DNA of 64,000 nt from Ruditapes philippinarum (lineage: Eukaryota), in assembly GCF_026571515.1 (NCBI RefSeq), contig NW_026863670.1:1-64000 (forward strand). The letters are read 5' to 3'. Position 1 is the first letter of the stretch; each line of letters begins with the position of its first letter. This document shows positions 1 through 64,000 of this stretch, piece by piece. The translations under genes and the position numbers were made by a program. The notes beneath the pieces were generated by a model. The model saw only the letters and a list, made by a program, of their open reading frames with translations, ran no database searches and had not been told where the DNA came from.

Positions 1-114
1 TTAATTTTTTCTTATCGCGAACCAATTTTTTTAAAACAACACTATTAGCAGTCTCGCGTACTAAAGATCGTTTGGAGCAGCCATGGGCCCAGCTTTCGAT
101 TGCAAAAAAAGAAG

Positions 115-3100
115 AAAGGGGTTTTCCCTTTCTTTTTCTTAAAAGGGGCACTCTATCGGGATTAAACTAAAAAGAAAGAGTGGTTTCCTTTGTTGCAATT
201 TGTCGGAGAATTTATCTATTGATTTATAATTAAAAGTAAATTGATTTTTTTTGGTTTCTTAGCTTTTCAGGGGAGTTTTTTTTTTATTATAATAAAAGGT
301 TAGATTGATTTCCGTGTATTTTTTTACCCATTTGCAATTTTAGGGGAGGTTTACTCAAATTTAAATTTAAAAATTAAAGGTAAGAATTTTTCCCCATTTT
401 TTTTTTGGGGAAGGGTTTATCAATTTGGTTAAGAATGAGAGTAGAGTGTTTTCCTTTGTTTTCTTCAGGGGAGAGTTACTTTTATCTGGATTAATATTTA
501 AGGTAAGGGTGATTTCCTTTGTATTTCAGGTGGGGGGGGGGTTACTCTATCTGGCTTATTACTTGAAAGGAAGTGATTTCCCTCTGCTTTCTTCAGGGAG
601 GTTACTCTATGCTGGCTTATTATTGAAAGGGAAGAGTGATTTCCCTTAGTTCCTCCAGGGAGGTTACTCTTTCTAGATTAAAAATTTAAGGTTAGAGTGA
701 TTTTTCCTTTCAGGGGAGGTTAACTCTTTCTGGCTAGTAATGAAAGGTTATGGATTTCTTTTGTTTCTTTGGGGAGGTTACTCTTTCTGATTGATAATAA
801 TTTAAGGTAAGAGTGATTTTCCCATTGTTTTTTCTTCAGGGAGGTTACTCTTTACTGCTTATTTATGAAAAAGTTTTTCCAGTGAAAAGATGTCTTACTG
901 GTGAAAGCTTTTCAAAAAATTAAAACTTTAATTCACATCCCAAAACTTCAGTATAACGTGATTTTGTTGGTCTGGCTGCAAACACACTTTTATGAATTAA
1001 TTATTAGAGGATGATTTCCAATCGAAATCCTTCAATGAATTCCAAGAGCATGAGAGAGAGCAGATGAGCTGTAGTTAAGACTTTTCATAACCAAGACTTT
1101 TTGTTAAACTGATTTGTTAAAATTAACTACTTCCTCCAAAGTTGGCGAAACTGGAGAAAACCTCCTTTCTTGTACAGTAGCGAAAACTACCTGGTAATAT
1201 GTGTATTATACTGTTTTTTAAGAACATGAATATTTTGGTAGAGTCCTCTGAAAATCCACGTTTGCTGAAACTATCCTCACACTTTTGCAAACTATCAATC
1301 GTGAGAGTGATTTCCCTTTGTTTTCTTAGGGGAAGGGGGGGGGTATCTATTTGGCTTATCTATAAAAGGTAAGAGTGACTTCTTTGTTATCTTCAGGGGA
1401 GGTTACATTATCTAGATTTATTATAAGGTAAGAGTGATTTCCCTTTCTTTCTTTTAAGGGTGTTGTAAACTCTATCTGCTTAATAATAAAAGGTTGGAAT
1501 CATTATGGTTTCCCTTTGTTTTCTCAGGTGTTACTCTATCTGAATTTAAGGTAAGTGTGGATTTCCCTTTACTTTTTTCCTCAAGGGAGGTTACTCTAGA
1601 CATGACATAGTATAGAAGGTAAGAGTGATTTCCCCTTTTTTTTTCAAGGGAGGTTACTCTTTCTTGATAAAATAAAAGGTAAGAGTGGTTTCCCTTTGTT
1701 TTTTCAAAGGAGGTTACTACTGATCTAACTTAGTTATATGAAAGGTGAGAGTAATTTCTCTTGTATTATTCGAGGGAGTTTACTCTATCTGGCTTATTTA
1801 TGAAAGGTAAGAGTGATTCCTTTGCTTTCAGGGATGTTCTCCTAACTGGATTAATAATTTTAAGGTTAGAGGTGATTCCCTTTGTTACTTGGGGAGGTAC
1901 TCAATCAGGATTAATAATTAAGGTTAGAGTTGTTACCGTTCTTTTTTTCTTCAGGGGAAGTTAGTCCTACTGCGTCTTAATCATGAAAGTAAGAGTGATT
2001 TCCCTTTGTTTTCTTAAGGGGATAACTGTATCTGGATGAATAATTCAAGGTAAGAGTGATTTTTTTATTTTTTTCCTTCAAGGGAGGGTAACTCTATAAT
2101 GACTTAATAATGAAAGGTAAGAGTGATTTCCTTTGTTTTCTGCAGGGGAGGTAGCTCTTATTGGATTAAATTTAAGGTTAGAGTTGTTTTCCTTTTATTT
2201 TTTCAGGAGAGGTTACTCTATCTGGCTTATTTAATGAATGATGAGAGTAATTTTCCCTTTGTATTATTCAGGGCAGGTTTTACTCTATCTTCTTATTTAT
2301 GAAAGGTAAAAGTAATTTTCTTTTGTTTCATTCAGGGTCGGTTAATCTATCTGACTAAAAAAAAATGAGAGGTAAGAGTGATTTCCCTTTGTTTTCTTAA
2401 GGAAGGTTACTCTATCTTGCTTATTTATGATAAGTAAGAGTGAACTTCCAATTTTTTTCAGGGGAGGTTACTGTATCTGAATTTATGAATTTAAGGTTAA
2501 AGTGATTTTCCCTTTTTTCTTCAAGGTAGGTTACTCAGTTGAACTTAATTTTGAAAGGTAGAGTTTAATTCCCCTTTGTTTTTCAGGGGAGGGAGCTTAT
2601 TTGAATAAATAATTCAAGGTAAGAGTGAGTTTCCCTTTATTTTTTTCTTCAGGGGAGTAACTGCTATATCTTAATAATGAAAGGTTAAGTGTTTTCCTTT
2701 CGTTTTCTTGAGGGGAGGTTACTCTATCTGGGACATTAATGAAAATAGAGTGATTTCCCTTTGCTGTCTCATGGGAGATTACTCTTTCTGATTTATAATT
2801 TAAGGTTAGAGTGATTTCCTTTTATTTTCAGGGGAGATGATCCATCTGGCTTGATAATGAAATGTAATTAGTGAATTCTCTTTCTTTCTTTTAAGGGTGT
2901 GTAAACCTCTATCTGCTTAATAAAAAGGTTGGAATCATTATGGTTTCCCTTTGTTTTCCTCATGGGGTTACTCTATTGAATTTAACGGTAAGTGTTATTT
3001 CCCTTACTTTTTCTTCAAGGATGTTTCTCTACATGACATAAGTTAATTAGAAGGTAAGAGTGATTTCCCTTTGTGTTATTCAAGGGGGTTACTCTTTCTT

Positions 3101-4430
3101 GTAAATAATTAAAGGTAAGAGTGGTTTCCTTTGTTTTTTTAAAGGAGGTTTACTCGATCTAACTTAGTTATGAAAGGTGAGAGTAATTTCTCTTTGTATT
3201 ATTCGGGGAGTTTTACTCTATCTGGGCTTATTTATAAAGGTAAGAGTGATTTCCCTTTGTTTTTCAGGGGATGTAAACTCTAACTGGATTAATAATTTAA
3301 GGTAAGAGTGATTCCCTTTGTTTACTTCAGTGGAGGTTACTGCAATCAGGATTAATAATTTAGGTTAGAGTTGTTTCCCTTTGTTTTCTTCAGGGGAAGT
3401 TACTCTATCTGACTTAATCATTAAAGGTAAGAGTGATTTCCCTTTGTTTTCTTCAGGGGGAGGTAACTCTATCTGGATGAATAATTCAAGGTAAGAGTGA
3501 TTCCCTTTATTTTTTTCCTTCAAGGGAGGTAACTCTATATGACTTAATAATGAAAGGTAAAGAGTGATTTCCCTTTGTTTTTCTGCAGGGAGGTAGCTCC
3601 ATCTGGATAATATTTAAGGTTAGAGTGGTTTCCTTTTATTTTTTTCAGGAGAGGTTACTCTATCTGGCTTATTTAATGAATGATGAGAGTAATTTCCCTT
3701 TGTATTATCAGGGCAGGTTACTCTATCTTGCTTATTTATGAAAGGTAAAAGTAATTTCCTTGTTTCATTCAGGGTCGGTTAATCTATCTGACTTAGAAAA
3801 TGAGAGGTAAAAGTGATTTCTTTGTTTTCTTAAGGGAAGGTTACTCTATTTGCTTATTTATGATAAGTAAGAGTGACTTCCTTTTTTTTTTCAGGGGAGG
3901 TTACTGTATCTGAATTTATGAATTAAGGTTAAAGTGATTTCCCTTTTTCTTCAAGGTAGGTTACTCAGGTCTGACTTAATTATGAAAGGTAAGAGTTAAT
4001 TCCCTTTGTTTTCTTCAGGGGAGTAGCTCTATTTGAATAAATAATTCAAGGGTAAGAGTGAGTTCCCTTATTTTTCTTCAGGGGGTAACCTATATCTTAA
4101 TAATGAAAGGTAAGTGTTTTCCTTCGTTTTCTTCAGGGGAGGTTACTCTATCTGGGACATTAATGAAAATAGAGTGATTTCCCTTTGCTGTCCTCATGGG
4201 AGATTACTCTTTTCTGGATTTATAATTTAAGGTTAGAGTGATTTCCCTTTTATTTCAGGGGAGATGACTCCATCTGACTTGATAATGAAATGTAAGAGTG
4301 AATTCCCTTTGCTTACTCACTCCTTTTGCAGATAATACGCTATCAGATAGACTTAATAATGAAGTATAAGATTGTTTACCGGTCCCTAACACAATTTCTA
4401 GTTTTCAGGGGAGATTACTCTGTTTGACAA
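115..4430. repeat. Satellite DNA, ~61-bp monomer with ~1.43-kb higher-order repeat; interrupted by ~430 bp of unrelated sequence at ~871-1301
   Basis: Monomer consensus is approximately AAGGTAAGAGTGATTTCCCTTTGTTTTCTTCAGGGGAGGTTACTCTATCTGGCTTATTAATGA. Diagnostic variants recur at ~1.43-kb spacing: GGTTGGAATCATTATGG at 1492 and 2927, GGGACATTAATGAAAATAG at 2730 and 4154. Confidence 0.95.
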
Positions 4431-4821
4431 ATATTAGATTAGTATCTTATTAATAAAGGTTGGGGAAAGATAACTTGACACGTTCAGAAAAAATCTTTTT
4501 AATTCCAGTTTCTTTTTCAAAATAATTTGCATTCAAAAATACTTGTCATTGTTTTGTTTACAAAATCAATTTTATCATTCAACTGCATAATTTAAGACAA
4601 AACTGTTTTGCATGAAACAATATTTAATACGAAGTTAGGTGCTACCTATGGCACAGAAAGCTCATTTTAGCATAACATGTTCAGTGTACATGTAAACCAG
4701 ATCTTTCTTGCTCTTCATTAGTAAATGCAAGTATTTTCTATTTTGTACCGTAAACAAAACGAATTAATTGACGGTGTTCAACCTATCATCGGAGCAATGG
4801 GAATATTCCAACGTAAACTAT

Positions 4822-5257
4822 GTTAAGATATTTCAAGTATTGTTCCAGACACAACCTTAGTTAAGAAATTACTATTTTAGTTCCAAACTCAAACTCAGTT
4901 AAACTATTTCAAGTATTGTTCCTCACTCAAAATAAGTTAAGATAGTTCAGATGTTGTCTCAGACTAAAACTCAGTAAAGATGTTTAAAGAGTTGTTCCAG
5001 ACTCAAACTAACTAACTAAGATAAGATAATTTAAGTGTTGTTCCCGACTAAAACTAAGTTAAGATATTTCAAGAGTAATTCAAGACTCAAACGCAGTTAA
5101 AAATTTTCAAGTATTGTTCCTCACTCAAGCTAAGCTAAGATATTTCAAGTACTGTTTCAGACTCACACTAGGTTAAGATAGTTCAAGTGTTTTTCAAGAA
5201 TGAAGTTCAGTAAAGATGTTTTAAATATTCTCCAAGACTCAAACTGAGTTAAGATAT
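4822..5257. repeat. 38-bp tandem repeat, ~11-12 copies
   Basis: Unit is approximately GTTAAGATATTTCAAGTATTGTTCCAGACTCAAACTCA, starting at 4822, 4860, 4898, 4936 and onward. Confidence 0.9.
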
Positions 5258-5626
5258 TGTGGTGCACCGCTAATTAAGATTTTTTTTACCGTAATTGCCT
5301 TTTGTTTACATTTTATTCACTTACTATAAGAATCAAACTGTAATATTTGAGTATCCAAATACGTTTAACTGTACATAACGTATATTTCATTTTATCAAGT
5401 ATTTTACCTTTAAATGACTCCAGAGATATTGTATTCATGTTTCATCAATGTTTGTTTATCACTCTAGTGATAAAATTTCCGCCATCTTACAAGTATGTTA
5501 GCTTTCGTGACGTCATTACTGTATTTGATTTATGACGTCATCATTTTTGTTGTTTTACAATATGATGTCCGTTAGGATTTGTAGGATTTTATAATTTTAT
5601 TCACCAATAAGTTTTTCCGCACCACA
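5258..5626 (-). mobile_element. Probable LTR of a truncated LTR retrotransposon
   Basis: TG...CA ends with an 8-bp inverted terminus (TGTGGTGC / GCACCACA). A purine-rich PPT-like tract (TATAAGGTAGCGGGGTACG on the minus strand) lies directly upstream. The element cuts the 38-bp repeat mid-unit. No second LTR and no gag/pol seen. Confidence 0.4.
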
Positions 5627-6767
5627 CGTACCCCGCTACCTTATAATGTTACCTAAACAAAGTTTGCATTACTATAAATGTTTTACGATCATTTATTACG
5701 CATGTTTAATATTATTTTTAATGTTGTTTATTGAAATTATTTTAGTGTGGGAGGTGTGGGATTCGATAAAACTCCTTTTGAGTATTTTCCCACAAGTTCC
5801 TACTGTGTTTGATACTGTGGGAAAACTTTCAGATTTTGTCCATGGTTTTTTATTTGACAACGTCCTGTTTCCGCTTTTCATAAGTTTCTTTATGGCGGGA
5901 CACTTGTGCATCTTGATTAACTCGTGTCTTGGCATTTGCCAGCACGTTGTCTCTTTTTCAAAATATAAAAATTCACTTCCGACTGTCCGGAGTGTAATCA
6001 GCCATATAGCTTTAGTAAAATTCACTTCTGATTGTCCGGAGAGTAATCAGTCATATGGGCCTTTAGTCATATTGTAATCATTATACTATATATGTATTTC
6101 CGATTATCCGGAATACATATCCAGCTAATGGACAAAATTCTGCCAAAACCATGATAAATAGTTTTTAATCTAAAAACTTTGGTTGTTATATATCTTTCCT
6201 ATCTTAATAAATATATATTCAGTGTTTTAAAGTTTTATTTTCGCATCCATGAATTCAATTAAGTCAATAAAGTGAGTGTTGGTTATGCATTTCCCGGGCA
6301 TATTTCATGCAATAGTTAAATGTCTTAAGAGTTGGTTGCTCTGTTTGTGTTTTGAAAAATGCCACAAGACCTTTTATTTCTTCCATGCTTTCAACGCTTC
6401 ACATATCCATATAAAATGACTGTATACCTGTTTAAACATTTCAAAGGGATAAAATATTGACAACAAAGAATGGAACAATTTTTTGCACTATTGTTTGACA
6501 TTTTGAATGTCAAGTGAGCATCTGAATTGAATAGAAGGTGCTTCCAATTAAAAAGAAAGGTGAACAAGTTGAAAATGAAAGATTGCAAATTTTCTATGGA
6601 AATTGCCAAAACAGTTTAAATACTATACATAATCTTCACTGAAAGTAAATAGTAATAGAGAACCTTCTTAAAGTTTGTCATAATTTGTTACCAACAAAAC
6701 AGTTCTTTAATGTTTTGCCTTTTCAAAGATCAAATAATATTTTCTAGAACAAGTTCACAAATATACG

Positions 6768-9700
6768 CTATCGTGCAGAAGTAATGTCCAGGTCTTCAAG
6801 GAATGTCATTTTTCTTTTCTTTTTGCACCTTTTACGTGGTCCCGTGGTCAAAGGTCGTATATTATTAATTTCTTCACCAGCTCTTTTCTGTACTTCTTCA
6901 ACAACTGCTTTCACCTGCATAATGATAAAAAATAATTATTTAGCAATTTCACATGTTAATTACTGAAAGTTGTTTCGTGTTAGTGAGAAATTTTTTCCCA
7001 TTTTATTTGCAGTCATGTTGAAATATACACTAAAGTCTTATTTATGCACATTTCGTACAAATCAAATGTTACAATAATATGTGACTAAATATATAAGTAT
7101 TTTTACAAACCTACTACTAAAGATACTATTATCAACTAGAAAATTACTTCGTGTCAGTTTTTCATTGACCTTTTGCCACCTGACTTCTTACTCAAAATGA
7201 ATCTTTCACTAGTCATAACAAAACATCAAACACAATTTTAGGGCTGTATGCTTTCCCTAGATATTGGTGAGAATGGTTGTAGACACCATTTTTGCGGTGA
7301 CCTTAAAGAAAGAAGTCATAGACTTGTAAATTGTAAGTCAGGCAACGCTTTTGTACTTATCACGCTTTTGATTAAGAAAGGTAGAGAACGGACATTTGGA
7401 CCTTTTAAGTGGGGACGTAAAAAGAAGGCAACCGTCGACTGCAATCACGTTAAAACCTTATGACACGGATATGTATGGTTGCCTGTTCGGCCATAATCGG
7501 GCACCTTACTGTTCTAAAAGTTTAATATTGCAGAAACAAAACTATCTTGTAGATCAGATGTATTGCATTTCATTTTAGTTCGCAAAACCTTAAGTTCCAA
7601 AAAATTGGATTAAAGTTAATTATTGTATAAGTAGCATTATACATTCTTTACAAATGAATTTAAACCGACGTACCCATACAAAGAATGTAGCACATCCTGC
7701 ACTGACTTCACGAATCTGGTCTATACTGTATTCAGGAAGAAAGTCTCCAGCTCCAATGGCAACTTCCAAGGGGCATGTCTCAATCTTAAATTCTATTATC
7801 AACCTCTTCAATGACTCATGTCCAGTTTTCCCCAATACCATCTGTACATTTTTCCATTCCTTAAATCCAAAACAAAATAATTGCAAGCAAATAATAGAAA
7901 CAATTTTAGTTTTTTAAAAAAAAATGTACATATAGCTGAATATATTCAGCCCTTTTTACGACACTAAAGTGTCCCGAGGTATGTATAAACAATTATCAAA
8001 TAAGGACTTAAATTGTATATTCATGATTACAAATGAACGCGTAAATTTGTGTGTAAATGAGTGGTTTAAATATAATTAAGAATAATTCCACGCACAGACT
8101 CCTTCTTAATTCAGTATTCAGCACAGATATTTTCATTTCAATTACATTTTATCATTATTTTGTTGTAGAATAAAATTGTCATGAAAATATAAATCTGATA
8201 AGGTCTGTTTGCAATTGAGTCATCTATAGTTAATTATTTGATTTCTTTCTTCTTTCCTGAATAATCACGCTTTGGACTTTTTCTAAGGCTCGCACGTGCG
8301 CAACAAAAAAGCAATAGCGACCATCACCATGAAGCTATGTTCATTAAAAATGTCAGGGCGGGATTCAACATTAAGTATTGCGTTCTACCCATGCGCATCA
8401 AAAACGTCAGGGCGGAAATCAAGATGAAGCCTTACGTTCTACTTTTAATTTTCATAAAAAATAATCATATTATGTCTTGTTTAGAACTGGAATGTTAAAA
8501 TACATCATTTTCTATATACTTGCAAGATTTAAAGAAAGGGGTTCGGGAACGAACTTCGGCTCTGCTTTCCTGTCCAACATTCGCAAATGTCCACTGCATG
8601 ATATCCCGCCTTACACGCATTCAACTTTAAATATCACCTATCAAATATTTCATTGATTTCATTGTCGTTTATACATACGTATCTCCGCTTGAAGTATCTC
8701 CGCTTGCACGTATTTGTTTTTTATTTCTTTCTATGTTTTACCTTGGTTTCGTTTGCCCAATGACCAAGGAGAAGCAATGTTGACATCATAACCGCATGGA
8801 CTATTATAGGTGGACTATTGTATCCTCTTATTTCAGCAATTGTAGATCGATCTAAGTCTAGTACCGCGTGTAGTAACCACTGGAGCTTCTTAAATCTATA
8901 AACAGAAGTTTATTTGAGGAAGCCGATTGGCTTTTCAACTTAAAGTTAGCAGTGCAACTTCAAATGAAATGAAAATAATGTAAAATGTAATACCAGTAAT
9001 AATAAATTACTAGTAATGTACATTGTCACTTTAATATGTTCATCGTGTCTTAAATTGAAAGAGATTGACTTGCATAAGCAAATAAAAATCACTTAGATGG
9101 CATTTATTAACGTCCAAATTCAATGCTTTAAATAAAATGAAGAAAAAGAGCATGCATTCGTCGCATTTAAGAAAACGGTTATAATCATACCTTTGGAGTA
9201 GATTCCTTGCTATAGTAACCTCTTTTTCAAGTTTGTTCTCCAAACCAACGATCTTGACCTTCTTCAGTGTTGCTTCGATCAGTTTTATGTCTCTATCACG
9301 AATTCTTTCTAGTAACTCTGTTATTTTAAAAAGAACTTTTAATGTAGTATTTACCATGATTAAAGCTAGCAAAAATTGTTATATGAAAAGAAATCATAAC
9401 GCTAAGTTAAGAAGCTGGAATAACAGAGGTACTACGATTTACATGTTTTAGATTTGGAGACACTTAAAATTGTTGTGATAACATAAGCGATAATCTTTTC
9501 ATATTTTCATCAAAGCATTGATACACTTTCATTCAAATTATAGGTTTCGTCACTCTCAATCTACTGCTGGTATAAATGTTTTCTTTGCAATAAAAGGAAA
9601 AGCTGAAATCGCACAACATATAAAATATTATAATACATGAAATAGACGAGCCCTGACTGTCCGTTCAAGACTCGCTTATTACATTTACTGCACGAGTGTA

Positions 9701-12700
9701 TATTGTAAGATAATCCTTTGATGGTTTAAACGTGTTGTATATGGGTCAAACAAATGTTACCTCTGCTAAACATTCGTATTCCTATTGTTTCCATTGCTAT
9801 TGAAGAATGTTTTTTTTTTCTTTTTTAAAAAAAGACTATCATTACCATTAACTGATAGCAATAGATGCAAGAATTGAAAATTGAAGTTATGTTTTTTGAC
9901 AATGTTTTGGAAAGCAAAGTTATGTAGGCGTGAGGCTAAGGTTGCAGGTTTTGATTCATTGTTAATAACCACTGTTACATCCGTTTTCTTCATTTTGCTA
10001 AAGCTATCTAACTGACTTATGGAAAATCAATGTTATTAATCAAGATGAAGTGACAAATAAAACAATATACGTATGGCGGTTAAGGTCATCATCTACTATA
10101 GCACCTGATCCTCATCCAGCAAACTTAACTGTGTCCTTGTGACATTAAGATGTCCCTTTCTCTCTATTTTAAAACCCAGAAGAAACAGGCATCATCAGAG
10201 GGGATAAAGGCCTCGGGATGTAAGAAATTAGATAAAGACTAGATCTAGTACCTTCGAAGCAGTATGATACCAAAGTTAACTAAGCACCATGTGTTTATTA
10301 TGTGAATGCATGTGTCGGCGATGTCCTATATGTAGTCAGTGTGCACAGTACCTTGAATGACAGCACATCCTTCGCGTAAGTTGTATAAACGAGGTAACCA
10401 TGTATTTCTAAAGATTATCAAATATGAGTTTAGATAGAAAACGTTTATGTACTGGGAATAGTAGAAGGTATTTATCGAATTGTATTTCATGACGGTGACA
10501 AGTAATTCTTCATCTTTAGACTGTCAAGGCATTTGATGTGCACAACGCAGTTAGTTTAAACATATTTATTGTATTATATTATGTAATCGGACTACAACAT
10601 GCACATGTATTAACAACCATACTCTCATAATACACGCAATGGATTTGACGGAAGCACTGGGTTATACCAAGATTAAAGCGTTAAATTATAAATTTTGGAT
10701 AAATAAAAACGCTACAACATTACTTGCAAGCAATTAAAAATAAGTACAATAATGATTACCTTTCTTTAACTCAAGCAATTGCAGCGATTCCTCTCCGTAT
10801 ATGATGTCCGGTTGAATTGACGGCTCTTCTAGTGCCTTCATATCCTTTATAACCGAACTTAATTCTTTCGGACTATTTTCTTCTATCGATTGGCACATGC
10901 GTCTACGTAGCACATCATTCAATTTCTCTGGAAAGTGAAATTGTAGGTGTTAAAAACTTTGTTTTTTTTTTAATGTAACTAACAAAATATTAACCAAGAA
11001 ATTCAATGTCATATGACGGTATTATTCAGAAAAATAAATAACACAGTTGTATATCAAAAAGTTACTTGCGCTTTAAAATCGATTATAATTTATATACTGA
11101 AGAAGTGTTTCAAGTCTGAACTGCTTTACTTTGAAAAGTTCTTTTTAAAAAAAAATATTATCTAAAAAAGAAAAGAAATGTAAAGGGGCATTACTTTTCA
11201 AAAATAAATTTTAATTTAAGATTATCTTCCCTTATTGATAGTGAGCATCTATATCAAGTTTGAAAATGAATACTTTGATAGTTTCTGATAAAAAGGAATC
11301 TAATAAAAGAATACCAAGATACCGATCATTTAAAATTTCAAAGTCATGTTGTAGAAGAACTTTGTGAGAGGGACACAAACGCAAGAACAAAATAAGACAT
11401 TCGTGAGTATCTAGTAAGCTTGAAACAAGAAATAATTACAATTGTTAGTACGCCAATGTTAAAGCTCAAGTAAGGTAAGTTTATTTTTACCTGACTCTTC
11501 AATCGGCTCTTCAGTATCCGCTTTGTTCATACTTTCATCAGTTGTCTCATCTGAATAATTATGTTTTTGAATTTTGACAATGAAGTCATGTGAGGGATAC
11601 TCAGGTAAATTAATAACAAAAATATTAAAATTATTTTATTAACTCTAATCACGCTATAATTAAAATAACACTTTTTAAAGTCCCAGCACGAATTTATGAT
11701 TTATTTCTTTATAGTTTGGTTCGAAGCGTGAATGTATCTTTATATATTTTGAACGAAATTTAGACGCCGACAGAATCACCGAGAGGTGTGACTTTAACAA
11801 ACCCTGGAAGTAACAATAATAGATTATGTAGATATTGTATGATTGAAAACTGTAAGTCATTTATTTGAAATGTACTCAAACGTTTCCAGAGTTCACTGCG
11901 ACAACTATTGTGAAATCATAACGCTCTTACCTGACTCACGTGGGTCAAGTAAGGAAACCACCATTTCATTCTTTATAAGGAGAAAAGTTTTGTTTCTGTG
12001 ACAGTCTAGTGTTTTAATTTTGAGGACATGTACAGAATATCGAATGAAAAAAAATCAAACTAAGAAATGAATATTTTTGTGTCTTCCTTTAAATAAATCT
12101 TTTTCGTTTTTTCCTGTTATTTATAATTTGATTAAAGATCCTCTTAATATAAGTAGGAAACATCATCAATACACACGATCCATTCAATAATTCATTTTAT
12201 TCTTGATGTATATGATCTTATGCGATCTAAAAAAGAACTTAATAAAACTGTTTTGATAATAACCGAATAAACACTTCTAAAGATACCTATTATTTCAAAT
12301 GTTTGCGCTTCTTGCTTGAACGTAAGGTCCGATTTTACATTATTCTCTGTTCTTTCTTGAAATCCTTTTGGGAACCTCCCATTTTCATCTTTTTGATTAG
12401 ATATAAGTAAAAAGTCACAAAATTCTTGAAGATTACCATCAGGGCTATCTTTAACAGTCAGTTTAATAACAAATTCTCCTTTTTCCGGTGTCATGACGTT
12501 AAATATGATGTCACCGTTTTCAACTAGATGAACGCAATAATCTGGACGTTCTTCCATTGTTTCCCCGCCAGTAAATACCATTGCTGCGAAGAACAGTTCA
12601 CCCATTCTCGTAGTGTCGGAAATCCGAAATTTAATTTCCGCTTTTCCATAATCATCCATGTCTACCTCACCGGATAAATGACTGAGGGGAACCAATCCCA

Positions 12701-15700
12701 TTTCTTTAGCAACGCGGCCTGGACCCCATCCTATAGCAGGGTATGGTGGAAACGGTTTGCGTTCATACACTCCTTCGCTTTAAATGTAATTTAAGCTGAT
12801 ATTAGTTAAGCGCAAACAGGCGTTTTAAAAGAACCAATGTGAAATGTTTTGTATACTATTTGTTTTATCATCAAATTAGGTTATCCTTTGCTATATTAAG
12901 ATAGACGTTTGTCAAAGAAAAATTGAACTCGGTAAGATGTATCGCAAAATAAATATAAAAGTTTCGATTTCATTTGACAAAATATCTAAAAGTGAATTGG
13001 TCCATAATTGCAAGTCGGTAAAATAATAAATAATAACGTTTTATTATTAAACATTAAACAAAAAACAAAGATTTGTTTATGGCCTTTGTTGGCAAATGTG
13101 AGATACATTATCATATATTATAAATATGTATATATGATGCAGATAATTAAATATTCTAGAACAACATATTATTCTATCATCATATAAATGTGCATGCTAA
13201 ATTATTAAAAATTGATCAACATTTTTTTCAAGAAATATTGCACAAGAATTCCAAAATGATACAATTCTTGTTTTTACCATTATTTGAAATATTTTATGGA
13301 AAATGTGCTCATTGTAGACCAATCCACTTAATGTTTTTTACTTTAAAATATTCATCTATGGCCAACACTACAGTTGTGACAAAAAGCATCATTAAGCTTT
13401 AAATATGAAACACACTTGATAGTTTAGTGATCTTACTCTTTCAAGAATAGTTTACACTTACTTAAAGATTAATTTATAAATCACTATCCAATCATAGTCG
13501 TAGATATCTCCTTTGATGGTGACGTCCTTGCCAAAAAGCTCGAATCTGAACACGTGCCTCTCTGGTGGCCGTATCTTCACAGTGAGAGTGTTGTTATTGT
13601 TGGTGCGATGCATGAACACATACCGGTCTTTTCTGCAGAAAAAGAAATACAAAAAAAACAACAACAAAAATATAACACCCGGGTGATGAAACGTGTTTGC
13701 TATAACAAATATATCAAGATTATTATCTACCGCCTCAGTTGTTAAAAGTGTTCTGGTAAATAATCCTACCTAAAGAAAGCTATTCAAACTGGTCTGAATA
13801 AATTTCTTTACAATGTTGCACAAGACTTGCATATTTACTCTTCACAGAAAAGCATTCTTATAATAGACTTTTGCAGCTTACTCCGATGCGGACAGCGGAC
13901 GATGGACTATTGATCATTTTCAGGGGTTTTCTCAAAATAATAATACTGTATATAATTTAAAGTTAAAGGGTAAGTAAATGATAAAAAACAATCCAGTTTT
14001 CAAATTTATGTTTATAGTTTAAACCAATTTCTTTCCGTCTGCAAGCACGGTCGGCACATATCATTACAGTGTTACTTAACAATTTTCTTAAATGTCTCCA
14101 CACCGAGCTTATAGCACGGCAAGTCTTGAGATTGGAAAGTGCATGTTTCACAGTCACCCTGTATGATTTTACGTACCTATTACATTTTCTACTATGTGAC
14201 CAAGGATATATACATGTATATATACCGTGTATCTTAAAGAAAAGAATTTTACAAACCTAGAACTGTAAGTGAAATAGTGAAAATGATTAATGTTCATTAA
14301 AATGGAAATAAAGGTTGTAAATTATATTTCGGCTATAGAAATAATAAAACTCCTGACAAATAAATGCGATAAAATATCCTAATATACAGTTCTATAAGAA
14401 TACAATATTAGACTATAAAATAGTGACTGCTGTAAAATTTTTGAATCAATGAATATGTTTCGATAAACCACATTCCCCTTGTAGCGATTGACCAACAACC
14501 CGGACCTGCTCCGAGAATGGTAACCGTGGCTGTCTCTCCGAGACCGGCAACCGTGGCTGTCTCTCCGAGACTGGCAACCGTGCCTGCCGCTCCAAGACCG
14601 GCAATCGTGAATCAACTTGCCGGAGAGAACAACAATGGCAGGGATAGAAAAAGGCCACTAGCAGCACTGATCAGAGAAAACCAGCTGTGATACAGTAAGT
14701 TCATCACAAAGAAAGTTCCCAAATTATTTAGAGAACTCGGAGTCAACTCCGATGATGAATGAAACAAATAAAAAATATATAAATGCACCATGTCAAATAC
14801 ATTATGACAATAAAATGTCATATAAATAATAACGTGTTTTTGTCTTTATCACCAGAAATAGTGTAACTCTCGACACTACCATGTATAGATGAGAAAGTTA
14901 AAGTTCTGAATTTTGACTCATCTCAGTTAACAACCATTTTGAGAAATTCCCCGCAACAATTGTTTGTTATCAGATGTCCACTGTCCGGGTCAGAGTAAGC
15001 TGCAAACGTCTAATATAATGTTTCGTACATTTATCATTATGCATAAATCGGAACAATTTGTCTTTTTCAGTGTTCAAAATATCAATGTACAAAACGGAGC
15101 AAGAACAATTTTGTATTAGATGAGAACCGCTAGACACCACATGGAGCAAGTGTAAAGATATTATTATTACTATCATTTTTATTATTATGACGATTTATTT
15201 TCGTCACTTAATTGAATGTTGATTGTTGAAAGTAAATCATTATGACAAATCACAGTCTTTATACTACAAAAAGCATTGTAGAATTTGAAAGTTTTCACGA
15301 AAAGAGTACTTTTCCTGTTAACAGTTGCAACTTTAAAGACTTCAATTTTTATATGAAATTTACTTGCCTACATTTTTTAAACATACAAGACTGTTAAAAT
15401 GTTTGATAAAATACTAATTAAAAATAGTTTTACTTGGTCAGGTTGGTTGAAACAATATTTTATTTCAATCAAATATATATACATAATATAATTATAATAA
15501 AATGCAAAAAGGAATTGAATAGAAAGCTTGAAGCTGTTTTAGAAACTCTCTCCTTGGAATGAAACAAAAGTAATTAATGATAACATTCGTATATAAACAA
15601 AATATTGTATGCTTGTAATTCTTAAAATTAAATATTTATCAATGTACAAAATGAAAAAAAAAGAAAAAAAAAAGAAATTAAGATAAACATCTTAGCTACG

Positions 15701-18700
15701 ACCGGGCGTACGACCGTTGATAAAACGACACCCTGATGTTTATCTTAATTTCTTTATTTTTTATTGGATAAACACAAGTTAAGTACAACCAGAAATAATA
15801 CGAAGAGCCTCGATTTGGATTTTTTGGTTGGAGTTTTTGTTTGTCATAGTAAGACGAATTGTCCCAGGCAGCATCCAAATATTCAATCAAATGTCAAATG
15901 AAGGCAGGATTTTCGACAAATTTGAGACCTCTCATAATACTTATTGTCTGCCAAGATTTTATTTTTATTTTTGCCACGTGCTCATGCCAAGATCTGTTAC
16001 TTGAAAGGTCACATCCAAATACTAATGATGTTTGACTTTTTGGATTGGGACATTGTTCATATATCATGTATATAGTGGTGAATGAAACGGCTTGATTACC
16101 TTACGAGAAATAAGTAGAGACTCGATTTTGCTTGGTTGAAATCGACAAACCAGTCATTAGCCCATTTCAAAACTTTACAAAGGTCAAAATTTAAGATATT
16201 AGCAGATGAGTGTGGCTCATCGACAATAATGTAGAGACTTGTATCATCAGCAAAGAGTCGAATGGATAAATTCATATCCTCAACTATGTCAATAATACAT
16301 ACAAGAAAGAGTAAAGGACCAAGAATAAAACGCTGTGGAACATGGAATATATTGGCAAGACTTCGGAATACGTACCAGAAAGTACAAGACGCTTAGAGTG
16401 TCCAGAAAGAAAATCCTGAAACCAGCGAATAAGAACACCAAATAAGCCAATTACTTTAAGTTTATGAATGAGGCCACCATGCCAGACGCGGTCATATGCT
16501 CGGGAAATATAGCAAAAGATAGCATGGACTTCTTTTCCTCCGTCTAGAGCTTGACAAAAAGTGTCATAAATAGACAATAGTTGATTTGCTGTTGAATCAT
16601 TCTTTATAAATCCAGATTGCAAATGTGTTATGCAGTTGTTTGATATGAAGAAATTAAAGACGTGTTTATGAATTATACGTTCTAGCACTTTGCTGATTAT
16701 AACTAGAGGCAATAGTAGGATCGATCTTCTTAAAAATTACACAGACATTTGCCAATTTCCATTGAGATGGGCCCTTACCAGTTTCAATTGATTTATTGAA
16801 AAATGAGAAAGTGGGTATGTCAATTCTTGAAAGAGTTCAGAAAAAATTTTGTTGTTGATTATGTCAGGGTCTGCTGCCTTCCCTTATGTTAACAGCTTTA
16901 ATGTATCTAGTACTTCCTACTTAGTGATAGCTATAATTTCTTACTGTGGTTTATTTGATCGAGAATGAATGTTAGGGATTTAATTGGAATCACTAATTAA
17001 TGTCTGCGACTGAAATAATTTGTTCAGAAGGTTGGCTTAATCATAATGGGATCTCAGTATTTTTCCATGATCTTTTAATATTTGTATACCCTTGATTATT
17101 GACGATGTTGATATTTGATGTTTAAAAATTTTTCAAATATCTGCAGGTGACATATTTCCATTTTTAAGTTTGTCTGCAAGTTTCTGTGATTGTTGCCGCT
17201 TCGCTTGTATGAGTAACGTTTTTTTATCTGCCTGTATAATTGCCAATGATGAGGATTTTGTGTTTCTGTGCTTTGTCGTTTACGCGTTTGTGTTTTCTGA
17301 TTTGTTTCCTTCGTTTTGCATCAATGGAGGCGATGATTGGCGTATCGTGACTATTGTGTTAGGTTTATATTTGGCTGCAATGAAATTGATTGTGTCTGTG
17401 TATAGATTTCTATGATGTCATTTAGAATGGTATCCCATTGGAAAGCAGAAATCTCCTTCTTAAACCTACATAATCACTTTTATCATATTGACATACTTTT
17501 CTTTTGAGATTTTGCGAAGTTGGTTAAGAGGAATCAAGAATACAGCAAATAGGGCAGTGACATCTACCGACTTGATCAAGAAAGGGGTCTCCATTGCCAT
17601 ATGCAGAAACTCTGCAATTCATGAAGCCTAAAGATAGATCTAAAAGGGAATTTGAAGAAACAGTATAATGTGTTGGCTGTTGTATTACTTTAGTCAGATT
17701 GTATTTGTTGCAATGCTATTGATTTTTGTTGCCGATGTATGTTTTTGTACGTCTAAGTTGAAATATACGGATATAACTATATCAGATATAATTGTGTCAA
17801 AAGCGAGACCGAATGACATGTCTATCTGAGAGAGCACGGAAGGGTAGAATTCTGAGGACGATAGAACGTATCATACAGCAGTTTCTATTCTTAAGAAAAT
17901 CTCCAACCAAATACTTTCCACACTTTAAATCTCTAGATATATCTTTGAATTGCATGGATAGTGTTTTTAACATAAACCAAAATACCTCCATGATTGTCCG
18001 TACCTCCGTCGTTTTGAAAAGGGGGAGGATAATTATGAAAATATAAACAATCTGTATCAACAGCGGCGGCCAGTCAGGTTTCTGTTAATGAGATAATGTA
18101 AAACTGATCAAGTTCACCTTCAACGATATCCTTTTCCTTTAGAAAACTTTGCACATTATAATGCACACATGATAATGAGTGAGAAAAGCCGGATAGGGAA
18201 AGGAATGAGGATTTTGATATTTATGATATATCACCTAAAGAAATAGAGGAGTTATGACACTCTGGTGCAGGGTTTTGTGAATGTCACCACAGAGATGAAG
18301 AATAAGACCCATCCAACGTATCATTTCAAAGTGATTTAAATGTTTAACACCTTTTACTCTCTGTTGCCTTTTTTTAAACAGGCCCACCCATCCTCAATAT
18401 ACGTAATACTTTGCCAGGAAAGTACTTATGTAGGGATGAAGAAACCAATACAGCATCGCAACCGGACAAGACAAAAGAAAAAAGACAGAAGTGGAATAAG
18501 AAGAATAAGAAGAAACATAATCCATAAGGATACATTTTGTAAATTTTCTTAAAAGGGTATAAACTACAAAGCCTACGTAAATAGATAACAAACATACTTG
18601 GTCAGGTTGCTTGTCTTGCCATATTCAAATCGTTCTGGCCAATAAGAATCAAAGTGATAGAGTAAAAACAAACTGACCGTTAAAGGAAATAATGGGTTTT

Positions 18701-21700
18701 CACTCTGTATAACTTTTTACACGTACCACATGAGGTACAGGCTAAAAATCGATGTTTATTTTTGTTGGTGTTGTTTTTAATAAATCGAAGCAGGCAGCAC
18801 TTCAAAGAAAAGCTGTTATCGGCATGCAATAAAAAGCGTTACAGAAAAAAAACTCGGATTTTCATAGAATGGCTTGAACTTCCTTCTCGAGTTACATTGT
18901 ATTTCCCGTGCTTGACGCTTGTTGTCGCCCCATTCGCTGATGTCAATCCGGTAAAGTCTCCAGTACTATTAAAATATTAACATATAATATAACACAAAGA
19001 ACTACAAATTGTCAATGGAATTAATGTTATTGCCTTTTAGTATTGTTTTCATAGCATAGTGTTACTGTGTATTTTATGTATTTTGTGCCTGTATCATTGA
19101 AAAAAAATCGTCGAAATAGTAGTATTATGTATATTTTCATGCTTTAAGATCTTTTGTTTACAATATATTGATAATATAGTCGTCACCTGACATATTTTGT
19201 ACTCCCGTTAGATATAAAAATGGCTAGCCATACGGTGACAGCTGCCCATAGAAGCGTATACATCCGTACTTGTAGCCAGCAGCTGTTACAATTAATATAT
19301 ATAACCAAAGTCATCTGATAAATAGAGGATATTGAATGAGTGTAGTTTAATACTAAATTTACTGATCGAGTTGAATAAAATCATATTATGCAAGCCTCTG
19401 GCGAGCATAATATTGTTTTATTCAACGAGTTTAATAAATTTAGTATTGAATCTACACGAATATAATATTCTATTTATCACATATATAAAATAAAAACAGT
19501 AAACTGTTAAAATGAGTATTTTTTCAATGATGCGCCCATTGTGTAACGCTAACATCAGCGCGATGTAACAAATGACGTCGCGTCAAAGTGTTATTACACT
19601 GGTGTAATATCGTTTTTATTTAATTGGTTTATTACATTCCTGCGCCGCGGTTTATGTGATAAAAGTTTATATGAAATGGCATCACAATAGATTCTACAAC
19701 CGTATTTTAATTTGATATAGATTTATCTTGGACTTATACACTTGACTTTTGTTCTATGATAATATCAGACATGATAGATAGCTTAGAAATGCTTACCTTT
19801 TCTCAACACCATCCTCCAGAAGGAAGAGACGACACTTAAAGTCTATGTTCAATGACGACTGTTGAGGAATCGTGAATTTTATTTCCACCTGGTTGGAATC
19901 ACTCACTATAATACACTGTGTATGAGTCAATGTTTGTACATGCAAATTAAAATATCCATCCTTTACATATGCCATGGTCTCAAACTCTGTTTGCATTAGA
20001 GGATCTTTTCTTAGCTGCCATTTTTGACACATCGGTAAATGCGTTGTACCAAATTGATCAGGATCAGTCAAAAAGTAATTGTCATCACATAAATAATACA
20101 GTCTAAATGGTAAGTCTCCATTTTTGATGACGTCATCTCCATTCGGATTAATGACGTCGTGAGTGACTGTGCCCCAATAAGAGTTAATAAAACGCCAATG
20201 TCCGTCGACCAAGACAGCGTTCCATTCACCAAAGTGTTTGACCTCGTCGATTCGGTCTCCGACTTCGTATGTTGATCCCTTAACAGTCCCGTGTATAATG
20301 ACACAGGGTATGTCCGCATATCTGAATATAAGGAAAAAGTTGGTTTCTTATCTGTCAAAGAAATTGTATTTTAAATGATAATAATTTATTCTGATGTCGC
20401 AACAACCATTAAATGTAGAGAACTATTTTTAAAGACTAAATCTACCTGAAAGTTTATTGTGACTGTATTGCTTTCCCACCAAAAAAAATTACATCGGCCA
20501 ATATCGTAGCAAATCGGTTATTTCCGGAACGTTATGTTTTGCCAAAATCTTGCGCATTAGATTATTTACAATCATTCATCCTTTATCGCTATGTGCTAAA
20601 TTCCGGTTATAAACGGTTAAAATACTATGGAAATATTTAAAACCGATGATTGTGAAAAATAAAGTTCCGGAAATGACCGATTTATTACGATATTGGCCGA
20701 TATTACTAATTTTTGGCGGGCAAGCATTGCAATAGACAGGTTTGCAATATTATAACCTGACCTGGTGTATATGTATATTGAATTGAAGTATCTGCCATTT
20801 TTGATCTACCTGCATAACTTAGAAACAAGCTCAGCATAACTTTTTTCTTCATTTTTTATACGCCACAGTTCAAATAGAACATGACTCTTCGCAGGTTTTT
20901 TCTCCAGTGGAAGTTGATCAATAGGCTGGCCAGTTATCCATCGGTAAATGACCCGGATTTTTGACATTTCATCGTCATATCCGGCGATAAGGTAGTTCAC
21001 CAAATCCTTCAATGGCTGTCGATAAAACTTGGTTGGTGTCTGAAGGAAAAAATAAAAATATATAATTAAAACACAGACCCCTTTAAAAATATTATTAAAA
21101 GGACAGATTATCAACCGTCTACTATAATAGTTTCCATGTCCTTCCTCTGAAAAGTGTTTTTAATCATCCGTTGTTGCATGCTTTAATCGTCTGTTTGATT
21201 TATTTTGATAAAAGTGTCCCTGTTATCACCTTTGGTGCTAACGATGTTTACTTTTTGTTTTGTTATTTAACCAAGGAATGTAGACGCGAAAAGTACTATA
21301 GGTTAAAAAGTCTCTGGTGTTACAATCACTTTTATCATGACCTACGTACTTTAGATGTTGATAGTACTGTTACTTATGTAATAAGAAAAATAATCTCAGC
21401 AACGTGATACACTAACATCTTAACTCCAATTGGTCTATATTATATATTATAAAGTAATGAGGTAAAAAAAATAGTTCTTTTTTTTTTTTTTTTGGGGGGG
21501 GGGGCGGGGGGCAGGTTATGTCGAACCATCAAAGCGAAAACATCAGGTGCCCCTACTAGCATCGGACACTTTAGTACAACCTCTGACGCTCCGTAAGTTA
21601 GCTATTATAGATCGTCGGGAAATAAAAGAAACCAAGATATTGAGAATAAGAGATGACATTCAAATGGTATTAACATTTAAGCCGCGTCACGACAAAACCA

Positions 21701-24193
21701 ACAAAATGCGTTTGCGTTCAGCATGGATCCAGACCAGCCTGCGCATCCGCGCAGTCTGATCAGGATCCATGCTGTTCGCTTACCAACCCTATTACAAGAA
21801 GCAAAGCTGATCGCGAACAGCATGGATCCTGATCAGACTGCGCGGATGCGCAGGCTGGTCTGGATCCATGCTGAACGCAAACGCATTTTGTTGGTTTTGT
21901 CGTGACGCGGCTTAGACGTTATTTTAATGACATTCACTTACGTTCACAGCTCTGTTGTCCACATCAATATAGTCGTCCAGATTGAATATTTCAGCTTTCT
22001 TTGTCGGCGGTGGGTGTGGTCCAGGAATGTCCGGATCTAGGGCACTGATGTCGTCGACATAACAATCAAGCTTGTCGCTATATTTGAATGTCGGCTGTAA
22101 GGAGTACAAGCCTGGTGAACAACAGAACTTGCTCTGTTAAATCGTAAATCGCTATTTCCTAGGTAGTACATGTCGTCAATTTAAGTGTGAACAGAAGTAT
22201 AATTTTGTCTTCTTTATTTAATTATCTATATAGAATATCGGCATTTGAAGATGATATACCATGTGCGCTTGCTGAAATTGTCAAGGGAACGTACAGTTGA
22301 TAATTAAAGTCGTGACGGCATTTCCACGTTAGCAAATTTAGTATTGAAACGTTTCATCATGAAATAGTTGCTCAAAGACATGCTTTTATTAAACAGCAAT
22401 GGAGATTCGAAACTAATAAGTTTAAGATGATGTTTAATTTAGAATGTAATTTAGAAGATTGGTCTTCTTTTGAGACATAAATCACTTTAATGTTTGCTGG
22501 TTTTAATAAGGTTACCAGTCATGAGTGTTTCGAGCATGATTTTTTGTAAAGGCTGTGCATTTAATTAAAGTTTAAATTTGGACATGTTTAATTTGCTTAT
22601 AAAAATTCCACCCACTTTTGATTTATAAGGTTTTTTTTATTATATCTTTATGGCTTTATATAGTATTATAGTTAGCCAAGTTATGCCATTATTTAAGTTT
22701 ACATTAATATTGCGAACATCTCATTGTTGGAGTAATTTGAACTATTTCTCGTAAGCTTTGTTATGGATTAACTATTGTGCATTGTACATTTTAAATAGTT
22801 AACCTCTGTAGCACCGCATTTGGTGTCCAACAAATTTTAGGATGTCACCCCAAAGTGCGTTACGCACTTATTGGCCAAATACCAAGGTGCGTTGCGCACT
22901 GTGAGGTACAATCTTGACCCTAAAGTGTCTTACACAGGAACATATGCAATTTTAGCATAAAAAAAACGATTGAAAAAGGTAAAATGTATTAATTAGTACG
23001 TCGGATAACAATAGCAAGCGGTATATTATTTTATGTATTTTTTTTAATCTAAAGATTGCGTTTTGCAAATGATTATAACTTTATATTCAGTTATGTGTCT
23101 CAAATAATAAAGGATTTGAAGTGGAATAGATAAATATAGTTGATGTGTAATGAGTGCAATAATACATTAGATCACGTAGATAACACGTTGCTTAAACTTT
23201 GTCCATTAACTAGCATTGTGTACCGATAATTGTAGTGGTTGCGTGATGTACACAATTATTTCAATCTGATTAAAATACCTTTTGAAGCGGTGACGACTCA
23301 TTGAAAACCTAAATTCCCTATTGCTATAAGGTTATATATCCAAAGGAGATAACATTTCTATATTTATTACTAAATAATCGTTCTTTCTCTGCTGAATGCT
23401 GTAGTGAAAGTCAGGTGCCGGGAAAAATGACCGTTTAAGATGGTTAACAAGATAGGTGCCAAATAAAATAATCAAGATGTTAAATCCATAAAATTATATG
23501 GTGTAATCAATGGCATTTATTACAGGAATAATTGATTAAACATGATTGTATAAGGTTATTTCTGGAAAGCATTAAATCTATCTATTTTCTGAATTGGCGG
23601 TCATTAACGTTTACATTAAATACGCTCGTGTCATTGATATACACTGACGGACTTTGAAAACGCACCAGTTGAGCTTTTACATTTTAATAGGGAAGTGCAT
23701 ATTTGATTTTTATTTTTGCATACTGTGAAGGACACATGTGTTTATAATTCTCACTTCAAAATTTTTACTGTATCACTGCTTCTTTTATTGAGTTTAAGCC
23801 GAAAATGCATGGTAACCGAATTAACAAAAGTCACAACGCTACTTTATTTATTATAAGATATAATAAGTTTGGGTTTTGCTTTAAAAATTTTATTGCATTC
23901 TATAGGTTGCATCTACTTGAAACGTTTTCTTTTTTTATCTGGATTGCTGTTTATATGAAAATAAGAGGCAAACGTATTATTTCTAAAGAAGAAACACTCA
24001 TTTCAATGCCAAATAAGCAAAATAGGAAGCGCCACAACATTTTCTATACATGTATATTCGAACACGAATTTGTTAACTTCACGATTCCTGGAAACTCTTA
24101 CCATGTTTATATAGTAAAGCATTCTTCAATGCATAGCTTGCAGAAAACATAAGACAATATTATACCTATGTTGACAATTGAATTCGGCGACAT
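6768..24193 (-). CDS. Hillarin / kyphoscoliosis peptidase (KY)-like protein: inactive transglutaminase-like core, Ig-like repeats, C-terminal dynein-MTBD-like domain (~843 aa, 13 coding exons)
   Basis: GT-AG exons with consistent phases: 24193-24166 (start tentative), 22111-21942, 21039-20810, 20321-19797, 13632-13462, 12777-12287, 12005-11931, 11550-11491, 10927-10760, 9317-9191, 8895-8742, 7859-7674, 6914-6768 (TAG). Family motifs: KIRVIYRWIT, YAELVSKLCRYADIPCVIIHG.VKG, WNAVLVDGHWRFINSYWG, DDNYFLTDPDQF...HLP...KWQL, FRFELFGK, PFPPYPAIGWGPG. Confidence 0.85.
14463..14762 (+). pseudogene. Degenerate terminal-exon-like relic with 27-bp (9-aa) repeats, antisense within the large hillarin intron
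   Basis: The frame reads INHIPLVAIDQQPGPAPRMVTVAVSPRPATVAVSPRLATVPAAPRPAIVNQ...ENQL*YSKFITKKVPKLFRELGVNSDDE*, followed by AATAAA at 14767. One internal TGA at 14688. Confidence 0.4.
15900..18180 (-). mobile_element. Degenerate non-LTR retrotransposon (CR1/L2-group LINE): endonuclease and reverse transcriptase relic
   Basis: RT motifs SKVLERIIH, QSGF...ST..QL, ISRAYDRVWHGGLIHKL, and LFADDTSL near 16235-16260. AP-endonuclease start VHYNVQS near 18165 and TETW(L/P) near 18085. Many frameshifts and stops. Confidence 0.9.
19315..19662. mobile_element. Palindromic non-autonomous repeat with a long internal hairpin (19315-19482)
   Basis: TGATAAATAGA...TACTAAATTTA...GTTGAATAAAA is mirrored by TTTTATTCAAC...TAAATTTAGTA...TCTATTTATCA. 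TATGTGATAAA recurs at ~19653. Confidence 0.6.
20465..20735. mobile_element. MITE-like fold-back element
   Basis: Long imperfect inverted arms: ATCGGCCAATATCGTA..AAATCGGT.ATTTCCGGAAC versus GTTCCGGAAATGACCGATTT..TACGATATTGGCCGAT. Confidence 0.7.
21679..21913. mobile_element. Sola2-like MITE, family copy 1
   Basis: TIR (A/G)AGCCGCGTCACGACAAAACCAAC. Almost entirely palindromic. Same family as 25386-25602, 46351-46550 and 51697-51934. Confidence 0.85.
22807..22960 (+). mobile_element. Old degenerate left end of the TGT...ACA TIR element seen at 28125-30624
   Basis: TGTAGCACCGCATTTGG...CCCCAAAGTGCGTTACGCACT...ACAGGAACATATGCA is colinear with 28125-28275. Confidence 0.7.
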
Positions 24194-25385
24194 GCGCTAG
24201 TTCGAAAGTAGCGATAAAGAGATTTACCGAACGTAACCAAAAGAGATAGCTCTGTTGTTTTCCAGACACAGGGTTGGTAGTTAACAGACGACCAGGGGCA
24301 CTCATTATCTGTAAGAAACGAAACGAAATTTACATATAATTTCAATCTATGTCAAGCGTGTTGATAATTGTAAAAGACACATTATGCTTCATATATGATT
24401 TTTATTTTTATCTCTCAAAAGCTTTTTAATGTTGGTTTACTTTTATAGTATCTAAAACGTTACTTATTGGCCAATTACCTGAACCATCTTTTCGTCTGTT
24501 GCTTTTTGGCAATTGGCACTGTTATAATGAATCAGAATTTTGTATGGAAGTCAAAATATTACTTAATTTAGATTTTGCTACATTTATGACAAATTATTTA
24601 ACATTTATTGCCTCTTTCTTTAAGTAACAGGCATTTAATATTTTCTGAAAACATTATCTAAAAGTAAAAGAAAAATCATGTCTGCACTTTCTAAAGTCGT
24701 AAAAAAATGTATTTGTTTTGAGGACTAATATGCCTTCTTTAATTGAAACCACTAAAGGTTTAAAGAGGAAGTTAATGACCTCAGATCCCCTTTCAAAATT
24801 CCATTTTATTTAGTCCCGCCATTGTTTTCTCATTTAGGGCACAAGCATTATTTTGATTGGTGACCATACGCCGCTTTTCATGGAATGGTACGAATGTGTC
24901 ACATTGAAGGTTCCATGATAACCGCCGTATGAACACATCTGCGGATGTTTTTCAATTCAAAATTTTACCGTTTTCATGTTTAAATTATGAATTCTGCTTA
25001 AGACGGTGCTAGGGGGCGTGGACGGTAGTTTGCGCTTGCAGTACCGTCCATGAATAGGCTCTATCAAACCGAGCCTCCAAATATTTCAATTTTGCCGTGT
25101 TGAGCTTTCCTAAGGGATTCTTACTTTCTCTATTGCATTGATTTCCGTACGATTGATTATCAAAAAAAAGAAAGAAAATAAACAAGCTAGACAACAACAC
25201 AAATCAAATTCAAACTACTAGTACATTCAACCTTGTGTCCTATAACTGTGTCCAAATGACAAGGTTGCCCACAGTTTCATTGTTTGGCAAGTCTACGGAC
25301 GGACTGCGATAACATGACAAAGTGACGGTTGGACAAGGGTATATCTATATGTCCCCTAAAATTGTGAGGAATAAAACCTGCTATA

Positions 25386-25602
25386 ACCAACATAATGGGT
25401 TTGCGACCAGCACGGATCCAGACCAGCCGGCGCATCCGCGCTGTCTGATCAGGAACCATGCTGTTCGTTTACCAACCCTTTAACAAGTAGGGAAACTGAT
25501 AGCGAACAGCATGAATCCTGATGAGACTGCGCGGATGCGCAGGCTGGTCTGGATCCATGCTTGTCGCAAACGCACTATGTTGATTTTGTCGTGACGCGGC
25601 TC
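25386..25602. mobile_element. Sola2-like MITE, copy 2 (left end truncated)
   Basis: Ends in GTCGTGACGCGGCTC followed by ATAT (AWWT). Internal palindrome as in the other copies. Confidence 0.8.
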
Positions 25603-28124
25603 ATATCTTAAGCAATCACGTAACAGCTCATTATGAAACAAAAATTAACTCGCTAAAATTTAGGATCAGAATGATATTATTAGATAATATAAATATTTTA
25701 AAAAGAATACCTGCTTTAAGATGCCAGGCGTTACCCTGTCAGAAATCTGTCTTTGTGCTACACCGTCTGTAAAATTAACCAATAAACTTTATCAAATTGT
25801 TCAAACTAACAATAAAACACTTTTATTCAACTTTAACTTTATCCATTTATTTACACGTATATAATATCTAATAATTGATACTCCTGTAACTAAGGTGTTA
25901 ATTAAGTATCGATCAACTAAGTAAGAATTCCTTGTTAAAGATTTTATGTGCTGTCTATTGATATTATCACGTTCAGCGTTCATTAAACAATTGCATTCAG
26001 ATTACAATCAAATGATCGCATTTCCTACCACGTAGTAGTTTAATACGTCTATAGTTATGTCAAACCGGCATTTATTATAAGTTTATTCTGCTCTACAAAT
26101 GGAAAAAAACTATATAATGGCCGTCTTGTTCGTTCGCCCTTGTGTCTGCGTGTCTGTATGACTGGCCGCTTCCCGTCTTTTACACACTCATGTACGGTGA
26201 TAACTGAAAAATATTGAAGGAAGTTGATGAAAATTTCACACAATGATAGAGTTAAGTCGAAATTTTACATGTTAAAATGGCGAGGGCGCGCGGGGCGAAA
26301 ACACGCTCATCAGCGGGGTATGGGGCAAAACGTCGGGATCTAATTGTAATATTAATTAATTATTTGTAATATTAATTAATTAATTAATTAATTGTAATTA
26401 TATATTGTTATGGGCCGCGAAGAGAAATGTTTATCGTAATAGGGCGCTAATTAGAGTGCTGTTGTTCGCGCCTCCGGCAAATAATTCTTCAAAATCACGA
26501 CTTTTGCTCCGCGCCCTTGTTTATTAGCGCCCGCCGTTTTAGTAGTTAAAATCTCGACTTTTCGCACCGCGCTCCCGCTAATTAGTCATTAGTGGGGCAC
26601 GCATCACCACAATAACGTTCTTTTTTTTTTTTACCTTTTTTGTTCTTTTTCTCATATAAGAGCTATTTTATTCTAAGATAAATTAATATATTTTATTGCC
26701 GTATTTTTGTACCACTGAACCGGCTTACGAGGATTTACTGTAACATACAAGCGCGTTAAAAACGTTAAAACTATAGACGAAATTATACTTATCTATCAAA
26801 AAGTCAATTAAAGCTACTCAATCTTCCTATTAGAGATATATAACATATACTGTGTGTCAAACTACTTTCAAATTGTCTGTGCATTCTATTACAGTACTAT
26901 ACCAAGATATGTACCGTATAACTGGTTATTTCTGCTGATAGCTAACTTCTGCGATATTTTGCTGGTCCCCTCCGACCGCAAAAATTAAATTCGCAAATAT
27001 TTCGTAGTTTTATTTGTTATTTATCCCGTTTGTCACCTCAATTTAACTGTTAAATTAATCAATACACACAGCTGGTACCCTTTTGCTCTAGATAGAGAAA
27101 ATCGTTAAAGAAGTGTGAGATGTAATTCATATATGTATAGTCAATTTAACACAAAATATTTTACATGTAGTTTATCGAGTAATAAGTTTAGCAAGTTCGT
27201 GTTTGTAGGCTGTAAACTATCATTTTCGGTAGCTCTGCTAAAATACGAAAATGATTGCCGGATCCAAATTGTCCATTATCAGAAAGTTTGGCAGCTCGTG
27301 AAATAAATAATTGTAACACAATTGTTAAGGAATTAGGGTGATTCCGCTTTGTCATCCATGTTTTTTTTTAAAGTGAGAGTAGGCCAACATTTATATAACA
27401 ACAAAGCTCACAATGTAAAATTATGAACGATTAGCAATTTCACTTTTAAGGACTTTTTATAAACAAAAATAAAATGATTATAATAAGAAAATTTACATTG
27501 ACTGTGCTAGATTTCTGAAGACAAAGTACAATCTGTTGCAAAGTTTAAGTACATTTCATGAATGGCAAAATCCAGTTTAAAATCAGTTTTAGTGCAGACA
27601 AATGCTATTTTCTGCAGCAAATACAAAACACTTTTCAAAACATAATTCGATTTGATAATGTTATCATTGATAAGATAATTGTGCGAGTTCATTAGTGTGA
27701 TAGAAAATATGACTTCACAGTCATAGGATCGGAAACTTATCAAATTTCAAAATGATTTTGTTTTTAATGAGCATTTAACATAAGTCACAAGACAAAGACG
27801 AAAGTTGGATTAAAGATCAGATACTATTTGTAAAAAGTTTGTAAACATATTTTTTTTACTTTTAGTAACTATTTATGTTTATGTAATTTTATTGTATGTT
27901 TGATTGCAACACACATTATTTTCTATGGGAATTCATTTACATATTCAAACATGATGGATAAATCTGTTTTTAAGAGAAAAATATTATTCTTATTTGGAGT
28001 TTCAGTTTTAGGTTTTCTTATCTTTCTCGGGCGGATAGTCAAATATTTAGCATCCGAATATATTTACTGTACTCACAATTATAATGCAGACGAGTTATGC
28101 GCAGAATGTATCAACAAAAGGCCT

Positions 28125-30624
28125 TGTAACACCGCACTTTGGGGTCAAACGCACTTTGGGGTCCGACCCCAAAGTGCGTTACGTACTTTGGGGTCCGACC
28201 CCAGAGTGCGTTACGCACTTTGGGGTCCAATTTCGACCCCAAAGTGCGTTAAACAGGTACATATGCATTTTTTAACATCAGGCAAACGACCGCACTTTGG
28301 GGTCATAGAAAATTAATGCTCATTATGTTTTAAATAATATATAGTAGTTAAAGTGAATGGTTAACAAACATCAAGGTATTAAATAGGCGCAAAACATGTG
28401 TCCTGGATTATAGTAGAATCAATAGGGATTAAAATGGTCTTGATTAGTAAGTGAAGAACTTTCAACAAATAAATCACTTAATAAAGAATTTGTATCAATT
28501 ATTAAGCTTAAAATATTTCATTTTCTCAAATTGTCCATTTATTTTCAAAGAATGTACACCGTTCATTAACTCCTTTGATTTTAGATAAATGGGTTATTTT
28601 CCCGTTTTTTTATTTACACATTTTATAGAAATACAATAGTCTTAGCATAGACAAAGGAATAAATTCTGGGCAATCTTAGTAAGACATTTCAGTAAAACAA
28701 GTGCCTGAAAATATGTTGAAAGAGCCTTTATTTAGCTAAATGTGACATATAATAAACTTGACTAGGTGTAGATGCGACTTTAAATAGTAGTCCGTACAGG
28801 CAGTACTAAAAATATCAACTATTTAAGTAGTCGCATATTAAGAGCGGAGCTTCAGAATGATGTAAAATTCGCACTGGGGGTATAGAGGGGATTGTGGGGT
28901 TTCGGTCCCCCCCCCCCCCGAGGGTTAAAAATAACTTTTTAAATGCCTATTATGCTTTTATTTGTTTTTCTAAAAAGCTTTTTTATTCTGATGTTTTTCT
29001 ATATAATCCAAAAAAATACACATTGGTCAATTACCTGAACTGTTGCATTTTTGGCAATGATGAGTACAGTTATAGTAAATTAGTATTTTATATGGAAGTA
29101 AAATACTACATTGTTTTGTCTACTTTTATGACAAATAATTTCACATTGATCGCTACTTTATTCAGGTAAACAAGCATCTTACATTTCTCTGATACCATTG
29201 TTTTAACATATAATATATTCATGTTTGCTCTTTCTAAAGAAGTATGAAAGATTATCCATTAAAAAAAAGCCTCTGGCGGACGGTTGTTACGGAGCTTACA
29301 AAAACCTTAAAGTTTGTTGATAAGCTTAATAATGTATTTGTAAAAATCACTTTTTACAGTCCGATCGAAAAACTTATGTTCACCAGAACATTGCAATAGA
29401 GTAAATTTATAGTTCTTTGGAAAAATATTAACTGCATTTTGTTTCATTTCCAACATATTTAAAAATGGGGCTCAATATGGCACAAAATTATCAAGTAAAT
29501 GACTGACCAGAACGGGACATTTTTCGCAGCATTGTTAATTTTAAGAATACAAATTTCTGTAAATTACAGTACCCCATTGCAAATGCCATTTGCAAATGCC
29601 AACATTTTCATTTTGGAGGTATCAAAAAAAATAACAACACTTATAGTATATATAATAGTCCGCGTAAACCCAAAGAAAGGTTCTGCCTATTGTCTCGATG
29701 TAGTTAACATTTTACACAAGGTGTCTGAAAATCATTAAAGGGTTTTGGAGTTCAGGAGCGGACATGAACCCTAAGTCTTAATTCTTTGACCTGTAGGTTG
29801 ATCCCCGACCTTGAGCCGGCACACCTGGCATATAAGTTCTGCACATTATCTGGATGTGCTGAAAAATTGACCCAATTTTTCATAAAAATCCTTCAAAGCT
29901 TTAAGCATTTTTTTTCTAAATCAGTGGAATATAAGGACCTTTAAATAAAATACATATAATTTAAAAATGGGCCGAAAAGGGTCTGCCGTAACCAGACTTG
30001 ACCAGCCGAAAACGACTGCGCCGATTCCAAAAATGGGCCGAAATGTTGACCAAACCACTGTGCTAGTTTTATACTCAACTATAGGCTGTTATGAGATGTG
30101 AAGGCTGTTTTGATTGGCTAAAATATGTACGAAAAACAAAAATTAGATATGTACAAAAAACTAAAATAAGCTATGAATGCAAAACTAAAAATAAAAAAAA
30201 TGTATGCCAAACTAACAAACAATATGTATGCAAAACTAAAAAAAAAAAATGCAAATGTCATTTTATGCCACCGTAATTTTGTTATATGAACACAATTTTT
30301 AGATATTTCAAGTGGTAAAATTTATGAAACTTTTTATCACTTAAGCATCATCAAAGTATTGACCGCCATTTTGAAATCCACCTCAAATATTTCAATGTCG
30401 CAGATCGAAAAATAAGTCAGTACTCAGTATTTAAGCAGAACTCAGATGACACCTTTAGACCTCTGGAACCCAAAGTGCGTTGATATGTAGCATATTAACG
30501 CACTTTGGGGTCAATTTCTCGATTTTGACCCCAAAGTGTGTTGGACCCCAAAGTGCGGTGCGAAGTTTAACGCACTTTGGGGTCGGACCCCAAAGTGCGT
30601 TTGACCCCAAAGTGCGGTGTTACA
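28125..30624. mobile_element. 2.5-kb non-autonomous TIR transposon (57-bp perfect TIRs, TGT...ACA ends) inserted in GT32 exon 1
   Basis: AGGCCT is duplicated at 28119-28124 and 30625-30630. The empty site AAAAGGCCTCAC is in copy 2 at ~34175. The subterminal motif CGCACTTTGGGGTC is repeated in both orientations. No transposase ORF. Confidence 0.95.
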
Positions 30625-31844
30625 AGGCCTCACACTCCCATTCCGGGTAAAATACCACAACACATTCATCAAATCTTTTTCTATGAAACAAGCAGTCATC
30701 TACCAGATAAACTTGTAAAAGCTAAAAATAGTTGGATACAGTACCATCCGAACTACACGTACACTTTATGGAACAAAACTTCTATAAAAAGTCTTTTAGA
30801 AAGAGAGTATCCGTTCCTAAGGAAACTTTACGACAGTTATGGGAACTGGGTCAGACGAGCTGACGTTGCACGTTATCTCGTGCTTTATCATTATGGAGGC
30901 TGGTATGTGGACATGGACGTTGCTTGCCGTCGAAGGTGAATGGGTTTGATCCTTTATTTTATATTGCAAGTTTATTATGGAAAGTAACAATTTTCACTTT
31001 ATATAAACATTGTATGGTTAGTTCTTACTTTAATCGAATTATGTAATAGATATTTTTTTTTCAAATAGGGTTCAATACGGAAACATTGTTCAGTATAATA
31101 TATTCTTTAATTCATTTTAACTAATAGAAAAACTTAAAGAATATTTTCTTGAAAAATTAATTCTTGATTTTTGTCTGTTTGCTGTTATATTTAGATTTTT
31201 CAATATTTTAGCCATTGGTTCTAGGTACATGCATAATAAAACAATTAGTGTGTTCATTTCTCTTTGCATGTGTCACACATAATTATCCGAGCTCATTTTT
31301 TTCAAAGATTGTACCTATGTAAAATGATTTATAATATCTCATAATATTATCAAGTTAGAAACAAATTACCGGTGTGTTTTAAATAAATAATGATATGCCA
31401 TAGGGAAAAAATATAGGTAAATGTATGCATGATAGAAATGACTGTTGCCTATTAACTTAATTTTCTGCATTATGTTTTGACTTGGTTTTAAAACCACATT
31501 TACTTTTAAGGTTGTTGTGGTAGGGAAGGTCTACCAAACGGTGTGTCAATGATACCTTAAATATAGAAATACTTACTTTGTAGTGTCATGGTCTATTTCT
31601 TTATATGGCACCACAAATATGGGAAATTTATTAATTTAATTGTCTAAGTTGCACGAACGTGTTTCTCCACTGAGTTTAAATGGATATGATATCATTTAAG
31701 AGGCTGATGGGATAGCTCTTGTAACGCAAAGACAAACTCATATCAATTAAAAAAAAAACTATCAGGGTGACATCGACATGCACCTCGCAACTCAAAATGT
31801 CTCCTTGTCATGCTATTTATGTACATGTATTTAACGTACACTTA

Positions 31845-32436
31845 AACCCCAGTCACACTAGTGCTTACGACTACTTGCGACCACCGGCGACTTGTAAAAC
31901 TGACGATCATTAGCGATTGTCTGCGACTAAAACCATTTTTGCACAAATAAATTTACTTTTGCTAGTATCGTAAGACAAATCATCATTGACAATCGCACGA
32001 CAGCTCATAAGTAAACGTACGATGGTCTCAAGATTGCCTGGAATTACTTACGACTACCCGTGACATAACATGCGATCACCTACAACTTGTCGTACGACCA
32101 TCACACGATTACTAAAGACTACTTAAGATTATCAGTGACTAGTGGAAATTTGTAAAGACTGTCGTAAGATTGTCGCAATTCCGAACGACCATCGTGCGAC
32201 AGCCTTAAGACCTTATAATATCACTAGCAACCTGTTTGATCGCAAGGAGATTTTTGTGCAAGCTCAAAAACCTCTCTACGACTGAAATTGGTCGTGGGAC
32301 CTAAATAAGATAACCTGCGATTGTCAAAGATCACCGATGACCGTCGTAAGACGTTTTTAAGATTGTCTGCGACCAGAGGTCACTGGTGATCGTCAACTGG
32401 TCTTCACTGGTCGTAAGCTCTAATGTTACTGGGGGT
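31845..32436. mobile_element. PIF/Harbinger-type MITE in GT32 copy 1, intron 1
   Basis: TIR AACCCCAGTCACACTAGTGCTTACGAC / GTCGTAAGCTCTAATGTTACTGGGGGT. TTA target duplication. Empty site GTACACTTACTGGTCATC in copy 4 at ~56451. Confidence 0.85.
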
Positions 32437-34007
32437 TTACTGGTCATCTATATATGTAAATTTTAATAGGGTTATAATTGTATCTTACAGTGTGAGAACT
32501 TTAGAACAAGAGGCACAGGAACTCAATAAAACTGCAATTCTCCGGTTAACCGAGCCAGTTGGATTTTCTAACGATTTTATTGGGATTTCTGAACGTCATC
32601 CATTTTTATTTTCCGTCCTGACGTCACTCCACATGTCCAATAGATGGTTTATTTTTCCATACGCCAATACCATGTTTTCTACAGGTAGGAACGTTAACGC
32701 TTTCTTATTTATCTAATATGTCAAAGACAAAATTAAACTCAAAGAAACTAACCAATCTCCTAATCTTTCTCTGGTATGTGTTTTATGAATGTCAAAAATT
32801 GGAATTTGAGAATTTTTCGAAATTAAGATTATGAAATGAAACTGTGGTGACATGTTCTGTCGTAGAAATGTACTTTTCATCCTTAAAAAGGTGATTTTTT
32901 ATCCAATGAAGTGTTTTCATTCAGCAATGACTGATGCGACAAACTCTGTGGTTAAATCGGTGATTATTTTATTACGGTGAACTCAGCTTATAATAATTAT
33001 CAAAATTGACTGAATACACCGTTCTTACATTAAATTAAATTTGATGTAAAACCTTCTGTTTCCTGACCCAAATAGTTAAAATGATGTTAAAATAAAGAAT
33101 ATTTAACGCAGATGCCAATTGTTAAATACATGTTGGTCTATATCAACATTTTGATGTTTTTCATTAACAGGACCAACGTTCCTATGGGGACGGTACCTAA
33201 ACTACCGGGACCAGAATCAATTCTACATCATAAATAACTCGTCCTACAGCAACTATCTCGTGTTAATGCACAATTCATCATGGCATAGTTGGACGGAATT
33301 ATTGTATGGTACCTGTTTCGGGACACGCGCATGCTCCTTGTCGTGATGACGTCATTAGCGTTCTTATTATGCGTGACGCTGTTTTTGTGTAAATATAGTG
33401 GTGTTTGCTCACTGACAAGTATACTAGATATAGAATTGCTCACTGACAAGTATACTGGATATAGAAAGCGTTCAGTATAAGTTGAAGAAATTTATTTGAA
33501 AATATCAGCTCTATGTTGTAAAGCAGAAAATCGATTTTAAAACACATTTCGTTTTGTCAATAAAAGCAGTAGAGAAGTAGAATAAATGTCTTACTGTAAC
33601 AATAAATCTGCTTTCCTTAATAATATCTGTCATATGTTACGGTTTAGTTCGAAATACCTGTTCCATGGGTACCCCGCCCATTGGGCGGTAACGAGGCTTG
33701 CCGAAATAACTATTGGATCAATGTCTTCGCACAACCTTCAAACCAAGACCAGTTGAAACCCGTACATTCCCGAATTAAAACAATACTAGTATTACAATTC
33801 TTTCTTATCCATGACAGTTCGTGATCAACAGATGTAAGAAATTCACATATTTTAAAATATTTTAAAAGTAAAGTTATGCCAATCCGTGACAGTACGCCCA
33901 CGTATTTTTACACTAGATCACAAATGACACAGGTTCTACGAAGGCTTATTGTATGTTTGATTGCAACACACATTATTTTCTATGGGAATTCATTTACATA
34001 TTCAAAC

Positions 34008-36057
34008 ATGATGGATAAATCTGTTTTTAAGAGAAAAATATTATTCTTGTTTGGAGTTTCAGTTTTAGGTTTTCTTATCTTTCTCGGGCGGATAGTCAAA
34101 TATTTAGCATCCGAATATATTTACTGTACTCACAATTATAATACAGACGAGTTATGCGCAGAATGTATCAACAAAAGGCCTCACACTCCCATTCCGGGTA
34201 AAATACCACAACACATTCATCAAATCTTTTTCTATGAAACAAGCAGTCATCTACCAGATAAACTTGTAAAAGCTAAAAATAGTTGGATACAGTACCATCC
34301 GAACTACACGTACACTTTATGGAACAAAACTTCTATAAAAAGTCTTTTAGAAAGAGAGTATCCGTTCCTAAGGAAACTTTACGACAGTAGAGTAAATAGG
34401 GTTCTATACGGAAACATTGTTCAGTATAATATATTCTTTAATTCATTTTAACTAATAGAAAAACTTAAAGAATATTTTCTTGAAAAATTAATTCTTGATT
34501 TTTGTCTGTTTGCTGTTATATTTAGATTTTTCAATATTTTAGCCATTGGTTCTAGGTACATGCATAATAAAACGATTAGTGTGTTCATTTCTCTTTGCAT
34601 GTATCACACATAATTATCCGAGCTCATTTTTTTCAAAGATTGTAACTATGTAAAATGATTTATAATATCTCATAAAATTATCAAGTTAGAAACAAATTAC
34701 CGGTGTGTTTTAAATAAATAATGATATGTCATAGGGAAAAAATATAGGTAAATGTATGCATGATAGAAATGACTGTTGCCTATTAACTTAATTTTCTGCA
34801 TTATGTTTTGACTTGGTTTTAAAACTACATTTACTTTTAAGGTTGTTGTGGTAGGGAAGGTCTACCAAACGGTGTGTCAATGATACCTTAAATATAGAAA
34901 TACTTACTTTGTAGTGTCATGGTCTATTTCTTTATATGGCACCACAAATATGGGATCACTGGTGATCGTGAACTGGTCTTCACTGGTCGTAAGCTCTAAT
35001 GTTACTGGGGGTTTACTGGTCATCTATATATGTAAATTTTAATAGGGTTATAATTTTATCTTACAGTGTGAGAACTTTAGAACAAGAGGCACAGGAACTC
35101 AATAAAACTGCAATTCTCAGGTTAACCGAGCCAGTTGGATTTTCTAACGATTTTATTGGGATTTCTGAACGTCATCCATTTTTATTTTCCGTCCTGACGT
35201 CACTCCACATGTCAAATAGATGGTTTATTTTTCCATACGCCAATACCATGTTTTCTACAGGTAGTAACGTTAACGCTTTCTTATTTATCTAATATGTCAA
35301 AGACAATATTAAACTCAAAGAAACTTACCAATCTCCCAATCTTTCTCTGGTATGTGTTTTATGAATGTCAAAAATTGGAATTTGAGAATTTTTCGAAATT
35401 AAGATTATGAAATGAAACTGTGGTGACATGTTCTGTCGTAGAAATGTACTTTTCATCCATAAAAAGGTGATTTTTTATCCAATAAAGTGTTTTCATTCAG
35501 CAATGACTGATGCGACAAACTCTGTGGTTAAATCGGTGATTATTTTATTACGGTGAACTCAGCTTATAATAATTATCAAAATTGACTGAATACACCGTTC
35601 TTACATTAAATTAAATTTGATGTAAAACCTTCTGTTTCCTGACCCAAATAGTTAAAATGATGTTAAAATAAAGAATATTTAACGCAGATGCCAATTGTTA
35701 AATACATGTTGGTCTATATCAACATTTTGATGTTTTTCATTAACAGGACCAACGTTCCTATGGGGACGGTACCTAAACTACCGGGACCAGAATCAATTCT
35801 ACATCATAAATAACTCGTCCTACAGCAACTATCTCGTGTTAATGCACAATTCATCATGGCATAGTTGGGACGGAATTATTGTATGGTACCTGTTTCGGGA
35901 CACGCGCATGCTCCTTGTCGTGATGACGTCATTAGCGTTCTTATTATGCGTGACGCTGTTTTTGTGTAAATATAGTGGTGTTTGCTCACTGACAAGTATA
36001 CTAGATATAGAATTGCTCACTGACAAGTATACTAGATATAGAAAACGTTCAGTATAA
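34008..36057 (+). pseudogene. GT32 SUR1/CSG1-like mannosyltransferase, copy 2 (catalytic segment deleted)
   Basis: Near-identical to copy 1 without the transposon. A ~225-bp deletion at ~34388 removes RRADVARY...GGWYVDMD (the DxD motif) and the exon 1 donor. Exons 35067-35260 and 35747-36057 are intact. Confidence 0.85.
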
Positions 36058-36334
36058 GTTGAAGCAATTTATTTGAAAATATCAGCTCTATGTTGTAAAG
36101 CAGAAAATCGATTTTAAAACACATTTCGTTTTGTCAATAAAAGCAGTAGAGAAGTAGAATAAATGTCTTACTGTAACAATAAATCTGCTTTCCTTAATAA
36201 TATCTGTCATATGTTACGGTTTAGTTCGAAATACCTGTTCCATGGGTACCCCGCCCATTGGGCGGTAAAGAGGCTTGCCGATATAACTATTGGATCAACG
36301 TCTTCGCACAACCTTCAAACCAAGACCAGTTGAA

Positions 36335-36870
36335 ACCCGTACATTCCCGAATTAAAACAATATTACAATTCTTTCTTATCCATTACAGTTCGTGATCAAC
36401 AGATGTAAGAAATTCACATGTTTTAAAATATTTTAAAAGTAAAGTTATGCCAATCCGTTACAGTACGCCCACGTATTTTTACACTAGATCACAAATGACA
36501 CAGGTTCTACGAAGGCTTCGCATGCATTGTAGCAAACTAAATCATCACCTTTTTATTCGTAATATAGTCCAATCTCCCTTTTGTCATTGTGAAAACCTGA
36601 AAACTATTATCATTATCTTCTCGAATTTCACTTTTACAGTTGCCACCGTATTTACCTTCTTACAAAAGTGCGTCAAATTACTCAAAATGTCTTTCTCCAT
36701 ACTCTCCTGTTCGGGGAAGCTTCTCTTTCTCAGTCTGGTAATGCGGAGTTATTTCTGGCCGTCCAAAAATAGTTTGAAAGTGGGAGGTTTGCTTGACAAC
36801 TTAATATCGCATAGTAGAACCTACGCTTTAACTAAAACATAGGTACACACTTATAATTTATAGTTAATTA
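36335..36870 (+). mobile_element. LINE 3'-end relic (RT C-terminal Cys/His region); duplicated at ~33755-33947 and ~47500-48030
   Basis: RLRMHCSKLNHHLF..NIVQSPFCHC motif, typical of the C-terminus of LINE ORF2. Confidence 0.65.
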
Positions 36871-39839
36871 TTGTCTATATTCTGACATTTATATTATGAA
36901 TTACTAATGTTTTTTCAAAACTATTTTATTATCAACATTCACACATGATTGTTTCATGGTTTGTTATCACACATGAAACTTTGTTTATGGTATTGCATAT
37001 TTTCCATCATCGACCAATAACATTAAATGTCCTTTTTATTTGCAAATAAAATGTTGAAACCATTGATGCAACTATTTCACATGTAAGGTGCATTACAAAA
37101 TGATGCAGTCGTGTATTCTCATTCTTTTGTTGGTTCTGCTCAAGTTCCAGGAGTGAAGCTGAAAAATCGCTATATGACCTGTATTTGTGAGACGTTTTAA
37201 TGTCTAAAAACTAATTAGTACTTTGATTGTCCGAATTAGAAGTTATAAAAAACTTATCAGGTAAATTTTAAGTTTTATATGTATTTTTTAGAAGGTACTA
37301 AGTTCAAATTAAACCTTACTAGGCTTAAAAATAAAAATGATTTAAACAAGTTTATATGAACATTAAGATTGTGCTACCTAAACAATTTTATAAATGGTTG
37401 CCAGTATAAATGATTTTCGATCATGCGACCACATACATGCACAGAGGGCGTGCGATCATATACACGAATCACAGGAATCCCCTTCTTATATTAGAAAGGG
37501 ACAAAGAGTTGTCCTCCCTTTATTTAAAGGGTAGATGTGAAAGACATATAGCGATTCCTTATTAATAAGTAGGCTTATTTTCACAGTCATGTTTAGAATC
37601 GGTTTATATACAAGCAATGCAAACCATGCAAGCAGGGTATCAGTTTACGTCTTCTTGGACATTTTTAGTTTAACGTTGTTTCTTCTTTTATTTCTATGTA
37701 TATAGCAAACTTATTTAAATCTTGTATAAAAAAACGACCGTTTCAAACAAATTTTATATGCACTAAATATGAGAGATCTATGGTGTCTGATTTGTGCCCT
37801 TCGTGTTTTCGTCACGCGACCCGCCATGCGAAAAGTCGAGAGTCAACAAGTTGAAATGGCGGGGACGCGGAGAGAAAACACGCTTATGAGCGGAAGGGAG
37901 GGCGGGGGAGGGGGGCTAATTAGCGTGTTTATATCTTCATGTCTATGTAACTGTATCTTGTATCATAGTTTGGAGACCTTTCTGTTGAAAATGTGCCAGG
38001 GTTAAATCGTCTACATATACATGTACAGTGCGTTAACTGGAGTGCGGGTATTAGTTACCCGCACTCCAGAGCATCCCCATTGATTGGCTTATTTTTGCTG
38101 GGGTTTACATATTGTGACCACAGAGAAAGGAAAGCGACAGAAATGTCATATTCAGATGTTCGTTCATTGGTTCATTTTTGCCGGGGTTTCATATTGTCAC
38201 AACAGGGATCGTGCTTTTGTGTTTGACTATGATACAAAAGAGAAAGAACACTAAAACACTTGGCAATCTGATTAATACTCGGGGGCTACGCCCCCTTGTA
38301 CAAATCAGATAGCCTCGTGTTTCGGTGCTCTTTCTATTACATATGCCTTTTAACAGACACCTGTTACGTTTTTTCAAGATAGAAAAGTTTTCGATGCCAA
38401 AAGTGCATGCAGATGCATGTTTTAATGACACAAAGTAAGCGTATTTTCAAATCAGTCGGAGTCCAACAATTCAATGTCACATTTAATTTTCTTTAAAACA
38501 TATCGAATAACCCTACGTCTATGAACTCAACAGTGAGTGACATAACAAATTACCTACATAAGGAAATTTGGCATTGCGAATCTTGTTTGTACTATACGTG
38601 TTTTGACAATAAAAAGCTTTTTCGATGCAACTTCCGCATTAATATTTTTTCTGTCATCTGAATATTTTTACAAATGAGACTCGCCATCACAAAACAAACA
38701 TAATGCAAGGAAAATTAAATAAGACTTGATCTTCCGTTCAAATACTTTATTTTGTAATGTTTTTAAATATAAAAGTGTTTGATTTGTAAATGTATATAAT
38801 TATTTATTTGTATATATTCGGGAAATAAATGTGTTTAAATCATTTAATATTTACAAAAATTATCTGTCAATTTTTTATTTAGAATAACCATTTAAAGGAT
38901 TAAATACTAATATCTAAATACCTAAATATTGATGTTACAGTAATGAATTTGAATATATGTTGGGATAAAGTGTATTTTTTTATGCAAGGCTTGAAATAGA
39001 ATAGTGATTATTTCCCCTCCCGGTGCCTACCCACATCAGTCACTGCTTCTCACAGATATAGATTGCACAAAAAAGAACATATTTTTCTTAAATAATCATA
39101 TTTTTTTTGCAATCTGAGAAGTATATTGAATAAGACTTTAAAATGTCTATTTATATAAAAAAATCTATACCCGATCCAAGCTGGTGCAGGAGGGGATGCA
39201 AAGATACTTTCAAAGTTGCCTGAAATGATATACGTAAGTTGGAATACAGCTGTTACTTTCCATAAAGCGCATTATACTCCATCTTTTATTGTTATTTTTC
39301 AAAAGCCTTTTACTGGTGATATACATTTATAGTCTCCTAAAACTTACTTATGGTCCAATTACCGAAACCATCTTTTTCTGCTGTTGCATACTAGCAATAA
39401 GTACAGATATGATAAAACATGATGTCAAAATAACACCTTTTTTACATTTTGTTGCTTTAATGACATATTTATTAATTAATCCCTAATTTCCTAAGGTAAC
39501 CAGTATATAACATGCTCTTGAACCATGATAAATATAAACTCCATAGAACTCAATTCCAAATATATAAAGATTTACTTGTCTCTGAAGCATAATATGACTT
39601 TAAATAATCCAATGATCTACAATTTTCAGTATGTATGAATAACTTTATGCTTCTCTCGGGATTGATTATCTTAATAGTGTTGTTATTAATATATTTTCTA
39701 AGATTTAACAGTTTTATACATGCTATGTCTCAAAGCATGTGTATACATGTATTATTTATCTCCATCATTAATTTAATTTGATTCAATGAATTCGATAATT
39801 CAACCAAACTTTGCAAACTTTCTTGAATCCTTACTGGTA

Positions 39840-40726
39840 AGGTCCGGTTACACAGAGTTTGCGGCTGCGATGCGATCGAGTTGCGATCGTCAAAAAGCAA
39901 CAATGGCAACAAAGTTGCAAATGTCGCCGAGAGGGTTCAATGGAAGTGCCGACAAGTTGCAAGACAAAATCAGTCCCCGCCAGTCTTTTGACTTTTAGCC
40001 GATAAGAAGGCGACTTAACGCCGTAGATGCGGTGAATTCTTTGCGAACTTGCTGCAACTTATCGGCTATTAGTCGGCAATGACAGACCACAGTTCTGAGC
40101 ATGCGCAGACCAATCCTTCTGCATTCAGTAGCTCCGCCTCTATTTATCAATTTTAACAGGTTCAATTTACCTCGGTTCCTTCAGCAGTTAACATCAAAAT
40201 GGTCCGAAGAGGTGGCAAAGCAAAGAAAAAAAAAACAACTCAAAATCCTGAAATACAATAGACAATGGGCTTAACCAATGAAGTATGTTTTGAAAAAAAA
40301 TGTCATGACGAGCCTGGTGATTCAGACAAACATAGTGTCAAGTCTGTTGGAGAAACCCAATGCCGAAAACATGATGATGTAGATGTTGCCATCCCCACAA
40401 CTGGCAGTTAAATGACTGATTTCTACATTTTACAACATAATATCGCCGATAAGTCGCTGATCTGAAAGAAACGACGGATCGCCTTTCATTCGCTGCCTAG
40501 TCGCAGAATATAATTAACAAATCGCTGACCGATCGCCGTCTCTGCGACGAATTATTGCTGACGAATCGCAGAGCAATCACAGACTAGTTGCAGAACCTAT
40601 GGTCGACCGCTCGGCGATCATATTTGTATTCCATATATGTGCATACATTTGTTTCAACTGAAACGTCACTCGCCGACAAATCAGTCGCAATGAAGTCGCA
40701 TCGCAGTCCCCTGTGTAACCGTAGCT
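39840..40726. mobile_element. Harbinger-like non-autonomous TIR element (internally deleted relative to 52353-53349)
   Basis: Imperfect TIRs AGGTCCGGTTACACAG / CTGTGTAACCGTAGCT. GTCGC/GCGAC-rich subterminal repeats. Confidence 0.7.
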
Positions 40727-43210
40727 ACTATACTACCTATGACCCAAGACATTTAACGATGTCAATCATGGTGTCGATTTGCTTGACACTGCTTAATAGG
40801 TTGAGCATTGCATCATAACAGGTAAAGATACCAAATTATATTTCACTTACGTTCTTAGGTAGTAAAGACTACAAAGTTTCCATCAAGTTATTTGTATAAT
40901 TTGGCTGGGGGATATCGATTTTACTTTTACAGTTTACTTTTTTAAATAAATATTATTAGGACATATTGATATGTCTTTCATTTTATTTAATAGGGATCAT
41001 TACTACGGTGCTTAACGGATATTAGACAGACGGTTCCATTTTGTCGGTGGCTGTATGTTATGATAGACCGCTTGTTGGCGGAAGATTCATTCTGCTTTTG
41101 AACCTTTTTGGCATATTCTATCATAACTGTATGTAGCCGATGGCGGTGCATCCACGAAACATACACTTAAATTCGTATCGGTATTTCGCCAAACCTTAAA
41201 TAAATAGTGAACACTAAATTTGCCTTCTTATTTTTGTGTTGGGGTACTATACAGTTCAATCGCTTTAGATTTAACTCTTTATTCCATCCAAAAACATATT
41301 TCATAACGGGCTCATTGTTGGTTCAAAATTGATTAGTTATCTTAAGAGCAACTATATAAGAAACTGAGCGGCGTGGTAGCGGTCTCTTTCGGATAATTAC
41401 TTCGAAGAAGGTAGTATGTAAATTTTAAATTATTTCAACCTAAATTTTATCTAGTTTTACTCAAAAATAACCACACCCTGCCATCCTCCCTATACACATA
41501 TGATATTTGCTGTCGAGAGTTTATTGTAATTTTCAGGGAGCTTTTCATCGTGGCAGGAAACAGAATTCTTGTCTTTGAAGAGGTTAAAACTAATAAAGAC
41601 ATTGTTGAGCATCAGCTTCCGTTAACGGCGCAGACGTTGATATGACATGTAGTGAAGTTCATTTTTCATTTATATGGAACATAAATCTGCAATTAATATG
41701 ACTTGAAGCATGATTTTCATTTCCCTAAATTATAATATCAAATACTTGAATTTACGTAAGGCATATTCTATCATAACAGTATGTGGCCGATGTCGGAACA
41801 CACATGAAACATATACTTAAATTTGTATCTATATTTTTTTCACCAGCCATTGACAAAATTTCACCCAACTTTAAATAAATAGTGAAAACAAAATGTTTCT
41901 TTTTGTTCTTGTGTTGGAATAAATACTTACATTTTATTGTTTTATTTTTGTACCGCTTTACCGACACACGAGGTTTTACTGTATCATACAAGCGAATGTA
42001 TAGACGAAATTTTACCTATGTAATAGTATCAAAAAGGCACTCAATCGTTTTATAACTTAATGGTGATAACATTTTTGTGTCAAATAACTTTCAACGTGAT
42101 CAAGGTAAATGTAAATATCTACACACGTATATCTATATTTATATAATCATACATTTTGAATGAAAATAGTTTTAAATTTTACTGTAACATCTCTTAATAA
42201 CATTATTTAGGTTAAAATATGTAGTTATAAATAATTGATTTTTTTATAATGTTATCATTGATAAGATAATTGTGTGAGTTAGTGTTTATTTGTGTTTCCT
42301 ATGGAATTCATTTACATATTCAAAAGAAATGGATAAAGCTGTTTTGAAGAGAAAAATATTATTCTTGTTATTATTCTTGTTTGGAGTTTTAGTTTTTGCT
42401 TTTCTTATCTTTCTCGGGCGGATAGCCGAATATTTAGCATCCGAATATATTTACTGTACTAACAATTATAATGCAAACGAGTCGTGCGCAGAATGTATCA
42501 AAAAAGCCTCAAATTCCCATACCGGGTAAAATACCACAACACATTCATCAAATCTTTTTCTATGAAACAAGTAGTCAACTACCAGATAAACTTGTTAAAG
42601 CCAAAAATAGTTGGATACAGTACCATCCGAACTACACGTACACTTTATGGAACAAAACTTCTATAAATAGCCTTTTACAGAGAGAGTATCCGTTCCTAAA
42701 GACACTTTACGACAGTTATGGACACTGGGTCAGACGAGCTGACGTTGCACGTTATCTCGTGCTCTACCATTATGGAGGCTGGTATGTGGACATGGACGTT
42801 GCTTGCTGTCGAAGGTGGGTGGGTTCGATTCTTTATTTTATATTGCAAGTCTATTTTTTTTTAAAAAGTAACAATTTTAAGATGAAATTTACATTCTATG
42901 ATAAGTGTTTACTTTAATCGAATTCGTTACTATTTTACATTATAGACATTTAAAAAAGGGTTGTATACGGAATCATTATTAAAAGTAATGTATTCTTTAA
43001 TTCATGTTTACTCATTGAATCACTTTAAGAATATTTTATTTCGTTTGGTCTGTTGAAAAATAAATTCTTGTTTTTGTCTGTTTGCTGTGATATTTAGAAT
43101 TTATAATAGTTTAGCTATAATAAAACATGTAATGTGCTCATTTCTCTTGCCATGTATCACACATAATTATTCATACGAGCTCATTTATTTCATAGATTGT
43201 GTGTAAAATT

Positions 43211-45238
43211 GACATTACGCCGCCTGTCAATTAAGCTGGCAGGGGTATTACAGATAAGCCAATCGGCGATCGTTATCAGTTTCACGCTAAGATGTGTTAG
43301 AAGTTCGCCATTTTCCTTAGACAAGCTATTTGTATAAGACAATCGTGCAGCAGTATTTATATTGAAATTATTTTGATTTTTTTGGTCAATTTAAAGCTAT
43401 TAAAGCGGTAGATCTGAGTTATAAAATATCCTGACATATTGACAGATGGAGCCAGTTAGTTCATTTTACAAAAACAAAAAAACATCAGTAACTTTCTATA
43501 GGATATGAAGATAATAAGTTATATAGCAGGAACGAAAGTTGAAACTGGCTATACCAAATTGCATTAAACAAAGAAAAAGTTTAAACAACTTCATTACAAT
43601 TATGTCTATTCATAATAACATAACATATTATAAGGTCAAAATATTCAGATGATATGACATTTATTTTTGTTCGTTTACAACATTATGGCAATAAAATGCT
43701 GCAGTAGAAAAAAGGACTTGAAGATGAAATGAGATAATATGCAATGAATATTTTAGGAGAAATTATCCTACCTAAATATTACTATTACAACCCAAATGAA
43801 TTTAGATTTAACATTAAAATACATTTCATGCTTCAATAACATCATATCTGATCACGGTTTTAATTTAAAGCCGAGGTTTGGTATATGCGAAACTTATTTT
43901 GAAGCGAATAATATTGCGTTTTCTCACGAAAATATCTAATGTACAAATATACATATAATCATATATCCTACAACAAAGTTAAGCAAGGGCAATTTTCTCA
44001 TTTAATTTTGACAATTTATGCACAAATGCCTCGTTGCATATAAGTGGTTTTGCACATAAAAGTTAACCAAAAAAAAAAAAAACATTCGTAAATGTTACTG
44101 TTTCATTGATATAATTTTACTTTTATATGTTCCGCTACATCAATTTTAACTATCTTTGAATTTGTAAACTAAAATTACATTTTGTTAGTAACAGCTTCTT
44201 TGTAGTCAGCGAGAAATATAACAAGATCTTTGCCAAACGTTTTATTCATCATTAATGGATGAATGCGGTTATTTGTTACTTTTTTAAATATCATAAAACA
44301 TTGAACTATTCAATAAAAGCATTAAAATGTTATGTATACAAAATTGTATAAGGTAAATTTTTAGTCACTTAATCGGCGGTCGGTCTATTTACCACCAGAC
44401 ACCCAAAGATACCCCAAGACACCCTTAGACTACACCAGACCATCCATAGACTACCCCAGGACATCCCAAGACTACCCCAAGACACACATAGATTATCCCA
44501 TGACTACCCAAAGACACCCCTAGACTATCCCAAGACACCACAAGACACTTTTACTGACATGTAAATACGGTCTTAATTTTACCTTGTTAACGGGAGGTAA
44601 CTATGTGATTTCACATGTACACATTGAATTATCTCCATTCATTTATTTTTCCTGTATTTTTTTATGTAAGATCATAAATATATTCTTTTTTGTGCAAAAT
44701 AGTTTACAGCAATGAAATCATGCCGAGGTTGCGGGGTTTTGGTGTAGTGCAAGTTTTATTATGCGACAATGTCATTTTATGAGTGACACATTTTTGATGC
44801 CTGATTATTAAATCGATCATTTTCTGTTTCATTATATTGATTTTTTTTCTATTTCATCTGCCCCACAGTTCACAATATCAAGATGGTCTTATTGTTTCAG
44901 TAAAGTTGATTTTAATCAAAATATTTTTTCTATTAAGAGCACATTAATATTGACCATACATGATTAACAATATTTGACAGTAGCAAGATGACACTTAAAT
45001 AATCAGTAGTCGTATATAATAAAACTTTCCCAATTTACACCATAAATTAAAGTGTCTTGGGGTAGTCCTGGTACTAAAAATGGGTATATTTCTGCTCCAG
45101 AGTAGTATTGGGGTGTCTTGGGGGTAAATGAACCGACCCTTAATGGCATGACAGTTTCGCATAAACATCTGTGCAGTCTTTTGTCGACCGGGTCACGTGA
45201 ATAAGTGGGCGGAGCAATCTCAACCCTGGCGTAATGTC
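43211..45238. mobile_element. 2.0-kb non-autonomous TIR element with AATT target duplication (Sola-like)
   Basis: TIR GACATTACGCC / GGCGTAATGTC, flanked by AATT on both sides. Absent from intron 1 of copies 1, 2 and 4. Confidence 0.8.
44376..45139. mobile_element. Nested TIR element with subterminal (A)GACACCC/GACTACCC tandem repeats, possibly Kolobok-type
   Basis: GGTCGGTCTATTTACCACCAGACACCC is mirrored by GGGTGTCTTGGGGGTAAATGAACCGACCC, followed by TTAA. Confidence 0.6.
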
Positions 45239-45375
45239 AATTACCATGATTGACAATATCTCATATTATATGCAAGTAAGAAACTACTTTATGGTATTTA
45301 CCAAATAGATAGTGATTTGTAAAAGGAAAATAGAAACACTTTAAATGTATATATACATGTAGTAATAACTGTTAC

Positions 45376-45600
45376 ATATTTACTTGGTTGGATGCGCAAT
45401 AAAATATTATGTAATGGATTATATTTACTTGATTGGATGCGCAATAAAATATTTTGTACTGGATTATATTTACTTGATTGAATGCGCAATAAAATATTAT
45501 GTACTGGATTATATTTACTTGATTGTATGCGCAATAAAATATATATTATGTACTGGATAATATTTACTTGATTGAATGCGCAATATAAAATATTATACTT
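45376..45600. repeat. 45-bp minisatellite, ~5 copies
   Basis: Unit TATTTACTTGATTGGATGCGCAATAAAATATTATGTACTGGATTA. Only a single unit is present at the paralogous position in copy 4 (~56025-56060). Confidence 0.9.
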
Positions 45601-46350
45601 CATTATTTTGTTTTGGCGTGGTTTGACTTTTAAGCTGTTGTGGCAGAGAAGGTCTCATGTGATGTGTACAAGTCACCTTAATTATAGATATACTAACTTT
45701 CCGGAGGAGTGTCATGTCCCATTTCTTTATATGACTCCACCAATACTGGAAAAAGAATCTATATTATATATGTAGTAATTATCTTTGTGGCAAGAAAGTG
45801 TAAGAACTTGTTGCCCAACCCATTTGAATTTTGATATATACTCATTATTTGTATGATATATTTGTAAACATGTATTAAATGCAATAAAATATATTTAAAC
45901 TAAGAAAGTGTTTCACCACCGAGCTTTAATGAATATGCTATCCTTCAAGAGGCTGATAGGATAGCTTTTGTAACGCAAAGAGAAACTCATATTGGCTGAA
46001 AAAAAAACTGTCAGGGAAATCGACATGCACCACTGCTCAAGATGTCTCATTTCTATGATATATAGAGAGATAATATTTAATAGGTTTATAATTTTATCTT
46101 ACAGTGTGAGATCTTTAGAACAAGTGGCACAAGTACTCAATAAAACTGCTATACTCAGGGTAACCGAGCCAGTTGGATTTTCTAACGATTTTATTGGGAT
46201 CACTAAACGTCATCCATTTTTATTTTCCGTCCTCAAGTCACTTCACAAGTCCAACAGATGGTTTATTTTTCCATACGCCAATACTATGTTTTCTACAGGT
46301 AATATTGAACGTAAACGCTTTCTATTTTATCTAATATGTTAAAGACAAAT

Positions 46351-46550
46351 GAGCCGCGTCACGACAAAACAAACATAATGGGTTTGCGACCAGCATGGAT
46401 CCAGACCAGCCTGCGCATCCGCACTGTCTGATCAGGATCCATGCTGTTCGCTTACAGACCCTATTACAAGTAAAGAAACTGATAGCGAACAGCATGGATC
46501 AGACTGCGCGGTCACAAACCCATTATGTTGGTTTTGTCGTGACGCGTCTC
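46351..46550. mobile_element. Sola2-like MITE, copy 3
   Basis: GAG...CTC termini with an AAAT target duplication. Empty site GGCAAATATAAAAC in copy 4 at ~56746. Confidence 0.9.
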
Positions 46551-49500
46551 AAATATAAAACTCAAACAAACTTATCAATCTTCCAATCTTTCTCTGGTTT
46601 GTGTTTAATGGATGTTAGAAATTGGAATTTGAAAATTTCTCAAAATCAAGATTATGAAATGAAATTGCGTTGACATGTTCTCTTTTACTTTTAATTCATA
46701 AAAATGTTCAAAATAATCGCACCAAAAGACATGTATTTCTTTATCACATGTTGCCCATTTTCTGTTTCGAGGGTCCATTTTGTTACATTTTGTGTCTTTA
46801 GGGTTTTAGTCTTAGTGGGGTTCCTTTATCGATATCGAAACTGACAGAATACACCGCACATTCACGAAGTTGAAAATGGTGTAATATATTAGATATAAAA
46901 AGAAGGCTTTTATTAACATTCTAATGATCTTTCTTTTCAGGACCAACGTTCCTATGGGGCCGGTACCTAAACTACCGGGATCAGAACCAATTCTACATCA
47001 TTAATAACTCGTCTTACAGCAACTACCTCGTTTTAATGCACAATTCATCATGGCATAGTTGGGACGGCATTATTGTATGGTACCTGTTTCGGGACACGCG
47101 CAGGCTTCTTCTTGTGATGACGTCATTAGCGGTCTTATTATGCGTTACGCTGTTTTTGTGTAAATATAGAGGTGTTTGCTTAATAAGAAATAAAACTTAC
47201 AAGTTTCGTGATCTAGATAACGTTCAGTATAAGTTCAACAAATCTATTTAAAAAAATATCAGCTCCATGCTATTTAGCAGAACATCGATTTTAAAACACA
47301 TTTTGTTTTGTCAATAAAAGCAATAAAGAAGTAGCATGAATGTCTTACTGTGACAATAAATCTGCTTTCCTTAATAGTATCTGTCATATTTTATGGTTTA
47401 GGTCAAAATATCCGTCCCGAGGGTACCCCTCCCATTGGGCGGTAACGAGGCTTGTCGATACAACTATTGGATCAACATCTTCGCACAACCTTCAAACCAA
47501 GACCAGTTGAAACCCGAACATTCCCGAATATACTAATATTACAATTCTTTCTTACCTGTGACAGTTCGTGATCAACAGATGTAAGATTTTCACCTATTTT
47601 AAAATCTTTTAAAAGTAAAGTTATGCCAATCCGTCACAGTACGCCAACGTATTTGTACACTGGATCACAAATGACACAGGTTCTACGTATACATGCTAGG
47701 CTTCTAAATCATCATATTTTCATTCGTAATGTAGTCTAATCACCCTTTTGTCATTGTGAAAACCTGAAAACAATTATCATTATCTTCTCAAATTTCACTT
47801 TTACAGTTGCCACCGTATTTACCTTCTTACAAAAGTGCGTAAAATCATTCAAAATATCTTTCTCCATACTCTCCTGTTTGGGGAAGCTTCTCTTTCTCAA
47901 CCTGCTAATGCGGAGATTTTTCTAGCAGTCCAAAAATATTTGGAAAGTGAGAGGTTTGCTTCACAACTTAATATCGCATAGTAGATTCTACGCTTTAACT
48001 AAAACATTAGTACACACTTTCAATAATTTATAGTTAATTACTGTCTATATTCTGACATTTACGTATATTATGAATTACTAAATTTATGTTTGTTCAAGAC
48101 TATTTTATTATCAACATTCACACATGATTTTTTTCATTGTTTGTTATCACACATGAAACTTTGTTTATGGTATTGCATATTTTCCATCATCGACCAATAA
48201 CTTTAAATGTCCTTTTTATTTGCAAATAAAATGTTGAAATCATTGATGCAACTATTTCACATGTAAGGTTCATTACTTTATGCAATCACTGTATGCTACC
48301 TGTTCAAACTATCCGAATGATCCACATTTCAGTTATTTCCTCTTTTCTATTTTGCTGAAAGATGTTTCCTTGTATTTCTTTCCATCTTAATTTACGTTAT
48401 TTCTCTTAAGTTCCTTAAAACAAAATGATACAGTCGTGTATTCTCATTCTTTTGTTGGTTCTGCTCAAATTCCAGGAGCTGAGGCTGAAAAATCGCTATA
48501 TAACCTGTGTTTGTGAGACGTTTTAATGTCTAAATACTAGCTGGTACTTTGATTGTCCCAATTAGAAGTTATAAAAAACTTATCAGGAAAAATAAAAGTT
48601 TTATTTATACCTATCAGAAGGTACAAAGTTCTAATTAGACAATATTAGGCTTAAAAAATAAAAACGATTTGAACAAATTTATATGAACATTAAGATTATG
48701 CCCCCTTAACAATTTTAAAAAAGGATGTCAGTAAAATAGAGATTTTAGATCATGTGACCACGAACATGCACAGAGGACATGTTGCGTGCGACCACATACA
48801 CGAATCACAGGAATCCTCTTCTCATACTAGAAAGGGACAAAGAGTTGTCCACCCTTTATTTAAAGGGTAGATGTGAAAATTTAAAGCGATTCCTTATCAA
48901 TAAGTAGGCTAATTTTCACAGTCATGTTTAGAATCGGTTTATATACAAGTAATGCAAACCAAGCGGGGTATCAGTCTACGTCCTTTTAAGTCCGAAATTA
49001 AAATTTTGAAAAGATCATATATAAGTTCTTGGACATTTAATAGTTTAACGTTTTTATTTTCTACTTTCCTTTCTATGTATTGAGCAAAATTATTCAAATC
49101 TTGCACTGTTTCAAACACGTTTAATGGGAGATCTATGGTGGCTGATTTGTCCCTTCGTGTTTTCCCCCGCGACCCGCCAAGCGAAAAGTCGAGGGTTAAC
49201 AAGTTGAAATGTCACGGGCGCGGAGCGAAAAAACGCTTATAAGTGTGGGGGGGGGGGCTTATTTGCGTGTTTTCTACCTTCATGTTTATGTAACTGTAGC
49301 ATATGCCTTGAAACTGACACTTGTTATGTTTTTTTCTCAAGATAGAAAAGTTTTCAATGCCAAAAGTACATGAAGAAGCATGTTTTAATGACACAAAGTA
49401 AACGTATTTTCAAATCCGTCGGAGTCCAACAATTCAATGTCATATTTAATTTTCCTTAAAACATATCGAATGACCCTACGTCTTTGAACTCAACAGTGAG

Positions 49501-50238
49501 TGACATACGTACATGCGGAAATTTGGCATAGCGAATCTTGTTTGTACTATGAGTGCGTGTCAATAAAAGCTTTTTCGGTGCACCTTCCGCATTAATATTT
49601 TTTCTGTCATCTGAATATTTTTTACAAATGAGACTCGCCATGACAAAACCAACATAGTGCGTGGAACCAGACCAACCTGTGCATCTGCGCAGTCTGATCA
49701 GCTATAACGTCTTTTAAACTTTGAATGCGTTATAATTCGTTGAATACTTGTTACAAAATAAAAATATTTCTGTCCTTTATATCGCTAGTTTTAGGGTGTT
49801 TTGAAAACTACTTTTTGATGTTATGATTATAGGGAAGATATTGAATGTCAGCAATGTATTTCCTGATCTGCGTTCAATACAAAAAGGACACAGAATCCAG
49901 TTTTTTTCTTAGCTGGCCGTACAGCAAAGAATGAATCAAAACTGATAAAAAAGATCTAAGTTTGTTTAAACAGGACTATTATTACTTGTACTTGTTTAAT
50001 ACTGCCGGATTCTATCATGACAAACATGCCTAGTAAACGATGGTATTAATTTGAACTGATAACAAATAAATCACAACCTCAAACTGAGATCTACAATCCA
50101 AATGTTTTGTAGTTATTCAACGCAAGCAACTTTTATTTCATTTATTGAAAGAGTCAAAATTTGGAAATATGTCTGAAAACTTCTGTAAATAGTTGCACTT
50201 TTATTGAAATTCTATAGTGAAGTATAACATATTATAAT

Positions 50239-50368
50239 NNNNNNNNNNNNNNNNNNNNNNNNNNNNNNNNNNNNNNNNNNNNNNNNNNNNNNNNNNNNNN
50301 NNNNNNNNNNNNNNNNNNNNNNNNNNNNNNNNNNNNNNNNNNNNNNNNNNNNNNNNNNNNNNNNNNNN
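50239..50368. other. Assembly gap (130 N)
   Basis: Run of N. Confidence 1.
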
Positions 50369-50423
50369 AAAAGTCACATATAAAAAAAAAAAAAACACAG
50401 TCCATGAGTTAACTTATTATATT

Positions 50424-50462
50424 ATTTGCCAACCGGTTTCTCTTATGATCATCAGGGCAAAT
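50424..50462 (-). ncRNA. Minimal type I hammerhead ribozyme (Penelope-like-element type), minus-strand copy
   Basis: Reverse complement reads ATTTGCC CTGATGA TC-ATAA-GA GAAA CCGG T T GGCAAAT. Confidence 0.8.
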
Positions 50463-50463
50463 C

Positions 50464-50502
50464 ATTTGCCCTGATGATCATAAGAGAAACCGGTTGGCAA
50501 AT
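50464..50502 (+). ncRNA. Minimal type I hammerhead ribozyme (Penelope-like-element type), plus-strand copy
   Basis: Stem I ATTTGCC/GGCAAAT (7 bp). Core CTGATGA at 50471-50477. Stem II is 2 bp (TC-ATAA-GA). GAAA at 50486-50489. Palindromic stem III ACCGGT. Cleavage triplet GUU, with the cut predicted after 50495. Confidence 0.8.
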
Positions 50503-50538
50503 AATTAAATAAGTTAACTCATGGACTGTGTTTTTTTG

Positions 50539-50542
<4 letters not shown>

Positions 50543-50625
<83 letters not shown>
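50543..50625. repeat. (TA)n microsatellite
   Basis: About 41 TA units. Confidence 1.
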
Positions 50626-50628
<3 letters not shown>

Positions 50629-51696
50629 ATATAAGAGTATTTAAACAATCAAGCAAATGCTAAAGTATGTAGAAGAATATCATTGATTGAATGTGTCGAA
50701 ATAACTAACACGTGCCAACTTCAAACTTCGTGTACATTAAATACATTCATGATTGACATAAAAAAGAGATTTTTTTGCAATCGAATCGTAGCCCTAATGA
50801 GTTTTCATTTTCATAAATAATACAATAATTCGTTGTCACAGTATATAAATAATGCTTTTTCAAAAAATACGGACACAAGAATATAGTGATTTAAAATATA
50901 CACCACTGTACTTAAATAGTTTTTATTTGTTTGGGTCGTAAGACCAAACAAATAATGGTAGCGAAATTTCAGAGCCTAATGCTGTTAATTGCAAATGCCT
51001 AAAATAGTCCACTTTTTTGAGGCGGTTACTTCCCTTTATATGTACACTAACGCCGAAAATATCAGGGAAGATCAATGCGTAAAGATTGTCAAATAACAGG
51101 CGCATTAATTTTCAGGCAAAGTAGTCCCCGAATGGTCGAAGATTTCAAATATTGTTTCATTCTTTATAGATATACATGCTTACAGTAAGCCCCATGATTA
51201 TTTACACCTGTGTTTAGCGTCGAAATAATAAGTTACAAACCCTAATTTAGAATAACATGGTTTTCTTCAGACCGTAATTTAGAATAACATGGTTTTCTTC
51301 AGACCGTAAACATATTATTTATTTGTGTATATTTTGGAAATAAATGTTTTTTAAATATTTACACAAATTATCTGTCAATTTTTTTTATTTAGAATAACCA
51401 TATAATGGATTAAATACTAAAATATTGATGCCACGAATTTGAATATATGTTGGGATAAATTGAATTTTTATATGCAAGGCTTGAAATAAAATTGTGATTA
51501 TTTCTCCTCCCGGTGCCTACCCACAACAGTCACTGCTTCTCATTAATAAAAATTGTACAAAAAGAACATATGTTTCTCATACAATCATTTTTTTTTTACA
51601 ATCTGGGAAGAATATTGAATAAGTCTTTGAAATGTCTATTTATATATAACAAAATCTATACCCTACCCAAGCTGGTGCAGGAGGGGATGCAAAAAT

Positions 51697-51934
51697 GAGC
51701 CGTGTCACGACAAAACCATTATAATGGGTTTTCGGCCAGCATGGATCCACACCAGCCTGCGCATCCGCGCAAACTAATCAGGATACATGCTGTTCGCTTA
51801 CCAACTCTGTAACAAGTGGAGGAACTGACAGCGAACAGCATGGATCCTGATCAGATGGCGCGGATGCGCAGGCTGGTCTGGATCCATGTTGATCGCAAAC
51901 GCACTATGTTGTTGGTTTTGTCATGACGCGGCTT
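51697..51934. mobile_element. Sola2-like MITE, copy 4
   Basis: GAGCCGTGTCACGACAAAACC...GGTTTTGTCATGACGCGGCTT with AAAT duplication. Empty site at ~39200. Confidence 0.9.
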
Positions 51935-52352
51935 AAATACTTTCAATGTTGCCTGAAATGTTACACGTAAGTTATAATGTTATACAGCTGTTACTTCCCA
52001 TAAGGCGCATTATACCCCAGCGTTTATTGGTATTTCTCAAGAGCCTTATATACTTACTTCATAGAACTCAAGTCCAAATATATAATGATTTACTTGTCTC
52101 TGAGGCATAATAGGACTTTAAATAATCCCATGATCTACAATTTTAGGTATGTATGAATAACTTTATGCTTCTCTCGGGATTGATTATCTTAATAGTGTTG
52201 TTATTAATATATTTTCAAAGATTTAACAGTTTTATACATGCTATGTCTCATAGCATTTGTATGCATTATTAACTCCATCATTAATTTAATTGGATTCAAT
52301 GAGTTCGAGAATTCAACCAAACTTTGCAAACTTTCTTGAATCCTTACTGGTA

Positions 52353-53349
52353 AGGTCCGGTTACACAGAGCTTGCGGCTGCGATGCCATCGAGTTGCGAT
52401 CGTAAAAAGGCAACAATGGCAACAAAGTTGCAAATGTCGCCGAGAGGTTTCAATGGAAGCGCCGACAAGTTGCAAGACAAAATCCATCGCCGCCAGTCTT
52501 TATAACATGCTCAAGAACCTGGCTGCGATTATTGAGTGGCAACACGTTCGCAACTGCATTGCAGACTGTTCCTGACTGTACAGATATCAATGCGGCGATA
52601 GTTTTTAACGAGATATTCGCCGACTTTTCGCCGATAAGACGGCGACTTAACGCCGTAGATGCGGTGAATTCTTTGCGAACTTGCTGCAACTTATCAGCTA
52701 TCAGTCGACACTGACAGAACACAGTTCTGAGCATGCGCAGACCAATCCTTCTGCATTCAGTAGCTCCGTCTCTATTTATCTATTTTTACAGGTTCATTTT
52801 ACCTCGATTCCTTCAGCAGTTTACATCGAAATGGTTCGAAAAGGTGGCAAAGCAACGGAAAAAACACCTACAGATCCTGAAATGCGAGAGACAGTTGGCT
52901 TAACCACTGAAGAACGTCTTGTAAAACGTCCTAGTCATGACGAGCCTGGTGATTCAGACAAAGATAGTGTCAAGTCTGTTGGAGAAACCCAATGCCGAAA
53001 ACATGATGATGTAGATGTTGCCACCCCCACATCTAGCAGTTTAATGACTGATTTCTACATTTTACAACATAATATCGCCGATAAGTCGCTGATCTGAAGG
53101 AAACGACAGATCGCCTATCATTCGCTGCCTAGTCGCAGAACATCTATATCTTATCGCTGACCAATCGCCGTCTCTGCGCCGAATTATTGCTGACGAATCG
53201 CAGAGCAATCACAGACTAGTTGCAGAACGTATGGTCGACCGCTCGGCGATTAAATTTGTATGTGCATACATTTGTTTCAACTGAAACGTCAGTCGTCAAA
53301 AATTCAGTCGCAATGAAGTCGCATCGCAGTCCCCTGTGTAACCGTAGCT
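52353..53349. mobile_element. Harbinger-like non-autonomous TIR element (~1 kb)
   Basis: Same termini as 39840-40726 at the paralogous position, so it inserted before the segmental duplication. Confidence 0.7.
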
Positions 53350-55070
53350 ACTATACTACCTATGACCCAAGACATTCTACGATGTCAATCATGGTGCCAA
53401 TTTGCTTGATACTGCTAAATAGGTTGAGCATTTCATCATAACAGGTAAAGATACCAAATTATATTTCACTTACGTTCTTAGGTAGTAAAGTTTCCATCAA
53501 GTTATTTGTATGATTTGGCTGGGGGTTATTGATTCTACACTTTACTTTTTAAAATAAATATTATTTGAACATATTGGTATGCCTTTCATTTTTTTTTCAA
53601 AAGAGATCATTACTACGGTGCTTAACGGATATAAGACAGACTGTTCCATTTTGTCGGTGGCTTTTTGTTATGATAGACCGCTTGTTGGCGGAAGATTCAT
53701 TCTGCTTTTGAACCTTTTTGGCATATTCTATCATGACAGTATGTGGCCGATGGCGGTGCATACATGAAACATATACTTAGATTCGTATCGGTATTTCTTT
53801 TAAGAATTTCGCCAAACCTTAAATAAATAGTTAACACTGAATTTATCATCTTGTTTTTGTGTTGGGGTACTATACAGTTTCAATCGCTTTACTCAGAAAA
53901 AAAACCACACCCTCCCATCCTCCCTATACACATATGATATTTGCTGTCGAAAGTTTATTGTAATTTTCAGGGAGCTTTTCATCGTGGCAGGAAACAGAAT
54001 TCTTGTCTTTGAAGAGGTTAAAACTAATAAAGACATTGTTGAGCATCAGCTTCCGTTAACGGCGCAGACGTTGATATGACATGTAGTGAAGTTCATTTTT
54101 CATTTATATGGAACATAAATCTGCAATTAATATGACTTTAAGCATGATTTACATTTCCCTAAATTATAAGTATCAAATACTTGAATTTGCGTAAGACATA
54201 TTCTATCATAACAGCATGTGGCCGGTGTCGTGACATACATGAAACATATACTTAAATTCGTATCTATATTCTTTTTCTACCAACCATTGACAAAATTTAG
54301 CCAAGCCTTAAATAGATAGTTAAAATAATTTTTTCTTCTTGTTTTTGTGTTGGAATAAATTCCAATATTTTATTGTCTTATTTTTGTTCCGCTTTACCGG
54401 CACACGAGGTTTTACTGTATCATACAAGCGAGTTATCAACGTTTAAGGTATAGACAAAATTTTACTTATGTATCAAAAAGTCAAGCTACTCAATCTTCTT
54501 ATAACTTAATGGTGATATATAACTTATGTGTGTCAAATTATTTTCAAATTGTCCGTTCATTCTACTACAGTACTTTATCAAAATACATGTATATATATAC
54601 ACACGTATATGTGTTTACATTTTTTTATTATCTTTATGTATTTCATCATAAAATTTGAATGAAAATAGTTTTAAATTTTACTGAAACATCTCTTAATATA
54701 TTTAAGGTTAAAATATGTTGATATAAATTATGGATCTTCTGTACCTTGATAATGTTATCATTGATAAGATAATTGTGTGAGTTAGTGTGATAGAAAATGT
54801 GACTTCACAGTCATAGGATCGGAAACTTATCAAATTTCAAAATGATTTTGTTTTTAATAAACATTAAACATAAAGTCACAAGACATTGTTTTATTGAAAG
54901 CAGAAGTTGGATTAAAGATCTTATAATATTGTTTGAAAGTTCGTTAAGATCAAGTTGTTTTTTTCTATAAGTTATACGTTAATTTAATTTTGTTGTTCGT
55001 TTGTTTGTTTTATTGTAACATACATTTTGTTCTATGTTTGTGGTTCCTTTGGAATTCATATTCAAAAGAA

Positions 55071-57654
55071 ATGGATAAGTCTGTTTTAAAGAGAAATATA
55101 TTATTCTTGTTTGGAGTTTTAGTTTTTGCTCTTCTTATCTCTCTCGGGCGGATAGCCGAATATTTAACATCCGAATATATTTACTGTACTCACAATTATA
55201 ATGCAAACGAGTCTTGCGCAGAGTGTATAAACAAAAGGCCTCAAACTCCCATTCCGGGTAAAATACCACAACACATTCATCAAATCTTTTTCTATGAAAC
55301 AAGTAGTCAACTACCAGATAAACTTGTAAAAGCTAAAAATAGTTGGATACAGTACCATCCGAACTACACGTACACTTTATGGAACAAAACATCTATAAAT
55401 AGCCTTTTAGAGAGAGAGTATCCGTTCCTAAGGAAACTTTACGACAGTTATGGGCACTGGGTCAGACGAGCTGACGTTGCACGTTATCTCGTGCTCTACC
55501 ATTATGGAGGTTGGTATGTGGACATGGACGTTGCTTGCCGTCGAAGGTGAGTAGGTTTGATCCATTATTTTATATTGCATGTTTATAATAAAAAGTCTAA
55601 CAGTTCAAACTTGAAATATAGTCTATGATAAGTGTTTACTTTAATCCAATTACGTAATCATTTTACATTATATGTTTTAAAATAGTGTTCTAGACGGAAA
55701 CATTGTTCAATCGAATGTATTATTTAATTCATGTGAATCACGTAAACATTTTCTTTTATATAATTGATCCATGTTTTTGTCCGTTTGCTAGATGTTATGT
55801 TTAGAATTTCTAATGATTTAGCCATATAATACGTCTAGTGTGCTCATTTATCTTGGCATGTATCACACATAATTATTAATATGAGTTTTTTTATTTAATA
55901 GATTGTATGTAAAATTAATTAGATTGTTAATATCTTTTAAGAAACTAAATACCGGTATGTACTTAATTGATGGTGATTTGTCATAGTAAAACAGAAATTT
56001 AAGATAGTAATTACTGTTACTTATTAACTTGATTGAATGCGCAATAAAATATTATATACTACATAATTGTTTGGCTTGGTTTGAAAACCACATTGACTTT
56101 TAAGCTGTTGTGGTAGATAGGGTCTCACAGATTATGTTTACAAGTCACCTTAATTATAAAAATATCAACTTTCCAGAGGAATGTCATGCCCTATCTTTCA
56201 TATGACACCAACAATACTAAAGATTTAATTATCTATATTATACATATGGTAATTGTCTGTGAGGAAAAGTACTTGTTTCACCACCGAGTTTAAATGAATA
56301 TACTATCCTTCAAGAGGCTGATGGAATAGCTTTTGTAACTCAAAACTCATGTTCGTTAAAAAACAAAATGTCAGGGAAATCGACATGCACCTCGCAACTC
56401 AAGATGTCTCCTTCTTATTTTATTTATATATAGATATACATATGATTAACGTACACTTACTGGTCATCAATATATGTAAAATTTAATAGGTTTATAATTT
56501 TATCTTACAGTGTGAGAACTTTAGAACAAGAGGCACAGGAACTCAATAAAACTGCAATACTCAGGGTAACCGAGCCAGTTGGATTTTCAAACGATTTTAT
56601 TGGGATTACTAAACGTCATCCATTTTTATTTTCCGTCCTGACGTCACTCCACAAGTCCAACAGATGGTTTATTTTTCCATACGCCAATACCATGTTTTCT
56701 ACAGGTAAGAGCGTTAACGCTTTCTTCTTTATCTTATATGTCAAAGGCAAATATAAAACTCAAACAAACTTAACTATTGTCTTCAGGTTTGTGTTTCATG
56801 TATGTTAAAGATTGAAATTGAAATTTGAGAATTCTCGAAATGTAACTTTGGTGTCATGTTGTCTTGTAGAAGTGTAATTTTCATTCATAAGAAAGGTGTT
56901 GTTTATTATCATTTAAATGTTTTCCGTTAATTTATTTTAAGTCTGGTTAAATCGGTGATTATGATTATTTAAGTTTGAACTTATCATCACTGAGTTTTGA
57001 CGTGGTGTGAACTTTTTTTTGGGGTGGGGGGGGGGGGGGTTGGGATTTTATAAATCATTTGTATGCTGTGCAAAACTTTAGATAATTCGCTCGCTCCGTT
57101 TTTTCACCGTAAAATAATGTTAATTGTTCAAAGTAAGCCCACCAAAATACATGTTTTTATCTATCACCTGTTCCAATGGTCCATTTGGTTATATTTTGTG
57201 TTTTAAGGGTTTTAGTCTTAGTGGGGCTCGAAACTGACAGAATACACCGTACTTTCACGAAGTTGAAATTGGTGAACTAACAACACAAGTTCTCAAAATA
57301 AGATGTTATTTAGTGAGTACATAAAGGTCTTTATCAACGTTTTAATGATCTTTTTTTACAGGACCAACGTTCCTATGGGGCCGGTACCTAAACTACCGGG
57401 ATCAGAATCAATTGTACATCATTAATAACTCGTCTTACAGCAACTACCTCGTTTTAATGCACAATTCATCATGGCATAGTTGGGACGGCATTATTGTATG
57501 GTACCTGTTTCGAGACACGCGCATGTTCATTGTCTTGATGACGTCATTAGCGGTCTTATTATGTGTGACGCTGTTTTTGTGTAAATATAGAGGTGTTTGC
57601 TCACTGAGAAACAAAACATATAAATATATTAGATCTAGAAAACGTTCAGTTTAA
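55071..57654 (+). CDS. Glycosyltransferase family 32, SUR1/CSG1 (MIPC synthase)-like alpha-mannosyltransferase, copy 4 (intact, 320 aa)
   Basis: Exons 55071-55546, 56511-56704 and 57362-57654 total 963 nt in frame. N-terminal TM anchor; motifs KIPQHIHQ, W...HPNY...LW, RRADVARYLVLYHYGGWYVDMD (DxD), TEPVGFSNDF, HPF, PY..TMFSTGPTFL, SSWHSWD; C-terminal TM and basic tail. Confidence 0.9.
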
Positions 57655-57804
57655 GTAAGGACTATAAGCTATATGTTATATATAGCAAAACATCGATTTT
57701 CATCACATTTTGTTTTGTCAAAAAAAAGAAGCTTTAGTAAATTAAAGTAAATATCTTACTGTTATGTTCAAAAAATATGCGTTGCTCCTTGTGGCAGCGT
57801 TATA

Positions 57805-58900
57805 TACGAGGATTGATCAAAATGTTCTTGGCCCAATGTACTTCCGGTAGTCAGAAAAACTAATGATCTTAATTTACAATATAACCGCCCTCTACATCAA
57901 TGTACTTTGCTCACCTGTGCTCCAACTTGTTTAACCATTCAAATAAAACTCTCTATTTTAGTCCTCAAGGAAATTACTGACCGCTTCCATGACACCTTCT
58001 TTGCTTCCAAAACGTCTACCACAAAGCTTGGTTTTAGTTTCGGAATCAGGTAGAAGTCGGAGGGGCCAATACCGGAGAAAATGGGGGATGGGGAAGAATT
58101 TCAAAGCCGCAGACACTTGCAGCAGCAATCGCAATTTGGGATGTGTGAGCTGGCGCATAGTCGTACATGAGCAGAACGCGTTGAGTCAGTTTGCCCCTCC
58201 TTTTAATAAATGCGCGATGTTTTGACGCAGACGTCTCAGTTTCTCTGCATATTGCGTATCGTTTATGGTACGGCTTTGCTCAAGATTGTCAATCATGATT
58301 ATCCCCTGACTATCCCAAAAATTGAAGCCATCATCTTCCCTGCTGATGGCACCCTCTTGACTTTCTTCGGAGGGGTTGAGCCAGGGTGCTTCAACTGCAT
58401 GCTTTGTTACTTTTTATTCTGGAGCGAAGGTATGGGCCAATGTTTCACCCCGAACTACGATCCGGTAGATAAAATCAGGTTCATCCTCGTAGCGAGACAA
58501 AATATATCTTGAAATGTTAAGCCTGGTCCGTTTTTGGTCGTAAGTCAACTGTCTCGGACTTATCTAGCGGAAACCTTTGACATGCCATAGACTTCAGTCA
58601 GAATTGCCTTAACTGAACCAAAGCTTATACGCACTCCCCTAGCAATGCTTCGCAGGTCTCGCCTTCTGTTGCACATAACAGGATCGTGCACAGCTCCGGC
58701 AATTTCATCGTTGGTGGCATCTTTTGACTGCTCATCATCTCCTATGCTCTACCTGTCTCCCTTAAAATCAGCAGCCCATTTTTCACAATGCTATAGGGAG
58801 GGGACTCCTTTCAAAGTGTATCCATGAAGTCTTTATGGATTTCCTTTCAGGACATCCCTTTCTTACAGTGTTACTTAATGACAACCCTTTGGTCTAAATG
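57805..58900 (-). mobile_element. Degenerate mariner (DD34D) transposon
   Basis: TA|CGAGGATTGATCAAAA terminus. Transposase relics RVVIK, RIVVRGETLAHTFAPE, KRVPSAGKMMASIF, APAHTS, GFEILPHPPFSPVLAPSDFYL, GRRFGSKEGV. Multiple stops and frameshifts. Confidence 0.9.
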
Positions 58901-60612
58901 ACGCACCCATCTACAGATCACAGTGTGTTTTATGTTATATAATCTGTGTAAAACCGCGTGTTACTCGGCCAGTAATTTTCAATAAGATATCGGTATCGAC
59001 GTATCGTGTGTAAATTTCACTGTAGTTGCTAGAAGTATATTGGGCCGAGAACATTTTTATCATACATCGTATGTAGCATGCCACTTTATTCGCAGTAACC
59101 GCTAAATGTCGCACCATATTGCCGCTAAATATCGCAACCGCCACTATTTTGCCAATAAATGTCGCAAAATTGCTTTATCTACTTGCAACTCTCCGAGGAG
59201 CACAAAAATCTGGCCAGGGACGTGGGATTATTTCATGTGAAGAAGTTATCAATTTAGCTTGCGAGACGACGGTGGTTCAGCTCAAGTTCCCGTTATTGCA
59301 CATGGAAAATCTCTATAGTGCTGTTTGACTTTACTGTGTTTGTATGACGTTTTTATATCTAAATTCTAATTAGTACGTTGCATGTCCTATTTAGAAGTTA
59401 TAAAAACTTATAAGGAGAAATAAAAGTTTTATTTGCTTTTTGTATGAAAAGCTAATTAGAAGGTGCAAAGTTCAAACTGGGTTTTTATTTCATTTGTAGT
59501 CTTTTGAAGCTCCTCCTACTTAAGCTTTTATTTCTCAACTCCTAATAATATTCTTATTTCTCTTTTTATAAATTAACATCAAGAGTTACCAAGTTGTTAT
59601 TATGTTAATTTCTCCTTATTACGAGTAAAATGCAATTTTAATTGTAACTGGTAGCAACAAGTTAATATAAGTATCTTTTATTTCTCCTTTTTAGGAAAAT
59701 CAAAGTCCTAATTTGTTTTAATAGCTCTTAAGTAAAAGTGAAAAGACCTAACTAAGCTTTAAAAACTCAGGAGTTAAACAGTTTTTTTAAGAACATAAGG
59801 ATTATGTACCCTAATCAACTTTGAAAAATGTTGTCATTAAAGGAGAGATTTTCGACTATGCAACCACATACATGCATCGAGGACATGTTGTAAGGAAAGC
59901 GACCGTGTGGCCACATACATGCATCATGGGAATACCCTTCTCATACGAGAAAGGGACAAAGTGTTCACCCTTTTCTTGAATAAAGGGCAAATGTTAATAC
60001 ATGTATATAGCGTTTCCCTATTGATAAGGAAGCTAATTTTCACAGTCATGTTTAGAATTGGTTTATATACAACACCAATAATGAAAACCAAGCGGGAAGT
60101 GAGTTTACTTCATTTTAAGTCCGCAATGAAATTTTGAAAAGATCATATAAAATCTTCATGTAATTTCTTTAGTTTGACGTTTTTCTACTCTTCGTTTTAT
60201 GTATATAGCAAAATTATTCAAATTTTGCATAACACCAGCGTTTCAAAAGGTATAATACAAATAAAACAATAAATAAAATATAATGCTTGATCATTGGCTC
60301 AATATATCAGCAAATATCTCAGTGTTAAGCGGTTATATATATAATCAAAGGGCTGCAAGCTCTGTGGTATTTTCTGATCTTTGCAATCTAAATCGTACTG
60401 TGTATATGTATGTGTTTTCCTGTATAAGTTTATTTTTATGTACTATAATTCATCTTGCAGGGCACCACAGTTTGATACATACGGAATTTTGCATAACTAG
60501 AGTTACATCAAAAAAATCATTTATGTTTATTTTTTATGATAGCCACACTTTATCCTTGCATATCGTGGCTATTTCCTTAACAAAGACACTAAAAAAAGAA
60601 TAAAAAAAATGT

Positions 60613-60685
60613 TGACTCGACTGGGATTTGAACTCCAGACCTCTCACACACTAAACGAGCGCGTTACCCCTGCACCACGGAGAAG
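60613..60685 (-). mobile_element. tRNA-derived SINE head or pseudo-tRNA
   Basis: A-box TGGTGCAGGGG and B-box GGAGTTCAAATCCC at tRNA spacing, but poor acceptor and anticodon stems. Confidence 0.55.
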
Positions 60686-62908
60686 TTTTAAAAGAGTCCG
60701 AATAAAATCAAGTGATTCTAAATTTAGAATTTCCATTGCATTTCGGGTTTTCAAATCAGCACAGGCTGAATAAAATCAATTCATTCTAAATTTAGAATTT
60801 CCATTGCATTTCGGGTTAGGGAATTTCGAGGTATTTTGTTCAGGGTAAACCTGTTGTTTAAAATTGAACTAAATGATTTAGCAAAAATCTTCTCGCCCAA
60901 ACAGTCCAACATGTAGAAACTATTTATTCAACAGATTTATTTGTGTAGTATTCGGTAATCGACATAGCTAAAAATAGCATTTTCATTGATTAACATCATA
61001 TTCATCCGCGTAATTTGTGAGTGTGCATTTATTGACAATTCTATAAGCCAACGCTACTTTCAAAGTTTGAATGTGTAGTAATTTGTTGGACACTTGTAAC
61101 AAAAAGTGTTCTTTCTTTTAAATTGCTGGTTTTTAGTGAGAACTAATTTGCGTTGTTAGGTCTGTTAGGAAATTTTGTGTTAGACCGTGGATGTTAGCTA
61201 TGTATATACTGATCTGCGATCAGAAAATACAAAATTGACACAGAATCTAGTTTATCTCAGCTGGTCGTACAGCAAAGTATCTAAACTGAAAAACAGGTCT
61301 ATTATTAGTTGTATTTGTTTAATACCGCCGGATTCTATGTTGGTAACCATTTCATGACTAAAATGCCTAGTAAACTATGATGTTAATTTGAACACATATC
61401 TTCAAAATGAGATCTACAATGTAAAAGCTTAATAGTCATAAACTGTTGTTTTTCAACGCAAGAAACTCTTATTTCCTTTGCAATGTTCCATTACAAACTG
61501 TTAAAATTTTATGCCTCGGAAACTTAGTCCACTTTTTTCCTTCTCGTAATTTATTAAGAAATAAACCATTCGGAACACCTCACCTCTTACAAATACCTAT
61601 GTAGCTGTTCAAAATTTGACCGAAATAGTCGAAATATGGAAATAGAACTGAAAGCTTCATTACATAGTTGCACTTTTATTGAAATTCAATAGTGAAGTAT
61701 AACATATTATAATAACAAATCAATTACTGTGACATATAGAAATATAAATTAAATATAAAAATATCTAAACAATCAAGCAAACGCTGAAGTATGTAGAAGA
61801 ATATCATTGATTAAATGTGTCGAAATAATTAACACTTGCCAACTTCAATACTTCATGTACATTTAAAACATTCATTGTTTTTATATTAAAAGGAAATTTA
61901 TTGCAATCGAATCGTATCCCGAATGAGTTATCAAATTTTAAAACAAAGAGTATTGCCTAGTTTAGTGTAAAAAACACGATGGCTTTTGGAAATAAGTTCG
62001 CTCCAATATTTTCGTACGTTTAAAACTACGCTTTTAATTGTATTCTTCTATTCTGAAATATTGAACCATTTTCATAAACATAATGTAATAATTTGTTGTC
62101 AAAGTATTTAAAAAAGCTCTTTCAAATATATGGACACAAGAAAACAGTGATTTAAAATATACACCAGTGTACGTAAATAGTTTTTGTTAATATAATTATT
62201 CAAACTTCACCGACAAGACGTATAAAACAATGGGGGGAAAACCTGTCAGTAGGGAAGCCTAAATGCTCATTATTTTCATTATTTTGCATTATGTTATATC
62301 GGTGATACGTAATGCCAAGTAAAACACATATTTTAAAAATGTCATTTTTCGTCTTGTACTATTGAAAACGAGGAATGTCGAGTTTTATCATGCAAACGTT
62401 GAATTGAACAGAGACCGTTTACATTACATTATCACAGTTTTGGCACAGATGAATCATGAAATTATTTAAAACGCAAATTATATCTGATAGATAGGCTACA
62501 TATACCAACTCAACAAGTAGTTACATACAATGGTGTGAAAAAAGCCAATGATCGTAAATATTCGACAATATTTTCGTTACTTTCCGTGTCCCAATATTAT
62601 CAATTAAGCGTCTATGTGATAAGAAGCCTGTGATCAATCAACACGTGAGTGACGACGTTACAACTATACAAGGTACTAAAGGACGGTATATCTTTATATA
62701 TATTAAAAAATCATAAACAATATCTTCTTAAAGAAAATAGTAATGCGCATTCTGACACAGTCTCGTAAAAACTTAATTGCACAAACATTTCAATAAATAA
62801 CTGCATACATATACAATGTAATCAACTATGCATACATCTAATCTACTATACCCTTTTCATAGTTCATTATTATTATGTTTCCATAAACAAACAAGTTCAC
62901 ATAAAAAG

Positions 62909-63055
62909 CTATCGTGCAGAATTTATGTCCAAATCTCCTAGGAAAGTCATTTCTCTTTTCTTTTTGTCCTTTCGTCGTGATCTCGAGGTCAAAGGTCGGA
63001 TATTGTTTATTTCTTCACCAGCCCTCTTCTCTAGTTCTTCAACAACACCTTTCAC
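62909..63055 (-). CDS. Terminal coding exon of a second hillarin-like paralog (rest of the gene lies beyond the window)
   Basis: 147-nt exon after a TGCAG acceptor: VKGVVEELEKRAGEEINNIRPLTSRSRRKDKKKREMTFLGDLDINSAR*. Same length as, and colinear with, 6768-6914. Confidence 0.85.
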   Translation of the reverse strand: MKGVVEELEKRAGEEINNIRPLTSRSRRKDKKKREMTFLGDLDINSAR

Positions 63056-64000
63056 CTGCAAAATAACAACAGCATATTTCTCAGCATATATTTCTTATAA
63101 AACAGTCTAATTTCAAAGAATATTTAATCATTTACATAGAAGACAAAATGTATTTCAAGATTCTCTATGTTGTAATTGAGGTTATATACCACACTTAAGT
63201 ACAATAATATATACGTATATTATTATGTTTATAAAAAAAATCAAATATCGAAGAATATGTAAAATATGTACAGCAAAATTTGTACATATTATATGAAGTT
63301 ATTAAAATATATGCGTTCATTTCTTATTGAAAAAATTTACTTAGATTTTATAGAAAATAAATTTTTATTACCTCCCTTTATTTACATGAAATGTTAAATT
63401 CGGTAATATCTTTTTAGGAACTTACAAAATTGACAAATCTTAATTTGAGCATTATATTTATGATATAAAACCATAAAAAATTGTGTTACAGGATCTTTAA
63501 TTGTTTTATGGAATTGCAAAACTTTGGTATTACGACTAATTAATTCATGCTTTCCAGTCCAGTGTATCAGATGATAGTATTCTAATAAACCAATACTGTA
63601 GTGAAATTTATAAAATATAATTTTCACTGTAGCCGAATTATATCTGAATTTGGATGAAAAGAATATCTTAACTGAATGGAATAACAGGCAAAATAAATGC
63701 CTTTATACGTAAACTTTTCTTCTTTCTGAAAAGAATGTCGATGTCATCATACATCATGTTAAAAATGTAACAAAATGAGAATTTAACAGAACCATAATTC
63801 AAAATTGATGATGTGACGTCATGATGTGATGCCGTCAAAAAATGAGAATGTGCGACGTTAAAATACTTAACATCGCTTTAAATCATGACATAAAAAGAAA
63901 ATTTATGTGTTTTACATATAAGATTGATATATATTTCATTTGTGAACACCAGCTATTATATTTTCACTCGTGAAATATTGCATCTGGTGTTTACTCGGTG

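What the first reader, a model, noticed from the sequence alone, without database searches (positions are those of the whole stretch)
50383..50543. Back-to-back twin hammerhead ribozymes in a ~160-bp palindrome inserted at a TA site
Seen in sequence: a near-perfect inverted repeat centred on C50463. Each arm carries an identical complete hammerhead: 7-bp stem I, CUGAUGA, 2-bp stem II, GAAA, palindromic stem III ACCGGU and a GUU cleavage site. The two point outward on opposite strands, each followed by a U-rich tail that runs into TA. The paralogous segment (~61725-61760) lacks both the palindrome and the (TA)n, so this is an insertion. Established: minimal type I hammerheads with a palindromic stem III that cleave as dimers are typical of the pseudo-LTRs of Penelope-like retroelements, which often insert with inverted ends. 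Inference: this is either an extreme inverted PLE truncation or a tiny non-autonomous ambisense ribozyme element that targets or expands (TA)n. A read-through transcript would form a ~80-bp dsRNA hairpin that competes with the ribozyme fold, a possible switch between self-cleavage and small-RNA production.
Basis: partly seen in the sequence, partly recalled or inferred. Interest (0 to 1): 0.85.

Follow-up and report, generated by a model that had tools for sequence, protein, structure and literature searches.

The report
Twin truncated Penelope retroelement ends
The 160-bp palindrome is real, but it is an ordinary by-product of a young Penelope-like retrotransposon: two extremely shortened copies of the element's hammerhead-bearing 3' end, joined head to head in a TA repeat.

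Summary
Arms 50383-50462 and 50464-50543 are 96% complementary. Each carries CUGAUGA, GAAA, a palindromic ACCGGU helix III, a 7-bp stem I and a GUU site.

The arm is the last ~86-118 nt of a young 3.72-kb retroelement. There are 101 exact copies of the 39-nt motif in this 1.4-Gb genome. [quoted passage not shown]

About 19 of ~45 sampled insertions are head-to-head pairs. Their inner distances run from 1 nt (this locus) to ~3 kb. The window therefore holds the extreme of a continuum, not a discrete ribozyme element.

A 32-nt tail on one arm only, TA-repeat flanks and hammerheads on opposite strands are all published PLE traits.

The hammerhead is atypical. Helix II is vestigial (2 bp, U-A at 10.1-11.1) and no Rfam model scores it. 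Even so, stem I covaries across sister families.

A read-through transcript would be a hairpin of about -118 kcal/mol, so no cleavage switch is plausible.

The left border lies in the masked stretch, not at 50383. Reads could not be checked. First readers of this scan noted similar twins elsewhere in this genome.

The parts
50239..50368 (.). Masked run of N, not examined. The left arm's tail and the left insertion junction lie in here.
   Evidence: The tool-fetched locus L001 carries letters here; they were not read or used.
50369..50382 (-). Outer part of the left arm: the element's TATAT (inner RT start region, unit ~3687-3691) and the first 9 nt of the 32-nt tail (GTGACTTTT on the minus strand).
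   Evidence: aligns to unit 3700-3686 of the reference copy.
50383..50462 (-). Left arm: a 5'-truncated PLE 3' end (unit 3606 onward), the tail-bearing and shorter arm.
50424..50462 (-). Minimal type-I hammerhead motif, minus strand. Predicted cut after 50431.
50463..50463 (+). Central C. It matches unit position 3605 of the right arm only, so the right arm is 1 nt deeper. The junction has no overlap and no filler.
50464..50502 (+). Minimal type-I hammerhead motif, plus strand. Predicted cut after 50495.
50464..50543 (+). Right arm: a 5'-truncated PLE 3' end that stops at the inner start site (unit ~3691), without the tail.
50543..50625 (.). (TA)~41 microsatellite abutting the tail-less arm. 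It is absent from the paralogous segment.
   Evidence: TA repeats flank nearly all sampled copies.

Best explanation
The locus is a dead-on-arrival insertion of a young canonical (C-terminal GIY-YIG) Penelope-like retrotransposon. It consists of two copies of only the last ~86-118 nt of the element, joined head to head.

Inferred mechanism, following published PLE biochemistry:
- The element's RNP cuts both strands of an AT-rich or TA target.
- Each 3'-OH primes reverse transcription. One starts at an inner site (unit ~3691, no tail) and the other at an outer site (unit 3723, giving the 32-nt tail).
- Both cDNAs passed through the hammerhead and stopped at the base of a stable 10-bp GC hairpin just upstream of it.
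- The two cDNA ends were then joined, or one self-primed, producing the palindrome.

The hammerhead motifs are passengers from the parent element's 3' UTR. At this locus they face outward on opposite strands and have no sense partner in cis, so they are very unlikely to cleave. Any read-through RNA would be a long hairpin.

Shown: family membership, the continuum of inverted pairs, the one-sided tail, the 5'-end hot spot, the TA flanks and the energetics. Inferred: the order of events.
For: - Palindrome and motif.
- Copy number: at least 287 arm candidates and 101 exact 39-nt motifs.
[quoted passage not shown] ORF2 has more than 1,250 homologues with RVT_1 plus GIY-YIG on 3-4-kb contigs.
- Continuum: the window arms align to unit 3605/3606-3691/3700+. 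Head-to-head pairs have inner distances of 1, 5, 10, 21, 35, 59, 102, 124, 611 ... 3034 nt.
- Tail rule: in 12 of 12 clean pairs the tail-less arm is the deeper one, and the window pair fits as a 13th.
- 5'-end hot spot: 21 of 59 arm 5' ends fall at unit 3596-3607, next to a -16.8 kcal/mol hairpin.
- TA repeats flank nearly all copies.
- Literature: inverted 5'-truncated copies, one-sided 30-40-bp tail, (TA)n targets and hammerheads in pLTRs (PMC8557442). Both strands cleaved and extended, and two RT start sites that define the tail (PMC11167929). Head-to-head palindromic junctions read as self-priming (PMC3846280). Dual hammerheads on opposite strands 100-700 bp apart (PMC4209133).
Against: - No read-level confirmation.
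- The left junction and any target-site duplication cannot be seen.
- A 1-nt centre cannot arise by simple hairpin snap-back, so the joining step is unresolved.
Confidence: 0.9

Rival explanations
1. A discrete, tiny non-autonomous 'ambisense twin-ribozyme' element that is itself copied and inserted into TA repeats.
For: Four loci have junctions of 30 nt or less between outward-facing hammerheads. Mini copies of ~86-122 nt are common.
Against: All four centres differ: C, GTGAC, GTGACGTCAC, and a 21-nt asymmetric centre. Inner distances form a continuum up to 3 kb. The outer ends follow the same tail/no-tail rule as long pairs. Each is explained as an independent truncation at the hairpin hot spot.
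Confidence: 0.03
2. An assembly fold-back artefact next to a gap, with only one arm in the real genome.
For: The palindrome abuts a run of N. Published work notes that PLE inverted structures trouble assemblies (PMC8557442). Reads could not be checked.
Against: The arms differ at 3 positions. The outer ends are asymmetric in the family-typical way, tail against no tail. At least 18 other loci show the same architecture away from gaps.
Confidence: 0.04
3. A functional host or element-derived hairpin locus. The ~80-bp dsRNA from read-through transcription feeds small-RNA silencing of the PLE family, with the ribozyme irrelevant.
For: Predicted hairpin of -117.6 kcal/mol. In rotifers, small-RNA profiles switch polarity across inverted PLE halves (PMC3846280).
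Against: There is no expression or small-RNA data here. This would be a side effect of any inverted repeat, and nothing indicates selection on this locus, which is absent from the paralogous segment.
Confidence: 0.03

Closest known systems
Canonical EN+ Penelope-like elements (Penelope/Poseidon, Neptune, Nematis) with inverted 5'-truncated copies and a one-sided 30-40-bp tail (PMC8557442; PMC3846280; PMC11167929)
   Same: RT plus C-terminal GIY-YIG, tandem units, head-to-head inverted truncated copies, a 32-nt tail on one arm only, TA-rich targets, a hammerhead in the terminal repeat region, and ORF1 separated by a frameshift.
   Different: Both arms here are cut down to the bare 3' end (80-118 nt), so nothing but the hammerhead region remains. 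The clade was not assigned by phylogeny.
Minimal dimeric PLE hammerheads (min-HHR; Cervera and de la Pena 2014, PMC4209133; Lunse et al. 2017 as cited in PMC6765202)
   Same: Type I topology, conserved CUGAUGA/GAAA core, no helix III loop, palindromic 15.2-16.2, and location in PLE terminal regions. Dual motifs on opposite strands were reported.
   Different: The published metazoan min-HHRs have a helix II of 6-8 bp with G10.1-C11.1. This one has a 2-bp helix II with U10.1-A11.1, and sister families have only a 4-6-nt linker. Stem I is longer (7 bp against 4-5).
Animal non-LTR retrozymes (PMC7229834; bioRxiv 10.64898/2026.07.22.740005)
   Same: Short non-coding hammerhead-bearing sequences derived from, and dependent on, PLEs.
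   Different: Retrozymes are direct tandem repeats that give circular RNAs cut at the hammerhead site. This locus is an inverted pair, and its arm ends are not at the cleavage site.
L1 twin priming and inversion
   Same: Both target strands prime cDNA synthesis, giving inverted segments joined by microhomology or filler.
   Different: In L1 the second primer anneals internally on the same RNA, giving an inversion of one copy. Here both arms carry the element's 3' end.

Membership tests
Penelope-like element (EN+, C-terminal GIY-YIG) | RT and GIY-YIG endonuclease in one ORF, with the nuclease C-terminal | tested here: met
   In the reference unit's ORF2, RVT_1 lies at residues 260-435 and GIY-YIG at about 680-769. 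Homologues carry both domains. This applies to the family, not to the window locus, which holds no coding sequence.
Penelope-like element (EN+, C-terminal GIY-YIG) | Tandem or partial-tandem copies (pLTR) and inverted 5'-truncated copies | tested here: met
   Tandem 3.73-kb units at C346, C7323 and C8798. About 19 head-to-head pairs.
Penelope-like element (EN+, C-terminal GIY-YIG) | [quoted passage not shown] | tested here: met
   A 32-nt tail (unit 3692-3723) on exactly one arm in 12 of 12 clean pairs. In the window, its first 9 nt are visible at 50369-50377.
Penelope-like element (EN+, C-terminal GIY-YIG) | Placement within a named clade by RT phylogeny | not tested
   No tree was built. The ORF1 frameshift, TA targets and a Cys-rich stretch before GIY-YIG hint at Neptune-like, but that is only a lead.
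Hammerhead ribozyme, type I, PLE min-HHR | Catalytic core C3-A9, G12-A14, A15.1-U16.1 and H17 | tested here: met
   CUGAUGA ... GAAA ... U then U17. Across the genome, position 17 is H in 181 matches and G in 3.
Hammerhead ribozyme, type I, PLE min-HHR | Stem I supported by covariation | tested here: met
   The inner 4 pairs show compensatory changes. Covariation score 0.396 against 0.261 in shuffles (0 of 500 reach it), and highest among slid registers. Few independent lineages.
Hammerhead ribozyme, type I, PLE min-HHR | Helix II with a conserved G10.1-C11.1 pair (6-8 bp in published PLE min-HHRs) | tested here: not met
   Two base pairs, U-A then C-G, with an AUAA loop. The dimer energy is the same with or without it. 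Sister families have 4-6-nt linkers.
Hammerhead ribozyme, type I, PLE min-HHR | Palindromic helix III allowing a double-hammerhead dimer | tested here: met
   ACCGGU. The active-like dimer is -17.7 kcal/mol, but an inactive dimer with an 8-bp AACCGGUU helix is -21.5.
Hammerhead ribozyme, type I, PLE min-HHR | Match to a curated Rfam hammerhead model | tested here: not met
   No hammerhead family at gathering score or at E<=10. This is expected for a motif with no helix III loop.
Hammerhead ribozyme, type I, PLE min-HHR | Self-cleavage | not testable with these tools
   Needs in vitro transcription of monomer and dimer constructs, with and without the element's protein.
Non-LTR retrozyme | Direct tandem repeats, one hammerhead per unit, unit ends at the cleavage site | tested here: not met
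   The arms are inverted, and their 5' ends lie at unit 3605/3606, not at the cut site 3637/3638.
MITE with TA target-site duplication | Terminal inverted repeats of a DNA transposon, recurring as the same unit | tested here: not met
   The arms are the PLE 3' UTR at 96-100% identity. The centres differ between loci.

The most novel reading that the evidence does not exclude
Two details may go beyond the literature I could read.

(1) In head-to-head PLE pairs, the arm that owns the central single-copy segment always starts at the inner RT start site (no tail). The shorter arm always starts at the outer site (with the 32-nt tail). This held in 12 of 12 clean pairs, with the window as a 13th. 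It would be a genomic footprint of an ordered, two-strand reverse transcription by one (possibly dimeric) RNP, and in vitro work did not see it.

(2) Several PLE lineages in this genome keep a hammerhead core and a covarying stem I while helix II is reduced to a 4-8-nt linker. That would make them natural 'minizyme'-like hammerheads that may depend on protein or on intermolecular pairing.
Probability: 0.4. Interest if true: 0.45.

Novelty: new member of a known kind. Interest (0 to 1): 0.22.

Why it matters
For this locus, very little: it is transposon debris and should be annotated as a PLE fragment, not as a ribozyme gene or a new element class.

For the family, the many young, nearly identical insertions give a clean natural record of PLE integration. 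It shows two start sites, a one-sided tail, twin arms and a stall point at a hairpin. This record could be compared with the recent in vitro system. The vestigial helix II bears on the open question of what PLE hammerheads are for.

Tried and rejected
- Rfam at gathering score on the whole window and at E<=10 on 50369-50560 gave no hammerhead family. The only hits were spurious microRNA-like matches to the long hairpin.
- A single-arm fold showed no significant stability (z = 0.03).
No other route was tried.
The census therefore rests on about 45 sites.
- Locus L001, fetched by the tool, holds letters where the window is masked. Those letters were not read, printed or used. One BLAST alignment ran about 23 nt into that stretch before I noticed. 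I rely only on the visible 50369-50382.
- My first hand-written dimer structure was invalid because of crossing pairs. It was redone as a nested domain-swapped dimer.
- Lunse et al. 2017 is not held and is cited only through PMC6765202.
- The idea that the helix II linkers are self-complementary (maxizyme-like) is not supported. Self-pairing is 4/4 for UAUA and UGUA and 6/8 for the main family, but 0/6 for UAUUGU and 2/5 for UUAUA, and the families are related.
- The idea that arms begin at the hammerhead cut site fits one locus at most (C3234, ambiguous because of a 7-nt microhomology). It is not the rule.

Full report
**1. The observation**

The window holds an inverted repeat with 80-nt arms at 50383-50462 and 50464-50543. 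The arms are 96% complementary, with a single C (50463) between them.

Each arm begins, at the centre, with the same 39-nt motif:
- a 7-nt stem I strand
- CUGAUGA
- an 8-nt helix II segment (UC-AUAA-GA)
- GAAA
- CCGG, then UU
- the 7-nt stem I partner

The motif lies at 50464-50502 on the plus strand and 50424-50462 on the minus strand. The core pattern occurs twice in the window, against 0.00 expected from shuffles. The predicted cut sites are after 50495 (+) and after 50431 (-).

Rfam reports no hammerhead family, either at gathering score on the whole window or at E<=10 on the 192-nt region. That is expected for a motif whose helix III has no loop. It does mean the call rests on the descriptor, not on a curated model.

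**2. What the arm is**

The 80-nt arm is a high-copy, nearly identical repeat in the window's own 1.4-Gb assembly:
- at least 287 candidates, with the 40 scored ones mostly 99-100% identical
- 101 exact copies of the 39-nt motif

On contig C346, three same-strand copies lie 3.73 kb apart. I took one natural unit there (3,723 nt) as the reference, without building a consensus. It encodes:
- ORF1 of about 410-440 aa with no Pfam match
- ORF2 of 771 aa, with RVT_1 at residues 260-435 and a GIY-YIG domain at the C-terminus

ORF2 has more than 1,250 homologues carrying RVT_1 plus GIY-YIG, mostly on 3-4-kb contigs. An RT followed by a C-terminal GIY-YIG nuclease is the hallmark of canonical endonuclease-bearing Penelope-like elements (PMC8557442).

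In the unit, the hammerhead occupies positions 3606-3644. That is about 75 nt after the ORF2 stop and about 80-118 nt before the 3' end.

**3. The palindrome is the extreme of a continuum**

I aligned about 45 sampled insertion sites to the reference unit. About 19 are head-to-head pairs, minus arm then plus arm.

The distances between the two hammerheads are 1 nt (this window), 5, 10, 21, 35, 59, 102, 124, 611, 627, 1211, 1530, 1691, 1764, 2871 and 3034 nt.

The four shortest junctions all have different centres, so they are independent events and not copies of one mobile palindrome.

Exact base-by-base extension shows 0-3 nt of overlap or 5-38 nt of filler at the junctions. In the window the junction is flush, and the central C belongs to the right arm.

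**4. Ends and flanks**

Arms end either at unit ~3691, where the element's own TATAT merges into a TA repeat, or at 3723, which adds a 32-nt tail. In 12 of 12 clean pairs, exactly one arm has the tail, and it is always the shorter arm.

Two apparent exceptions are not clean two-ended pairs. C404 has only a 28-nt fragment as its second arm. In C6898 the 3723 end is an internal tandem junction.

The window fits the rule. The right arm ends at ~3691 and runs into (TA)~41 at 50543-50625. The left arm continues past TATAT (50378-50382) into the first 9 nt of the tail (50369-50377) and then into the masked run 50239-50368.

Nearly all sampled copies are flanked by TA repeats at the 3' end, and often at the 5' end as well.

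The paralogous segment has about 51 nt of TA-poor sequence (61714-61764) where the window has the masked run, the element and the (TA)n. The flanks are 81-82% identical overall and nearly identical next to the junction. The element is therefore an insertion, and the long TA tract either came with it or expanded afterwards.

**5. Why the arms stop just before the hammerhead**

Of 59 arm 5' ends, 21 fall at unit 3596-3607. Immediately upstream lies a 10-bp GC-rich hairpin (unit ~3577-3602, -16.8 kcal/mol).

I infer that reverse transcriptase, coming from the 3' end, copies through the hammerhead and tends to stop at the base of this hairpin. The A/T-rich bases there also offer microhomology to the TA target.

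One caveat applies. The sample was chosen for an intact hammerhead, so arm ends lying 3' of position 3606 are under-represented.

**6. Fit to published PLE biology**

- Craig et al. list heavy 5' truncation, an inverted 5'-truncated copy abutting the element, a 30-40-bp tail at one end, hammerheads in the pLTRs, (TA)n as a preferred target, and ORF1 separated by a frameshift (PMC8557442).
- Arkhipova et al. describe a 31-bp tail on one of the inverted pLTRs, and head-to-head repeats with palindromic junctions that they interpret as self-priming (PMC3846280).
- Frangieh et al. showed in vitro that a purified PLE protein cleaves and extends both target strands. It prefers AT-rich DNA and starts reverse transcription at two internal sites, and the sequence between those sites is the tail. 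Hammerhead cleavage was protein-assisted and was not needed for insertion (PMC11167929).
- Cervera and de la Pena already saw dual minimal hammerheads 100-700 bp apart on opposite strands and ascribed them to truncated PLEs (PMC4209133).

The window locus is the same thing, with both arms cut to the minimum.

**7. The hammerhead itself**

The core, the 7-bp stem I and the palindromic helix III match the PLE minimal hammerhead. Helix II does not:
- It has 2 bp, with U-A at 10.1-11.1. Published metazoan PLE motifs have 6-8 bp and a conserved G-C at that position.
- It contributes nothing to the dimer energy: -17.7 kcal/mol with it and -17.9 without.
- An inactive dimer that pairs A14 with U17 is more stable, at -21.5 kcal/mol.

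Other families in the genome share CUGAUGA...GAAACCGGU but have only 4-6 nt in place of helix II.

Position 17 is A, C or U in 181 matches and G in 3.

Stem I shows compensatory changes between families. The covariation score is 0.396 against 0.261 +/- 0.044 in shuffles, with 0 of 500 reaching it, and it is higher than every slid register.

The motif is therefore maintained in active lineages. Whether this variant cleaves is untested.

**8. Function at this locus**

A transcript through the locus contains one antisense and one sense hammerhead, so no dimer can form in cis.

The visible palindrome folds into a hairpin of -117.6 kcal/mol. The best fold that keeps the hammerhead is -57.5 kcal/mol. 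A switch between cleavage and dsRNA is therefore not plausible.

Small-RNA production from the hairpin is possible, as for any inverted repeat, but it was not tested.

**9. Artefact question**

Three points argue against a fold-back artefact:
- the arms differ at 3 positions
- the outer ends are asymmetric in the family-typical way
- many other loci share the architecture

**10. Handling of masked sequence**

Locus L001, returned by the genome search, contains letters where the window reads N. I did not read or use them. One BLAST alignment had already run about 23 nt into that stretch before I noticed, and no conclusion rests on it.

**11. Earlier notes**

First readers of this scan flagged similar structures elsewhere in this genome. 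These notes are unchecked. They fit the census but add no independent evidence.

**Verdict**

It is an ordinary, already described kind of transposon debris. Two details at family level may be worth a specialist's look: the tail/depth rule and the vestigial helix II.

Noticed in passing
L031 (G000:C346:111800-121700), minus strand; reference-unit positions 1195-1258: ORF1 and ORF2 overlap by 64 nt in different frames. The overlap contains T-TTT-TTG (unit 1222-1228), a candidate -1 slippery heptamer, and is identical in all four copies held. ORF1 separated by a frameshift is a listed PLE feature (PMC8557442, Fig. 1 legend).
   Followed up: partly
Proteins P0001, P0009, P0020, P0060, P0063, P0073: Close homologues of the PLE ORF2 are deposited as proteins of clam gill-symbiont MAGs (Candidatus Thiodiazotropha, Solemya velum symbiont) on 3-4-kb contigs. 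This is most simply bivalve host retroelement DNA binned into bacterial MAGs.
   Followed up: no
L035-L049 (for example G000:C971:23412-23433, C2739:97537-97557, C3794:165508-165530): Sister hammerhead families share the same core and helix III, but helix II is reduced to TTATA, TATA, TGTA or TATTGT. They have related 3' regions, and stem I covaries with the main family.
   Followed up: partly
Reference-unit positions ~3577-3602 (L031 minus strand, just 5' of the hammerhead): A 10-bp GC-rich hairpin (-16.8 kcal/mol) lies immediately upstream of the hammerhead. 5' truncation points of both solo and paired copies pile up at its 3' base.
   Followed up: partly
window 49925-50238 and 50571-50927 versus 61403-61713 and 61698-62052: The sequence around the insertion has a paralogue 11 kb downstream at 81-82% identity. 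It is either an old local duplication or two copies of another repeat family, and it was not classified.
   Followed up: no
G000:C7109:16431-16865 (L015): Two mini copies (118-121 nt, hammerhead plus tail) lie in direct orientation 317 nt apart, each followed by its own TA tract. The 197 nt between them was not identified.
   Followed up: no
G000:C575:317270-317624 (L054): Two short copies lie in convergent (3' end to 3' end) orientation about 170 nt apart, the opposite of the usual head-to-head arrangement.
   Followed up: no
window 50239-50368 / locus L001: The genome-search tool returned a locus (L001) that carries letters where the window is masked with N. The letters were left unread, and only the fact is reported.
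   Followed up: no
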